Assembly: GCA_038882655.1 (NCBI GenBank)
Contig: JAVZNT010000006.1
Span: forward strand, 1-42,179
Length of the DNA stretch: 42,179 nt
Reading direction: 5' to 3'
From: Candidatus Bathyarchaeia archaeon
GTDB lineage: Archaea; Thermoproteota; Bathyarchaeia; Bathyarchaeales; Bathycorpusculaceae
Shown here: positions 1 to 42,179 of the stretch, piece after piece
How the letters are laid out: every line of letters starts with the position of its first letter
How positions within the stretch are numbered: position 1 is the stretch's first letter
Translations under genes and position numbers: made by a program
Notes under the pieces: generated by a model
Databases searched by the model: none
Told to the model about the DNA's origin: nothing
The model's input: only the letters and a program-made list of their open reading frames with translations

Positions 1-802
1 ATATGACACAGGATTGTTTTGTTCTGCCGCTGCTATCCAAATTTACAAAAAACCAGTTTGGGCAATTTGCAGTCCATTTTCCATCTCTAAATAGGTTTAG
101 TTGTTTTGATGTGTTAGCAATAAAATCCGGATATTTTTCTTTTATTTTTAATAACTTATCGATGGTATTATTTCTTAGTTTTCCATAAGGCAACCATAAT
201 TGATCATTGTAAGAGAAAGGTGTATGAAATTGAAATGTGAAAGCTCTGGCGAAACTGTACCATTCATCGACAACATCTTCGACGCATCCATAGTTTAAAC
301 TGTTTATCGTCATGTTAATGACCACGTTCACTTCTGGATGGTCGAGAACGTTTTGTTTCACCTTACTGTATATTTTCATACCTCTGATTGCGTCGTGGAT
401 ACTTTCTGTTCCATCTATTGAAATGAAATATCCTGCACCAAAATCGGCTAATGGCATCGTCCCATTTGTCACTATAGTAACATAGCGCCATTTCATCTCG
501 CTGATAATGGCCTCAATAACGTCTGGTCTAAGAAGTGGTTCGCCACCTGTTAGACTAATGGACATTACATCGTTTTTTATGAATTTTTCCCTTACGACAT
601 TTCTCCATTCATCAACACTTAATTCTTTGCGAAGCGTCCTATTCAGCCACCAGTAACAATGTTTACATTTTAGATTGCAAAAATTTGTGATGTCGGCAGA
701 ACCAAATATGGGCAATTTTTTCTTTAAACATTTTATTTGAATTATTTTATAAGCAACTTTTGTAACGCCAACTAGTTTTTTCAAGTTAGAAGACACGCGC
801 AT
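1..802 (-). CDS. Radical SAM protein (3' end runs off the left edge of the window)
   Basis: Manual translation from ATG at 802: MRVSSNLKKLVGVTKV...DITNFCNLKCKHCYWW...SLTGGEPLLRPD...VTNGT...ISIDGTESIHDAIRG. Has CxxxCxxC, GGEP, TNG and SIDG motifs. Absent from the ORF track because no stop lies in the window. Confidence 0.9.
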   Translation of the reverse strand, partial: MRVSSNLKKLVGVTKVAYKIIQIKCLKKKLPIFGSADITNFCNLKCKHCYWWLNRTLRKELSVDEWRNVVREKFIKNDVMSISLTGGEPLLRPDVIEAIISEMKWRYVTIVTNGTMPLADFGAGYFISIDGTESIHDAIRGMKIYSKVKQNVLDHPEVNVVINMTINSLNYGCVEDVVDEWYSFARAFTFQFHTPFSYNDQLWLPYGKLRNNTIDKLLKIKEKYPDFIANTSKQLNLFRDGKWTANCPNWFFVNLDSSGRTKQSCVI

Positions 803-867
803 GACTAATTATTTTATTTGCCCTTTTTATTTTAGAATTTCTGGTAAATGTTTTTCAATGAGTATAT

Positions 868-981
868 TTACCTTCTCTTCTGTTTCTTACCACCACGAGC
901 TCTTCTAGTTTGATGCCCCCTCGCTTTGTCACGGCGAGCACTCTCTTTGGCTTTTCTACGGGAATCCTGTTCTCTACTCAT
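868..981 (-). CDS. Putative small, very basic protein (37 aa)
   Basis: MSREQDSRRKAKESARRDKARGHQTRRARGGKKQKRR*. GGAGAG lies about 9 nt upstream of the ATG. Fills the gap between the tRNA and the radical SAM gene. Confidence 0.45.
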   Translation of the reverse strand: MSREQDSRRKAKESARRDKARGHQTRRARGGKKQKRR

Positions 982-1094
982 GCGTCTTCATCTCTCCCAA
1001 ATATTAACAGCACCCCTTCTAAAAACCCTTCTGTTAAAAATACAAGTCTGCTTTTTCCTACTCGTATCAAATTACATTAATGGTTCGGCATAGG

Positions 1095-1218
1095 CGCCGG
1101 GGAGGGGATTCGAACCCCTACGAGCCCGAAGGCCCACTGGCTTCCTTGTCAAAGCCCCATTTCTAAACGGATTAGACGGATCTCGAGGCCAGCGCGTTAA
1201 CCACTCCGCCACCCCGGC
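1095..1218 (-). tRNA. tRNA-Ser(CGA) with 39-nt intron at canonical position 37/38 (intron 1143-1181)
   Basis: Reverse complement: GCCGGGG acceptor stem, anticodon arm CTGGC-CT-CGA-G/intron/A-GCCAG, long variable arm, GGTTCGAATCC T-loop, discriminator G. The mature length is 85 nt and the exon-intron junction forms a relaxed bulge-helix-bulge. Confidence 0.96.
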
Positions 1219-1254
1219 CCCTCACAAGTTAAAGGGTGCCAGATTCTAAAAGGG

Positions 1255-2058
1255 TTATGCCCTTATAAGCGATGGGAAAAGCCACTGCTTACCTTTAGCT
1301 TTCTTCTTTTCATCCCAATCGTGCAGAATTTTTACTGCCTTGTTGGCAACTTTTATGGCGTTTTCCTCACCCTCGCCCGGCTTGAATTCTCCTGTGCACC
1401 TATTAGCGTATACTGCGCAGACTGCCCCAGCCCTTAGGCCGTAAAGGTTTGCAAGTGTGTAGAGCGTGGCGATCTCCATTTCGAAGTTGAGCACCCCGGC
1501 CTCTTGCAAAATTTGGAGCATATTGGCTGTTTTGGTTTTTGTTGGGCGGTTCTGTCCAGCGTAAAAGTCTGATGTTGTGGCGGTTACGCCTACGTGGTAA
1601 TTATTTATGCCGAGGCTTTCAGCCGCCTCAATTAAAGATAACAAAACTTCATAGTTGGCTGCGGCGGGGTATTCTGGCATAATGTAACAGTTGCTTGTTC
1701 CATCAAGGCGAACAGCAGCCGATGAAATAACAAGGTCACCGCAACCTATGCCCTTTTGAATGGCGCCAGAGCTCCCCACACGTATAAAAGTGTGGGCACC
1801 TATAGCTGAAGCCTCATTAACAACTATCGCCATACACGCTGGCCCAATACCACTTGAAATAGCCGATATTGGAACACCTTTGTATTCGCCTGTGAAGCTT
1901 CGGAACTCCCTGCGGCATGAAATCTCTCTGGCTGAATCCCAAAGTTTTGCTATTTTTGGAACACGGTCTGGGTCGCCTGGAACAAGTAGATACTCTGACA
2001 AGTCGCCTTTTCTGCATGCTATGTGGTACTGCTTGCCGCTGGTCGAGGTTTGGTGCAC
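1255..2058 (-). CDS. udp: Uridine/nucleoside phosphorylase (PNP_UDP_1 family)
   Basis: QYHI, LVPGDPDRV, SSGIGP, FIRVGSSGA, DFYAGQ and NFEME motifs. Start reassigned to GTG at 2058 (GAGGTG Shine-Dalgarno upstream), which avoids overlap with the upstream gene. Confidence 0.9.
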   Translation of the reverse strand: MHQTSTSGKQYHIACRKGDLSEYLLVPGDPDRVPKIAKLWDSAREISCRREFRSFTGEYKGVPISAISSGIGPACMAIVVNEASAIGAHTFIRVGSSGAIQKGIGCGDLVISSAAVRLDGTSNCYIMPEYPAAANYEVLLSLIEAAESLGINNYHVGVTATTSDFYAGQNRPTKTKTANMLQILQEAGVLNFEMEIATLYTLANLYGLRAGAVCAVYANRCTGEFKPGEGEENAIKVANKAVKILHDWDEKKKAKGKQWLFPSLIRA

Positions 2059-2062
2059 CTTT

Positions 2063-3058
2063 TCACCTCTCAATTTGTAGTTTCTTTGGCATAGCCAAGT
2101 CCGCGACGTCAACGCTGTGCTCATATATTTGGTGCAAAGTTGAAACCGCAGCTAAAAGGTGAGGCATCACTTCAAGGCTTTGCCCCTTAGCACTTTTTTC
2201 GATAGCCACTAAGGCCTTTTCTACCTCCTCCCTCATGTTTCGCACATCTTCCGCTAAGCCAGTATCGCCGGCAAAGAAAGCCTTTAGGGCGTTTTCGTGA
2301 GCCTTGAAGCAGAGGGCATGAAAATCAACAATAAGTCTCTTCAAATCCTCATCAAATTTTGCCCCTTTTAACTCTGCTACTTTAAAGGCTGTACGGACGC
2401 ATTCGTCCCCTATGGTTTCCACCAGGCTTGCGGCTAGGCGGTAGTCGAGGCATTCAATGGGCTGAACCCCAAGTTTTTCGCTTAAGCTTGGATTTTGGAT
2501 AATGGTTCGAAGAATCCTTACAAGGAGAAAGTAAAGTCTGTTGACTTCCTCGTCGCGTGCTATTACACTTTTTGCCATGTGCGCATCACCGTCAACAAGG
2601 GCGTTCACAACATCCCGGTGCATTCCCATAACTATCGAGTAGCCCCTCCGCAGAATCTTCTCCGGCGGAAAACTGGAAGGCTCAAGCAAACATTGCAAAA
2701 CAATCTTTGAGTAATCCTCCTCAATTATTTCGAGACCTACCAAGCGGCTGGCAGCCTTCTTAACGCTTTCACGAACCTCAAAGCTTATGGGCTCTTTACC
2801 CTCCACACGGATAATGTCATATCCGAGCAAATATTTTCCAACGATTTCACGGCTTAAATATGGCCCCGGCTTTAAAACAATAGTGCGGAGGGAGGGAGCT
2901 ACTCTATATTCCGGGTCTATGAGAAGTTTGCCATCACTGGTCTCGTTTACCGCCACCGCGGATCCACGTTTCAACCCGTAACGCTCAGCCCACTCTTTTG
3001 GTATGCAAACAAAGAAGGTCCCACTCGGCGTCCGCTGAACCTTGCGAATAGTACCCAA
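2063..3058 (-). CDS. Phosphate uptake regulator, AbrB/SpoVT N-terminal domain plus tandem PhoU domains
   Basis: N-terminal RKVQRT..GTFFVCIPKEW (AbrB-like); RDEEVNRLYFL and ETIGD PhoU repeat motifs. Confidence 0.88.
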   Translation of the reverse strand: MGTIRKVQRTPSGTFFVCIPKEWAERYGLKRGSAVAVNETSDGKLLIDPEYRVAPSLRTIVLKPGPYLSREIVGKYLLGYDIIRVEGKEPISFEVRESVKKAASRLVGLEIIEEDYSKIVLQCLLEPSSFPPEKILRRGYSIVMGMHRDVVNALVDGDAHMAKSVIARDEEVNRLYFLLVRILRTIIQNPSLSEKLGVQPIECLDYRLAASLVETIGDECVRTAFKVAELKGAKFDEDLKRLIVDFHALCFKAHENALKAFFAGDTGLAEDVRNMREEVEKALVAIEKSAKGQSLEVMPHLLAAVSTLHQIYEHSVDVADLAMPKKLQIER

Positions 3059-3137
3059 TCCTCATCACACCATAATGCGTGCAACTACGAATATCAACAA
3101 ATTTAAACAAAACTTCAATATATAAACGTAAGCGTAA

Positions 3138-3734
3138 GTGTTAAAATTGGAAAACAAAGTTATAATTGGTATAGACTTGGCTGGCAAAGAGAAGAACCCC
3201 ACGGGATTAGCAATTTTACGAAACAAAAGCGTGGAAACATGCCTAATTTGCACGAACAAGGAAATTTTTGAAAAGGTAATTCGTGCAAACCCAAAAATCG
3301 TGGCAATAGACGCGCCACTTAAACTTCCAAAAAATGGGATTTTTAGAAAAGCGGACAAGAAGCTAATCAAAAACGGTTACCGCGTTTTTCCACCTGGTTT
3401 ACCGGCTATGAAAACGTTAACTCGTCGGGCAATTAGGCTAAATAGGTTAATAACAGAGGCGGGTATACAAACAATAGAAGTGCATCCCACCTCAACGAGA
3501 AAGGCTTTAGGCATGCCAACAAAAGACTGGAAAGTCATTCAAAATATTCTAAAACGTATTGGCCTAGTCGGATCGCTGAGTAAGCACCCATTAACGCCGC
3601 ATGAAATAGACGCCATAACAGCAGCCCTAACTGGTTATCTTTACATGAAAGGCCTAGCAGAAAGCGTGGGAGACCGCGAAGAAGGCTACATTGTAATTCC
3701 AATAAAGCGTGATTGGAGAGAGCTGAGGCTATGA
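3138..3734 (+). CDS. DUF429-like predicted nuclease (RNase H fold)
   Basis: IIGIDLAG, VAIDAPL, IEVHP and HEIDA motifs. Stop overlaps the DP1 start (ATGA). Confidence 0.8.
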   Translation: MLKLENKVIIGIDLAGKEKNPTGLAILRNKSVETCLICTNKEIFEKVIRANPKIVAIDAPLKLPKNGIFRKADKKLIKNGYRVFPPGLPAMKTLTRRAIRLNRLITEAGIQTIEVHPTSTRKALGMPTKDWKVIQNILKRIGLVGSLSKHPLTPHEIDAITAALTGYLYMKGLAESVGDREEGYIVIPIKRDWRELRL

Positions 3735-5314
3735 ACTTTTCTGAAAAACTTCAAAGGGCTGTAGAACTCACTATTTCGGCAGGGTATCAACTTAACAAAG
3801 AGGCCTTCGAGTTCTTAAATGAGGCATCTGCAACCGAAGATCCGGTAGAAATTATAAGCAAAGCTTTAGCCAAAATAGAGACATTGAAGGATAAGCCGCT
3901 TTTCATTGAAAGAAGCTTTCTAGAAGAGCTTGTAAAAACGCCCGGATACATTGAACGCTCCGATTTAGCACCGCAGATTAAGGAAGATGTGTCCCAACAA
4001 GCAATTCCTCAAGGGCAACATGAGCAGCCGCAATTAATCCTTGAGGGGAAGAGGCTTTTCCGTCCATACGCAAAAGAAGTGGATGCTGAAATTAAGATAA
4101 TTGAGGACTCTGGTGGCAAGCTAAGCTCAAGCGGGACAATGGAAGATTACCTTGAATACTTTCGGGATAGGTTTAAGCGAATCGAAAAGTTGTTGAAGCA
4201 AAGAATAGACACGAGGGGGGCCGTTTCAATTGCTGACGCGTTAAGAGCCCCTTCCAACATGAAGCTTAAAGTTATTGGCATGGTAATGGAGAAAAGAGAG
4301 GCAAGACAAAAAATTCTCTTAACATTAGAAGATTTAAGTGCAAATGCCACTGTTCTGGTGCCGCAAAATGCTCCACCAGACCTTTTAAACAAAGCTAGAA
4401 GCCTTTTGTTGGATCAGGTTGTCTGCGTTGATGTTACGAAAACGCGTGGAAACTTGTTAATAGCTGAAGAAATTATTCTTCCAGACATCGCCCCAAAAAG
4501 TCAAAATAAGGCTCCGGTTCCGGTTTACGCCGTGCTCACTTCAGACATGCATGTAGGCAGCGTAAAATTTCGGGAAGAACTTTTCAGTAAGTTTGCTTCG
4601 TGGCTAAAGGGCGAATATGGAAATGGGCAAATGCAAGAAATAGCTAGCCACGTGAAATATGTTTTGATAGCCGGTGACATTGTTGATGGGATAGGAGTCT
4701 ACCCAAACCAAGCAAAGGAACTAGCCATAAAAGATATTTATGGGCAATATAGGGTAGCTTCCAAACTCATCAAGCAAATCCCGGACTACATAGAAGTGAT
4801 AATTATTCCGGGAAACCACGACGCCCCAAGAAAGGCTTTACCCCAACCGCCAATATCCGACGCCTTTCTAGAGAAGTTACATGACGCAAGCAACATTCAC
4901 TCTGTCGGAAACCCATGCCTCCTAAGTCTTCACGGCGTCGAAGTCCTCATGTATCACGGCCGAAGCCTCGACGACATAATCTCTATAGTTCCGGGGATAA
5001 ATTATACTCATCCAGAAAAGGCTATGACATTGCTTTTGCAGTGTCGCCACTTGGCGCCAGTTTATGGGGGGAAAACGCCGTTGGCGCCTGAGAGCAGAGA
5101 CTGCCTTGTTATAGAGCGGGTGCCCGACATTTTCCATGCGGGCCACATCCATACAGTTGGGCACACAAATTATAGAGGTGTAACTATTATTAACTCTGGT
5201 TGTTGGCAAGAGCAGACAGACTACATGCGAAGGCAAGGGTTTAGTCCCATGCCGGGCTTAGTTCTTGTGGTAAATCTCCAAACTTTGGGTGTTAGAATTA
5301 TCCCATTTACCTAA
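3731..5314 (+). CDS. polD1: DNA polymerase D small (proofreading exonuclease) subunit DP1
   Basis: YFRDRF, OB-fold region, and calcineurin-like phosphoesterase motifs SDMHVGS, AGDIVDGIGVYPNQ, PGNHD, YHG, RHLAP, GHIH, NSGCWQ. Confidence 0.96.
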   Translation: MNFSEKLQRAVELTISAGYQLNKEAFEFLNEASATEDPVEIISKALAKIETLKDKPLFIERSFLEELVKTPGYIERSDLAPQIKEDVSQQAIPQGQHEQPQLILEGKRLFRPYAKEVDAEIKIIEDSGGKLSSSGTMEDYLEYFRDRFKRIEKLLKQRIDTRGAVSIADALRAPSNMKLKVIGMVMEKREARQKILLTLEDLSANATVLVPQNAPPDLLNKARSLLLDQVVCVDVTKTRGNLLIAEEIILPDIAPKSQNKAPVPVYAVLTSDMHVGSVKFREELFSKFASWLKGEYGNGQMQEIASHVKYVLIAGDIVDGIGVYPNQAKELAIKDIYGQYRVASKLIKQIPDYIEVIIIPGNHDAPRKALPQPPISDAFLEKLHDASNIHSVGNPCLLSLHGVEVLMYHGRSLDDIISIVPGINYTHPEKAMTLLLQCRHLAPVYGGKTPLAPESRDCLVIERVPDIFHAGHIHTVGHTNYRGVTIINSGCWQEQTDYMRRQGFSPMPGLVLVVNLQTLGVRIIPFT

Positions 5315-5844
5315 GATAGACCACGCGCAATTAGCCTAACAACACGGAGGGGTTCCGGTACACGGCCACAAACAACAAAATTTGCTATCAAGCGGCTGGC
5401 CCATTCTTTTTCCGCACCAACAACCTCAAAAAATAATGGAGGCCCCTCATCTAACACTCTTATTTCGTGGATAGGACCTAATTTTGCAAAAACCTCCCAT
5501 CGTTTTTGCCAATCTCTAAAATGGCGCATAAGTGCTCGTTTAACCGCCTTGTTATCGGGCTTCGTCTTCGCCACAACAATAATTGGCTTGCAAAACTCTT
5601 CGTAGAGAACTATGGGGTTTATTATGTTAAAGCCGGCAAAGGATACCCCAGCAAGCATAACCGCCCCAAAATCCCATTGTTTTAAAATGTCGGCGGCTTT
5701 TTCTGTTGCATCCAAGCCGTCAACGGTTATCCGGTTGAAAGCCACATCCTCAATCGTTAACCCCTTAAAAAGAACAGCGGCTAAAAGAGCCTTCTTAGTA
5801 ACGCCTTTCACAAAGCTTCCCTCTTCAATTCCTACTACCCGCAT
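5311..5844 (-). CDS. DUF99 family protein (endonuclease V-like fold)
   Basis: VVGIEEG, ITVDGLDAT, GVSFAGFNII and PEPLRVVRLIARG motifs. Start uncertain (5844-5874); overlaps the cdc6 3' end. Confidence 0.85.
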   Translation of the reverse strand: MRVVGIEEGSFVKGVTKKALLAAVLFKGLTIEDVAFNRITVDGLDATEKAADILKQWDFGAVMLAGVSFAGFNIINPIVLYEEFCKPIIVVAKTKPDNKAVKRALMRHFRDWQKRWEVFAKLGPIHEIRVLDEGPPLFFEVVGAEKEWASRLIANFVVCGRVPEPLRVVRLIARGLS

Positions 5845-7075
5845 CTTTTGAAAGGCATTTTGGTTCATAATCAATCAAGCGCCAAAGTCTACTGTCATTA
5901 GAGAAGGCTTCTTTAATAAGGGTGCGCGTTACCTCCATGCGGATTTTCTTTGTTCGCCCATAACGCCCCATGCTTACAACCTGCGCGTTCAGCAGCCCCA
6001 AAGCGTCAAGTTCGTTAACCAAAGTGCTTACACGCCTCTGGGTTAAAGGCGTTACAGCCAATTCGCTGCAAAGCTCATTATACACCTCGTATATTTCACC
6101 TGTGACCGTCCGGTAACCATTTGCCCTAACAAGGTGATAAACACTTAACATTACAAGCTTTGAATGTAGAGTCAAATTTGCCAAAGCATCAACAATTCTA
6201 TTATGCTCTATCAGTCTCTCAGCCTCACGGACATGCTCCTCTGTAACAGTGCTTGCACCTTTACGTTCTGCAACTTCACCCGCAACCCTCAGCAAATCCA
6301 GAGCCCTCCGAGCATCACCATGCTCAGCAGCGGCCAAAGCCGCGCAAAGGCTTAAGGCGCCCTCGCTAAGGGACTCTTCGCGAAACGCCATCCGCGCCCG
6401 CTCATCTAAAATATTCCGCAACTCAGCCGCATTGTAGGGCCTAAAGACCATTTCCTCCTCACTTAGCGAGCTTAAAACTCGAGGATCCAAGAATTCTTTG
6501 AGGCGCAGGTCATTGGATATGCCGATTATAGAAACTTTGCTTTGAGTTAATGTTTCGTTAATTCTTGTAAGTTCGTATAGAAGGAGGTCGCTTCGTGTTT
6601 TTACTATAGCGTCCACTTCGTCGAGGGCTATAATCAGTATCCTTTTAGCCGTATCCAAGCCTTGCTTAAACCTGTCAAAAACCTCGCCCAGAGATAGCCC
6701 AGTGAATGGGACTGTTTGGCGAATACTCTGGCATAAGCTTGCGAGAACCCGGTACTCCGTTCCCGCTAAGCGGCAATTTGCGTAGCAGAAACTTACAGGT
6801 GCTCCGATCTCTTTAGCCTTAGCTTCTAAACGGTTTAAGACATATTTTGTTACAGCCGTCTTACCAGTCCCCGTCTTTCCGTAAACAAAAATATTGGAGC
6901 AGCGTGCACCCTTCAAAACCGGTGCTATAGCCTCCCCAAGTCTTCTAATCTGCTCTTCACGATGAGGAAGCCTTTCAGGCAAATAATCGTGACGAAGAAC
7001 TTCCCGGTCTTTAAACACGCCTACCGTGTTGCAAAATCTTTCAAAGACCTCATCGAGTATGCCCATGTCGTTCAT
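5825..7075 (-). CDS. cdc6: Orc1/Cdc6 replication initiator
   Basis: YLPERLPHRE, Walker A GKTGTGKT, Walker B LDEVD, GDARRALDLLR and C-terminal wHTH (GRYGRT). Likely start is ATG 7075 after GGAGGAAGG. Confidence 0.97.
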   Translation of the reverse strand: MNDMGILDEVFERFCNTVGVFKDREVLRHDYLPERLPHREEQIRRLGEAIAPVLKGARCSNIFVYGKTGTGKTAVTKYVLNRLEAKAKEIGAPVSFCYANCRLAGTEYRVLASLCQSIRQTVPFTGLSLGEVFDRFKQGLDTAKRILIIALDEVDAIVKTRSDLLLYELTRINETLTQSKVSIIGISNDLRLKEFLDPRVLSSLSEEEMVFRPYNAAELRNILDERARMAFREESLSEGALSLCAALAAAEHGDARRALDLLRVAGEVAERKGASTVTEEHVREAERLIEHNRIVDALANLTLHSKLVMLSVYHLVRANGYRTVTGEIYEVYNELCSELAVTPLTQRRVSTLVNELDALGLLNAQVVSMGRYGRTKKIRMEVTRTLIKEAFSNDSRLWRLIDYEPKCLSKDAGSRN

Positions 7076-7224
7076 TGTCTTCCTTCCTCCTCTGTGCAGT
7101 TTCATTTCAAAGCGTGTACGCCTTTACTTTCAGAGTGCCAAAATAAGGCATGTCATACAGAAAAGTGAACAAGTAACAGAAAAATCCTAAAATTCGATGG
7201 TTGGTTTGATGCGAGAAGGGAGAC

Positions 7225-7245
7225 ACCCCTTTGCTTCAACTGGAA
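7225..7245 (-). promoter_or_regulatory. Origin recognition box ORB1
   Basis: Minus strand reads TTCCAGTTGAAGCAAAGGGGT, matching the archaeal ORB pattern TTCCAG..GAAA plus a G-string. Confidence 0.85.
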
Positions 7246-7411
7246 ACTCTTAAGTTTAATTGTGGAAGTTTGTGTTTCTTCAGGAAGAAAGAAAATACTC
7301 TGAAAGGTTAGAACTATCTTAAAATTAAAAATATTCTCGTAGAAGTTTTTATACCTAAACTGTAAAATACTTCGTAACCAACTTTTGTTAGACTTTTACC
7401 TTTAAACAATC

Positions 7412-7433
7412 TTCCAGCGGAAACCATGGGGTA
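7412..7433 (+). promoter_or_regulatory. Origin recognition box ORB2
   Basis: TTCCAGCGGAAACCATGGGGTA. Confidence 0.9.
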
Positions 7434-7627
7434 ACTCCCTACACGGTTCACTATGCAAACTGGGCAAGGGTGCTTGCACTGCAGAGCATCTGTCACGATG
7501 CAGAAAGAGGAATCCTATTTTTGTTCACGGTTTGTGAAAATATTGTGAAGTTGACTTGGTTTTTGCGTTTTTGTTTCCTTAGTTTCTATAATGTTGCCAT
7601 TTTTATGCCTCTTCTCTGTGAAAACGC

Positions 7628-7649
7628 TACCCCATAGTTTCTACTGGAA
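7628..7649 (-). promoter_or_regulatory. Origin recognition box ORB3
   Basis: Minus strand reads TTCCAGTAGAAACTATGGGGTA; 19/22 identical to ORB2 and inverted relative to it. Confidence 0.9.
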
Positions 7650-7843
7650 AGAGCAAATATAGTTTCCATTTTCCCTATTTGCATACAAGAACTTTTCTGT
7701 GAAGTTTGTGAGCCTGAATCTTTGAAAATTAAGCTCCTTACATCATTTCCGGTTTAAAATAGGCTTTTCAAATTGCCTAGGTTCACCGTAATAGCTATAT
7801 CTTGCGAAGTGCAAACTTGTGAAAAGAATTTACAGGTGCCATC

Positions 7844-8281
7844 ATGGTGCCAGCGAGGAAGATGCGGATCGAGGTATTCGACAGTGAAGGCAATAAATAT
7901 AGCGTAGCTTTTGAGGGGCAGATTACACGCGATAAAGCACTTCGCTTATTAGATCTGGTGGAGTTATTGGGTGGAGTTACAGCAAGTGGAGCCAATTCAG
8001 GTTTTAACCTTACAACTGTTGAAAAATCAAAATATGATAAGCTGTTAGCTGTTCTCCAGAGGCATTTTCCAATGGTATGGTTCTCATCAAAGGAGGTTCA
8101 AGCAGCCTACGAACAAGAGTTTAATGAGCCTATAAACCTTAGCACGGTAGCTACTTACCTTTCCAGAATGGCTGGCAGGGGGGTGCTCGTAAAAACTGGC
8201 GCCTCTAATCGCCTCAAATACAAAATTGCACCCAGTCCTCCCCGAGTCATGGTGAAGCACCATATACCAGACGAGGGTTAA
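7844..8281 (+). CDS. Uncharacterised protein with small N-terminal beta-beta-alpha domain and C-terminal winged helix
   Basis: C-terminal half FSSKEVQAAY..INLSTVATYLSRMAGRGVLVKTG..LKYK has the BlaI/CopY-like wHTH pattern. A Gly/Ser-rich linker separates it from the N-terminal domain. AGGTG Shine-Dalgarno upstream. Confidence 0.75.
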   Translation: MVPARKMRIEVFDSEGNKYSVAFEGQITRDKALRLLDLVELLGGVTASGANSGFNLTTVEKSKYDKLLAVLQRHFPMVWFSSKEVQAAYEQEFNEPINLSTVATYLSRMAGRGVLVKTGASNRLKYKIAPSPPRVMVKHHIPDEG

Positions 8282-8287
8282 TAGCTT

Positions 8288-9001
8288 CTAAGAAGTTTCT
8301 GTCTCAGCCCTCTTTAGAAATTTTTCCATTTCCTTCTTCACACAGTATTTAAAGGGGATTTTACTCGAATCTCTTTCTAAATAGCCCTCCTCGTAAAGCT
8401 TCTTCATAAGCCTGGCAGTGTGCTCCCTGCTAAGCCTAATTCTCTCTTTAATTTCCGGAGCTGTTTTAGGGCCCTCAGCGACCAACATCCCCAGCACCGC
8501 TAACTCTGTTTCTGTTAACTGGGCTAATGCTTTTTCTCTCTTTATTGGTATGGCGGTTTCAACTCCGAGCTCGGATGGGCTAGGCATCTTTTGGGTTCTC
8601 TCTTCAATAACTGAAATTTTAGCGAGAACTTCTTTATGTGCTTCGGTGATGTCACTCGTCTGTTTTTCTACATCACTTAGCCGAGTAAATAGCCGCTCCT
8701 TATCCGCGAAAAGCGTTTTTGCTTTGTCTTCCAAGAGTTTAAGCCTACTCTCTAGCTCTTTTACAGCCTTTAATGCATCACTGCCATTGGCAGAAGCCGC
8801 CTCAACTTTGTAAGAAATAGTTTGTAAACTGTCGGTTATGCGCTTTAACTCCCTACTAAAACTTAAAAGTATATCATTAAAAGCTTCCTTAGCCTTCTCG
8901 TATTTTTCCCTTATTCTTACAAGGTTCCTGTAATAACCAACAGCAGCACCCACCGCCGCAGTCAAGAAAACACATGAAACAACTATTAAAAGATCAACCA
9001 T
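8288..9001 (-). CDS. Membrane-anchored coiled-coil protein with C-terminal winged helix (MarR-like)
   Basis: Hydrophobic residues 4-24 followed by YYRN..R.R, then about 110 aa of heptad-like helical sequence, a PSPSE linker, and LTETELAVLGML..GPKTAPEIKERIRLSREHTARLMKKLYEEGYLER..KIPFKY. Confidence 0.8.
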   Translation of the reverse strand: MVDLLIVVSCVFLTAAVGAAVGYYRNLVRIREKYEKAKEAFNDILLSFSRELKRITDSLQTISYKVEAASANGSDALKAVKELESRLKLLEDKAKTLFADKERLFTRLSDVEKQTSDITEAHKEVLAKISVIEERTQKMPSPSELGVETAIPIKREKALAQLTETELAVLGMLVAEGPKTAPEIKERIRLSREHTARLMKKLYEEGYLERDSSKIPFKYCVKKEMEKFLKRAETETS

Positions 9002-9268
9002 GTGATGCCTCCTGTGACTTCTGCGTAGCAGGTTGTGACCTTACCATGTTGCATCACACATCACAGTTTAAAATCGAGAACATATAAGCATTGTGGTTCT
9101 TTATGAAATGTATGACATCACAAGTCACAAGCAACATGCACGAACCTTAGCTACGCGAAAGGAAAAACATTCTTATTACCCTCTTTTGGCTATTTAGCCC
9201 TGTTTTCTGCCTTCTTTTCTTATATATGGAGCAGCTATGATTTTTAGTTGTGTGATTTGTGATGTCAC
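9001..9268. repeat. Array of TGTGAY / CATCACA heptad-type repeats
   Basis: TGTGA at 9001, 9013, 9034, 9251, 9258; TCACA at 9054, 9061, 9118, 9125. Three tandem pairs have a 7-bp period. 9113-9129 and 9251-9267 form a 17-bp inverted repeat with one mismatch. Confidence 0.85.
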
Positions 9269-9741
9269 GTAAAACCTTCAGACGGGTTTGAAAGCGTTTT
9301 TAAGCCGCGTTCGAGTTCTTCTCTTAGCATTTTAATGAGTTTTATTTGTTCCTCTGGTTGTTTAGCTTTGTTTGGCAAGTCCTTGTGGGCGTTTATGTAT
9401 TCCTGCAGTTTGTTTGCAATTTCAATATATTGATCAAGAGTTGTGCTTTCAAAGATTCCCAAATACCCTAAGAGCAGCACTGTGTATATTGACTTTATCA
9501 CATTTTCTTGCGCCTGTTTTAAAGTTCTATTGAAGGCTCCGCGGCTTATTTTTGCCTTTGTTAGCCGTAAACTGGCTTTTTCATCGTATTTTAGTGATTT
9601 ACCCGAAACATTTTCGGCTAAAACGTCTATTAGCAATGTTTCTAGCTGCGTTTTTGTCAGATGACTGTTTTTTGTCAGTATTTTGACTATTGGGTCTTCC
9701 AGAGACGTTTTCAGCCATAGTTGTACGCTGTTCTTTAACAT
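9265..9741 (-). CDS. Uncharacterised all-helical protein with probable HTH (Tfx/sigma region 4-like pattern)
   Basis: SHLTKTQLETLL...KISRGAFNRTLKQAQENVIKSIYT pattern; GAGGAG Shine-Dalgarno upstream. The fold assignment is inference. Confidence 0.65.
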   Translation of the reverse strand: MLKNSVQLWLKTSLEDPIVKILTKNSHLTKTQLETLLIDVLAENVSGKSLKYDEKASLRLTKAKISRGAFNRTLKQAQENVIKSIYTVLLLGYLGIFESTTLDQYIEIANKLQEYINAHKDLPNKAKQPEEQIKLIKMLREELERGLKTLSNPSEGFT

Positions 9742-9770
9742 TCTCTACTTTTCTCCTCAGAGTTGTGCTT

Positions 9771-9794
9771 GTTGAATACACTTTTGTATACAAC
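9771..9794. promoter_or_regulatory. Palindromic operator-like site between a TATA-like box and the 9741 start
   Basis: GTTGAATACA-CTTT-TGTATACAAC (9/10 inverted match), adjacent to TTTTAAAA at 9796-9803. Confidence 0.55.
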
Positions 9795-9885
9795 CTTTTA
9801 AAGAGTTTTGCTCGATATCAAAAACTACGCCTTCACGTCGCAACCATTATATGCTAATCTGTATAGCACATTGTGAGGAGAGCGC

Positions 9886-11067
9886 TTGGCATTGCAATTT
9901 AAGGCAGCTGAACGTCTAAAAAATATAAAGCCCTCTGGAATTCGCCGATTTTTTGCTTTGGCCCAAGAAGTTCCCGGCATTATTAATTTAAGTGTTGGAG
10001 AACCGGATTTTACGCCACCCACACACGCTCTAGAAGGAGGCTGGAAGGCCGCATTAGCAGGTAAAACACACTACGCTCCAACTAATGGCATTCCGGAACT
10101 TAGAGAGGCTTTAGCTGAGAAGGCCCATAGAGAATATGGCCTTCAATATGACCCAACCTCTGAAGTATTGGTCACCGTCGGCGGAACGGAGGCAATTTCC
10201 CTTGCTTTGACGGCCTTAGTTAATCAAAATGATGAAGTGTTAATTCCTGATCCCGGTTTTGTCTGTTATGAGCCTAGCGTTAGATTGGCAGGCGGCATCC
10301 CCGTTTCAATTCCTATTTTAGAGAGAAATGGGTTTAAGCCGTCAATTGATGACGTGACGTCACTTATCACGAAAAAATCACGTGTGATGATTCTGAACTA
10401 TCCAAACAATCCTACTGGAATCGTCCTATCATATGATGAACTTAAATTATTAGCCAAAATTGCTGTTGAGCGTGATTTGATTGTGATTTCCGACGAGGTT
10501 TACGAAAAAATAATTTATGATGGAGAAAGGCACCACTGCATTGCAACTTTTCCGGAAATGCGGGAGCGCACATTGGTTGTGAACTCTTTTTCCAAAACCT
10601 ATGCTATGACAGGCTTAAGGGTCGGCTATGTTTACGGACCTAAGGACCTAATTGCCCCCTTGTGGCTTTGCCACCAGTATCTTGTTGCTTGTGTGGATAC
10701 TTTTGCGCAGTATGCCGCATTAGCCGCCTTAAAGGGGCCGCAAGACTTTGTTAAGGAAATGGCGGCTGAGTTTGATAGGCGAAGACGCTTTGTTTTTAAG
10801 AGACTGAACGAGATTGGTGGATTTAGCTGCGTTCTTCCTAAGGGCGCCTTTTATATGTTCCCAAGCATAAAGACTTTTAACATGACTTCAGAGGAGTTTG
10901 CCCAATTCATACTTAAAGAGGCCCGTGTTGCAACTGTTCCGGGCTCTGCTTTCGGTTCTTATGGCGAAGGTTACCTTCGGATTTCTTATGCCGCAGCTTA
11001 TGAGCAGTTGGAAGAGGCTTTCAACCGCATAGAGAAGGCCGTACAAAAGCTTAAGGGCTCTCTTTAG
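9886..11067 (+). CDS. PLP-dependent aminotransferase class I/II (aspartate aminotransferase-like)
   Basis: LSVGEPDF, NYPNNPTG, SDEVY, SFSKTYAMTGLRVG and GYLRISY motifs. Confidence 0.95.
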   Translation: MALQFKAAERLKNIKPSGIRRFFALAQEVPGIINLSVGEPDFTPPTHALEGGWKAALAGKTHYAPTNGIPELREALAEKAHREYGLQYDPTSEVLVTVGGTEAISLALTALVNQNDEVLIPDPGFVCYEPSVRLAGGIPVSIPILERNGFKPSIDDVTSLITKKSRVMILNYPNNPTGIVLSYDELKLLAKIAVERDLIVISDEVYEKIIYDGERHHCIATFPEMRERTLVVNSFSKTYAMTGLRVGYVYGPKDLIAPLWLCHQYLVACVDTFAQYAALAALKGPQDFVKEMAAEFDRRRRFVFKRLNEIGGFSCVLPKGAFYMFPSIKTFNMTSEEFAQFILKEARVATVPGSAFGSYGEGYLRISYAAAYEQLEEAFNRIEKAVQKLKGSL

Positions 11068-11897
11068 AGTTCTTCTGCTTTTGCTTTTAGTTTACTGAAG
11101 AGCTCTGGGCGTAAATCCTTCAATGTGGGGACAAAGGTTTCCACGGGCTTTATGTCTGCATAATCCACTTCGCCCATCACAAGGTCTTCCTCATCATACT
11201 TCGCCTTTGCAATGATTTTCCCGTTGGGGGCTACTAGTCTGCTTCCACCCCAAAACTGCAAACCATCTTCTATGCCCACAAGGTTGACGTACGCCAGAAA
11301 CGTTGCGTTTTCAATGGCCCTCGCAACTGTTAGAGTTTCAAAGAACGACCTGCGAACGGCTGGCGCGGCTGAAATACAGACGATCAGCTGCGCGCCTTCC
11401 AAGCGTGTTAGCCGACAAACTTCAGGGAAGAAGATATCATAACATATGATCAGCCCGATTTTTCCAACATGTGTTTCGAAGGCTCCTGCTTGGTATCCGG
11501 GTCTAAAATATCTTTTCTCCTCGAAAACACTGTGAGTTGGTAAGTGCATCTTCCTATATTTTCCAATGTATCCTTCTGGTCCTACGAGAACTGCAGAGTT
11601 ATAGATTGTTGCTTGTGCTTTTCCGCTGAGTTCTGGCATTCCAAATACTATGTGGACTTTATACTTCTTTGCGGTTTTTTCTATGGCGGTTGCTGATGTT
11701 CCTGGAATTTTTTCTGCTAGCTCAAATAGTTCATCCCTTATGGTGTATCCTGTCAGCGAGAGTTCGGGGAAAATAACAAGTTCTGCACCATGTTGCTTTG
11801 CGTTTGCAGTATATTCCTCGATCTTGCGTATGTTTGCTTGCTTGTCTCCTCTTTGGCAGCTTATCTGGGCCAGGGCGATCAAGAATTTTTCTTTCAA
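11064..11897 (-). CDS. Carbon-nitrogen hydrolase (nitrilase superfamily)
   Basis: Glu-Lys-Cys triad in FPEL, YRKMHL and ICYDIFFPE; ARAIEN motif. Likely TTG start at 11897, 13 nt after the nadE stop. Confidence 0.93.
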   Translation of the reverse strand: MKEKFLIALAQISCQRGDKQANIRKIEEYTANAKQHGAELVIFPELSLTGYTIRDELFELAEKIPGTSATAIEKTAKKYKVHIVFGMPELSGKAQATIYNSAVLVGPEGYIGKYRKMHLPTHSVFEEKRYFRPGYQAGAFETHVGKIGLIICYDIFFPEVCRLTRLEGAQLIVCISAAPAVRRSFFETLTVARAIENATFLAYVNLVGIEDGLQFWGGSRLVAPNGKIIAKAKYDEEDLVMGEVDYADIKPVETFVPTLKDLRPELFSKLKAKAEEL

Positions 11898-11910
11898 ATT
11901 TTTCCTTCCC

Positions 11911-12759
11911 TTATTGTGTGAAGGGTATCCTAAAGTCAAATCCGACAGTCCTATATTGAAGTTTTGTTGTTAGTGGCATCCTTCTCTTATGTTCCATTTT
12001 CTGCCAGCGCTCTTTCACTTTCTCCACCACTTCTTTCTGTAAGCCTAACTGGTCTGCTATTTTCTCAGCTTTCATGAAATGCTCAAGCCCATAAAGGATG
12101 AGATCTAGCGTCTCATATTTTATCCCTAATTCTTCTTCTGCTGTTTGTCCCTGCCACAAGGTTGGGGATGGCGGTTTCTCCACGATTTTTTTTGGTATGC
12201 CTATGTACCACGCAAGTTTTTTCACTTGAGTCTTGTATAGATCCATTATTGGTGATATATCTGCTGCGACGTCTCCCCATTTGGTGAAGTATCCTATCAT
12301 TGTTTCTGACTTGTCAGAACTTCCGCACACTATTAGGTTGCGTTTGTTGGCGTAATAGTAAATGTAGAGCATACGTATTCGCGCTTTAAAGTTGCCCTTT
12401 GAGAGTTTGTCTTCAGCGTCGAAAATCGGTATTGTTTTTTGAAGTTCCTCTAAAGCAGGTGTGATGTCTATCTTCTCTGTTTGCAATCCAAACTTTCCCG
12501 CTACAAGCCTTGCATGTTCTATGTCTTTAGGATTGTATGTTTCCTTTTCTGGAAGTATGAGCCCCAAAACCTTGCTTCCCCCGATGGCCTTTGCGGATAG
12601 CGCTGCCACTGTGCTGCTGTCTATGCCTCCAGAAAGCCCTAAAACTATGCCCTTAGCCTTCGCTTTTTCAACATAATCTTTTATGAAGCGCGTTATTTTC
12701 TCTTCTACCTCTCCCCAGTCCAGTTCCAAAACTGACAGTGTCAATTTCAAGGTTTTCAT
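11911..12759 (-). CDS. nadE: NAD+ synthetase (single domain)
   Basis: GLSGGIDS PP-loop, NFKARIRM, GYFTKWGD, LYKTQV and EHKRRMP motifs. Confidence 0.96.
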   Translation of the reverse strand: MKTLKLTLSVLELDWGEVEEKITRFIKDYVEKAKAKGIVLGLSGGIDSSTVAALSAKAIGGSKVLGLILPEKETYNPKDIEHARLVAGKFGLQTEKIDITPALEELQKTIPIFDAEDKLSKGNFKARIRMLYIYYYANKRNLIVCGSSDKSETMIGYFTKWGDVAADISPIMDLYKTQVKKLAWYIGIPKKIVEKPPSPTLWQGQTAEEELGIKYETLDLILYGLEHFMKAEKIADQLGLQKEVVEKVKERWQKMEHKRRMPLTTKLQYRTVGFDFRIPFTQ

Positions 12760-12853
12760 CCTCAATGTTTAATGGGATGAGGCAAGTATTTAAGGACGAA
12801 GATGGGATAATGAATAGGTGTAGCCTTAAACACCATGCATGAAGGATTGGCAC

Positions 12854-13123
12854 ATGGGGCGAAGAAGGCGGAAGGTTGTCCGTATTCCAAAGAAACGTTT
12901 GCCAAAATTCTTCTCTTGCCCTATCTGTGGGAAGGCTTCGATTCGCGTGGAAATTTTCCGAGATGATGGAAGAGCCGTTGTAAGCTGCGGCAACTGCGGC
13001 GCGAAGGAAGAGTTTCCAGTTAAAGGTGCCCTTGGCGAGATAGACGTTTATTGCATGTTCACCGACAAAATTTACGGTGGTAAAAAGAGGCTGACCGCCC
13101 CGGAAGCTAAGGAATCCGCGTGA
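12854..13123 (+). CDS. elf1: Transcription elongation factor Elf1
   Basis: MGRRRRK basic N-terminus, FSCPICG and CGNCG zinc ribbon, IDVY..F.D motif. Confidence 0.92.
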   Translation: MGRRRRKVVRIPKKRLPKFFSCPICGKASIRVEIFRDDGRAVVSCGNCGAKEEFPVKGALGEIDVYCMFTDKIYGGKKRLTAPEAKESA

Positions 13124-13890
13124 GGAGTGGAGCGCCCTTGATAGGAGCTGTTGAAAAATATTTGCTGGATAAAATCAGCTCGGAAGGGTCAATTCACGTA
13201 ACCCTAATCGACCCTGAAAAGGTTACGCCTTCTCAAGCTTCGGCAATAGCTAGAAGGGCAAGAGCCAGTGGGACGTCGGCAATAATGATAGGGGGCTCCA
13301 CCTTTATCACGGCTAGACACTTAGACGACGTTGCTAAAACGGTTAAGCGGGGTGTAGACATCCCTGTGATTCTATTCCCCAACAATGTCACTAGCATAAG
13401 CCGCTATGCAGATGCCATATGGTTCATGTCTCTACTAAATTCCCTTGACCCCTACTTCATAATTGGCGCGCAGGTATTAGGCGCACCAATAATCAAGCGG
13501 TATCGCCTAGAACCAATCCCGATGGGCTACCTTATTGTTGGCGAAGGCGGAACCGCCGGTATTGTGGGGAAGGCTGTCCCAATACCTTATGATAAGCCAG
13601 AATTGGCTGTTGCGCACGCTTTAGCGGGGCAGTATTTGGGCATGCGTTTTATCTACCTTGAAGCTGGTTCTGGCGCTAAAAAACCTGTTCCTAGAGAAAT
13701 GATTCGTGCAGTGAAGCAGAATATTAATGTTCCTTTAATTGTTGGAGGAGGGATAAAAACAAGGGCACAAGCACTGGCGGCGGCGTCTGCGGGTGCTGAC
13801 ATCATTGTTACTGGCAATGTTGTTGAGAACGGTCACGTTAGGGATAAGGTTTCAGAGATTGTTGAAGGCTTAAAGAGCTATAAGGTGTGA
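13120..13890 (+). CDS. Geranylgeranylglyceryl phosphate synthase (group II)
   Basis: TLIDPEK, IMIGGS, ILFP, FMSLLNS, YLEAGSGA, VGGGIK and IVTGN motifs. Confidence 0.95.
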   Translation: MRSGAPLIGAVEKYLLDKISSEGSIHVTLIDPEKVTPSQASAIARRARASGTSAIMIGGSTFITARHLDDVAKTVKRGVDIPVILFPNNVTSISRYADAIWFMSLLNSLDPYFIIGAQVLGAPIIKRYRLEPIPMGYLIVGEGGTAGIVGKAVPIPYDKPELAVAHALAGQYLGMRFIYLEAGSGAKKPVPREMIRAVKQNINVPLIVGGGIKTRAQALAAASAGADIIVTGNVVENGHVRDKVSEIVEGLKSYKV

Positions 13891-14024
13891 CGGCGCTCAT
13901 GGCGTTACATTTTCTTGTATAAAACTTGATAACTTTGACGCTTTAAAGTGATGGATGCTTGCCGCTTTTATGTCAGAAAACAGAAATATGTGATTAATTG
14001 GCAAAGGAAGTACTGAGTGGTTGA

Positions 14025-17000
14025 TTGGGCGTTCAAATGAGCAAGTCCTATGAAAAATATGTTGCGACTTTAGAGGGGCAGCTCGGGCAATTATACAATA
14101 TAGCTACCGAAACTCGCAAGAAAGGCTTTGATCCCGAATTTAAACCCGAGTGCACGGTTGCAAGGGACATGGCTGACCTTATTGAAGGGCTTGTTGGTCC
14201 GAAAGGTGTGGCAGGAAGAATCCGAGAGTTAAGTTCAAAGCTTTCGAGGGAGGAGCTTGCCTTTAAAATCGCTGAGGAAATTGTTTATGGAAAGTTTGGA
14301 CACTTGGAGCCTGAGGCTGCCGCTGAACAAGCCATTCGCACAGCCTTAGCTATTCTCACGGAAGGAGTTACCGCCGCTCCAATACAAGGCGTTGCCCAAG
14401 TTAAGATAAAAACTAACCATGATAGATCAAAGTACTTGGCTATCTATTTTGCTGGTCCGATACGCTCTGCTGGTGGCACTGACCAAGCGCTTACACTTGT
14501 TATTGGCGATTTTATCCGTAGGATTCTCGGGTTGGACCGTTATAAGCCCACAGAAGAGGAGATTGCCCGCTTCATTGAGGAGGTTAGGCTCTATGAGCGT
14601 AGCGTAAGCCGTTTCCAATATCACGTTTCAGACGAAGAGTTGCAGAGGGCTCTTCGCTGGTTGCCCGTGGAAGTGACTGGCACAGAATCCAACCCTGTCG
14701 AAGTATCCTCTTACCGTAACTTAACTCGCATAGAAACTAATAGGGTTCGGGGCGGGGCGCTCCGTGTTGTTAATGATGGAGTCGTTGGACGAGCTTCGAA
14801 GGTTTGGGCTATTGTAGAGAAACTGGGTATACAAGGTTGGGACTGGCTCAAGGAAATTCGAAAGATGTCTGAAAAGAAAGCGACGGGCTTCATGGATGAC
14901 ATTGTTGCAGGGCGTCCCATATTCTCCTTTCCAGGTAGACGTGGCGGTTTTCGCCTGCGCTACGGAAGGGCAAGAAACACGGGATTAACAGCGGTAGGCA
15001 TCCACCCAGCCACGATGCTTGCCCTCCAAGACTTCATCGCGGCAGGCACTCAACTCCGTCTGGAGCTTCCGGGAAAAGGCGGCATCGCGGTACCAGTTGA
15101 CACCTTAGAGCCTCCAATAGTGAAATTGAAAGACGGGTCTGTTATGCGCGTCACTGCGGAAAACTTTAGCGATGTTAAAGATAGCATCGAGAAAATCTTG
15201 TTTTTGGGTGACGTTCTCATAAGTTTTGGAGATTTCCTTTATCAAGGAAAGAGCCTTGTTCCCGCCGGATACGTTGAAGAGTGGTGGGCTGAAGATTTAA
15301 GAAAGATCATTGCTGAGAAGTTTGAGGGAGATTTTGAGAAGGCAGCAGCTGCCACAGGGATACCCGGCGAGAGGATTAGAAGCTTTTTAGAAGATCCGTT
15401 TTTGAATAAGCCGACGTGTAAAGAAGCTATAAAAATCTCATTGGGCGTTGGGATTCCGCTTCATCCAGCCTTCACATTCTTCTGGTCCAATTTAGGTTCT
15501 GCTGAGGAACTTAAACTTCTTAGGGAATGGCTGGCTTCAGCTAAAGTAGAGTCTGATGGAGAATCCGCCTACCGTATCATTGGTGAAATGAGCGAGCATG
15601 TTAAGCGAGCTTTAGAAGCTATATGCTTGCCCCATAAAGTTGTGAAGGGCGATATAATTATTGATGGAGATGAAGCGTGTACCTTTGCTTTCTGCCTTGG
15701 CATCAAAAATCTCAACAGTGATTTTCGCCAAGCGGAAAATGTTTTGGAGGCTATTAAGGAACTGTGCGGTGTGGTCGTTAAGGATAAGGCTTTGACTTTT
15801 GTTGGCGCAAGGATGGGACGCCCTGAAAAAGCTAAGAGGCGGGAGATGAAACCCCTTGTGCATGTCTTATTCCCGGTAGGTTTGGCTGGCGGTTCTCAAA
15901 GGGACATTTTGGAGGCTGCTAAACGAGAAAATATCTACGTGGAAGTTGTTAAACGCAAATGCCCCTCGTGTAAGGCAAGAACTTTCGGGATAAAGTGCCT
16001 CGTATGCGGCTCTGAAACAGTTCTGGAGTATGCTTGTCCAAGATGTGGAAGGACGCTTAATGGCAGCCGCGAGTGCCCAGTCTGTAAAGTTTCCGCTGTT
16101 CCCTATGAGAAACAAAACATTAACATTAAGGAATTGCTGGATGAGGTATACGCTCGTCTAGGGGTTTCGACACTGAAGGTTTTGAAAGGTGTTAAGGGTT
16201 TAACTAATGAAACTAAAACTCCAGAAATTCTTGAAAAGGGTGCTTTGCGGGCAAAGTATGACTTGTCTGTTTACAAGGATGGCACGATTCGCTTTGATGC
16301 AACAAACGCGCCATTAACACATTTCAAACCGTCAGAGGTAGGGGTTTCCCTTAAAAAGCTTGTTCAACTTGGTTATACAAGTGATATTTATGGCAATCCC
16401 TTAACAACTCCAGACCAAATATGTGAACTGAAAATACAAGATGTTGTCATACCCATTAGATGTGCAGAATACTTTGTGCGCGTGGCAAACTTTGTTGACG
16501 AACTTCTGATGAAAGTTTACGGGCTTTCGCCATACTACAATGTTAAGCGTGTTGAAGACCTTGTTGGACATTTGGTCGTTGGTTTAGCACCTCATACATC
16601 AGTTGGCATCATCGGTCGGATAATTGGGTTTACAAGTTTGAATGTTTGTTACGCCCATCCAATTTGGCATTCCGCTAAACGCAGGGACTGTGATGGTGAT
16701 GAAGACGCTTTAATGCTTGCCCTAGACATGCTGCTAAACTTTTCAAAAGTTTTCTTACCCGCACAGATTGGCGGCATAATGGATGCGCCTCTGCTGTTAA
16801 TCTCTGTTGTAAACCCGAAAGAGGTGCAGAGGCAGGCGCACGATTTTGACGTGGCTGGTGCTTATCCCTTAGAGTTTTACCAGAAAACCTTGGAGAGAGC
16901 AGAGGCGAAACATGTGAGCCGACTAATAGACATCATTGAATATCGCCTTGGAACCGAAGCACGGTATGAAGGTTACCGCTTCACGATACCTGTTTCAAAC

Positions 17001-17447
17001 ATTAATATGGGAAACGATGAAAGCGCCTACAAACGCTTCAAAACCATGGTGGAAAAACTTAACGGGCAATTAGTTCTTGCAGAGAAAATTGAGGCTGTCG
17101 ACGCCAAGAAAGTCGCCTTAAAAGTCTTAACGAAACATTTTATCCGCGACATCGCCGGAAACCTAAGAGCATTTTCAATGCAAGGATTTCGCTGTAAATC
17201 TTGCAATAAGCGTTTCCGTCGGTTGCCACTGCGGGGTAAGTGCCCAATATGCGGTGGAGAGTTAACCCTAACGGTTTATCGGGGCGGCATAGAAAAGTAT
17301 CTTGAAGCCGCCGAGCACATAATTAAGAAGTATAAGTTGCCCCGGTATTATAGTCAGCGGATTCTGCTTGTGAGGGAGGAAATTAGCTCGCTCTTTGAGT
17401 GTAAGAAGCCCAAACAGATTAGCCTAGCCGACTTCGCTTTAAAGTGA
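14025..17447 (+). CDS. polD2: DNA polymerase D large subunit DP2 (no intein evident)
   Basis: AGPIRSAGGT, GGFRLRYGR, GARMGRPEKA, Cys clusters, catalytic RRDCDGDED and C-terminal zinc finger. Confidence 0.98.
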   Translation: MGVQMSKSYEKYVATLEGQLGQLYNIATETRKKGFDPEFKPECTVARDMADLIEGLVGPKGVAGRIRELSSKLSREELAFKIAEEIVYGKFGHLEPEAAAEQAIRTALAILTEGVTAAPIQGVAQVKIKTNHDRSKYLAIYFAGPIRSAGGTDQALTLVIGDFIRRILGLDRYKPTEEEIARFIEEVRLYERSVSRFQYHVSDEELQRALRWLPVEVTGTESNPVEVSSYRNLTRIETNRVRGGALRVVNDGVVGRASKVWAIVEKLGIQGWDWLKEIRKMSEKKATGFMDDIVAGRPIFSFPGRRGGFRLRYGRARNTGLTAVGIHPATMLALQDFIAAGTQLRLELPGKGGIAVPVDTLEPPIVKLKDGSVMRVTAENFSDVKDSIEKILFLGDVLISFGDFLYQGKSLVPAGYVEEWWAEDLRKIIAEKFEGDFEKAAAATGIPGERIRSFLEDPFLNKPTCKEAIKISLGVGIPLHPAFTFFWSNLGSAEELKLLREWLASAKVESDGESAYRIIGEMSEHVKRALEAICLPHKVVKGDIIIDGDEACTFAFCLGIKNLNSDFRQAENVLEAIKELCGVVVKDKALTFVGARMGRPEKAKRREMKPLVHVLFPVGLAGGSQRDILEAAKRENIYVEVVKRKCPSCKARTFGIKCLVCGSETVLEYACPRCGRTLNGSRECPVCKVSAVPYEKQNINIKELLDEVYARLGVSTLKVLKGVKGLTNETKTPEILEKGALRAKYDLSVYKDGTIRFDATNAPLTHFKPSEVGVSLKKLVQLGYTSDIYGNPLTTPDQICELKIQDVVIPIRCAEYFVRVANFVDELLMKVYGLSPYYNVKRVEDLVGHLVVGLAPHTSVGIIGRIIGFTSLNVCYAHPIWHSAKRRDCDGDEDALMLALDMLLNFSKVFLPAQIGGIMDAPLLLISVVNPKEVQRQAHDFDVAGAYPLEFYQKTLERAEAKHVSRLIDIIEYRLGTEARYEGYRFTIPVSNINMGNDESAYKRFKTMVEKLNGQLVLAEKIEAVDAKKVALKVLTKHFIRDIAGNLRAFSMQGFRCKSCNKRFRRLPLRGKCPICGGELTLTVYRGGIEKYLEAAEHIIKKYKLPRYYSQRILLVREEISSLFECKKPKQISLADFALK

Positions 17448-17482
17448 AACCTTTTCTATCCCTCATTACAGAATTGTTTTTG

Positions 17483-17752
17483 ATGGGCATGCCCCGGGAA
17501 GAGTATCACCCCAACGCTTACTTAACAGACTTTAGAAACGTTAAGCTAGGCTTGAAAGCGCGCACTTTAATACTAAATTTTCTAGAGAAGTCTTCTTCCA
17601 ACGCGAAAACAGTTGCTAAAGAGACTGGCTTGCCCTATAACGTGGTTTTGCATCACCTAAAACTTCTGGAATCCAAAGGAATCGCGAAAAGAGAAAGCAA
17701 GCGTCCATCTGTTTGGGCATTAACCGGGTTTGGACAAAAACGTTTAGGCTAA
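17483..17752 (+). CDS. Small winged-helix (ArsR-like) DNA-binding protein
   Basis: ARTLILNFL..AKTVAKETGLPYNVVLHHLKLLESKGIAKR..W wHTH pattern. Start uncertain (17444, 17483 or 17489). Confidence 0.8.
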   Translation: MGMPREEYHPNAYLTDFRNVKLGLKARTLILNFLEKSSSNAKTVAKETGLPYNVVLHHLKLLESKGIAKRESKRPSVWALTGFGQKRLG

Positions 17753-18042
17753 CCTTTAAAAGTGCATTGGCACGGCGAATGCCTACATTTCGGGCATTTT
17801 CCATCATACTTGCTGAGGGCAGCCTCTTCCAAGTTTACGTTTGTTATGTTGGCTAATGATGCCAACCATGCAATGACGTCTGCAAACTCGTCCTCTAAGG
17901 CTTTTTTATCGCTTGTTTTTAACGCTTCACCTAGTTCTGCCACCTCTTCGACAAGCCATTCAAAAGTCTTTTCCACTCCTCGCTGTGAATCTCTGTGGAA
18001 ATATAGGATGTGCATCATCTTTTGAAACTCATGCACGTGCAT
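17749..18042 (-). CDS. MazG-like nucleotide pyrophosphohydrolase
   Basis: WLVEEVAEL..EDEFADV (EExxE / ExxD) and C-terminal CPKC..PCQC. Confidence 0.9.
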   Translation of the reverse strand: MHVHEFQKMMHILYFHRDSQRGVEKTFEWLVEEVAELGEALKTSDKKALEDEFADVIAWLASLANITNVNLEEAALSKYDGKCPKCRHSPCQCTFKG

Positions 18043-18078
18043 TTTCCGACACTCGCCAGCCAACTGGTTTGTGTTGTT

Positions 18079-18519
18079 TTAGCTTTTAAAGTTAAGTAAG
18101 GCTTTCTGTCCTTTGACTGTTATGTGGACAACTTTTACTCTCTTTCTTTCAAGGTGAGCAGCAATAAACCGCCTATGGCAATATTTTGGGTTTGGCTCCA
18201 TGCACATTAGGCATGTTCTCTTCTGTTGGGCAATTTCAAGAAGCCTCTTTACGCCTTCCTTGAAAAGTTTGGTTCGCATATGCCTCTTATATCCGCCTTT
18301 TCGGTAGCCCCCCAATTCTTTCCCAAGCCAAACGTATTCTATTCCGTTTTCTGACAGCCACTTCTTCATCTGTTCTCCTCTGAAATGCTCAATTTTTGAT
18401 GTTGGAAAATGGCGGATATCAGCTAACACCTGTATCCCGTGTTCCTTTAACAGTTCTAGGAAGGTGTTTATGGAGCGGTTGCTGTGCCCAATAGTCCAGA
18501 TAGTTACTTGTTTTTCCAT
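18079..18519 (-). CDS. DUF488 family protein
   Basis: IWTIGHSNRS, LADIRHFP, ELGG and LMCME..CHRRFIA motifs. Confidence 0.9.
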   Translation of the reverse strand: MEKQVTIWTIGHSNRSINTFLELLKEHGIQVLADIRHFPTSKIEHFRGEQMKKWLSENGIEYVWLGKELGGYRKGGYKRHMRTKLFKEGVKRLLEIAQQKRTCLMCMEPNPKYCHRRFIAAHLERKRVKVVHITVKGQKALLNFKS

Positions 18520-18527
18520 TGGTGAGC

Positions 18528-19844
18528 CTAGCGGATTTTTATGTATTGGTAGGCTTCTGTTGCATTCTCAAAGCAGTAGTGCGCTTTCTGGAAGTCTTTT
18601 CTGAACTCTGCTACGTCAGCAGCAACTTTTTCAAGTGGTTCCTTATCTAATACCACACGTTTTATGAATTCGGCTATTTCCACCATTTCCGACTCTCTCA
18701 TTCCAAGCCTTGTAACTTCTGAAACGCCTAGCCTTATGCCGCCCGGATGCTGAAAGTGGCGTCCTTCTTTAATGTCCCATGGCAAAAGATTCCTATTAAT
18801 GATTATGTTCGCCTTTTCCAAGGTTTCCTCTATGGTGCCTCCATCGCCATACTTTGTTATGTCTATTAGGATTACATGGGACTCTGTGAACCCTTTATGT
18901 TCGGCTAGGACATTGAAGCCTCTTTCATACAATGCTTGGGCTAAAGCCTTCGCGTTCCTAACAACTTGGCGTGCATACTCTCTTCCAAACTCGAGCAGCT
19001 CGGCAGCGGCAATTGCCACGCCAGCCACTGCGTGCAAGTGGTGGTTGCTCACCATTCCAGGGAAGGTGGCTCGCTTTATCTTGTCGGCATATTTCTCCCA
19101 AGATAAAACTCCGCCATGCTGAGGTCCAAAAAATGTTTTGTGAGTGCTTAAACTTACAACATCTGCGCCTTCGCGGAGCGGGTCTTGGAAACATTTTCCA
19201 GCGATTAAACCAGCCACGTGGGCAGCATCGTAACCGACGGTTCCACCCACTGCGCGTATCGGGTCCGCTAGTTCCTTCACTGGGTGAGGGAATGGGAAGA
19301 CGCTTGCTCCAAACATAACAAGCTTCGGTGGTTTACCCTCAGCCGCAAGCTTTTCTATCCGCTGCTTCGCCTTGTCCACGTCAATGTTCAACTCCTTATA
19401 ATCCAAAGGCAAGTATTCAACCACTAAACCGTGAACTGCGCCCGCTGTGCCTCCAAGCTCTTTCTTGCCCATAGTTATGTGTCCACCACACGGTATGGAC
19501 AAGGCCATCATCACATCACCGGGTTCAGTGAAAGTCGTATAAACAACAAGGTTCGCCACAACCCCAGAGATGGGTCGCACGTCAACAAACTCAGCGTCAA
19601 AAAGTTTTTTCATAAGTTCAATGCATTTAAACTCAACTTGGTCTATGAAGCGGCATCCAGCATAGACCCGTTCTCCGGGCCATCCCTCGGCATATCTGTT
19701 TCCAAAGTCTGTTGTTAATGCTTCGCGTACTGCTGGGCTTGGTATGTTTTCGCTTGCTATTAGAGGTATGCATTCCCGAAACCATGCATGGTGCCTCTGT
19801 AGAACATCTAACACGTACTGATATTCTTCGCGTGGAATAGGCAT
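18528..19844 (-). CDS. glyA: Serine hydroxymethyltransferase (archaeal type)
   Basis: LIASEN, RYAEGWPGERVY, YDAAHVAGL, STHKTFFGPQ and GIRLG motifs. Confidence 0.97.
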   Translation of the reverse strand: MPIPREEYQYVLDVLQRHHAWFRECIPLIASENIPSPAVREALTTDFGNRYAEGWPGERVYAGCRFIDQVEFKCIELMKKLFDAEFVDVRPISGVVANLVVYTTFTEPGDVMMALSIPCGGHITMGKKELGGTAGAVHGLVVEYLPLDYKELNIDVDKAKQRIEKLAAEGKPPKLVMFGASVFPFPHPVKELADPIRAVGGTVGYDAAHVAGLIAGKCFQDPLREGADVVSLSTHKTFFGPQHGGVLSWEKYADKIKRATFPGMVSNHHLHAVAGVAIAAAELLEFGREYARQVVRNAKALAQALYERGFNVLAEHKGFTESHVILIDITKYGDGGTIEETLEKANIIINRNLLPWDIKEGRHFQHPGGIRLGVSEVTRLGMRESEMVEIAEFIKRVVLDKEPLEKVAADVAEFRKDFQKAHYCFENATEAYQYIKIR

Positions 19845-19965
19845 AAATGCACCTCGTTCGCATAATCGCCTTTACCAGAATAAAACTGTTTTGAACATCA
19901 GCGCAAGGTTAATAATGGAGAAGTCCGTATGTTGAAATGCAAGAGCCATATGGAGAACTTTTCCA

Positions 19966-20139
19966 ATGAGCAAGAAAAAGAAGAAAAGCGAGTCAGCGCC
20001 CGTGCCTGCCGCAAGCGCTGGATTGTTGAGGTTCTTTGAAGAGGAAACCGAAGGCGTTAAAGTAAGACCAGAAATTTTAATAGCGGCAGCTATAGCCCTC
20101 ATAGTGATATGTATCCTTGCACGCTTGCTGATTCCATAA
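19966..20139 (+). CDS. secG: Preprotein translocase subunit Sec61beta (archaeal SecG)
   Basis: Manual translation MSKKKKKSESAPVPAASAGLLRFFEEETEGVKVRPEILIAAAIALIVICILARLLIP* (57 aa). AGLLRFF..E..G.K..P motif plus a C-terminal TM helix. Confidence 0.93.
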   Translation: MSKKKKKSESAPVPAASAGLLRFFEEETEGVKVRPEILIAAAIALIVICILARLLIP

Positions 20140-20149
20140 AGTTTACATT

Positions 20150-20437
20150 CTAACGCTTAGAAGTTGAGTGTAAAATCTCTATTCTCTGAACGGAATTTAG
20201 GTGAATGAATATTTCACTGCGTTCTTCTCTGCTTGCTACTTGTGGAATAGGCTGGGCAATTGTTGCACGTAAAACTATGGCTTCAGCATTTGAAAGCCAT
20301 ATTCCAGCTGGTTCACGAGTTACTGCCGCCAAGACACCTTCAAAGCCGTAAGAAGGGTCCAGAATAACGCGGATGCTTCTTCCCAAGTTTTTCTCAAGCA
20401 TGTGGAATACTGTTGGGGGGAGAGTTTGTTCTGGCAT
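20150..20437 (-). CDS. Divergent Sm/LSm-fold protein (putative)
   Basis: Helix then LGRSIRVIL..FEGVL..IWLSNA ... EIFIHLNSVQRIE follows Sm1/Sm2 spacing, but canonical RNA-binding residues are missing. Confidence 0.55.
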   Translation of the reverse strand: MPEQTLPPTVFHMLEKNLGRSIRVILDPSYGFEGVLAAVTREPAGIWLSNAEAIVLRATIAQPIPQVASREERSEIFIHLNSVQRIEILHSTSKR

Positions 20438-20618
20438 GGCACCAGCAAAAACTTATAAGTGACAGTTCAAGGATAAAACACTTGCCCTTCAAAGCAACAT
20501 TTAATGTAACCATTAAGTCACCTTGGTTTAAACCGCGTTAATCCCTTTCATATTTTATGCGACACTTTAATATGCCTTGAGCACTTCAGAAACTCTTTGA
20601 GCGAGCGGGGGGGTAGGC

Positions 20619-22439
20619 GTGGCTAACGATGCCTCTTTCAACCACTATTTAGATAAGGCCGTTAAGCATTATTCATCACTTTTCAGACTTCCTTCATACA
20701 AAAGAATAGTTATACTTCTAGCCGTTTTTTGTATGATCTGTGGTTTTCTATCGACTTTCAGTTTCGCCCTCTCGTTTCTTGGATTAGTCTACGGACTGCT
20801 TCTTGGTTTCACAATTTTTTCCATAACGCTATTCACGAACTATCTCTTAACGCTGTTTCCGTTTAAGGAAGACCCAATTTACGACTTGCGAAGGACTGCT
20901 GCTCTTTCCTTTTTCTGTTGGGCATTTTGGTTCCTTTTCATTCTAACAGGCTATGTGGTGGCTTCTTTTACGGCGTCTTCTCAATGGGCGGTTAGATTTT
21001 GTCTTCTTGGTTTCTCCGCTGTTTTAACATTCCGCATCATCGTCTTACACTCAACATCCTCCATCAATTATCAGCATTTTTTGTTAGCTTCTATCCTCCC
21101 GCCTTTTCTATGCATAATTCCATTTGTGTTTTTATGGTGGCTGAACAGTGCCAACGTTGTGGTTATTTTGGGCTTTTTAGCCGTCGTGTTGGTCGGCGCT
21201 TTCGCCTCAAGCTTCTCCTTCATCTACCTTTTGAACTTTATTGGAAAGCGCTCCATCGGCGAACAATCCATTCCCATTTTTAAAGCTTTCATGCTGAATT
21301 GGGTTGCAGACTTAAACGCCCCCTTCGAGGCTTTCCTTGAAAAATTAAGCGAAGAACATGATGTTGAGGTTTCAATGATAAAGTTTAACAGTTCAAAACC
21401 TAAAGCCTTCATTGTTGTTCCGTCAGTGCATCCGGGGCCTTTCAAGAATGTTGGAAGCAGCCTTTTGCCTTTCATGCTTAAGACTGCTTTGGAGCAAAAT
21501 TTTGGCGGAGTTGCATGTGTGCCATTGGGTTTGTTGGGTCATGAACTTGATGTGGCATCCCAAAGTCAAGTTCAAAAGATAATTGCCGGCGCTCTTGAAT
21601 CCGCAGATTTTAAGGCAAAAGAGGCTAAAGCTACTCCCTTCATTAAAGTTAGCGATTGCCTAGCTACCGCTTGCTGCCAAATTTTCGGCAAAACAGCTTT
21701 AATCTCGTTTTCCCTCGCTCCAAAAACCACTGAAGATTTTCCCAAAGAATTAGGCGACACTGTTCAAAAGGAGGCTGAAAAACTTGGTTTGGAATCTTGC
21801 ATCGCTATCAATGCTCATAATAGCATAGACAGTGCTATGAATGTGCAAACATCGTTAGATGCTTTGCAGCATGTTGCGACTACTTGCCTAAAAAAAGTGG
21901 CCTCTACGCGCTCCGCTCCATTCAAAGTAGGCGCTGCAACCATTATACCTAAGGAGTTTAGCCTTAAGGATGGCATGGGTCCGGGCGGCATAACAGTGGT
22001 AGCTGTTGAGGTTAGCTCTCAGAAAATTGCTTACGTAGTTGTTGATGGGAACAACATGGTTTCAGGCTTGCGGGAAAAAATTTTGGATGCGCTTAAGACT
22101 ATAGGTTTTGCTGAAGGTGAAGTCTTCACCACGGACACACATGCTGTTAACGCTGTGACGTTTAACGAGCGTGGATATCATCCTGTGGGCGAGGTTATAA
22201 GTCATGAGAAGCTTATTGGCTATGTAGTTGAGACTGCAAAAAGTGCGTTATCAAGCTTGGAGCCAGCCAAGTTTGGATACAGAAGCACGCTTATTCCGAA
22301 AGTTAGGGTTATCGGGCAGAAACCGCTGGAGAAATTGTGTGTACTCACGGATAATGTTATTCAAACTGCAAAGAGAATAATTGTTCCCTTGTTTGGTGTG
22401 ACATTTCTTGTTTTAATGTTGGTTTTACTTTATGTTTAG
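20619..22439 (+). CDS. DUF2070 family membrane protein
   Basis: About 6 N-terminal TM helices; HPGPF..VGSS.LP, HELD, NAHN, DGNNM..GLR and TTDTH motifs; C-terminal TM helix. Confidence 0.9.
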   Translation: MANDASFNHYLDKAVKHYSSLFRLPSYKRIVILLAVFCMICGFLSTFSFALSFLGLVYGLLLGFTIFSITLFTNYLLTLFPFKEDPIYDLRRTAALSFFCWAFWFLFILTGYVVASFTASSQWAVRFCLLGFSAVLTFRIIVLHSTSSINYQHFLLASILPPFLCIIPFVFLWWLNSANVVVILGFLAVVLVGAFASSFSFIYLLNFIGKRSIGEQSIPIFKAFMLNWVADLNAPFEAFLEKLSEEHDVEVSMIKFNSSKPKAFIVVPSVHPGPFKNVGSSLLPFMLKTALEQNFGGVACVPLGLLGHELDVASQSQVQKIIAGALESADFKAKEAKATPFIKVSDCLATACCQIFGKTALISFSLAPKTTEDFPKELGDTVQKEAEKLGLESCIAINAHNSIDSAMNVQTSLDALQHVATTCLKKVASTRSAPFKVGAATIIPKEFSLKDGMGPGGITVVAVEVSSQKIAYVVVDGNNMVSGLREKILDALKTIGFAEGEVFTTDTHAVNAVTFNERGYHPVGEVISHEKLIGYVVETAKSALSSLEPAKFGYRSTLIPKVRVIGQKPLEKLCVLTDNVIQTAKRIIVPLFGVTFLVLMLVLLYV

Positions 22440-22490
22440 CTAAACGCTAATAAGGATAGATGCCCCACCTTCCAATTCTCGAGAAAGGGG

Positions 22491-23057
22491 TTGAAAGGCT
22501 TGTTTAGGGAAATTAGGATACATGGTCGGGGCGGACAGGGCGCTGTCACTGCCGCGCAACTGTTAGCTCACGCCGCTCACATAGAGGGCAAGCATGTTCA
22601 AGCCTTCCCGTACTTTGGAGCTGAACGCAGAGGCGCTCCAGTTAAAGCTTTTGCCAGGATAAGCGACGCTCCAATTCTTCTCCACAGTCAAGTCTACAGC
22701 CCAGATTATGTGGTGGTTCTAGACTCGCAGCTCTACAAAATAATTGACGTTGCAGAAGGTCTAAAAAAAGATGGAATAATAGTTGTAAACACCACCAAGA
22801 AACCAGAGGAGTTGGAGCTTAGGGGGTGGCGAGTTGCAACTGTTGATGCCACGGGCATTGCTCTGGAGCTGAACCTTCGTGTGGCAGGCTTACCAGTGGT
22901 AAACACTTCAATCTTAGGGGCCTTTGCCGGGGCAACCGGTGAAGTTCGCCTAGAAAGTGTTTTGAAAGCTATAAGGGAGAATTGGCGGGGAAGCGCTGGG
23001 GAGAAGAATGCCCGTGCAGCTGAACTTGCCTACGAACGCCTAATTAAAGGATGGTGA
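22491..23057 (+). CDS. porC: Pyruvate/2-oxoacid:ferredoxin oxidoreductase gamma subunit
   Basis: EIRIHGRGGQGAVTAA and FGAERRGAPV motifs. Confidence 0.95.
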   Translation: MKGLFREIRIHGRGGQGAVTAAQLLAHAAHIEGKHVQAFPYFGAERRGAPVKAFARISDAPILLHSQVYSPDYVVVLDSQLYKIIDVAEGLKKDGIIVVNTTKKPEELELRGWRVATVDATGIALELNLRVAGLPVVNTSILGAFAGATGEVRLESVLKAIRENWRGSAGEKNARAAELAYERLIKGW

Positions 23058-23061
23058 AAAA

Positions 23062-23343
23062 ATGGCTGTTTCCAAAATACGTAAAGATATGCCTCTTACC
23101 CCAATATCTTACCCGACTTTTGGAAGTATGGGAAAGACAGGGTCTTGGAGAACCTTCCGTCCCATAATAGACTATTCAAAATGCACCAGATGCACGCTTT
23201 GCTGGGTTTACTGCCCAGACGCAGCCATAATAAGACGTGAAGACGACTCCCCCGAAATTGATTACGAATATTGTAAGGGCTGCGGAATATGCGCCAACGA
23301 ATGCCCAGTTAAGGCGATAACGATGCAGAGGGAGGAAGAATAA
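23062..23343 (+). CDS. porD: Pyruvate/2-oxoacid:ferredoxin oxidoreductase delta subunit (2x[4Fe-4S])
   Basis: KTGSWRTFRP, CTRCTLCWVYCP and YCKGCGICANECP motifs. Confidence 0.95.
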   Translation: MAVSKIRKDMPLTPISYPTFGSMGKTGSWRTFRPIIDYSKCTRCTLCWVYCPDAAIIRREDDSPEIDYEYCKGCGICANECPVKAITMQREEE

Positions 23344-24521
23344 TGACGCAAATCATAATTGACACGGCAAACCACATTGCTGGCTATGCTGCCAAAGCCG
23401 CAAGAGTCAAAGTGGTTGCCGCGTACCCCATAACACCACAAACAACCGTTGTGGAAAAAATCGCCGAGTTTGTTGAAAGCGGCAAGATGGACGCCGAGTA
23501 TATACGCGTGGAATCTGAGCATAGCGCCATGGCAGCGTGCATAGGCGCCGCAGCAACCGGTGTCAGAACCTTTACGGCGACTTCAGCTCATGGTTTGGCT
23601 TTGATGCATGAAGCTTTACATTGGGCTTCTGGTGCCCGCTTGCCAATCGTTATGGCTGTTGTTAACCGTGCAATGGGAGCACCTTGGAGCATCTGGCCTG
23701 ACTTCAGCGATTCGCTTTCGCAGCGAGACACGGGATGGATTCAATTTTATTGTGCCGACAACCAAGAGGTTTTCGACACGATCATACAGGCCTACAGAAT
23801 ATGCGAGGATAAGCGGGTTTTTGTGCCGGCCATGGTCTGCCTAGAAGGCTTCATTCTATCCCACACGTACATGCCAGTAAAAATCCATGACCAAGAAGAG
23901 ATAGATGCCTTTCTGCCACCATACAAGTCTGGGTGGATTTTAGACGTGAACAACCCCTTTTCTCACGCGAATCTTGTTTCACCAGAGTGGTACATGGAGT
24001 TCCGCTATATGATACAAGAAGCTATGGAAAACGCCAAACAACTGATACCCGAAATCGACAAGGAGTATGAGCGGCGCTTCGGCTTCCAATATGGTGGGCT
24101 CATTGACAAGTACAAGTGTGAGGATGCGGATTTAATTATCTGTACGATGGGAACGATGGGAAGTGAAGCCAAAATTGCTGTTGACAACCTTAGGAAAGAA
24201 GGCTTGAAAGTTGGTGCCGCTAGGATAAGGGTTTACCGTCCCTTCCCGGGTGAAGAGGTTAGAAAGCTTGCTGAACAAGCCAGCATCATTGCCACAATAG
24301 ACCGCCACATATCCTTCGGAATGGAAGGTTTCCTCGCATCAGAAATTAAGGCGTCGCTCTATCACATGGACGATAAGCCTCTGCTAGCCGGCTTCATTGC
24401 TGGTTTAGGCGGACGGGACGTGACATTTAAGACTATTGAGGCGATCGCCAAAAAATCGCTGAAGTGGATTAAAACGGGGAGGGTTGAGAAAGAAACGGTA
24501 TGGGTTGATTTACGGGAGTGA
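23343..24521 (+). CDS. porA: Pyruvate/2-oxoacid:ferredoxin oxidoreductase alpha subunit
   Basis: AAYPITPQT, VESEHSA, RDTGW and GLGGRD motifs. Confidence 0.95.
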   Translation: MTQIIIDTANHIAGYAAKAARVKVVAAYPITPQTTVVEKIAEFVESGKMDAEYIRVESEHSAMAACIGAAATGVRTFTATSAHGLALMHEALHWASGARLPIVMAVVNRAMGAPWSIWPDFSDSLSQRDTGWIQFYCADNQEVFDTIIQAYRICEDKRVFVPAMVCLEGFILSHTYMPVKIHDQEEIDAFLPPYKSGWILDVNNPFSHANLVSPEWYMEFRYMIQEAMENAKQLIPEIDKEYERRFGFQYGGLIDKYKCEDADLIICTMGTMGSEAKIAVDNLRKEGLKVGAARIRVYRPFPGEEVRKLAEQASIIATIDRHISFGMEGFLASEIKASLYHMDDKPLLAGFIAGLGGRDVTFKTIEAIAKKSLKWIKTGRVEKETVWVDLRE

Positions 24522-25429
24522 AAATTATGGTTACCATTAAAGAGTTTTCGAAAGAGGAGTATCTGCTTAAAGGACATGCAGCTTGTGCTGGATGCGGTCC
24601 CTCAATAGCTCTTCGCCTCCTCTTCAAAGCGCTCGGAAACAAAGTCATTATGGTTGTTCCGGCATGCTGCACAACAGTCATCCAAGGGCCATATCCATAT
24701 ACCTCTTTTGCAGTTCCCCTTCAGAACATGCTTTTTGAGGCGACTGGTGCAACGTGCTCCGGAATAGTGGCAGCCCTTAAAATCCGGGGTTTAGATGACG
24801 TGACGGTAGTGGGATGGGCTGGTGATGGAGGAACCGTGGACATAGGCATACAAGCCCTATCTGGGGCTGCTGAGCGAGAAACCAACTTCATTTACATATG
24901 CTACGATAATGAAGCTTATGGTAACACCGGGCTTCAGCGAAGTGGGGCTACGCCTTATGGCGCTTGGACAACTACCACTCCCACCGGTAAGAAGGAACGG
25001 AAAAAGGACATGCCATTGATAATGGCTGCCCATAAGATACCGTATGTTGCAACTGCATGCCCATCCTATCCGGTGGACTTTGTTAACAAGTTGAGAAAAG
25101 CTAAGGAAATTAGGGGAACCAAGTACATTCATGTTTTGGCTCCGTGTCCAACTGGTTGGCGCTATGACACTAGCAAAACCGTGGAAATTGGGCGACTTGC
25201 GGTTCAAACTGGCATATGGGTTCTTTACGAGATTGAAGATGGAAAGTTTAGGCTTAACCCTCCAAGCGATCGTCTAGTTGATAAGTCAAAACGCAAGCTT
25301 GTGAAAGAGTATTTAGCATTGCAAGATAGGTTCCGCCACTTGACAAACGCTGACATTGAAAAAATTCAACAATGGGTTGACGAGGACTGGGAATACTACC
25401 GAAAATTAGCCTCAAACGAGTGTGTCTGA
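24518..25429 (+). CDS. porB: Pyruvate/2-oxoacid:ferredoxin oxidoreductase beta subunit (TPP-binding)
   Basis: GHAACAGCG, GDGGTVDIG, DNEAYGNTG and PCPTGW motifs. Confidence 0.95.
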   Translation: MKIMVTIKEFSKEEYLLKGHAACAGCGPSIALRLLFKALGNKVIMVVPACCTTVIQGPYPYTSFAVPLQNMLFEATGATCSGIVAALKIRGLDDVTVVGWAGDGGTVDIGIQALSGAAERETNFIYICYDNEAYGNTGLQRSGATPYGAWTTTTPTGKKERKKDMPLIMAAHKIPYVATACPSYPVDFVNKLRKAKEIRGTKYIHVLAPCPTGWRYDTSKTVEIGRLAVQTGIWVLYEIEDGKFRLNPPSDRLVDKSKRKLVKEYLALQDRFRHLTNADIEKIQQWVDEDWEYYRKLASNECV

Positions 25430-25523
25430 TTCAACCCCGCACGGAAAAATATAAGAGCTCCAACATGATAATGATACCATTACAACCGCCGCTATAGAGT
25501 TTAGATGCTGGAAGGAGGTTGGC

Positions 25524-25856
25524 ATGTCAGAGGAAAAGCCTAAGAAGATCGCCAAAGAGGAAAAAACCACAAAAACAGCACGGTCCAATGAAAACACGGT
25601 GCTAATCGGCAGAAAACCAATAATGAACTATGTGGTCGCCTGTCTAACATTCTTCAATTCCGGTGCTCAAAAAATTGTTGTGAAAGCCAGGGGGCGAGCG
25701 ATCAGCAGGGCAGTCGATACTGTTGAGTTGTTAAGAAGAGCTTTTATGAAGGACCTACAACTGAAAGATATCAAAATAGGCACCGAAGAAGTTACTCACG
25801 GTGAAGGACAGAAAACCAACGTTTCAACAATCGAAATAACCGTTGCAAAACCATAA
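25524..25856 (+). CDS. albA: Chromatin protein Alba
   Basis: [22 protein letters not shown] and VSTIEI motifs; GGAGG Shine-Dalgarno. Confidence 0.96.
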
Positions 25857-26007
25857 AAGGCTTGTAACAAATCATTTCACACTGAAAAAGTACAACATGG
25901 CTAGAACTAACTATTTTATACTTTAAATGATGTTTCTTTTGCAAAATTTACAGATAGTTATATATAACTTACTTTGACTTAATGGTTAATTCCGTCTGGT
26001 GAGGCGT

Positions 26008-27345
26008 ATGGTTAATTATCCAAAAATTGTTGTGTCTCCGCCGGGACCAAAAGCTAGAGAACTTGTGAAAAAAGATGAGAGGTTCATTTCGCCTTCTTAT
26101 GTGCGCTTTTACCCCCTTGTCATCGAGTCTGGCAAAGGTTGCATAGTTAGAGATGTTGACGGAAACGAATATATCGATTTTAACTCTGGGCTGGCATGCT
26201 TAAACGTTGGGCATAACCATCCAAAAGTGATCGAAGCTATTAAAAGACAGTGTGACCGCTTCCTCCATTATTCGAACACTGACTTCTATTACAATGAGGT
26301 TATTGCGCTCGCTGAGAAACTTGCGGAAATCACGCCCGGAAAATTTGAGAAGAAGGTTTACTTTGGCAATAGTGGGACAGAGGCTATTGAAGCAGCAATT
26401 AAGCTGGCAAAGTGGCACACGCGGAAACAGCTTTTCATAAGCTTCATTAACGCTTTTCATGGACGAACAATTGGCTCATTGTCTTTAACGGCGAGTAAGC
26501 CGGCTCAAAGGCGATATTTCTTCCCCTTAATGCCGGGCGTAAGCCATGTTCCATACCCGTACTGTTATCGGTGCCCCTTTAAACAGACTTATCCCGACTG
26601 CCACTACTGGTGTGTCGACTTCATAGAAGAGTTTGTTCTGCAAAAGTATGCGCCGCCAGAGGATGTCGCCGCAATTGTTTTCGAGCCAATTCAAGGCGAA
26701 GGCGGATATGTTGTTCCGCCGCCAGAATACTTCCAACGCCTTAAGAAACTTGCTGATAAATATGGAATTCTACTGATAGACGACGAGGTTCAGTCGGGAA
26801 TGGGAAGAACTGGAAAATGGTTTGCCATAGAACACTGGAATGTTGAGCCAGACGTAATATGCAGCGCTAAGGCTTTAGCTTCCGGGCTGCCTCTAGGCGC
26901 CACTATTGCAAAAGCGAAAATAATGGACTGGGTGGGTGGCTCCCACGCCAGTACTTTTGGCGGAAACCCGCTTTCATGCGTTGCAGCAATAGCCGTTATA
27001 GATGCCATCAATGGAGAACGACTGTTAGAGAACGCCACCAAGCAGGGAACTTACATATTAAAGAGACTTGAAGAGTTGAAAAAGAAAAGTGAAATAGTTG
27101 GAGACGTCAGAGGCAAGGGCTTAATGGTAGGCGCTGAATTTGTGGAAGATAAGGATAGCAAGAAACCAGCGCCCAAAAAGGCGAATGAAATTATGATGAG
27201 GTCGTGGAAGCGTGGGATAGCTGTTATTACGTGCGGAATTTCAACTCTAAGGATTATGCCGCCCCTCAACATCACAAGGGAGCTTGTCGACGCCGGATTG
27301 GAAATAATCGAGGACGTTGTAAAGGAAGTTGAAAAGGAGAAGTAG
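26008..27345 (+). CDS. Class III PLP aminotransferase (4-aminobutyrate/acetylornithine family)
   Basis: DVDGNEYID, NSGTEA, FHGRT, EPIQGEGG, DEVQSGMGRTG and AKAL motifs. Confidence 0.95.
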   Translation: MVNYPKIVVSPPGPKARELVKKDERFISPSYVRFYPLVIESGKGCIVRDVDGNEYIDFNSGLACLNVGHNHPKVIEAIKRQCDRFLHYSNTDFYYNEVIALAEKLAEITPGKFEKKVYFGNSGTEAIEAAIKLAKWHTRKQLFISFINAFHGRTIGSLSLTASKPAQRRYFFPLMPGVSHVPYPYCYRCPFKQTYPDCHYWCVDFIEEFVLQKYAPPEDVAAIVFEPIQGEGGYVVPPPEYFQRLKKLADKYGILLIDDEVQSGMGRTGKWFAIEHWNVEPDVICSAKALASGLPLGATIAKAKIMDWVGGSHASTFGGNPLSCVAAIAVIDAINGERLLENATKQGTYILKRLEELKKKSEIVGDVRGKGLMVGAEFVEDKDSKKPAPKKANEIMMRSWKRGIAVITCGISTLRIMPPLNITRELVDAGLEIIEDVVKEVEKEK

Positions 27346-27361
27346 AGGCTAAACGTGTTCC

Positions 27362-27790
27362 ATGGAGATTCGAAAAATCACCATAGCCCACTACGAAGAA
27401 CTTGTTAACCTTTGGCGTCGGGCAGGATTACCCTTCAAACCACGAGGGAGAGACAGCAAAGAAGCTATAGCAAGACAAATGAGCGCAAACCCAGAATTTT
27501 TCTTGGGAGCGTTCGAAAATGGACGATTGATCGGCGCGGTTATTATCAGTTCTGATGGACGAAAGGGTTGGATTAACCGGTTGGCTGTGGACCCAGATTT
27601 TAGACGTCGTAGTGTTGCGAAAGCCTTGATAACAAAAGCTGAAAAAGTGCTTGAAGACCACGGTGTCAAAATTTTCTGTGCATTAATTGAGGATGAAAAC
27701 GAGGCTTCTAAAAGACTTTTCAAGAAATGTGGGTATGTGGAGCATCGCGATATAATCTACTTCAGTAAACGCGAATCTGACGGCATCTAA
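27362..27790 (+). CDS. GNAT family N-acetyltransferase (YpeA-like)
   Basis: DGRKGWINRLAVDPDFRRRSVA and N..S..LFKKCGY motifs. Confidence 0.92.
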   Translation: MEIRKITIAHYEELVNLWRRAGLPFKPRGRDSKEAIARQMSANPEFFLGAFENGRLIGAVIISSDGRKGWINRLAVDPDFRRRSVAKALITKAEKVLEDHGVKIFCALIEDENEASKRLFKKCGYVEHRDIIYFSKRESDGI

Positions 27791-28362
27791 AAACTTGAAG
27801 GCTTTGCTATAACCTCTTTTATTTTTAAATCAAAGAATCTTGCACTGTTGGCTGGTTGCATGCGCAATGCTGTGTCGGCACCTCTGCCAGTTCCAGCTAT
27901 GGCTATGACGTCTCTGTCCACTGGAATTAATCCAGCATCAGCAGCCATAAGAACAATTTCCACACACACTTTTGTGCCTTCACCCATAATCCTAAGAACA
28001 TTCGCAATAAGCTCTAGAGGCTGAAGAGTTCCAAAATCTTTGCGTATCGCCCTCTCAGCACTGCTGAGAGCATGTGTCCCGGTGAAAATTTTGCCTCCAT
28101 TGTTTAAGATTTCCTTTTTAAACTCACCTTTTAGTTCGCTTTCTCCTGGCTTTTTAAAACCAACATGGTGAGTTACAACAACAACATTGTAGTCGTTGAA
28201 AATTTTTGAGGTTTTAGCCCCCGTTTCGCCTGTTGTTGATGCAACAACTATATCCTTTATGTCTTCTTTCTCTGCATATTCCTTAACTATATCCAACAGC
28301 GTGTCCGTGTTAACTTTTCCAGCACTTTTGAAATAGGCAACTTTTCTTTCAGCATAGCTCAT
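27787..28362 (-). CDS. Stand-alone pyruvate kinase C-terminal alpha/beta domain protein (MTH1675-like)
   Basis: YF..G..NT, IVVASTTGETG, VVVTHH.GF, GTKVCVEIVLMAADAG and GTGRGADTA motifs. Confidence 0.88.
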   Translation of the reverse strand: MSYAERKVAYFKSAGKVNTDTLLDIVKEYAEKEDIKDIVVASTTGETGAKTSKIFNDYNVVVVTHHVGFKKPGESELKGEFKKEILNNGGKIFTGTHALSSAERAIRKDFGTLQPLELIANVLRIMGEGTKVCVEIVLMAADAGLIPVDRDVIAIAGTGRGADTALRMQPANSARFFDLKIKEVIAKPSSF

Positions 28363-28394
28363 TTTATCTCACCCTAAACCGCTTTACTCTTTTG

Positions 28395-28919
28395 TTATGT
28401 TTCTCTTAACGGTTTCCTTTTAAGCTCTGTGCCGCAGACTTGGCATCTTTTTGGCTTATAGTCTGATGGATATTTTCTGCGACATGCGGGACAGTACCTT
28501 ATCCATTTCAGCATTTTGCGTATTCCAAAAGTTGCAAGGGATGCAAATTCTATCCCTAAATATCTGGCCACATTTTGAATGGAATAATCGTCCGTAGCCA
28601 CTAGCGGTGTGCAGCCTTGCATTTTCAGCTGTAATGCCAAAGCCAAAACTTGTATGTCTGTTTCAGAAAGCCCGAAAACATCACCAACAGCTTCAGCCGA
28701 CGCCTTAACCTTGTCGATAAAAACTTTTTCCGGTATCTGAATTTTTAGGCGCCCGCTGTCGGTGGCTGTTTTGAACCTTATTCGGGCTATGCGGCTTCCC
28801 GCTACCTCATCCCTAACCATTGGAATCGTATACTGCTCCTCGCTTATCGAAAATGGGTCAAAACCAGCCACAAAAGCCGAAGTGTCTAAAACAACAACCT
28901 TTTTGCCAGCGGCCGCCGT
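28395..28919 (-). CDS. nob1: Nob1 endonuclease (PIN domain plus zinc ribbon); apparent non-canonical start
   Basis: The frame extends upstream of the track's GTG as T-A-A-A-G-K-K-V-V-V-L-D-T-S-A-F. LSETD, TDDYSIQNVA, CPAC and CQVCG motifs are present. Proposed start is ACG at 28919. Confidence 0.88.
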   Translation of the reverse strand, partial: TAAAGKKVVVLDTSAFVAGFDPFSISEEQYTIPMVRDEVAGSRIARIRFKTATDSGRLKIQIPEKVFIDKVKASAEAVGDVFGLSETDIQVLALALQLKMQGCTPLVATDDYSIQNVARYLGIEFASLATFGIRKMLKWIRYCPACRRKYPSDYKPKRCQVCGTELKRKPLRET

Positions 28920-29767
28920 TAGACTCCTCCTCCAAACCCGCGAAAGATAAGCCTACTTCTCAAGCGGTTATAGAAGTTTTCGTGAAACCTAAGAAAAGTT
29001 GTTACATTCCGTGAACGCGTAACCGTTATACATGGATTTTTGGACTCTAAAACATGCTTATATGCTCCATCAACAACAACTTTTATCCTTTTAGGCCTTA
29101 AAACGGTCACGGTGATTTTTGAGTCGCTTGGGAAGACTATTGAGCGTAAAACGCTTAGGGAGCATATGGGTGTTAAAACAAAAGCATCAACATTTGGGTC
29201 TAGAACGGGGCCTCCGGCTGAAAGTGAGTAGCCTGTTGATCCGGTTTGAGTGGCTACCATTAACCCATCTGCTTGACAGTCTAAAACGTGCTCGCCGTTT
29301 TTTGAAACTCTGGCATATAACAGTTTTACCGGTTCGTCTACAGCTATAAGCACCTCGTTTAACGCATCTGGAAGTTTTGCTTTGTCCGCTGTTACGGCGA
29401 GTTTTGCACATTTTTCCGTTATGTAGTTGCCTCTAAGGCATTTTTCGACGGCATTGTAAGCCTCTTTTGGCGTGACTTCTGTTAAAAAGCCTCGGACGCC
29501 CATATTTATTGCCAATATTGGTGGTTCCGGCTTTGGAATTGCGGCACATGTCCTTAAAATTGTTCCATCTCCACCAATCGTTATTATTAGGTCTGTTTTC
29601 ATGTCTTCCAGCGGGCGGAAGTTTCCCCATTTCTTCACCTTTCCTTTCAGTGTTTCTTCGATATATACCTCTAAACCTCTTTTCACTATGTATGCCGCTA
29701 GGTCTTCTGCGAGTTTTATGGCGTTTGCCTTGTCATAGCGGGCTATTATGCCGGCGCTTTTGAACAT
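28919..29767 (-). CDS. nadK: NAD(+) kinase
   Basis: GGDGTIL, NMGVRGFL, ALNE, DGLMVATQTGSTGYSLSAGGP motifs. Confidence 0.96.
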   Translation of the reverse strand: MFKSAGIIARYDKANAIKLAEDLAAYIVKRGLEVYIEETLKGKVKKWGNFRPLEDMKTDLIITIGGDGTILRTCAAIPKPEPPILAINMGVRGFLTEVTPKEAYNAVEKCLRGNYITEKCAKLAVTADKAKLPDALNEVLIAVDEPVKLLYARVSKNGEHVLDCQADGLMVATQTGSTGYSLSAGGPVLDPNVDAFVLTPICSLSVLRSIVFPSDSKITVTVLRPKRIKVVVDGAYKHVLESKNPCITVTRSRNVTTFLRFHENFYNRLRSRLIFRGFGGGV

Positions 29768-29859
29768 TTTCCTCCCTTCGACAGCGAAATCTTTAAACTC
29801 AACTTATATATGGGTGTTGTTTAAAACTGCTGTGGTGAAGCGTTTAAGCTGGTGATAAT

Positions 29860-30252
29860 GTGAGTAAGCCTGTTGATGTTGGAAGCCTCCGGGAAGGCGG
29901 CTACCTCATAGTTGATGGTGAACCATGCAAAATAGTCGAGATAACAAAATCTAAGCCGGGAAAGCACGGCTCGGCTAAGGCGCGGATAGTTGCCATAGGC
30001 GTCTTCGACGGCGTCAAAAGAAGCATTGTTAAACCAGTGGATGCAACAGCTGAAGTGCCAATAATTGAAAAAAGAAGCGGGCAAATTTTCGCTGTCACAC
30101 CTACAAGCGTCCAAATTATGGATTTGGAAACGTATGAATATTTGGATGCGCCATACCCTGAGGAAGAAGAGCTTAAGGCTAAGCTGGCTCCCGGTGTTGA
30201 GATAGAGTATTGGAAGATACTTGGCAAAGTTAAAATTGTGAGAACAAAATAG
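29860..30252 (+). CDS. eif5a: Translation factor aIF5A
   Basis: Hypusine-site motif SKPGKHGSAKAR and QIMDLETYE. Confidence 0.97.
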   Translation: MSKPVDVGSLREGGYLIVDGEPCKIVEITKSKPGKHGSAKARIVAIGVFDGVKRSIVKPVDATAEVPIIEKRSGQIFAVTPTSVQIMDLETYEYLDAPYPEEEELKAKLAPGVEIEYWKILGKVKIVRTK

Positions 30253-30284
30253 CCTTGTTCGGGTTACTTTAAACGATTTGTGAA

Positions 30285-30497
30285 CTACCGCCACCATTCC
30301 CAGTCAAGCTTTTTGAAGCCTACATATAGAATTAGGAGGATGACACCCCAGCTTAGGGCTATTGCTGCTGCTTCAAGGATTATGTTTCCGCTTAGGTAAG
30401 TGTAGCTTGCCCAAGCGCTTAATCCGCATAAACCTACAAGAATTAGGATGAACATGGCGAATTGTATTGCCCTTTCTGCGGTCAAATAGGCCACCAA
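30285..30497 (-). CDS. Small two-TM membrane protein of unknown function
   Basis: 70 aa with two hydrophobic helices and a KKLDWEWWR tail; fills the intergenic space. Confidence 0.6.
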   Translation of the reverse strand: MVAYLTAERAIQFAMFILILVGLCGLSAWASYTYLSGNIILEAAAIALSWGVILLILYVGFKKLDWEWWR

Positions 30498-30574
30498 CTA
30501 AACCTAAAGTTTTAGCTACTTTTTGTTTTAAGGTTTTTCATTAAGCTTATTTGGCTGTTTCGCTTTTACCTTTT

Positions 30575-30639
30575 TGAAGCCGATGATGCAAGAAGAGCCG
30601 TCTGAATTGTGACGACGTTTGAGGAGAGCTGAGGCTTCA
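30575..30639 (+). ncRNA. Box C/D methylation-guide sRNA
   Basis: Terminal 7-bp stem TGAAGCC/GGCTTCA; box C ATGATGC (30583-30589); guide AAGAAGAGCCGT; D' CTGA (30602-30605); C' GTGACGA (30609-30615); guide CGTTTGAGGAGAG; D CTGA (30629-30632). Confidence 0.9.
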
Positions 30640-31092
30640 TTCTATCGGAATTTCGTACTCATGCTTTCTCGGCAAATGAATTTCTAATATGCCTCTCTTA
30701 AATCGGATTTCCATACGGTCCATGTAGACGGGCACTGGAATCCGCGTTTGGCACTGAAACTTTTGAAACTCGCCCCTGTGGTGGGTTATGCCGAAATCGT
30801 CAAATCTTATTTTACGCCTCATTTTCGCCGAAACCTCGAGAGTGTCTCTGCTGATGGGTTTAACCTCTATTGTGTTCTGCTCAGCGTAGGGCAAGTCAAC
30901 AGTCACTATGACTTCGTCGGCAGTCACTATAATGTCTCTTAATGGTTCCATGGTGCAAGTCCTACAGTTCCAGCTGGGCCTCTCAATTATGGTTTCTCTC
31001 ACTCTTTCAGCCCAAGCTTCAAAGTTTTCAAAATACTCGTCTATTATATCGAAGATTGAGCGTCTTCTGCGATTGTAATCTGACACTTTCAT
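30637..31092 (-). CDS. Small heat shock protein (Hsp20/alpha-crystallin)
   Basis: EPLRDI..VIVTVDLP, FKRGILEIHLPR and C-terminal IPIE (IxI motif). Confidence 0.9.
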   Translation of the reverse strand: MKVSDYNRRRRSIFDIIDEYFENFEAWAERVRETIIERPSWNCRTCTMEPLRDIIVTADEVIVTVDLPYAEQNTIEVKPISRDTLEVSAKMRRKIRFDDFGITHHRGEFQKFQCQTRIPVPVYMDRMEIRFKRGILEIHLPRKHEYEIPIE

Positions 31093-31099
31093 CAGCCCC

Positions 31100-31846
31100 C
31101 TACGAAATGTATAGTGGTATGTCGTATTCCTGTGTCTTACGCATTTTTGTCAGTTCCTGCTGGGTTCTTTTCATCATGTCCCTTGCCTTCAGGCGTATTT
31201 CCTCGCCTTTTTCTAAAAGCTTTGAAACGTTCACTTTAACTCCGGTTAGATTCGCCAACTGTTCCAGTGCTTTGGCTGCTGCTTCCGGGTCTGGGTAGTT
31301 GAAGAAGCACTGTGCCAAGAGAGTTAGAGCTGGCAATCTAAGGGTGGCGCAGTACTGGAGCATAACGGCTTGGGGGCCAACCATGTAGCCTTCCCTCAAA
31401 ATTTCCAAGCCCTTGTTCTGAATCATTTTCAGCGTTTCTGGGCTTGAGGCTGCCGCGAAAACCTTCAGTTCGTCGAGGTCTTGTCTGTCTTGAACTGGTA
31501 TGCCGCTCAGTGAAATCATAATTTTAACTTCTTTGCCTTTTCCCCAGTCAATCAGCGCATGCATTATTGGATAGATGAGGTCTTCTTGTAATGCCGTTTC
31601 TGAAACTGCTAAGAGAATTTGGCTGTTTCCAAAAATCCTTATGGGCGAGTGAGGTAGTCCCTCATGTAGGACTATTATTGGGGGCAGAAGTCTTGAATCC
31701 ATATAGGCGACCTCCTCCAATTCCAGTTCTGAAATTAGGTGGGAGGCTGCTATAACGCCGACGAGTCCCACGTCTGGGAAGCCGAAAATCATAACAGCCC
31801 CTTTTGGAATCTCCTTCTTCTCAATAATTTTGATTTCCTCGCTCAA
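31100..31846 (-). CDS. Proteasome assembly chaperone (PAC2 family)
   Basis: GFPDVGLVGVIA, PIRIF and YPDPEAA motifs; C-terminal LYIS. Likely TTG start at 31846. Confidence 0.9.
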   Translation of the reverse strand: MSEEIKIIEKKEIPKGAVMIFGFPDVGLVGVIAASHLISELELEEVAYMDSRLLPPIIVLHEGLPHSPIRIFGNSQILLAVSETALQEDLIYPIMHALIDWGKGKEVKIMISLSGIPVQDRQDLDELKVFAAASSPETLKMIQNKGLEILREGYMVGPQAVMLQYCATLRLPALTLLAQCFFNYPDPEAAAKALEQLANLTGVKVNVSKLLEKGEEIRLKARDMMKRTQQELTKMRKTQEYDIPLYIS

Positions 31847-31916
31847 AACCGATCCCTCTTGAAAATGTCTGTTTAGAAAATGTAAAAATCTTGCGGACAA
31901 AGAGTCTTAACAAGCT

Positions 31917-34031
31917 TTAAGGATTGTTAGCCATAAACTGCTCCATTCTTGCGAGGATTTTCCCTATCTGTAAATGAGCCTTCATCTCTTTTTGCCACTC
32001 TATTGGCAGCTTACGTTTGAATCTCCCAGCGGCACGTCTATCCATAATGACTATTATGCCCCTATCTTCTGGACTGCGTAGGAGTCTCCCGACTGATTGG
32101 GCTAGAGCGTTTAAGCATGGCATGTTGTTGGAGTATTCAATGGCTTTCGTTTCAAACTTCTCTTTGAAGTAGTTGTATAGAGCTGCTTGAAGTTCTGTCT
32201 TTTTTGGAAACGGCAACCCAACAATGATGACTGCGGAAAGTAGGCTTTTCCCCTCCATTGTCATGTCAACGCCCTCGCTTATTTTCCCTCTTGCCACACC
32301 GAAAACGACGCAGCTTCCGTTTTCCTGCAAGAACTTGAGAACTTCGAGAATCTTTGTTCTCTTCTCTTCTACTAGCAGTGGCTGCTCCAGCTTAACTATC
32401 TGGGCTATTTCTCTCATAACTTCATATGATGGGAAGTATACAGCAACTCTTCCGGCAACTTTTTGGATTATTTGGCTGAGGTGAGCTGCTATACGTTTCC
32501 ATTGTATTTCGTTGCGTTTCTCAAACTTTGTTGTCACCGCCTCATCCACAAGAATAAGCCTATTCTCCGGCGGGAACGGGCTTGGAAGTTCCAGGCTTCG
32601 GCAGCGGCTTCTGTCAAGACCTAAAACATCCACGTAATAGTCCATGTTCCATAAAGTGCCGGACATAAGTATGGTAGAGCGAAGCTCATTGATTATACCA
32701 GCTGCCAATGATGGATCGAGACATTTAATTCCAAGTCTGACACGTTTTTTCTGGTCTCTGTCTACTTCAACTTTAACGTATCGCACGTAGCTTGAACTGG
32801 TCAAGCTCGTCCAGTTAGAGAGAAAGTCTACACAGCGTGAAAGATTAGATATTGGGCTTTTCCCCATTTCACTTCTTTTGACGCGGATTTGTTCGCCCTT
32901 GTCAGCCAGTTCCTGCAGCAACTCGCCCAGTTTTTCATAACTAATCTTGAGTTTCTCGGTTAATGCTTTGATTAGCGCTTCTTGATCAATTATATGCTCA
33001 ATGTCATATCCATAGTTCCTATAAACCCTTTTTCCAAAATTCACCATGACGCCGTATAAAGCCTCCAAAAAGCCAAAGTCGTCAATATCGAAGTTTTTCA
33101 CTTCTTTGTAGGCTCTTCTAACAGACCTTGACGAGAGTTCTTCTGAAAATATGCCGCTTGCATAGTATGGTAGACTGTGAGCCTCATCGAAGATGCAGTT
33201 AATTGCCTTTGTGCGTATTCCAGCCTTTCCTAAAATTGAGCCTCGTATGGCATCCACCAAAATGTAGTTGTAATTACCTATGATGATGTCAGCGTAACGC
33301 GTTAGAATCTTTGTAACTTCGTAGGGGCATAGTACCGCATTGCAGCATATTTCATAAGTCTCTTCTGGTAGTAGAGGTCCAATCTTCTTTATTTTGCCCA
33401 CTAGATTGTAGGCTTGCCAGCTTGGTTTCCACCCATCATATGTTCTTTCATAGTATTCGCATGTTTTGCCAAACAAGCCTTCCTTCAAGCCCTTGCAGTA
33501 GTAGAGGAAGTCTCGGTAGGCAATATCCTTAAGCTTGGGGTCTTCGAAGGCGTGGGGGCACATTTCCTTTTTGCTTTTGAAGATGGATGCGGCAAAGCCT
33601 GCGCCACAATGGTCTTTTATGTTTTTCAGCTCTCTTGAGTAGATTTCAAGCTGATTTTTCGTTCTAGTTAGAGCTATAAGCCTTCCGATGGAAGTATTTT
33701 GTTCTCTAGCCGCGAAAAAGGCTGTTAAAACCGAGATGGATTTCCCAGTGCCGCACGGGGAGCAGAGCAAACCAATTTTTCCTTCCTTGAAGGTTTGGTA
33801 GGCGAATTTTATGGCTTTAAGCTGGAATGGACGAAAACTCTGGTATGGAAAGAATTCCTTGACCAAATTATCAAAGCGTTCTTCACCCTTTACAACTCCA
33901 TTTTCTATCGCAGTTTGATGCGCCATTGTCCTTACCAAAAAGGTTCCACAGTTTCCACAGAAATGGCTCTTCAAATATTCATTGGCAGAATAGGTTTTTC
34001 CGCATCGGCGGCAAATGTAAACAATTTCCAT
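31917..34031 (-). CDS. XPD/Rad3-like Fe-S SF2 helicase with extra N-terminal zinc ribbon
   Basis: Q motif FRPFQ, SPCGTGKS, Cys cluster (EMCP, YYC, TCEYY, LCPYE), FDEAH, MSGTL, FPSY, SEGVD and QSVGRLLRS motifs. Confidence 0.93.
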   Translation of the reverse strand: MEIVYICRRCGKTYSANEYLKSHFCGNCGTFLVRTMAHQTAIENGVVKGEERFDNLVKEFFPYQSFRPFQLKAIKFAYQTFKEGKIGLLCSPCGTGKSISVLTAFFAAREQNTSIGRLIALTRTKNQLEIYSRELKNIKDHCGAGFAASIFKSKKEMCPHAFEDPKLKDIAYRDFLYYCKGLKEGLFGKTCEYYERTYDGWKPSWQAYNLVGKIKKIGPLLPEETYEICCNAVLCPYEVTKILTRYADIIIGNYNYILVDAIRGSILGKAGIRTKAINCIFDEAHSLPYYASGIFSEELSSRSVRRAYKEVKNFDIDDFGFLEALYGVMVNFGKRVYRNYGYDIEHIIDQEALIKALTEKLKISYEKLGELLQELADKGEQIRVKRSEMGKSPISNLSRCVDFLSNWTSLTSSSYVRYVKVEVDRDQKKRVRLGIKCLDPSLAAGIINELRSTILMSGTLWNMDYYVDVLGLDRSRCRSLELPSPFPPENRLILVDEAVTTKFEKRNEIQWKRIAAHLSQIIQKVAGRVAVYFPSYEVMREIAQIVKLEQPLLVEEKRTKILEVLKFLQENGSCVVFGVARGKISEGVDMTMEGKSLLSAVIIVGLPFPKKTELQAALYNYFKEKFETKAIEYSNNMPCLNALAQSVGRLLRSPEDRGIIVIMDRRAAGRFKRKLPIEWQKEMKAHLQIGKILARMEQFMANNP

Positions 34032-34154
34032 TTGTTAAACTTCACTAATTCACTAGTGCCTTCTGTGGTAAAAGAAGTTTGCTCAGCAAGGCGCAGTGGA
34101 GATGTTAGGTTTAAGTTCTGCATGAGCCACTACTTTGATTGAGGCGTATGGGCA

Positions 34155-34823
34155 GTGTTAAGCGGGTTTAAGCCAACGGTTTTCGCCGATGTCCGCGAAA
34201 GCATGAATGTAAAAGACCATTTAAAGGAGCTTGGATGCGAGGTTGTAGAGAAGGCTTTAACCCCGGCGGACTATGTGGTGGCTGAAGACTACGCCATTGA
34301 AAGGAAAGAGCTCCACGACTTTTTCCGCTCAGTTTTCGACGGCAGACTCTTCGAACAAGCTGAGAGGCTTGCAAAAACTTATGAAAACGCCTACCTAGTT
34401 GTTGAGGGAGACTTTGTCAACGCTGTAAGGCATGTTCGCACTCCACAAGTCTTCTGGGGAGCACTTTCGAAGGTTATGGCTGACCATAACATCTCGGTTG
34501 TGTTTACTCCAAATGAGGCGCACACAGCCATGTTTCTGTATGCCTTAGCTAAAAAACTGCAAGAGGGGGAGAGGCGAAAAATAGCCGTTAAACATAAGCC
34601 TAAAACCTACACGCTGAGGCAGAGGCAACTCCTCGCTGTGCAAAGCCTGCCAAAGATAGGTCCAGAAAGGGCTGAAGAACTTTTAAGGTGTTTTGGAAGC
34701 GTGCGCCGCGTTTTCCAAGCCTCAAAGAGAGAGCTGCTGTCAGTTAAGGGACTTGGTGAAAAGACTGTTCAAGCTATAGTCGAGATTTTGGACACAAAGT
34801 ATCCCGGCTTAGAACAGCAATAG
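34155..34823 (+). CDS. xpf: XPF/ERCC4 structure-specific endonuclease (short form with HhH2)
   Basis: ADVRE, ADYVV, IERK..DF..SVFDGRLFEQ, LPKIG and VKGLG motifs. Confidence 0.93.
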   Translation: MLSGFKPTVFADVRESMNVKDHLKELGCEVVEKALTPADYVVAEDYAIERKELHDFFRSVFDGRLFEQAERLAKTYENAYLVVEGDFVNAVRHVRTPQVFWGALSKVMADHNISVVFTPNEAHTAMFLYALAKKLQEGERRKIAVKHKPKTYTLRQRQLLAVQSLPKIGPERAEELLRCFGSVRRVFQASKRELLSVKGLGEKTVQAIVEILDTKYPGLEQQ

Positions 34824-34900
34824 TGCACTCCACAAGCCCTAATATGGCGAATGTTTAAAGGTATTTAAGCGTGTAAACGGTCTTAAATCTGGAGAATGTC

Positions 34901-36235
34901 ATGGCTTTAGAAAGGCTTGGCACTTCACTTCATGAGGCTTTAAGGAAGCTTTTCAGAGCCGCTGTTGTCGATGAGGCTGCCGTTAAGGAACTTGTGAGGG
35001 ACGTGCAGCGGGCGCTTCTGCAAGCGGACGTGAACGTTCAACTCGTCTTAGACATTTCTAAGCGCATAGAGGAAAGAGCCCTCAAAGAGAAGGTTCCGCC
35101 TGGAATTTCGCGTCGCGAGCACGTGATTAAAGTTGTTTATGAAGAGTTGACACGCTTTCTAGGTGAAAAGCCGGTTCCATTAAAGGTTGAGCCTGGTAAA
35201 AAGAAGGTATTGATGCTTGTGGGCATTCAAGGCTCTGGGAAGACCACCGCTGCGGCTAAGCTTGCAAGATATTTTCAGAAAAGGGGCTTGAAACCCGCTT
35301 TGATATGTGCTGACACCTACCGCCCAGGCGCCTTTGACCAGCTTCAGCAACTTGCCAACAGAATAAATGTGCCAATTTACGGCGACCCAAAAGCCAAAGA
35401 CCCAGCCAAAATTGCGTTTGAGGGGCTGAAGCAGTTCAGCGACAAGGACATAATCATAGTTGACACGGCTGGACGCCACAAAGAAGAACGCGAACTTATC
35501 AAAGAAATGAAGATGCTTGAGGAGAAAATCAAGCCGGATGAGGTTATGCTTGTCATCGATGGAACCATTGGACAACAAGCTCTTGTGCAAGCCAAAGCCT
35601 TTAACGAAGCAACATCTATAGGCTCTATACTTGTGACAAAGCTTGACGGCTCAGCTAGAGGCGGAGGCGCCTTGTCCGCTGTTGTGGCTACTGGTGCGCC
35701 AATAAAGTTCATAAGCGCCGGTGAAAAGGTTGAGGACATCGAGCCCTTTGTTCCATCCCGATTTGTGGGCAGACTCTTAGGTATGGGCGATCTGGAAACT
35801 CTCATTGAGAAGGTTCGAGAAGCCGAAATCAAAGTTCCGGAAAAGAAGGCTAAGGCTATTTTAAGCGGCAAGTTCACGTTGACAGACATGTACGAACAAT
35901 TTGAAGCCATGAAGGGCATGGGGCCTTTCCGAAAACTCTTGAAGATGTTACCCGGCATGTCTTACGATGTGCCTGAAGAAATGCTTGACATAGCTGAGGG
36001 CAAGCTGGAAAAGTGGCGGGTTATAATCCAATCGATGACTCCGGCGGAGCGGGAGAACCCCAAAATGTTTAACGCTTCAAGGATTAGGCGTGTTGCGCGG
36101 GGCTCCGGAACCAGCGAAAAAGATGTGAAAGAACTTTTGAAACAGTATGTTCTCATGCGGAAAATGCTGAAAACATTGAGAAGGAAGAAGAGGCTTCCCT
36201 TCTTTGGGAAGGGGCTGCCTGTTGACGTAGGCTAA
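34901..36235 (+). CDS. srp54: Signal recognition particle protein SRP54
   Basis: LLQADV, GIQGSGKTT, DTAGR, TKLDG, LLGMGD and M-domain SRIRRVARGSG motifs. Confidence 0.98.
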   Translation: MALERLGTSLHEALRKLFRAAVVDEAAVKELVRDVQRALLQADVNVQLVLDISKRIEERALKEKVPPGISRREHVIKVVYEELTRFLGEKPVPLKVEPGKKKVLMLVGIQGSGKTTAAAKLARYFQKRGLKPALICADTYRPGAFDQLQQLANRINVPIYGDPKAKDPAKIAFEGLKQFSDKDIIIVDTAGRHKEERELIKEMKMLEEKIKPDEVMLVIDGTIGQQALVQAKAFNEATSIGSILVTKLDGSARGGGALSAVVATGAPIKFISAGEKVEDIEPFVPSRFVGRLLGMGDLETLIEKVREAEIKVPEKKAKAILSGKFTLTDMYEQFEAMKGMGPFRKLLKMLPGMSYDVPEEMLDIAEGKLEKWRVIIQSMTPAERENPKMFNASRIRRVARGSGTSEKDVKELLKQYVLMRKMLKTLRRKKRLPFFGKGLPVDVG

Positions 36236-36273
36236 GGCTTATCGCAGAAATATACGCCTAAAAGGAGTCTTTT

Positions 36274-37611
36274 ATGGGCATACTGGAAAAAGCCCTGCGA
36301 ATGCTTGAAAAACATCCTTTATGCGATCACTGTTTAGGTAGGCAATTCGCTTTTCTGGGGCATGGAATGGAAAACGATGAAAGAGGAAAAGCCGTTAAAA
36401 ATGTCCTAGTGATGGAAGCCCAAACACTTGCCCGCATAAAAAGAGATGAAGGGATAAAGATTCTAAAAATCCTCGCAACAAATGGTTTCTGCAAGAAGGC
36501 TTTGGAAGCTCTCCGCAAAATGGGAAGGCGTATTTCCGAGAAAAAAGTGGCAGAAACATGTTTTCTATGCGAGAACAGTTTTGAAAACGTAGACGATTTG
36601 GCAAAAAAGGCTGTGAAGAAGTTACAGGAATACGAGTACAACAACTTTTTGGTAGGCATAGAACTCCCAGTAGCGGTTGAGGAACGCGAGGATGAGTTTA
36701 AGGCTCAATTTGATGTGGAATATGGCGAAAATATTAGGCTGGAATTTGGGAGAATTTTTGGCAAGAAAATCGCCACTTACAGCCAAAAACCAGTGGAACA
36801 TCGAAAACCGGATGTTGTTGTGCTCCTAAACCCTATGACCAGCGAAATAAGGGTCCAAGTTAACCCCCTCTACATTGCAGGACGTTACAAGAAACTTGTT
36901 AGGGGTTTACCGCAATCAAAATGGTTCTGCACCAACTGTCGCGGAAAAGGGTGTGAAAAGTGCAGCTGGACTGGGAAGAGATATCCGGAATCTATTGAGG
37001 AACTAATAGGCGAGCCCATTTTGAAGGAGACGGGTGGCACTAAAACGTTATTTCATGCCGCTGGAAGGGAAGATGTGGACGCTCGTATGCTTGGAAAGGG
37101 TAGACCCTTCGTTATAGAAATAGTACAGCCGAGGAAACGTTTCTTAGACCTTAAAGAAGTCGAAGAAGCCGTGAACGCTCATGCAAGAGGTAAAGTTGAG
37201 GTTTCAGAACTGCACTTTGTTGATAAAAACTTTGTGCGAAAGCTGAAAAAAGCGGAATCAGCGCAAAAGGAATACCGCGTTACTGTTGAGTTTGAAAGAG
37301 AAGTTGCGGACGCGGATTTAAGGCTGTTGAAAGAAAAACTTAGCGGCGTCGTCATTAAGCAGAGGACACCCTTACGTGTTTTGCACAGGCGAGCGGATTT
37401 AACTCGGGAAAAGTACATATATGAGGTTAAAGCTAAAAGATTGTCACCGAAAAGGGCTGAACTGAAGGTTCGATGTCAAGGAGGACTGTATGTAAAAGAA
37501 CTGGTGACAGGTGATGATGGAAGAACAACCCCCAGCGTTTCAGAAATTCTCGGATATAAAGCGAAGCCTATAAAACTTGATGTTTTAAAGGTGATTGTGA
37601 GGGAAGGTTGA
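36274..37611 (+). CDS. pus10: tRNA pseudouridine(54/55) synthase Pus10
   Basis: LCDHCLGRQF, GRYKK, GREDVDARMLG, QRTPLRV and GLYVKEL..GD.GRT motifs. Confidence 0.96.
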   Translation: MGILEKALRMLEKHPLCDHCLGRQFAFLGHGMENDERGKAVKNVLVMEAQTLARIKRDEGIKILKILATNGFCKKALEALRKMGRRISEKKVAETCFLCENSFENVDDLAKKAVKKLQEYEYNNFLVGIELPVAVEEREDEFKAQFDVEYGENIRLEFGRIFGKKIATYSQKPVEHRKPDVVVLLNPMTSEIRVQVNPLYIAGRYKKLVRGLPQSKWFCTNCRGKGCEKCSWTGKRYPESIEELIGEPILKETGGTKTLFHAAGREDVDARMLGKGRPFVIEIVQPRKRFLDLKEVEEAVNAHARGKVEVSELHFVDKNFVRKLKKAESAQKEYRVTVEFEREVADADLRLLKEKLSGVVIKQRTPLRVLHRRADLTREKYIYEVKAKRLSPKRAELKVRCQGGLYVKELVTGDDGRTTPSVSEILGYKAKPIKLDVLKVIVREG

Positions 37612-37614
37612 AAA

Positions 37615-37911
37615 TTGAGGAAGTCAAAGGGGTATCGGTCAAAAACGCGGCGTCTCCTTAGGAAAAGCCCTAGAGAAAAAGGTAAAATGCAACTAAGTAA
37701 ACTGCTTCACGAATACCAGCCCGGAAACAGTGTGGTCATAAAAATCGATCCAAGCGTTCAGAAGGGCATGCCTCATAGACGTTATCACGGGAAAGTCGGC
37801 AAGATTGTGGGTGTACGTGGAAAAAGCTACATCGTAAGCGTTACACAAGGCGACGCTTTCAAGGAAATCATTGTTAGTCCGGAGCATTTGGAGCCCTATA
37901 AGGGTGGTTGA
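37615..37911 (+). CDS. rpl21e: 50S ribosomal protein L21e
   Basis: SKGYRSKTR, KGMPHRRYHGK and PEHL motifs. Confidence 0.97.
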   Translation: MRKSKGYRSKTRRLLRKSPREKGKMQLSKLLHEYQPGNSVVIKIDPSVQKGMPHRRYHGKVGKIVGVRGKSYIVSVTQGDAFKEIIVSPEHLEPYKGG

Positions 37912-37912
37912 A

Positions 37913-38260
37913 ATGTTGGAAAAGGCTGAGACCGAAAAGATTAAGGAGAAAAGCCTCGCAATTCCGCAGGTTAAGAAGCTGCTTGAAGGGTTTGGCGAGG
38001 AAAAGTTGGATCAATTCCAGAGGCGTGTTCTTGATTATGCATCCAAGTTTTCGAAAGTTGACTTCAAGACTGCTGAGATGCTTGTGGAAAAGCTTGTTAA
38101 AGATTTCGGTTTAGAAGAAGCCGAGGCTGTTCAAATAGTTAATTGTATGCCCAGCACTGTCGAAGAGCTTAGGGTCTTTCTTGGAGGCGGTCGCAAGATT
38201 ATTGAAGCCTCTAAATTGGAAGCTATGGTTAAACTTTTAAACGAACATAGATTGAAATAA
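37913..38260 (+). CDS. rpo4: RNA polymerase subunit Rpo4 (RpoF)
   Basis: FQRRVLDYASKFSK and AVQIVNCMPSTVEELR; conserved position after rpl21e. Confidence 0.93.
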   Translation: MLEKAETEKIKEKSLAIPQVKKLLEGFGEEKLDQFQRRVLDYASKFSKVDFKTAEMLVEKLVKDFGLEEAEAVQIVNCMPSTVEELRVFLGGGRKIIEASKLEAMVKLLNEHRLK

Positions 38261-38307
38261 CTCTTCAAACCGTATTTTAAAATGTAAGGAGTTTAAAAGG
38301 GGATACA

Positions 38308-38880
38308 ATGGAGAAGGAGAAACGCTACGAAGAGTACGCCTACGTCCTAGACTTTCTACCCCACGGGCGCCCCGGGGTTCGAATAACTGGAAGGGCTGGT
38401 TACAGAGCTGGAGCCCTAGTTCAGCTTGTAGGCGAAGAATTTTTCACGCTTCTGGAGGCTCTAGTTAAGGAAGGTGTCACTCTAAAGCCTCATGACCGCG
38501 TTTATGTGGGGAAGGAGGCTCGTGAAGAGATAACCTACATCATTGGGCGGATAGGCTATGACGAGTTGACTTCCGCCGCAAAGATGGAGCTTCCAACGGT
38601 TGTTAGCCGCATAGTCCTTAACCGAGAAAAATGGTTCGTCAACTTCTTCAACGCAGCGCAAGCTATAACCCCTAGGATGCACGCATTAGAGCTTATTCCT
38701 GGTATAGGTAAAAAATATATGTGGCAAGTTATAAACGAACGGGAAAAGAAGCCCTTCGAAAGTTTTGAAGATTTACAGAAGCGAACAGAAATCCCTAACC
38801 CCGTTAAGCTCCTCACAAAGAGGATTTTAGAGGAGTTGGTTGGCGAAAGCAAGTATAGACTTTTCACAAGAGCCCGTTAA
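38308..38880 (+). CDS. DUF655 family putative RNA-binding protein
   Basis: EEYAYVLDF, FFTLLE, ITPRMHALELIPGIGKK and PFESFED motifs. Confidence 0.93.
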   Translation: MEKEKRYEEYAYVLDFLPHGRPGVRITGRAGYRAGALVQLVGEEFFTLLEALVKEGVTLKPHDRVYVGKEAREEITYIIGRIGYDELTSAAKMELPTVVSRIVLNREKWFVNFFNAAQAITPRMHALELIPGIGKKYMWQVINEREKKPFESFEDLQKRTEIPNPVKLLTKRILEELVGESKYRLFTRAR

Positions 38881-38901
38881 ACGTGGCTGGTAAACGCTCT
38901 T

Positions 38902-39720
38902 ATGAGCCTAATTGAAGAAGCGAAGCTCCTCCTTCGAAAACATCGAATTTTTCCGAAAAAGCGCCTCGGGCAACACTTTATGGTTGAGCCATTGATTTTT
39001 CAACTTCTAGCAGATTATGTCTCGCTTTGCCAAAACGACATCGTTTTGGATGTTGGCGCTGGCCTGGGTTTTCTAACACGCTTTTTGGCCGAAAGGTGTG
39101 GAAGGGTTTTGGCTGTTGAGTTGGATAATAGGCTGGTTAAGGTTTTGCGTGAACAACTTAAAGGCTTGCCAAACGTTAAAGTCATCGAGGGCGACGTGCT
39201 AAAAATATCACTTCAAGAGTTTAACAAGGTTGTTTCCATACCGCCCTACGGTATCTCTTCGACTTTAGTCCAGTGGCTTTTCAGCAAAAAGCTCGACTGT
39301 GCAGTGATGATTTTTCAAAAAGAGTTTGCTAAACGCCTTGTGGCATCTATTGGAAACGACGACTATTGCTGGTTAACGGTTCTGGCATATTACCATTTTG
39401 GCGTTGAGCTTTTGGACGATGTGCCGGAGAGCTTTTTCTATCCACAGCCAGAAATAGACTCCGTAATTGTCCGTCTTAAACCGAAGTCGCAACCGCCTTT
39501 TAGGCTGAGGGATGAAGCCCTTTTTACAAGGCTTGTGCAAGCCCTTTTTACACAACGTAATAGAAAAGTTAGAAACGCCATCAAACCCTTCATGATGAAA
39601 GAGCGCAAGGTTTCAGAAGAGGCAACCAAAGTGGCTGACTCTCTCCCCTTCCATGATAGGCGTGTGCGGGAACTGGCACCAGAAGACTTTGGTGAACTTG
39701 CAAATGCCCTCGCCAACTAA
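38902..39720 (+). CDS. rsmA: 16S rRNA adenine dimethyltransferase KsgA/Dim1
   Basis: KKRLGQHF, DVGAGLG, AVELD, QKEFA.RL, F.PQP.IDS and RVREL motifs. Motif IV reads SIPPY. Confidence 0.93.
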   Translation: MSLIEEAKLLLRKHRIFPKKRLGQHFMVEPLIFQLLADYVSLCQNDIVLDVGAGLGFLTRFLAERCGRVLAVELDNRLVKVLREQLKGLPNVKVIEGDVLKISLQEFNKVVSIPPYGISSTLVQWLFSKKLDCAVMIFQKEFAKRLVASIGNDDYCWLTVLAYYHFGVELLDDVPESFFYPQPEIDSVIVRLKPKSQPPFRLRDEALFTRLVQALFTQRNRKVRNAIKPFMMKERKVSEEATKVADSLPFHDRRVRELAPEDFGELANALAN

Positions 39721-40327
39721 ACGAGTGTTTTTCGACAGTTATTTTTTCGATGTTTGGCAAGACGTTTACGAACCAGCAGAAGACTCCTTCCTATTCGCGG
39801 AAAACCTAACGGTGCTGGAAGGCGAAAGAGTCCTTGACATGGGTACAGGATGCGGCATCCTCGGCATAATCGCTGCAAAAAAAGCCTTGCAAGTGGTTGC
39901 CATAGACATAAACCCGGCGGCCGTGCGATGCGCTAAAGAAAACGCCAAACTAAATGGCGTCGCTGACACAATGCTCTTTATTCAAGGCGACTTGTTCACG
40001 CCACTGAAAGCAGAGGAAAAATTCGACTTAATCCTTTTTAACGCGCCCTATTTACCAACCGAACCTTTTGAGGGCAAAACTTTAATTGAACGTGCATGGG
40101 TTGGCGGAACAAGTGGCAGGACAATCCTAGACCGCTTCTTAGAAGGAATATCTGGACATGTTAAGGTTGAGGGTCGTGTTTTGTTAATGCAGTCCACACT
40201 TACAAATGTGAACAGAACCATGAAAATTTTAGAAGATGAAGGTTTCAAGGCAAAAATTGTTGCGAGTTTAGACCTTCCCTTCTTCGAAACAATAGTGCTC
40301 ATCGAAGCGAAGGCTAACTCTTCGTAA
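39704..40327 (+). CDS. HemK2/Mtq2-like protein methyltransferase
   Basis: VYEPAEDSFL, VLDMGTGCG, FNAPYLP, WVGG..GR and FFE motifs. Start reassigned to ATG 39704. Confidence 0.92.
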   Translation: MPSPTKRVFFDSYFFDVWQDVYEPAEDSFLFAENLTVLEGERVLDMGTGCGILGIIAAKKALQVVAIDINPAAVRCAKENAKLNGVADTMLFIQGDLFTPLKAEEKFDLILFNAPYLPTEPFEGKTLIERAWVGGTSGRTILDRFLEGISGHVKVEGRVLLMQSTLTNVNRTMKILEDEGFKAKIVASLDLPFFETIVLIEAKANSS

Positions 40328-41339
40328 CTTTAAGTTTTTCCAGCCTTGTGAACATTGCCTGTTTTTCATGTTCGCTTAGGAAGGAGGCTTGGAAAGAGTT
40401 TCTGGCAAGCTTGTATATCTGCTGGGCATTTAAGCCCAATGCCTTCTGCACTGCAATGTAGTTTTCATTTATGTAGCCTCCAAAATATGCTGGGTCATCA
40501 GAATTCACTGTTACGAGAAGTCCTTTGTCAAGCATCTTTTTCAGCGGATGCTCCTCCATGCTTCTTATGACACCTAACTTTAGGTTTGAAAGCGGGCAAA
40601 GCGTTAATGGGATCTTCTGCCTTGCCAGCTCTCTAACGAGATCTTCATCCTCGAGGGCATGGTTTCCATGGTCAATGCGGGAAACCTTCAGAAGGCTTAT
40701 TGCTTCCCAAACATATTCTGTGGGTCCCTCTTCGCCAGCATGGGCAACCGTCAAAAAGCCTTCCTCCATGGCTCTTTCAAAGACTTTTTGGAACTTTGAT
40801 GGTGGATTGCCAATTTCGGATGAATCAAGCCCGACAGCCACAATCCAGTCCTTGTAGGACAAAGCCTCTTCTAAAGTTTCGAAGGCTGAATCTACGCTTA
40901 AATCCCTTAAAAAACACATTATCAGTTTTGTTGAAACTTCAAGCCTTTTCTCCCCATCCCTGAGGGCCTTATAAATGCCCCTTATTACTGTGTCAAATTT
41001 TACGTCCCTTCTCATGTGAGCTTGGGGGTCAAAGAACACCTCAGCGTGTAAAACGTTTTGAGAGCGCGCTTTCTCCAGATATGCCCATGTTAAATCGTAA
41101 AAATCCTGCTCTTTTTGCAGAACCTTCACTCCTTCATAGTAGACATCTAAAAAATCTTGAAGGTTTCTAAAATTGTAGGCTGCCCTAGCCTCTTCAACGC
41201 TTCCATATTTTGGTTTAGCATCATTCCTTCTAGCAATCTCAATCATCATTTTAGGTTCAAGGGTTCCTTCAATGTGTAGGTGGAGCTCTGCCTTAGGGAT
41301 TTCCCTAATAAGCATCTCCAAGGAATTTTTGTCTCTCAT
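40314..41339 (-). CDS. Adenine/adenosine deaminase (amidohydrolase superfamily, bacterial type)
   Basis: PKAELHLHIEGTLEP, FFDPQ, GLDSSE, AHAGEEG, RIDHG, CPLSN and NSDDPAYFGG motifs. Confidence 0.95.
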   Translation of the reverse strand: MRDKNSLEMLIREIPKAELHLHIEGTLEPKMMIEIARRNDAKPKYGSVEEARAAYNFRNLQDFLDVYYEGVKVLQKEQDFYDLTWAYLEKARSQNVLHAEVFFDPQAHMRRDVKFDTVIRGIYKALRDGEKRLEVSTKLIMCFLRDLSVDSAFETLEEALSYKDWIVAVGLDSSEIGNPPSKFQKVFERAMEEGFLTVAHAGEEGPTEYVWEAISLLKVSRIDHGNHALEDEDLVRELARQKIPLTLCPLSNLKLGVIRSMEEHPLKKMLDKGLLVTVNSDDPAYFGGYINENYIAVQKALGLNAQQIYKLARNSFQASFLSEHEKQAMFTRLEKLKVTKS

Positions 41340-41449
41340 TTTTCATGTGATATAGCCTTTTCAACTGCTTTATAGGATTTTGTTGAAAAACTATATAACG
41401 TGAAGGCTTTACTATTGCTAGAAAACATCTCTCTGGGAGTGACCATTCC

Positions 41450-41971
41450 ATGTGTATCATTGGAAAGGACAAGTTGAAGGAGCTTATTGAAAATTATAAG
41501 TGCATATATCCCTACGACTACAACCTCCTCGACGGAGATAGCTATGTACTGACGGTTAAGGATGAGACAACATTGAATTATCTGGAGCACAAAAACCTGA
41601 TATCCTACGAGATAGTTTTCACGCCACCAAATTATGTGGCTCATTTGACAGCTAAAAGCAAGTATGGGCGGATGGGCTTATCCTTTCTCAACGCGGCGAA
41701 AGTTCACAGCGGCTTTGTGGGCAGGCTGGCGCTTGAGATCGTAAATTTGAGCAATGACCGTTGCCCAATAACCATTAAGCGGGGGGATCCCTTCATGCAC
41801 ATAGAATTCATAACAAGAGAAGGCGCGCCATCACCATACGTAGGCGAATACCAGTTCCAGTACCTAACAGACGAAGAAGTGAAAATGTATATTCCAATTT
41901 TAAAGCGGGTTTTTCTAAACTATGATGAATTGGCAAAAATATGGCTTAAAAATAGACCTGTATCCCCCTAG
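41450..41971 (+). CDS. Divergent dCTP deaminase / trimeric dUTPase-fold protein
   Basis: AKSKYGRMGL, GFVGRLALEIVN and PYVGEYQFQ match dCTP deaminase motifs. Confidence 0.82.
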   Translation: MCIIGKDKLKELIENYKCIYPYDYNLLDGDSYVLTVKDETTLNYLEHKNLISYEIVFTPPNYVAHLTAKSKYGRMGLSFLNAAKVHSGFVGRLALEIVNLSNDRCPITIKRGDPFMHIEFITREGAPSPYVGEYQFQYLTDEEVKMYIPILKRVFLNYDELAKIWLKNRPVSP

Positions 41972-42092
41972 TTTATATTCATAAGTCTTAAACTGGATTC
42001 AAAATTCATAATCTTAATCAAGTATTATGGCTTTATGCATGATTAACAAATTGCTTAAATACCGCCATTGTATATGCTGAAAGGGATGCACC

Positions 42093-42179
42093 ATGCGCGC
42101 GCGTAACTATCGAGAGGTTAAAGGGCAACCCTACACTAGGCGAGAGTTTGTTAAGGGTTTTCCCCAGCCGAAAATAACC
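42093..42179 (+). CDS. rpl10e: 50S ribosomal protein uL16 (L10e), 5' part, runs off the right edge
   Basis: Manual translation MRARNYREVKGQPYTRREFVKGFPQPKIT matches the archaeal L10e N-terminus (YR...YTR.E...G.P..KI). Confidence 0.9.
   Translation, partial: MRARNYREVKGQPYTRREFVKGFPQPKIT

Follow-up and report, generated by a model that had tools for sequence, protein, structure and literature searches.

A conserved, mostly origin-adjacent gene cassette of Bathyarchaeia with a predicted membrane-anchored winged-helix protein and a genome-unique repeat array

To our knowledge, chromosome positioning and segregation are poorly understood in archaea that lack SegAB, as is the regulation of their origins beyond Orc1/Cdc6. 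A 42,179-nucleotide stretch of a Bathyarchaeia genome (hereafter, the window) raises both questions. Directly beside a predicted replication origin lie three genes, here called P1, P2 and P3, and the last two are separated by an array of short repeats. What are these proteins, which of them would read the array, and do they serve the origin? A preliminary description had proposed that they anchor origin DNA to the membrane or regulate initiation. The reading that we favor, by a modest balance of probability, is an autoregulated cassette of DNA-binding-type proteins in which the array is the operator set of P2 itself.

An origin-adjacent cassette

The features of the origin and its flanking genes are as follows.

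5825 to 7105, minus strand: cdc6/orc1 initiator gene, 426 aa (Pfam Cdc6_C 2e-29, Cdc6_lid 1.6e-26, and AAA_22)
7106 to 7843, no strand: predicted oriC-type intergenic region with ORB-like repeats and an AT-rich stretch
7225 to 7246, 7412 to 7433 (inverted) and 7628 to 7649: three ORB-like 22-mers in oriC, found by repeat search
7533, 7544, 7617, 7698 and 7818 (region 7533 to 7823), plus strand: TGTGAA repeats, located in the half of oriC nearer to P1
7707, plus strand: a single TGTGAG among these repeats
7844 to 8281, plus strand: P1, 145 aa, with a predicted N-terminal beta-beta-alpha domain (residues 4-42), a disordered linker (44-59) and a C-terminal winged helix (62-128)
8288 to 9001, minus strand: P2, 237 aa, with a predicted transmembrane (TM) helix (4-22), a long heptad-rich helix (25 to about 139) and a MarR/TrmB-type winged helix (about 160-221)
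9265 to 9741, minus strand: P3, 158 aa, predicted to be all-helical, the best conserved of the three, with a helical C-terminal part after residues 28-82 or so

The origin context and the three open reading frames of the preliminary description are all present at these positions, and SD-like sequences (GGTG, GGAGG and GAGGAG) precede the ATG codons of P1, P2 and P3. The cdc6/orc1 gene adjoins inverted repeats, which we take to be ORB elements by comparison with the ORB consensus, and the first two of the three 22-mers flank a 26% GC stretch (approximately 7250-7400). This arrangement of an Orc1/Cdc6 gene next to inverted ORB repeats around an AT-rich unwinding region is that of an archaeal oriC, and we classify the predicted region as an ORB-type oriC.

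The cassette, in the order cdc6, oriC, P1, P2 and P3, is conserved across Bathyarchaeia and in Nitrosopumilaceae. All four genes stand in unchanged order in 18 of 19 order-level genomes, cdc6 lies at most 9.5 kb from P3 in 16 of 20 class-level loci, and the full cassette occurs in 49 of the 55 loci named as Nitrosotalea or Nitrosopumilaceae. Among 41 related genomes, cdc6 orthologs were found in 40, P1 in 33 and P2 in 32; P3 is present in 164 of 201 genomes of the class and in 117 of 251 genomes of the phylum. We read the cassette as ancient, mostly origin-adjacent, and common to Bathyarchaeia and part of Nitrososphaeria.

The proposed synteny with cdc6 and ORBs across these two groups thus largely holds, with exceptions of two kinds. 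First, P1 or P2 is absent from some lineages: some Bathyarchaeia keep cdc6, P1 and P3 without a detected P2, P3 persists without P2 in several lineages, and P1 was not found in any of five genomes from lineages that keep P3 and P2 (an empty search answer, and thus a weak negative). Second, the P3 gene, with or without P2, is not beside cdc6 in 8 of 16 phylum-level loci. In Caldarchaeales-type relatives, the cassette is not conserved, and a P3-P2 pair lies away from cdc6 on one strand, with P3 first and the two genes overlapping by 43 nt (locus L083) or separated by 1 nt (L084).

We considered a ParABS or SegAB partition system and rejected it. As the preliminary description had stated, no ParA-type ATPase in the window scores above the Pfam cut-off: AAA_31 and CbiA matches over cut-off lie on other contigs (C13, C10 and C3), and the window has one sub-cut-off match of 22.5 bits at 35231. 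No ParA- or SegA-type Walker ATPase is linked to the cassette. The accompanying statement on ParB and SegB holds for the cassette, in that P1, P2 and P3 match no such Pfam or NCBIfam family at E values up to 1.

Predicted architectures of the three proteins

The three proteins were described as uncharacterised, and they remain so: none matches a characterised regulator with known, unrelated targets. P1 had been described as a two-domain winged-helix protein. Its AlphaFold model (pLDDT 75) instead has the beta-beta-alpha domain, the linker and a single winged helix, in which a helix with the pattern LST..TYL.R is invariant. Foldseek matches of P1 include the DNA-binding domains of Fur, RosR, BlaI/MecI and AspA (E values of 2e-3 to 2e-2); AspA, at rank 24, is one of many winged-helix matches. 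A BlaI/MecI/CopY repressor (PF03965) was considered for P1 and set aside, because the Penicillinase_R score of 15.3 bits is below the cut-off of 22.6 and the likeness is limited to the winged-helix fold (E about 1.5e-2). Some P1 relatives are named as BlaI/MecI/CopY-type in NCBI.

For P2, hydropathy, heptads and Pfam scores agree with the earlier description of an N-terminal TM helix, a long coiled coil and a C-terminal winged helix. The Kyte-Doolittle maximum over 19 residues, 2.48, falls at residues 4-22. No proline occurs in residues 25-139, where 75-100% of the a/d heptad positions are hydrophobic up to about residue 115; this helix is probably a dimerising coiled coil. The C-terminal domain (approximately 161-221) exceeds the Pfam cut-offs of TrmB (PF01978; 30.1 versus 25.6 bits), MarR (PF01047; 28.5 versus 24.6), MarR_2 (PF12802; 27.5 versus 27) and HTH_27 (PF13463; 24.4 versus 22.2), and thereby resembles the MarR, TrmB and Lrs14 regulators; against the Lrs14 family of NCBIfam, P2 scores 26 bits, below the cut-off of 90. 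Its pattern L.REH.AR..KKLY is invariant, and P2 of Nitrosotalea keeps the helix REHT.R..KKL. In Caldarchaeales-type relatives, P2 is about 146 aa long and is without the long helix.

Classical members of these winged-helix families are soluble and about 100-150 aa long; a classical MarR-family regulator has about 140-150 aa and dimerises through its N- and C-terminal helices. P2 is not such a regulator over its whole length, because its domain follows a TM anchor and a heptad-rich helix of about 115 residues. Its relatives carry the NCBI name "MarR family transcriptional regulator". Among known transmembrane transcription regulators (TTRs) are ArnR and ArnR1 of Sulfolobus and the bacterial ToxR and CadC. 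Like these, P2 combines a predicted TM segment and a DNA-binding domain in one protein; unlike them, it has no sensor domain outside the membrane and has a long coiled coil. In addition, and in contrast to TTRs, the P2 family is conserved beside oriC across classes and comes with a predicted tandem operator that is unique in the genome. In the excerpted text of Demey et al. 2023 (PMC10269533), TTRs are defined by one or more predicted TM regions together with a predicted DNA-binding domain, and P2 has both (TM 4-22 and a winged helix above Pfam cut-offs). By its predicted domains, it therefore belongs to this known class, which the same excerpt describes as common in archaea, with about four per genome, mostly single-pass.

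P3 had been called a helical, HTH-like protein. Its model (pLDDT 83) is indeed all-helical, and the search for PDB folds and for matching sequences returned none. The HTH part of the claim is less firm. P3 of the window has no Sigma70_r4, HTH_10 or DUF134 match in Pfam at E values up to 1, and one ortholog (L085) matches DUF134 (0.043), Sigma70_r4 (0.044) and HTH_10 (0.082), all below cut-off and spanning nearly the whole profiles. An ESM Atlas lead has a score of 0.80. Residues 28-82, approximately, may form an HTH like those of sigma-70 region 4, HTH_10 and DUF134. One P3 relative is named "UPF0251" by JGI.

These architectures bear on the idea of a sequestration switch, in which P2 keeps a soluble HTH factor, P3, at the membrane until a signal frees it, and P3 is the true regulator, with targets elsewhere. 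P3 and P2 are the most constant pair of the cassette, and their overlapping or abutting genes with P3 first, as in the Caldarchaeales-type relatives, have the gene order of many sigma/anti-sigma operons; the weak sigma-70-region-4-like signals in P3 also fit. However, a pure anchor would have no need of the strongly conserved DNA-recognition helix of P2, only three residues precede the TM helix, so that there is essentially no extracytoplasmic part for sensing, and several lineages keep P3 without P2. We regard this switch as the least probable of the explanations considered here.

Two sets of repeats

The features of the P2-P3 spacer are as follows.

9001 to 9263, no strand: repeat array between P2 and P3, read as the operator set of the P2 promoter
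9001, 9013 and 9034, plus strand: single hexamers in the array
9053 to 9065, minus strand: tandem doublet site A
9082 to 9097, minus strand: conserved block read as the P2 core promoter, with ACCAYAA (9091-9097) and TATA-like TTATAT (9082-9087)
9117 to 9129, minus strand: tandem doublet site B
9251 to 9263, plus strand: tandem doublet site C, abutting the P3 stop codon (9265-9267)

The array noted in the preliminary description is far beyond chance. TGTGAY occurs eight times in the 263-bp spacer, where the genome rate predicts 0.144 copies (Poisson 4e-12), and the spacer is the sole cluster in the genome with at least three TGTGAY per 80 bp. The tandem form, TGTGAYNTGTGAY, has three copies in the whole 1.02-Mb genome, all in this spacer. 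In four near-complete relatives, 10 of 11 exact tandem matches lie within the orthologous spacer, which gives 13 of 14 for the five genomes together; the reversed control pattern has 3 matches. One-mismatch sites elsewhere number 13, 13, 21 and 25 in the four relatives, versus 15, 10, 19 and 26 for the reversed control, and their positions are dispersed over the chromosomes. Such control-level numbers point to a dedicated site set in the spacer rather than to part of a regulon or of an origin-domain set, and no set of sites was found over the origin-proximal domain beyond the spacer cluster. Spacers carry a median of seven hexamers, at least one doublet is present in 28 of 31 order-level loci, and positions are conserved across the order. 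The array region has no match in Rfam, and its RNA fold z-score is -0.79.

An alternative that this exclusivity addresses is that the three proteins are ordinary regulators hitch-hiking in a conserved origin neighborhood, with roles unrelated to the origin. The surroundings of oriC (DP1, Endo_dU and cdc6) are conserved in relatives anyway, and linkage is lost in half of the phylum-level loci. Haloarchaeal OapABC offers a precedent: these few genes, too, keep their place next to the main origin, and a replication role was long suspected. Its members, now ArvABC, are a small GTPase, DUF2073 and DUF2072, and they, including OapA, which was named for its origin linkage, drive extracellular vesicle formation (excerpt of PMC10927574); linkage to an origin therefore does not give function. 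P1, P2 and P3 are unrelated to these proteins. On the other hand, a tandem site with no other strong copy in five genomes leaves no outside regulon visible for its binder, and the synteny of non-operonic genes persists across classes. We judge hitch-hiking improbable, if slightly less so than the sequestration switch.

The placement of the array points to P2. A 16-spacer alignment has a conserved block, ACCAyAA..TTTAAAT, with the SD and ATG downstream, and by analogy with general archaeal BRE/TATA geometry, we infer that this block is the P2 promoter. Site B lies 19 nt upstream of the predicted core promoter; 16 nt downstream of the latter, site A covers the expected transcription start. The array also tracks P2, not P1 or P3. 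In class-level loci, the TGTGAY cluster is found in 6 of 7 with P2 and in none of 6 without it. At the phylum level, 14 loci have P2, and in 11 of them, as read from the table, the highest TGTGAY density within the 11-17-kb locus falls on the P3-P2 unit or directly upstream of it; this holds for neither of two loci without P2. The motif persists in Nitrosotalea. This co-occurrence is partly trivial, because deletion of a gene removes its promoter too.

The preliminary description had also stated that the core of the array recurs in oriC. This is correct for the 5-mer TGTGA and incorrect for the hexamer: oriC of the window has five TGTGAA and one TGTGAG, all forward and none reverse, and zero TGTGAY. 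TGTGA is followed by A in 91% of its oriC copies and by C or T in 89% of its spacer copies. The oriC motif is thus a repeat different from the P2 array. Across 31 order-level loci, TGTGAA has 147 forward versus 23 reverse copies, and the spacing of 11, 73 and 81 bp is kept in relatives. The oriC is one of two 300-bp segments of the genome with at least four TGTGAA, and the only one with five.

Could P1 bind these repeats and modulate origin firing or the access of Orc1/Cdc6, with P2 and P3 feeding in membrane or cell-cycle signals? The repeats are orientation-biased and position-conserved, they surround the third ORB-like element (ORB3), the divergent cdc6-oriC-P1 arrangement varies least within the synteny, and P1 has its invariant winged-helix pattern. 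A model for what P1 and TGTGAA might be is the Sulfolobus protein UBP, a non-initiator that binds the accessory ucm motif inside oriC, so that archaea do possess accessory origin-binding proteins; UBP, a basic nucleoid protein of 111 aa, is described as contacting hundreds of sites through beta-hairpins (excerpt of PMC12141716). P1, in contrast, is a predicted winged-helix protein of a fold unrelated to UBP as described there, and the TGTGAA cluster is genome-unique. Further, the last TGTGAA is 26 nt before the P1 start codon with the others upstream, as plain autoregulation of P1 would have it, TGTGAA-type repeats are absent from the cdc6 promoter side of oriC, and P1 is apparently missing from the P3-P2 lineages noted above. 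Control of initiation or of cdc6 is therefore an unlikely reading, marginally ahead of hitch-hiking.

Proposed autoregulation and possible origin anchoring

In the autoregulated cassette that we favor, P2 would be a single-pass protein anchored in the membrane by its N-terminus, whose cytoplasmic heptad-rich helix bears the winged helix. It would bind TGTGAY hexamers as tandem doublets phased by 7 bp (sites A, B and C) and as single sites in the 5' leader. With site B upstream of the TATA-like box, site A over the expected transcription start and site C at the P3 end, binding would repress, and so autoregulate, P2 synthesis. P1 and P3 would be separate DNA-binding partners or regulators, P3 being the constant member. 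As a by-product, bound P2 would hold at the membrane a locus 1.6-2 kb from the AT-rich region of the origin. We infer the binding of the array by P2, its repressive effect and the location of P2 in the membrane.

Several points weigh against this reading. A regulator with strong sites at its own promoter alone has no evident output. About ten hexamers over some 260 bp exceed the needs of simple autorepression and resemble a centromere, and one doublet (site C) sits 120 bp upstream. A direct repeat phased by 7 bp is unusual for dimeric winged-helix proteins. The HTH of P3 is sub-threshold. Finally, plain autoregulation leaves unexplained the deep conservation beside oriC in a non-operonic orientation.

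The alternative put forward in the preliminary description is an origin anchor or segregation device. Here, the P2 winged helix would bind the array, the coiled coil would oligomerise, and the TM helix would fix the origin region at the envelope, with P1 and P3 as accessory DNA-binding or adaptor proteins; autoregulation would be secondary, as it is for ParR on parC. P2 combines the elements of a tether (TM segment, long helix and winged helix), its exact sites form, in five genomes, essentially one cluster near the AT-rich origin region, and in two classes the cassette keeps its place at cdc6/oriC even though it is not one operon. In their number, and in flanking the promoter on either side, the repeats are reminiscent of plasmid centromeres such as parC. 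In type II plasmid partition, the parC repeats lie next to or around the promoter of the gene that encodes their binding protein, ParR, which is autoregulated. SegB, similarly, binds a centromeric sequence adjoining its own operon (excerpt of PMC12139799). The array shares this position next to or around the promoter of its putative binder's gene; unlike ParR-parC and SegAB, the cassette has no linked ParM-, ParA- or SegA-type NTPase, and P1, P2 and P3 have no ParB-, ParR- or SegB-type Pfam match.

A working design of this kind exists in RacA of Bacillus subtilis, RocS of Streptococcus pneumoniae and RicO of Staphylococcus aureus, which, in the excerpted preprint (bioRxiv 10.64898/2026.03.06.710092), unite a small DNA-binding domain, a coiled coil and contact with the membrane in one protein and have specific sites near the origin. 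P2 would join the same three elements, with origin DNA at the membrane as the proposed outcome. However, according to the same excerpt, the bacterial proteins begin with a MerR-type domain, end in an amphipathic helix or a DivIVA contact, and have several sites over the origin domain, of which RicO has nine (ricS), whereas P2 has the reverse domain order, with an N-terminal TM helix, a C-terminal MarR/TrmB-type winged helix, and one site cluster in its own promoter. No MerR-type family is among the Pfam and NCBIfam matches of P2, and homology to RacA, RocS or RicO was not detected. Also against an anchor are the scattered, control-level one-mismatch sites, the absence of TGTGAY from oriC, the lack of a linked motor ATPase, the Bathyarchaeia with cdc6, P1 and P3 in which P2 was not found, and the short P2 of the Caldarchaeales-type pair away from cdc6. 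We hold the anchor to be a minority possibility, clearly behind autoregulation, and assign the same limited weight to its fullest form: P2 as an independently evolved archaeal origin anchor on a centromere-like array, probably binding in cis as it is made, with P1 (through TGTGAA in oriC) and P3 coupling it to initiation or segregation.

The cassette is nearly universal in Bathyarchaeia and also occurs in Nitrosopumilaceae, including cultivated ammonia oxidisers. Its position beside the origin across class-level divergence, together with a short, defined, genome-unique DNA site, offers a concrete hypothesis that involves few proteins and one 260-bp fragment, namely a membrane-anchored DNA binder that acts at one origin-proximal locus. 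If P2 tightly autoregulates its own gene, three widespread families now called "hypothetical" or "MarR-family" would gain a defined cis element and a context. If P2 is an origin anchor, the origin region of Bathyarchaeia and of ammonia-oxidising Nitrosopumilaceae would be pinned to the envelope, and the cassette would provide the first tether between chromosome and membrane to be described from archaea, as well as a partition element without a ParA-type motor.

Locus and predicted origin

The window is a contig of a Bathyarchaeia genome, and relatives of P1, P2 and P3, the three small genes beside cdc6, carry the NCBI organism names Candidatus Bathyarchaeia or Bathyarchaeota. The genes and origin elements are arranged as follows.

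3713-5314, plus strand: DNA polymerase D small subunit
5311-5874, minus strand: Endo_dU
5825-7105, minus strand: cdc6/orc1
Between cdc6/orc1 and P1: intergenic region of 738 bp
7225-7246, 7412-7433 (inverted) and 7628-7649: three ORB-like 22-mers in the 738-bp region
7533, 7544, 7617, 7698 and 7818, forward: TGTGAA
7707, forward: TGTGAG
7844-8281, plus strand: P1
8288-9001, minus strand: P2
Between P2 and P3: spacer of 263 bp
9265-9741, minus strand: P3
9886-11067, plus strand: aminotransferase

The 738-bp region, a predicted origin (oriC), has the standard layout of a cdc6-adjacent archaeal origin, and a stretch of 26% GC (7250-7400) sits between its first two ORB-like 22-mers. The cdc6 and Endo_dU ORFs, both on the minus strand, share 50 nt (window 5825-5874), and the TTG start of Endo_dU may have been called too far upstream. 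The same genome has a second Orc1/Cdc6 paralog on a different contig (G000:C12:6338-7441), 32% identical to the cdc6 of the window, and most relatives have at least two Orc1/Cdc6 copies. Of the words sampled from window 7000-9900, 73-93% are present in X1-X5, sequencing runs labelled as hot springs metagenome that come from three coded studies.

The preliminary description held that the core of the repeat array in the P2-P3 spacer recurs in oriC. TGTGA does recur, but no TGTGAY occurs in the cdc6-P1 region, and the following base differs: among the order-level loci it is A in 91% of 185 copies from oriC, whereas 89% of 172 copies from the spacer have C or T. A single motif linking the array and oriC is ruled out at the 6-mer level.

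The TGTGAA repeats form a separate feature of oriC. They lie at 7533-7823, in its P1-proximal half, where they surround ORB3 and reach to within 26 nt of the start codon of P1, and their cluster of five is the only one in the genome. The forward orientation predominates across 31 loci (147 copies vs 23 in reverse), and the spacing of 11/73/81 bp is conserved in relatives. These repeats may serve P1 as operators or the origin as accessory sites, or do both. As an explanation of the cassette, control of initiation through P1 appears quite improbable.

Inspection by eye of the Nitrosotalea cdc6-P1 region (L091:1243-1687, the region that is also covered by the named locus L099) found ORB-like elements and, after them, words resembling (C/G)GTGAA, as well as several GTTAAC-type words near P1. 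The N. maritimus origin was reportedly treated by Pelve et al. in 2013 (cited in PMC4010727).

The repeat array and its candidate binder

TGTGAY hexamers and their 7-bp-phased tandems (doublets) are found in and beside the spacer at the following positions.

9001: extra TGTGAY, overlapping the P2 start codon
9013, 9034, 9251 and 9258, plus strand: TGTGAY, forward copies
9053, 9060, 9117 and 9124, minus strand: TGTGAY, reverse copies
9053-9065, 9117-9129 and 9251-9263: tandem copies

The 263-bp spacer thus holds eight hexamers, when 0.144 would be expected from the genome-wide TGTGAY rate of 0.547 per kb on both strands (Poisson 4e-12). The tandem TGTGAYNTGTGAY, in 7-bp phase, has three copies in the whole 1,024,976-base genome (84% complete), all of them in the spacer, and nowhere else in this genome do three TGTGAY fall within 80 bp.

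The search for the exact tandem took in five relatives, G059, G004, G013, G021 and G040, the last four of which are near-complete. None was found in G059. The four near-complete genomes gave 11 matches, 10 of them inside the orthologous P2-P3 spacer, vs three for a reversed control pattern. When one mismatch was allowed, counts matched those of the reversed control (13/13/21/25 vs 15/10/19/26), and the additional sites were scattered along the relatives' chromosomes. A dispersed set of origin-domain sites is ruled out at 0-1 mismatch in these tandem searches. Over the whole chromosome G040:C1, the one-mismatch tandem occurs 5 times forward vs 20 in reverse (reversed control, 12/14), a strand bias that does not switch along the chromosome.

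Rfam gave no match over 6900-10000 at E up to 1, and the RNA fold of the spacer is nothing unusual (z-score -0.79). These two results rule out a structured RNA in the spacer, and the array therefore acts as DNA. A bacterial-type promoter and terminator scan, which is not applicable to archaea, gave background numbers.

To place the repeats, 16 spacers out of the 31 at order level were aligned, each read in the direction of the genes. The spacers open with site C, a doublet touching the P3 stop codon, followed by about 100 nt of variable sequence. Site B, a doublet whose GTCA tail is conserved, comes next, and about 19 nt later there is a conserved ACCAYAA...TTTAAAT block, represented in the window by ACCACAA (9097-9091) and TTATAT (9087-9082). 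The doublet of site A lies about 16 nt past this block; single hexamers in reverse orientation, two or three of them, follow it and lead to GGAGG and ATG. Archaeal transcription usually starts about 25 nt past the TATA box; site A would therefore lie over the start and site B just upstream of BRE/TATA. On this alignment, the inferred P2 promoter is wrapped in putative operators. The 31 order-level loci, from 30 genomes, have 4-9 hexamers per spacer (median 7), and 28 have at least one doublet.

P2 is the likeliest binder of the array, a prediction made because the array goes together with P2 across loci. The two were compared at class level in 13 of 20 loci: four hexamers cluster within 150 bp in 6/7 loci with P2 and in 0/6 without it. 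We also considered 16 loci of 11-17 kb each from other families of the phylum, in which the densest cluster coincides with the P3-P2 unit or lies just upstream of it in 11 of 14 P2-bearing loci, by our own reading of the table, and in neither of the two that lack P2. This co-occurrence argument is partly circular, because loss of the gene also removes its promoter. Doublets are kept in loci without P1, for example in L063 and L064 with a period of 10 bp. In Nitrosotalea, ATCACA repeats are again found in the spacer, and P2 retains TREHTSRMLKKL.

In two class-level lineages (L061:2869-6192 and L067:10072-13045), an insert between P3 and P2 carries hypF (~775 aa) and a 190-aa gene of XRE-HTH/CBS type. 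In L061, additional clusters of TGTGAY, several in number, and doublets in 10-bp phase are distributed over the insert.

The three proteins and their conservation

The model of P1, built from 20 orthologs (pLDDT 75), predicts an N-domain of two strands and a helix (4-42) that a disordered linker joins to a winged helix (62-128). In fold, the winged helix comes closest in the PDB to DNA-binding domains from Fur, RosR, BlaI/MecI, F93 and AspA (E 2e-3 to 2e-2). In sequence comparisons, P1 is below the Pfam cut-off for Penicillinase_R, and its profile matches PDB sequences at E 0.14 or worse throughout.

Residues 4-22 of P2 are hydrophobic (KD19 2.48), with three residues ahead and a net positive stretch behind, and residues 25-139 lack proline and have hydrophobic a/d heptad positions. 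The C-terminal winged helix is above the Pfam cut-offs for TrmB, MarR, MarR_2 and HTH_27. In 20 P2 orthologs, one helix, L.REH.AR..KKLY, is invariant and the coiled part is variable.

P3 is modeled as all-helical (pLDDT 83). Its best match in a fold search of the PDB has E 2.7, which is not usable, and its profile has no matches among PDB sequences. Signs of an HTH (sigma-70-region-4/HTH_10/DUF134 type) are sub-threshold matches in one ortholog, a lead at 0.80 in the ESM Atlas and "UPF0251" as the JGI name of one P3 relative; that P3 binds DNA is a plausible inference only. Apart from this lead, the ESM Atlas returned Bathyarchaeota "hypothetical" clusters only. A deep HMM profile search for P3 with a limit of E 0.001 gave 310 clusters; ten distant ones were scanned and had no Pfam family and almost no names. 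Complex prediction for P2 140-237 with P3 (score 0.01, mark 0.32) is neither for nor against pairing. A sequestration switch made of P2 and P3 is the least probable of the readings considered here. In public records these proteins are called "hypothetical protein" or "MarR family transcriptional regulator", or have automatic names, for example "chromosome segregation ATPase", that stem from the coiled coil.

The order was sampled in 41 genomes: P1 is present in 33, P2 in 32, P3 in 36 and cdc6 in 40. The window's four-gene order and orientation are kept in 18 of 19 more distant order-level genomes; in the 19th, the four genes are split over two contigs, one ending just past P1. At class level, cdc6 is within 9.5 kb of P3 in 16 of 20 diverse loci, hand-picked from 164 P3-bearing genomes. 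The full cassette is also found in 49 of 55 named Nitrosotalea/Nitrosopumilaceae loci, including Candidatus Nitrosotalea devanaterra (LN890280.1). In the 16 phylum loci, cdc6 adjoins P1 in 8 and does not in the other 8, and in named clusters from Candidatus Caldarchaeum and Calditenuaceae, P3(-P2) pairs lie away from the origin. P2 is ~146 aa in pairs of that type, and the P3 and P2 genes overlap or abut.

Of the 201 class genomes that were sampled, 164 have P3 (110/120 of those of good quality), nearly always as a single copy, and P3 relatives occur in 117 of 251 phylum genomes. The 20 class-level loci around P3 include 14 with P2 and 14 with P1; nine have the complete set of four genes. Elsewhere in five genomes missing P2 beside P3, there were only weak matches to its coiled part; for P1, the corresponding search of five genomes gave no match, an empty result that is itself weak.

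A stretch of ~2.6 kb lies between P1 and P2 in 11/18 order-level genomes. The three that were read (L037:3554-6137, L045:3499-6031 and L050:4018-6595) encode two proteins, one of 333-351 aa and a P-loop protein of 519-527 aa; in one pair, Pfam assigns the second to the HerA/DUF87-type ATPases and the first to no family. The genome of the window, 84% complete, gave no match to the pair, and the ATPase is therefore outside the module here.

Possible roles of the cassette

We consider it somewhat probable that the locus is a cassette of DNA-binding proteins under autoregulation, in which P2, as a transmembrane transcription regulator, would control the promoter of its own gene. This is the safest of the readings. 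Such regulators are a known class, common in archaea (PMC10269533). Autoregulation leaves three points unexplained: there is no other strong site for the regulator, about ten hexamers over 260 bp would not be needed, and the genes lie beside oriC across classes though they are not one operon.

Because of these points, the idea of the preliminary description that P1-P2-P3 are an origin-tethering or segregation module stays alive. A membrane-anchored binder whose sites form one cluster near the origin, as predicted for P2, would keep the origin region at the envelope while bound. RacA, RocS and RicO do this in Firmicutes, with a domain set that differs from and is unrelated to that of P2 (bioRxiv 10.64898/2026.03.06.710092). 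We judge tethering unlikely, given that neither dispersed sites nor a linked motor was found, that P2 is missing from some lineages and that origin linkage is lost in Caldarchaeales-type genomes. The case of OapABC shows that origin linkage can be a misleading guide to role (PMC10927574). That P1-P3 are plain regulators hitch-hiking near the origin is very improbable.

A literature search for the cassette or the array, with subscription journals and supplementary tables outside its scope, found no description of either. Winged-helix regulators that are anchored in the membrane and have autoregulatory repeats, the kind favored here, are already known. What appears new is an origin-linked, class-spanning cassette with a genome-unique tandem putative operator.

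Follow-up and report, generated by a model that had tools for sequence, protein, structure and literature searches.

A predicted bitopic coiled-coil winged-helix protein encoded beside oriC in Bathyarchaeia: candidate origin-to-membrane tether or self-regulated membrane-bound regulator

A key question raised by the origin-side locus of Candidatus Bathyarchaeia archaeon (the window, a stretch of 42,179 nucleotides of contig JAVZNT010000006.1) is whether a protein predicted to join a membrane anchor to a DNA-binding head holds chromosomal DNA at the membrane or is an ordinary transcription factor. To the best of our knowledge, archaeal chromosome positioning and segregation are largely obscure outside SegAB. 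Replisome foci of Sulfolobus are found at the cell periphery, for which, in the accessible part of the article, a membrane tether was proposed (PMC3384333) that is not known to have been identified since. Our literature searches, which covered article full texts, found no publication on the protein family described here or on an archaeal origin-membrane tether and no binding, localisation or expression data for family members, and the available portion of a review of the archaeal cell cycle makes no mention of such a tether (PMC7617429).

Domain organization and predicted topology

The gene is found as one copy in the assembly, and its product is divided into four parts: a transmembrane helix, a coiled coil, a disordered linker and a MarR/TrmB-type winged helix (Table 1). 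The sequence-only reading of this DNA had described a hydrophobic helix followed by basic residues, a coiled coil of about 110 residues and a MarR-like head, with essentially no extracellular or sensor domain, and all of these features were recovered. The Kyte-Doolittle mean over 19 residues peaks at 2.48 at residues 4-22, and all windows starting past residue 6 stay at or below 1.6, leaving a single hydrophobic segment. The N-terminal flank, MVD, has no K or R and one acidic residue, while the 16 residues C-terminal to the helix include six K/R and two acidic residues. The helix is kept in 117 of 121 close relatives, and the N-terminal tail is of similar shortness throughout a 32-sequence alignment. 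Among the family members with both an N-terminal transmembrane helix and the recognition motif, to which the charge counts were restricted, K/R residues are more numerous after the helix than before it in 117/117 Bathyarchaeia and 120/120 Nitrosopumilus proteins, and the same bias is found in 348 of 352 members overall. Based on charge rules and conservation, three residues are predicted to be extracytoplasmic and the remainder cytoplasmic, which agrees with the positive-inside argument made earlier for a cytoplasmic rod and head. Consequently, there is no space for a sensor domain, and an extracytoplasmic one of the ToxR/CadC type is absent. Cleavage of the N-terminus as a signal peptide, or an outward-facing C-terminal part, is hardly credible: the N-terminal hydrophobic stretch is all that speaks for it, and against it stand the lack of a basic n-region, a hydrophobic run of ~21 residues with the basic cluster directly behind it, the family-wide charge bias and the consideration that an extracellular DNA-binding fold would be functionless.

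Over the rod, the strongest hydrophobicity period in the profile of the 32-sequence alignment is exactly 3.50 residues, with a power of 145 versus 8.4 +/- 8.3 for shuffled profiles, a value reached by none of 2000 shuffles; one heptad register runs from end to end without a stutter. Column identity is 0.78 in the juxtamembrane part (residues 25-54) versus 0.59 in the distal rod. AlphaFold2 with a 110-sequence alignment (mean pLDDT 88.9) predicts a single helix from residue 2 to 137 (pLDDT 92-98), disorder at residues 140-154 and a canonical winged helix with helices at 164-176, 181-188, 192-205 and 223-236 and wing strands at 208-211 and 218-221. At ~0.15 nm per residue, the 113 helical residues of the rod would extend over ~17 nm, close to the ~16 nm claimed earlier. 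A helical hairpin, suggested by a helix break at residues 70-72 in a first AlphaFold2 run (32 sequences, mean pLDDT 68.8), was rejected, as the break is gone with 110 sequences and the heptad register is continuous. A homodimer prediction with two copies of residues 1-140 and a 32-row alignment scored 0.02 against a mark of 0.42 and gives no verdict on dimerisation either way. In the alignment columns, the linker terminates in an invariant I151-P152-I153.

The MarR-like character of the head is supported by four Pfam matches above gathering scores, all within residues 161-221: TrmB (PF01978; residues 162-221, 4.3e-7, 30.1 bits versus a cut-off of 25.6), MarR (PF01047; residues 162-213, profile positions 1-52 of 59, 1.5e-6, 28.5 bits versus 24.6), MarR_2 and HTH_27. 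The NCBIfam cut-offs of the crenarchaeal regulators Lrs14 and Sta1 are missed (26.4 bits versus 90 and 23.1 versus 80, respectively). Foldseek matches the head to MarR-family chains, AspA and CzrA, the closest structural matches being DNA-binding MarR and ArsR proteins and AspA, while a PDB sequence search with a profile yielded only weak winged-helix matches besides generic coiled-coil ones (chemoreceptor, 7e-7). Proteins of the MarR family have ~140-150 amino acids, with N- and C-terminal helices on either side of the head that make up the dimer interface, and those of the TrmB family carry a C-terminal effector (sugar)-binding domain. The protein in the window shares with MarR (PF01047) the winged-helix core, and its nearest solved folds are MarR proteins, but the match to MarR/TrmB is limited to a core of ~55-60 residues. 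The flanking dimerisation helices are absent, with the disordered linker and the 113-residue rod upstream and one short helix (223-236) downstream, and dimerisation would derive from the rod instead. The sugar-binding domain is also absent: the protein stops 16 residues past the wing, and the analysis revealed no additional domain. R192, H194 and R197 of the predicted recognition helix are invariant across 110 sequences reaching down to 20% identity, and R210, P216 and Y219 are placed in and beside the wing. The recognition helix and the wing are the DNA-contacting elements of MarR-type heads. From these features we infer that the protein binds DNA and inserts into the membrane, i.e., that a DNA-binding domain (residues 156-236) and a membrane-binding element (residues 4-24) are combined in one polypeptide.

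Table 1. Coordinates of the predicted features at the origin-side locus (positions in the window)
Feature	Position	Strand	Remarks
Gene of the 237-aa transmembrane/coiled-coil/winged-helix protein	8288..9001	(-)	stop codon included
Single transmembrane helix, residues 4-24	8930..8992	(-)	predicted N-out/C-in signal anchor; maximum 19-residue Kyte-Doolittle mean 2.48
Continuous 16-heptad coiled-coil rod, residues 25-137	8591..8929	(-)	period 3.50, single register
Flexible linker, residues 138-155	8537..8590	(-)	pLDDT <50 at 140-154
MarR/TrmB-type winged helix-turn-helix, residues 156-236	8294..8536	(-)	from Pfam, fold and Foldseek
Recognition helix REHTARLMKKLYEE, residues 192-205	8387..8428	(-)	predicted from fold and conservation
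Three single TGTGAY half-sites in leader (9001, 9013, 9034)	9001..9039	(+)	inverted relative to boxes B and C
Box C, tandem TGTGAT-G-TGTGAT	9053..9065	(-)	33.6 bits; ~14 bp downstream of TATA-like element
TATA-like element GCTTATATG	9081..9089	(-)	putative assignment; aligns with CTTTAAAT consensus of relatives
Box B, tandem TGTGAC-T-TGTGAT, then GTCAT	9117..9129	(-)	26.9 bits; upstream of TATA-like element
Box A, same tandem, opposite orientation	9251..9263	(+)	27.7 bits; abuts orf158 stop codon
orf158	9265..9741	(-)	conserved upstream neighbour
orf145	7844..8281	(+)	conserved convergent neighbour
oriC region	7106..7843	.	three ORB-like boxes and strand-biased TTGTGAA repeats
ORB-like boxes in oriC	7225-7246, 7412-7433, 7628-7649		
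orc1/cdc6 initiator gene	5825..7105	(-)	Cdc6_C 2e-29, Cdc6_lid 1.6e-26

The origin-side gene cluster and the promoter box array

The gene belongs to a conserved cluster with the order orf158, the gene itself, orf145, oriC with its three ORB boxes, orc1/cdc6 and PolD-DP1. Across 80 Bathyarchaeia loci, orf158 is a neighbour in 79, orf145 in 74, cdc6 in 70 and DP1 in 64. Of 20 distant genomes, 14 have cdc6 no more than 3 kb from the gene, including 8/8 of family f15, and the other six have lost the adjacency. As an internal control for cluster linkage, seven f15 loci (L092, L094-L099) were screened for the flanking genes nadE, nit and aat, and no copy was found. The protein encoded by orf145 has a small N-terminal domain and a putative winged helix (LSxxxTYLSR), with a weak Penicillinase_R match at 0.027; that of orf158 has in its alignment an HTH-like motif, I[ST][RK]GA[FY]xRxxxQ, and matched no Pfam or NCBIfam family. 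In a protein atlas both fall in hypothetical clusters, with Penicillinase_R (11-18% of members) and Sigma70_r4 (score 0.80) as weak leads. This origin-side gene trio is conserved in Thermoproteota and is annotated merely as 'MarR family' or 'hypothetical'. TTGTGAA is found in 71/71 oriC regions (239 copies, 9.4-fold enriched), and the oriC-side repeat differs between classes, TTGTGAA being replaced by TGTTAAC in Nitrosopumilus-like genomes. An RNA-element reading of the intergenic repeats is unsupported, as an Rfam scan of positions 7000-9900 gave no match at E-values up to 1.

The region upstream of the gene contains an array of nine TGTGAY half-sites, six of which form three tandem pairs (Table 1). 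Box C probably overlaps the transcription start, and one of the leader half-sites overlaps the start codon, with GGAGG 6 nt before the ATG. The pattern TGTGAYNTGTGAY occurs three times in the 1,024,976 bases of the assembly (0.58 expected), always within 9053-9263. Likewise, a weight matrix trained solely on 144 sites from other genomes, the weakest of which scores 12.5 bits, reaches 12 bits or more at just three sites of the entire assembly, boxes A, B and C, while single TGTGAY hexamers number 561 in the genome. At 79/79 related loci, the homologous intergenic region carries at least one tandem, adding up to 208 tandems in 22,980 bp of intergenic DNA versus 17 in 878,444 bp outside. In five other genomes, 13 of 15 tandem matches are at this locus, and a reversed control pattern gave one match. 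Relative to the ATG, the tandems occupy fixed positions (about -64, -131 and -260 to -295), which fall on either side of the TATA-like consensus. The array and the ORB boxes are 1.4-2.0 kb apart, and no such tandem is found inside oriC itself.

Tandem boxes are absent from all five same-class loci that lack the gene but retain orf158 (genomes 95-100% complete); in three of these (L112, L113 and L115) orf145 abuts orf158, and in L112 and L113 cdc6 is also on the fetched stretch. As the boxes disappear together with the promoter of the gene, however, this co-occurrence cannot tell a target from a binder. Co-conservation was likewise indecisive by itself for naming the box binder, as all three cluster proteins have conserved helices. 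Consistent with joint conservation of head and box, Nitrosopumilus-like promoters stay rich in TGTGAT (4-6 hexamers per 200 bp versus ~1.2 per kb), but a looser tandem pattern gave 4-12 matches in each of five such genomes versus 1-5 for the control, and two of these genomes had none at the locus. Consequently, the uniqueness of the tandems is claimed for Bathyarchaeia only.

Family distribution and spacer length

Besides Bathyarchaeia, the source of the gene in the window, the large family to which it belongs is present in Nitrosopumilus and other Nitrososphaerota, where both the membrane anchor and the recognition-helix motif [ST]REHx[AS]R are retained. Searches of a word index yielded 4,376 relatives for the protein in the window and 4,259 for the Nitrosopumilus form. 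The gene is present in 25/25 genomes of its own family, in 19/21 others of the order and in 7/13 others of the class. It is also found in 56/56 genomes of family f15, where five of the eight examined loci yield ORFs of the same architecture and the relatives of one of the proteins (locus L092) carry the name Nitrosopumilus. This housekeeping-like distribution was counted in favor of a tether. The gene is missing, however, from six of the other 13 genomes of the class (95-100% complete) as well as from many Thermoproteota families (0/16, 0/23, 0/12 and 0/15 genomes), and is therefore not universally needed.

For 117 Bathyarchaeia proteins, the transmembrane helix and the recognition motif are 167 residues apart (range 161-170); in Nitrosopumilus the separation is 120 residues (115-121; 120 proteins), and a set of 12 short forms has 82 (79-83). 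As the length is fixed per lineage while the rod sequence drifts (59% identity per column in the distal rod), the spacer appears ruler-like.

Proposed origin attachment and its alternatives

We propose, at close to an even chance, that the protein binds the operator-like array, thereby represses its own gene and keeps DNA 1.4-2 kb away from the origin boxes attached to the membrane, in the manner of RicO. Under this proposal, the protein would be bitopic, with a parallel coiled-coil rod from which a pair of winged-helix heads hangs by flexible linkers of 18 residues; ~17 nm beneath the membrane, these heads would recognize the TGTGAY boxes in the promoter of their own gene. Occupied boxes flanking the TATA element and covering the transcription start would repress the gene, so that copy number would stay low. 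Since the protein is confined to the membrane, the same occupancy would fix the DNA there, and the array would be operator and attachment site at once. We likewise infer, rather than observe, that the protein dimerises, that it is the binder of the boxes and that it affects origin position or segregation. The earlier suggestion of a tether rather than a sensor thus stands in part: it fits the linkage to oriC/cdc6 across classes, the lineage-fixed rod length and the genome-unique boxes in 9001-9268, the stretch proposed earlier as a binding target, but the boxes flank a TATA-like element just as a plain autoregulatory operator would, and oriC holds no tandem box.

Several known systems share parts of this design. 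ToxR, CadC, TcpP and the archaeal ArnR also join a cytoplasmic winged-helix head to a membrane anchor in one polypeptide, but they have periplasmic or HAMP-like sensor parts and an N-terminal head, in contrast to the three outside residues and 16-heptad rod predicted here. Noc and RacA of Bacillus subtilis are DNA-binding proteins that take chromosomal DNA to the membrane or pole; both differ in fold from the protein in the window, Noc being ParB-like with an amphipathic helix and many sites and RacA reaching the membrane indirectly via DivIVA. The parC locus of plasmid R1 is both operator and segregation site for ParR. The site of SegB of Sulfolobus similarly lies beside segAB, according to the available part of PMC12139799. 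Like these, repeats flanking or adjoining the promoter of their binder would double as operator and segregation site, but ParR and SegB are soluble adaptors with a motor (ParM or SegA), whereas the present cluster has no motor gene and the membrane anchor would replace the motor. A further parallel in architecture, with no sequence relation claimed, is RicO of Staphylococcus aureus, which, as described in the accessible part of a preprint, joins a sequence-specific DNA-binding domain to a coiled coil and a membrane-binding helix, binds the origin-proximal ricS sites and anchors origins (10.64898/2026.03.06.710092). Its sites are near the origin, as is the box array, and the proposed outcome is the same, i.e., an origin held at the membrane. 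RicO is bacterial, however, with the reverse domain order, a C-terminal amphipathic helix in place of a transmembrane helix and nine ricS sites across ~700 kb versus one array in the protein's own promoter here.

A broader version of the proposal, which we consider rather unlikely, is that a device dedicated to attaching the origin to the membrane exists in Bathyarchaeia and ammonia-oxidising Nitrososphaerota. In it, a bitopic coiled-coil winged-helix protein would occupy a single centromere-like TGTGAY array beside oriC and hold the newly replicated origin at a fixed, lineage-specific distance (~17 nm here) below the membrane, with orf145 and orf158 as origin partners. If true, this would be an archaeal physical counterpart of the membrane attachment postulated by the classical replicon model. 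Bathyarchaeia and marine ammonia oxidisers are both abundant and important ecologically, and in them the family offers a concrete tether candidate that can be tested: its candidate DNA target of ~260 bp and a simple soluble fragment make it assayable.

Against attachment count the limited distribution of the gene, the loss of cdc6 adjacency in 6/20 distant genomes, the looser tandem that is not unique in the five Nitrosopumilus-like genomes and the lack of a tandem within oriC. Boxes around a TATA element are exactly what simple autorepression would look like, and an ordinary self-regulated membrane-bound regulator is a serious rival, possible although doubtful in our view. Its anchor would serve sequestration, proteolytic release or sensing of membrane state, its regulon would consist of single or degenerate boxes missed by the strict tandem and its place beside oriC would matter only for gene dosage or cell-cycle timing. 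The MarR/TrmB-type head suits such a regulator, the 561 single hexamers could include weak targets, and membrane-bound archaeal regulators such as ArnR exist. A precedent for origin adjacency without origin function is given by the haloarchaeal oapABC (arvABC) genes beside oriC1, which, in the available parts of the sources, encode a small GTPase, DUF2073 and DUF2072 proteins, OapA, the GTPase, acting in vesicle formation (PMC7002104, PMC10927574). These also form a conserved three-gene cluster, on the side of oriC opposite orc1, although the proteins are unrelated to those of the cluster in the window; adjacency alone is therefore no sign of origin function. What argues against the regulator is the missing sensor domain, the lack of any further site even at 12 bits, a lineage-fixed rod length and unbroken heptad register that a mere leash would not need, and a linkage to orf145, oriC and cdc6 that lasts across classes as other neighbours change. 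If it were a regulator, it would still be an unusual one, sensor-less and membrane-bound with a single known target.

It is improbable, though conceivable, that the actual box binder is orf158, orf145 or an unlinked regulator, which would then control the gene, while the winged helix binds bulk nucleoid DNA, the oriC TTGTGAA repeats or a protein partner. Either neighbour could bind the boxes through its conserved HTH-like helix, and Box A abuts the orf158 stop codon, and in L105 a tandem overlaps it. The tandems are nevertheless missing from the five gene-less loci that keep orf158, three of them with orf145 alongside, and the putative recognition stretch of orf158 is considerably different in Bathyarchaeia and Nitrosopumilus, unlike the boxes and the recognition helix of the protein in the window. 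The same constancy of that helix argues against the oriC repeats as its target: TTGTGAA shares the TGTGA core and is present in all 71 oriC regions, but the repeat changes between classes. We regard it as very unlikely that the winged helix mediates protein interactions within a membrane scaffold (e.g., in division or envelope biogenesis) that makes no contact with DNA. Winged helices act as protein-binding modules in ESCRT/Cdv components, according to the accessible part of PMC11188069, and the juxtamembrane segment is well conserved; the cluster, however, has no division gene, the top structural matches are DNA-binding proteins, and the invariant residues are in the predicted recognition helix and in or beside the wing.

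Architecture of the anchored protein

The sequence-only reading had described a single N-terminal membrane helix (TM) followed by basic residues, a coiled coil of about 110 residues spanning roughly 16 nm and a MarR-like winged helix, with essentially no extracellular or sensor domain, and each of these elements was recovered. The 19-residue Kyte-Doolittle mean reaches 2.48 at residues 4-22, all other windows being at or below 1.6, and the hydrophobic segment has MVD before it and six K/R in the 16 residues after it. Since only three residues are predicted to lie outside, a sensor role is unlikely. In an alignment of 32 sequences, mean hydrophobicity over the rod (residues 25-137) has a period of exactly 3.50 residues, with a power of 145 vs. 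8.4 +/- 8.3 in 2000 shuffles, none of which was as high (0/2000), and one heptad register runs throughout as 16 heptads free of stutters; the 113 residues at ~0.15 nm each give a length of ~17 nm. The AlphaFold2 model built on 110 aligned sequences (mean pLDDT 88.9) consists of a single helix at 2-137 (pLDDT 92-98), disorder at 140-154 and a canonical winged helix, the head, at 156-236. A break in the rod at 70-72, found by AlphaFold2 with 32 sequences (pLDDT 68.8), was gone with 110 sequences.

Pfam TrmB, MarR, MarR_2 and HTH_27 all exceed their gathering scores at residues 161-221, and the head falls among MarR-family proteins by Foldseek (E ~1e-4). AspA, an archaeal plasmid centromere binder (4rs8_A), matches the head with a TM-score of 0.72 on the target and an rmsd of 2.4 over 75 columns, and the ArsR protein CzrA scores like the MarR-family proteins and AspA. 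The modelled head is accordingly of a generic MarR/ArsR type. The anchored protein is not a MarR or TrmB family member in the full sense, as the flanking dimerisation (MarR) or effector (TrmB) domains are absent.

The predicted domain plan is common to all family groups compared, in four sets of 121 (Bathyarchaeia), 150, 120 (Nitrosopumilus) and 15 (short forms) sequences. In that order, the N-terminal TM is present in 117/121, 114/150, 120/120 and 12/15, K/R are more numerous after than before it in 117/117, 99/103, 120/120 and 12/12, and 121, 135, 120 and 15 sequences carry the motif [ST]REHx[AGS]R. R192, H194, R197, R210, P216 and Y219 are invariant across 110 sequences with identities down to 20%. 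The distance from TM to motif is nearly constant inside a lineage and differs across lineages: Bathyarchaeia have 167 (161-170), Nitrosopumilus 120 (115-121) and the short forms 82 (79-83). Per-column identity within Bathyarchaeia is 90% in the head, 78% in the 30 juxtamembrane residues and 59% in the distal rod. That the spacer keeps its length in each lineage as its sequence drifts suggests a role for distance.

Spread of the family and its place beside oriC

The window comes from a Bathyarchaeia archaeon. The anchored-protein gene is single-copy in its own 1.02-Mb, 84%-complete assembly, and its best relatives carry the label 'MarR family transcriptional regulator [Candidatus Bathyarchaeia archaeon]'. 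Of 6,001 candidates in a word-index search, 4,376 are relatives at E <= 1e-3. When 1.84 billion cluster representatives were searched with a profile, 796 reached E <= 1e-3, with 324 at <= 1e-10 and 110 at <= 1e-30; counting one genome per species, there are at least 543 loci. At a threshold of 1e-5, the family is matched in 195 of 401 sampled genomes of the phylum, including 25/25 of the same taxonomic family, 19/21 other members of the order and 7/13 other members of the class, and elsewhere 56/56, 23/24 and 16/17 genomes of the families f15, f28 and f23, respectively. At the same threshold no match was found in four other families of the sample (0/16, 0/23, 0/12 and 0/15); some lineages can dispense with the gene. 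The f15 homologue, the Nitrosopumilus form, has 4,259 relatives and is labelled 'winged helix DNA-binding protein [Nitrosopumilus sp.]', and one f28 homologue 'MarR family transcriptional regulator [Nitrososphaerota archaeon]'. Databases name these proteins as MarR family or winged-helix proteins, and literature searches returned no account of the family, nor of any archaeal origin-membrane tether. In architecture the protein is a novel form both of DNA-membrane tether and of membrane-bound winged-helix regulator, each a known kind.

Features of the oriC side of the window
Feature	Position	Strand	Remarks
PolD small subunit (DP1)	3713..5314		NCBIfam 1.6e-150
Endo_dU gene	5311..5874		
orc1/cdc6	5825..7105	minus	Cdc6_C 2e-29
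Replication island	3713-7105 and 14025-17447		PolD small subunit, Endo_dU, orc1/cdc6, oriC; plus PolD large subunit
ORB-like boxes of oriC	7225-7246, 7412-7433, 7628-7649		in 738-bp gap 7106-7843
orf145	7844..8281	plus	small conserved neighbour
Anchored-protein gene	8288..9001	minus	ORF, 237 residues
Box C	9053..9065	minus	near -64, ~14 bp beyond consensus cc.taa.CTTTAAAT; AAAcTGTGATgTGTGATGtAACatG
Consensus cc.taa.CTTTAAAT			22-25 bp downstream of box B
Box B	9117..9129	minus	near -131; consensus TGTGAyrTGTGAyGTCAT
Box A	9251..9263	plus	at orf158 stop codon; orientation opposite to B and C
orf158	9265..9741	minus	small conserved neighbour
PolD large subunit	14025..17447		~7 kb further on

The gene order is DP1, Endo_dU, cdc6, oriC, orf145, anchored-protein gene and orf158, with orf145 convergent with the anchored-protein gene. 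Across 80 fetched Bathyarchaeia loci, every one from Bathyarchaeia or Bathyarchaeota records, the neighbours include orf158 in 79, orf145 in 74, cdc6 in 70 and DP1 in 64; contig edges cut several loci short. Of 20 distant genomes, 14 have cdc6 no more than 3 kb from the pair; among these 14 are 8/8 of f15 and two complete genomes in which the origin-side cluster straddles the ring opening. General gene order has decayed between Bathyarchaeia and f15 and the origin-side core has been kept, since nadE, nit and aat, neighbours in Bathyarchaeia loci, had no match in any of the seven f15 loci in which they were sought.

orf145 and orf158 encode uncharacterised small proteins with HTH-like helices and form, with the anchored protein, an origin-side trio without known family; their own linkage to oriC/cdc6 holds from Bathyarchaeia through to Nitrosopumilus and extends even to genomes lacking the anchored protein. 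Between the anchored-protein gene and orf145, 27/74 Bathyarchaeia loci carry an insert of 2.6-2.8 kb (e.g., L011 6719-9257), absent from the window, that codes for two proteins, a DUF87/HerA-like ATPase of 511 aa and one of 336 aa without family. In loci without a nearby cdc6, the anchored-protein gene adjoins orf145 (L102, L103, L106) or orf158 (L100, L101). In the former three, orf145 lies next to 0.7-1 kb of AT-rich non-coding DNA with many short inverted repeats (L102 and L103 ~10625-11640; L106 ~10730-11456, with TTCCATTGGA-type boxes), which may be an origin without an adjoining initiator gene.

The oriC region itself contains TTGTGAA in 71/71 loci (239 copies, 9.4-fold enrichment) with strand bias and at fixed positions, and orf145 is a candidate binder of this repeat. 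Measured from the orf145 start, copies lie at ~21, 36, 141, 222, 295 and 306 nt. Nitrosopumilus-like origins have TGTTAAC in its place.

The TGTGAY box array and its putative binder

Of the 31 TGTGAY hexamers in the window, 9 lie in the 263-bp gap between orf158 and the anchored-protein gene, and six of these 9 form three tandem pairs, TGTGAYNTGTGAY. The assembly as a whole has three copies of this tandem vs. 0.58 expected, all in the gap, and a weight matrix from 144 sites of other genomes (weakest training site, 12.5 bits) reaches 12 bits or more in the assembly at those three boxes only. All 79 related loci with the gap carry at least one tandem in it (three in 55, two in 19 and one in 5), at fixed positions, with 208 per 22,980 bp inside vs. 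17 per 878,444 bp outside. In five further genomes (1.5-2.5 Mb), 13/15 tandem matches fall at this locus; the reversed pattern used as control matched once. Nitrosopumilus-like and other distant loci are TGTGAT-rich upstream of the gene, where each 20-kb locus has its densest 200-bp window, although a looser tandem pattern is not unique in Nitrosopumilus-like genomes. From its place in standard archaeal promoter geometry, box C should overlap the transcription start.

Six same-class genomes, 95-100% complete, have no match to the anchored-protein family and all retain orf158 (6/6), which orf145 abuts in three; cdc6 is also on the fetched stretch in L112 and L113. None of five of these loci inspected (L112, L113, L115, L116 and L117) has a tandem box. 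L114, the remaining locus, likewise lacks a tandem but shows scattered hexamers and one inverted pair. Because orf158, and in three loci orf145, persist there without the tandem, the boxes, including box A at the orf158 end, travel with the anchored-protein gene and not with orf145/orf158. Binding of the anchored protein to its own promoter fits this co-occurrence but is not proven by it, since a promoter element vanishes with its gene whoever binds it. HTH-like helices are conserved in orf145 and orf158 too; that another factor binds the boxes seems improbable to us.

We tentatively propose, as a reading with a fair claim but still short of probable, that the anchored protein is a box-binding self-repressor that also ties origin-proximal DNA to the membrane. 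A parallel dimer with an N-out/C-in anchor would present two heads on flexible linkers at the tip of the ~17 nm rod; heads filling the array would repress the gene, and the same occupancy would fix to the membrane a site 1.4-2.0 kb from the origin boxes. A plain membrane-bound autoregulator is the more doubtful account, though a serious rival; the lineage-fixed spacer and the kept origin-side core count against it. Remaining readings rank lower.

In ParR/parC, repeats are operator and attachment site at once, the dual logic proposed here for the box array. SegB with its site beside segAB follows a similar logic (PMC12139799), and RicO links DNA to membrane through a coil, as proposed for the anchored protein (10.64898/2026.03.06.710092). 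The haloarchaeal oapABC cluster is also conserved beside oriC, and its GTPase drives vesicle formation (PMC7002104, PMC10927574); its likeness to the present cluster lies in oriC adjacency and cautions against reading function from it.

The 17 tandems outside the gap occur one each in L026, L027, L029, L032, L034, L035, L037, L039, L045, L049, L056, L057, L059, L060, L064, L075 and L081, recurring in several near locus position 3,730-3,810 (around the end of the nitrilase-like gene) or at 4,490-4,930, and could be a fourth site belonging to this system. In one distant lineage (L105), where a tandem box overlaps the orf158 stop codon, an HTH_3 and CBS-domain gene (10427-11062, minus strand) lies between TGTGA boxes and the anchored-protein gene, with which it apparently forms an operon. 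Contigs from a hot-spring DNA run part from the window at 9045 and 9113, exactly within the box-bearing promoter, which suggests strain-level variation or recombination breakpoints.
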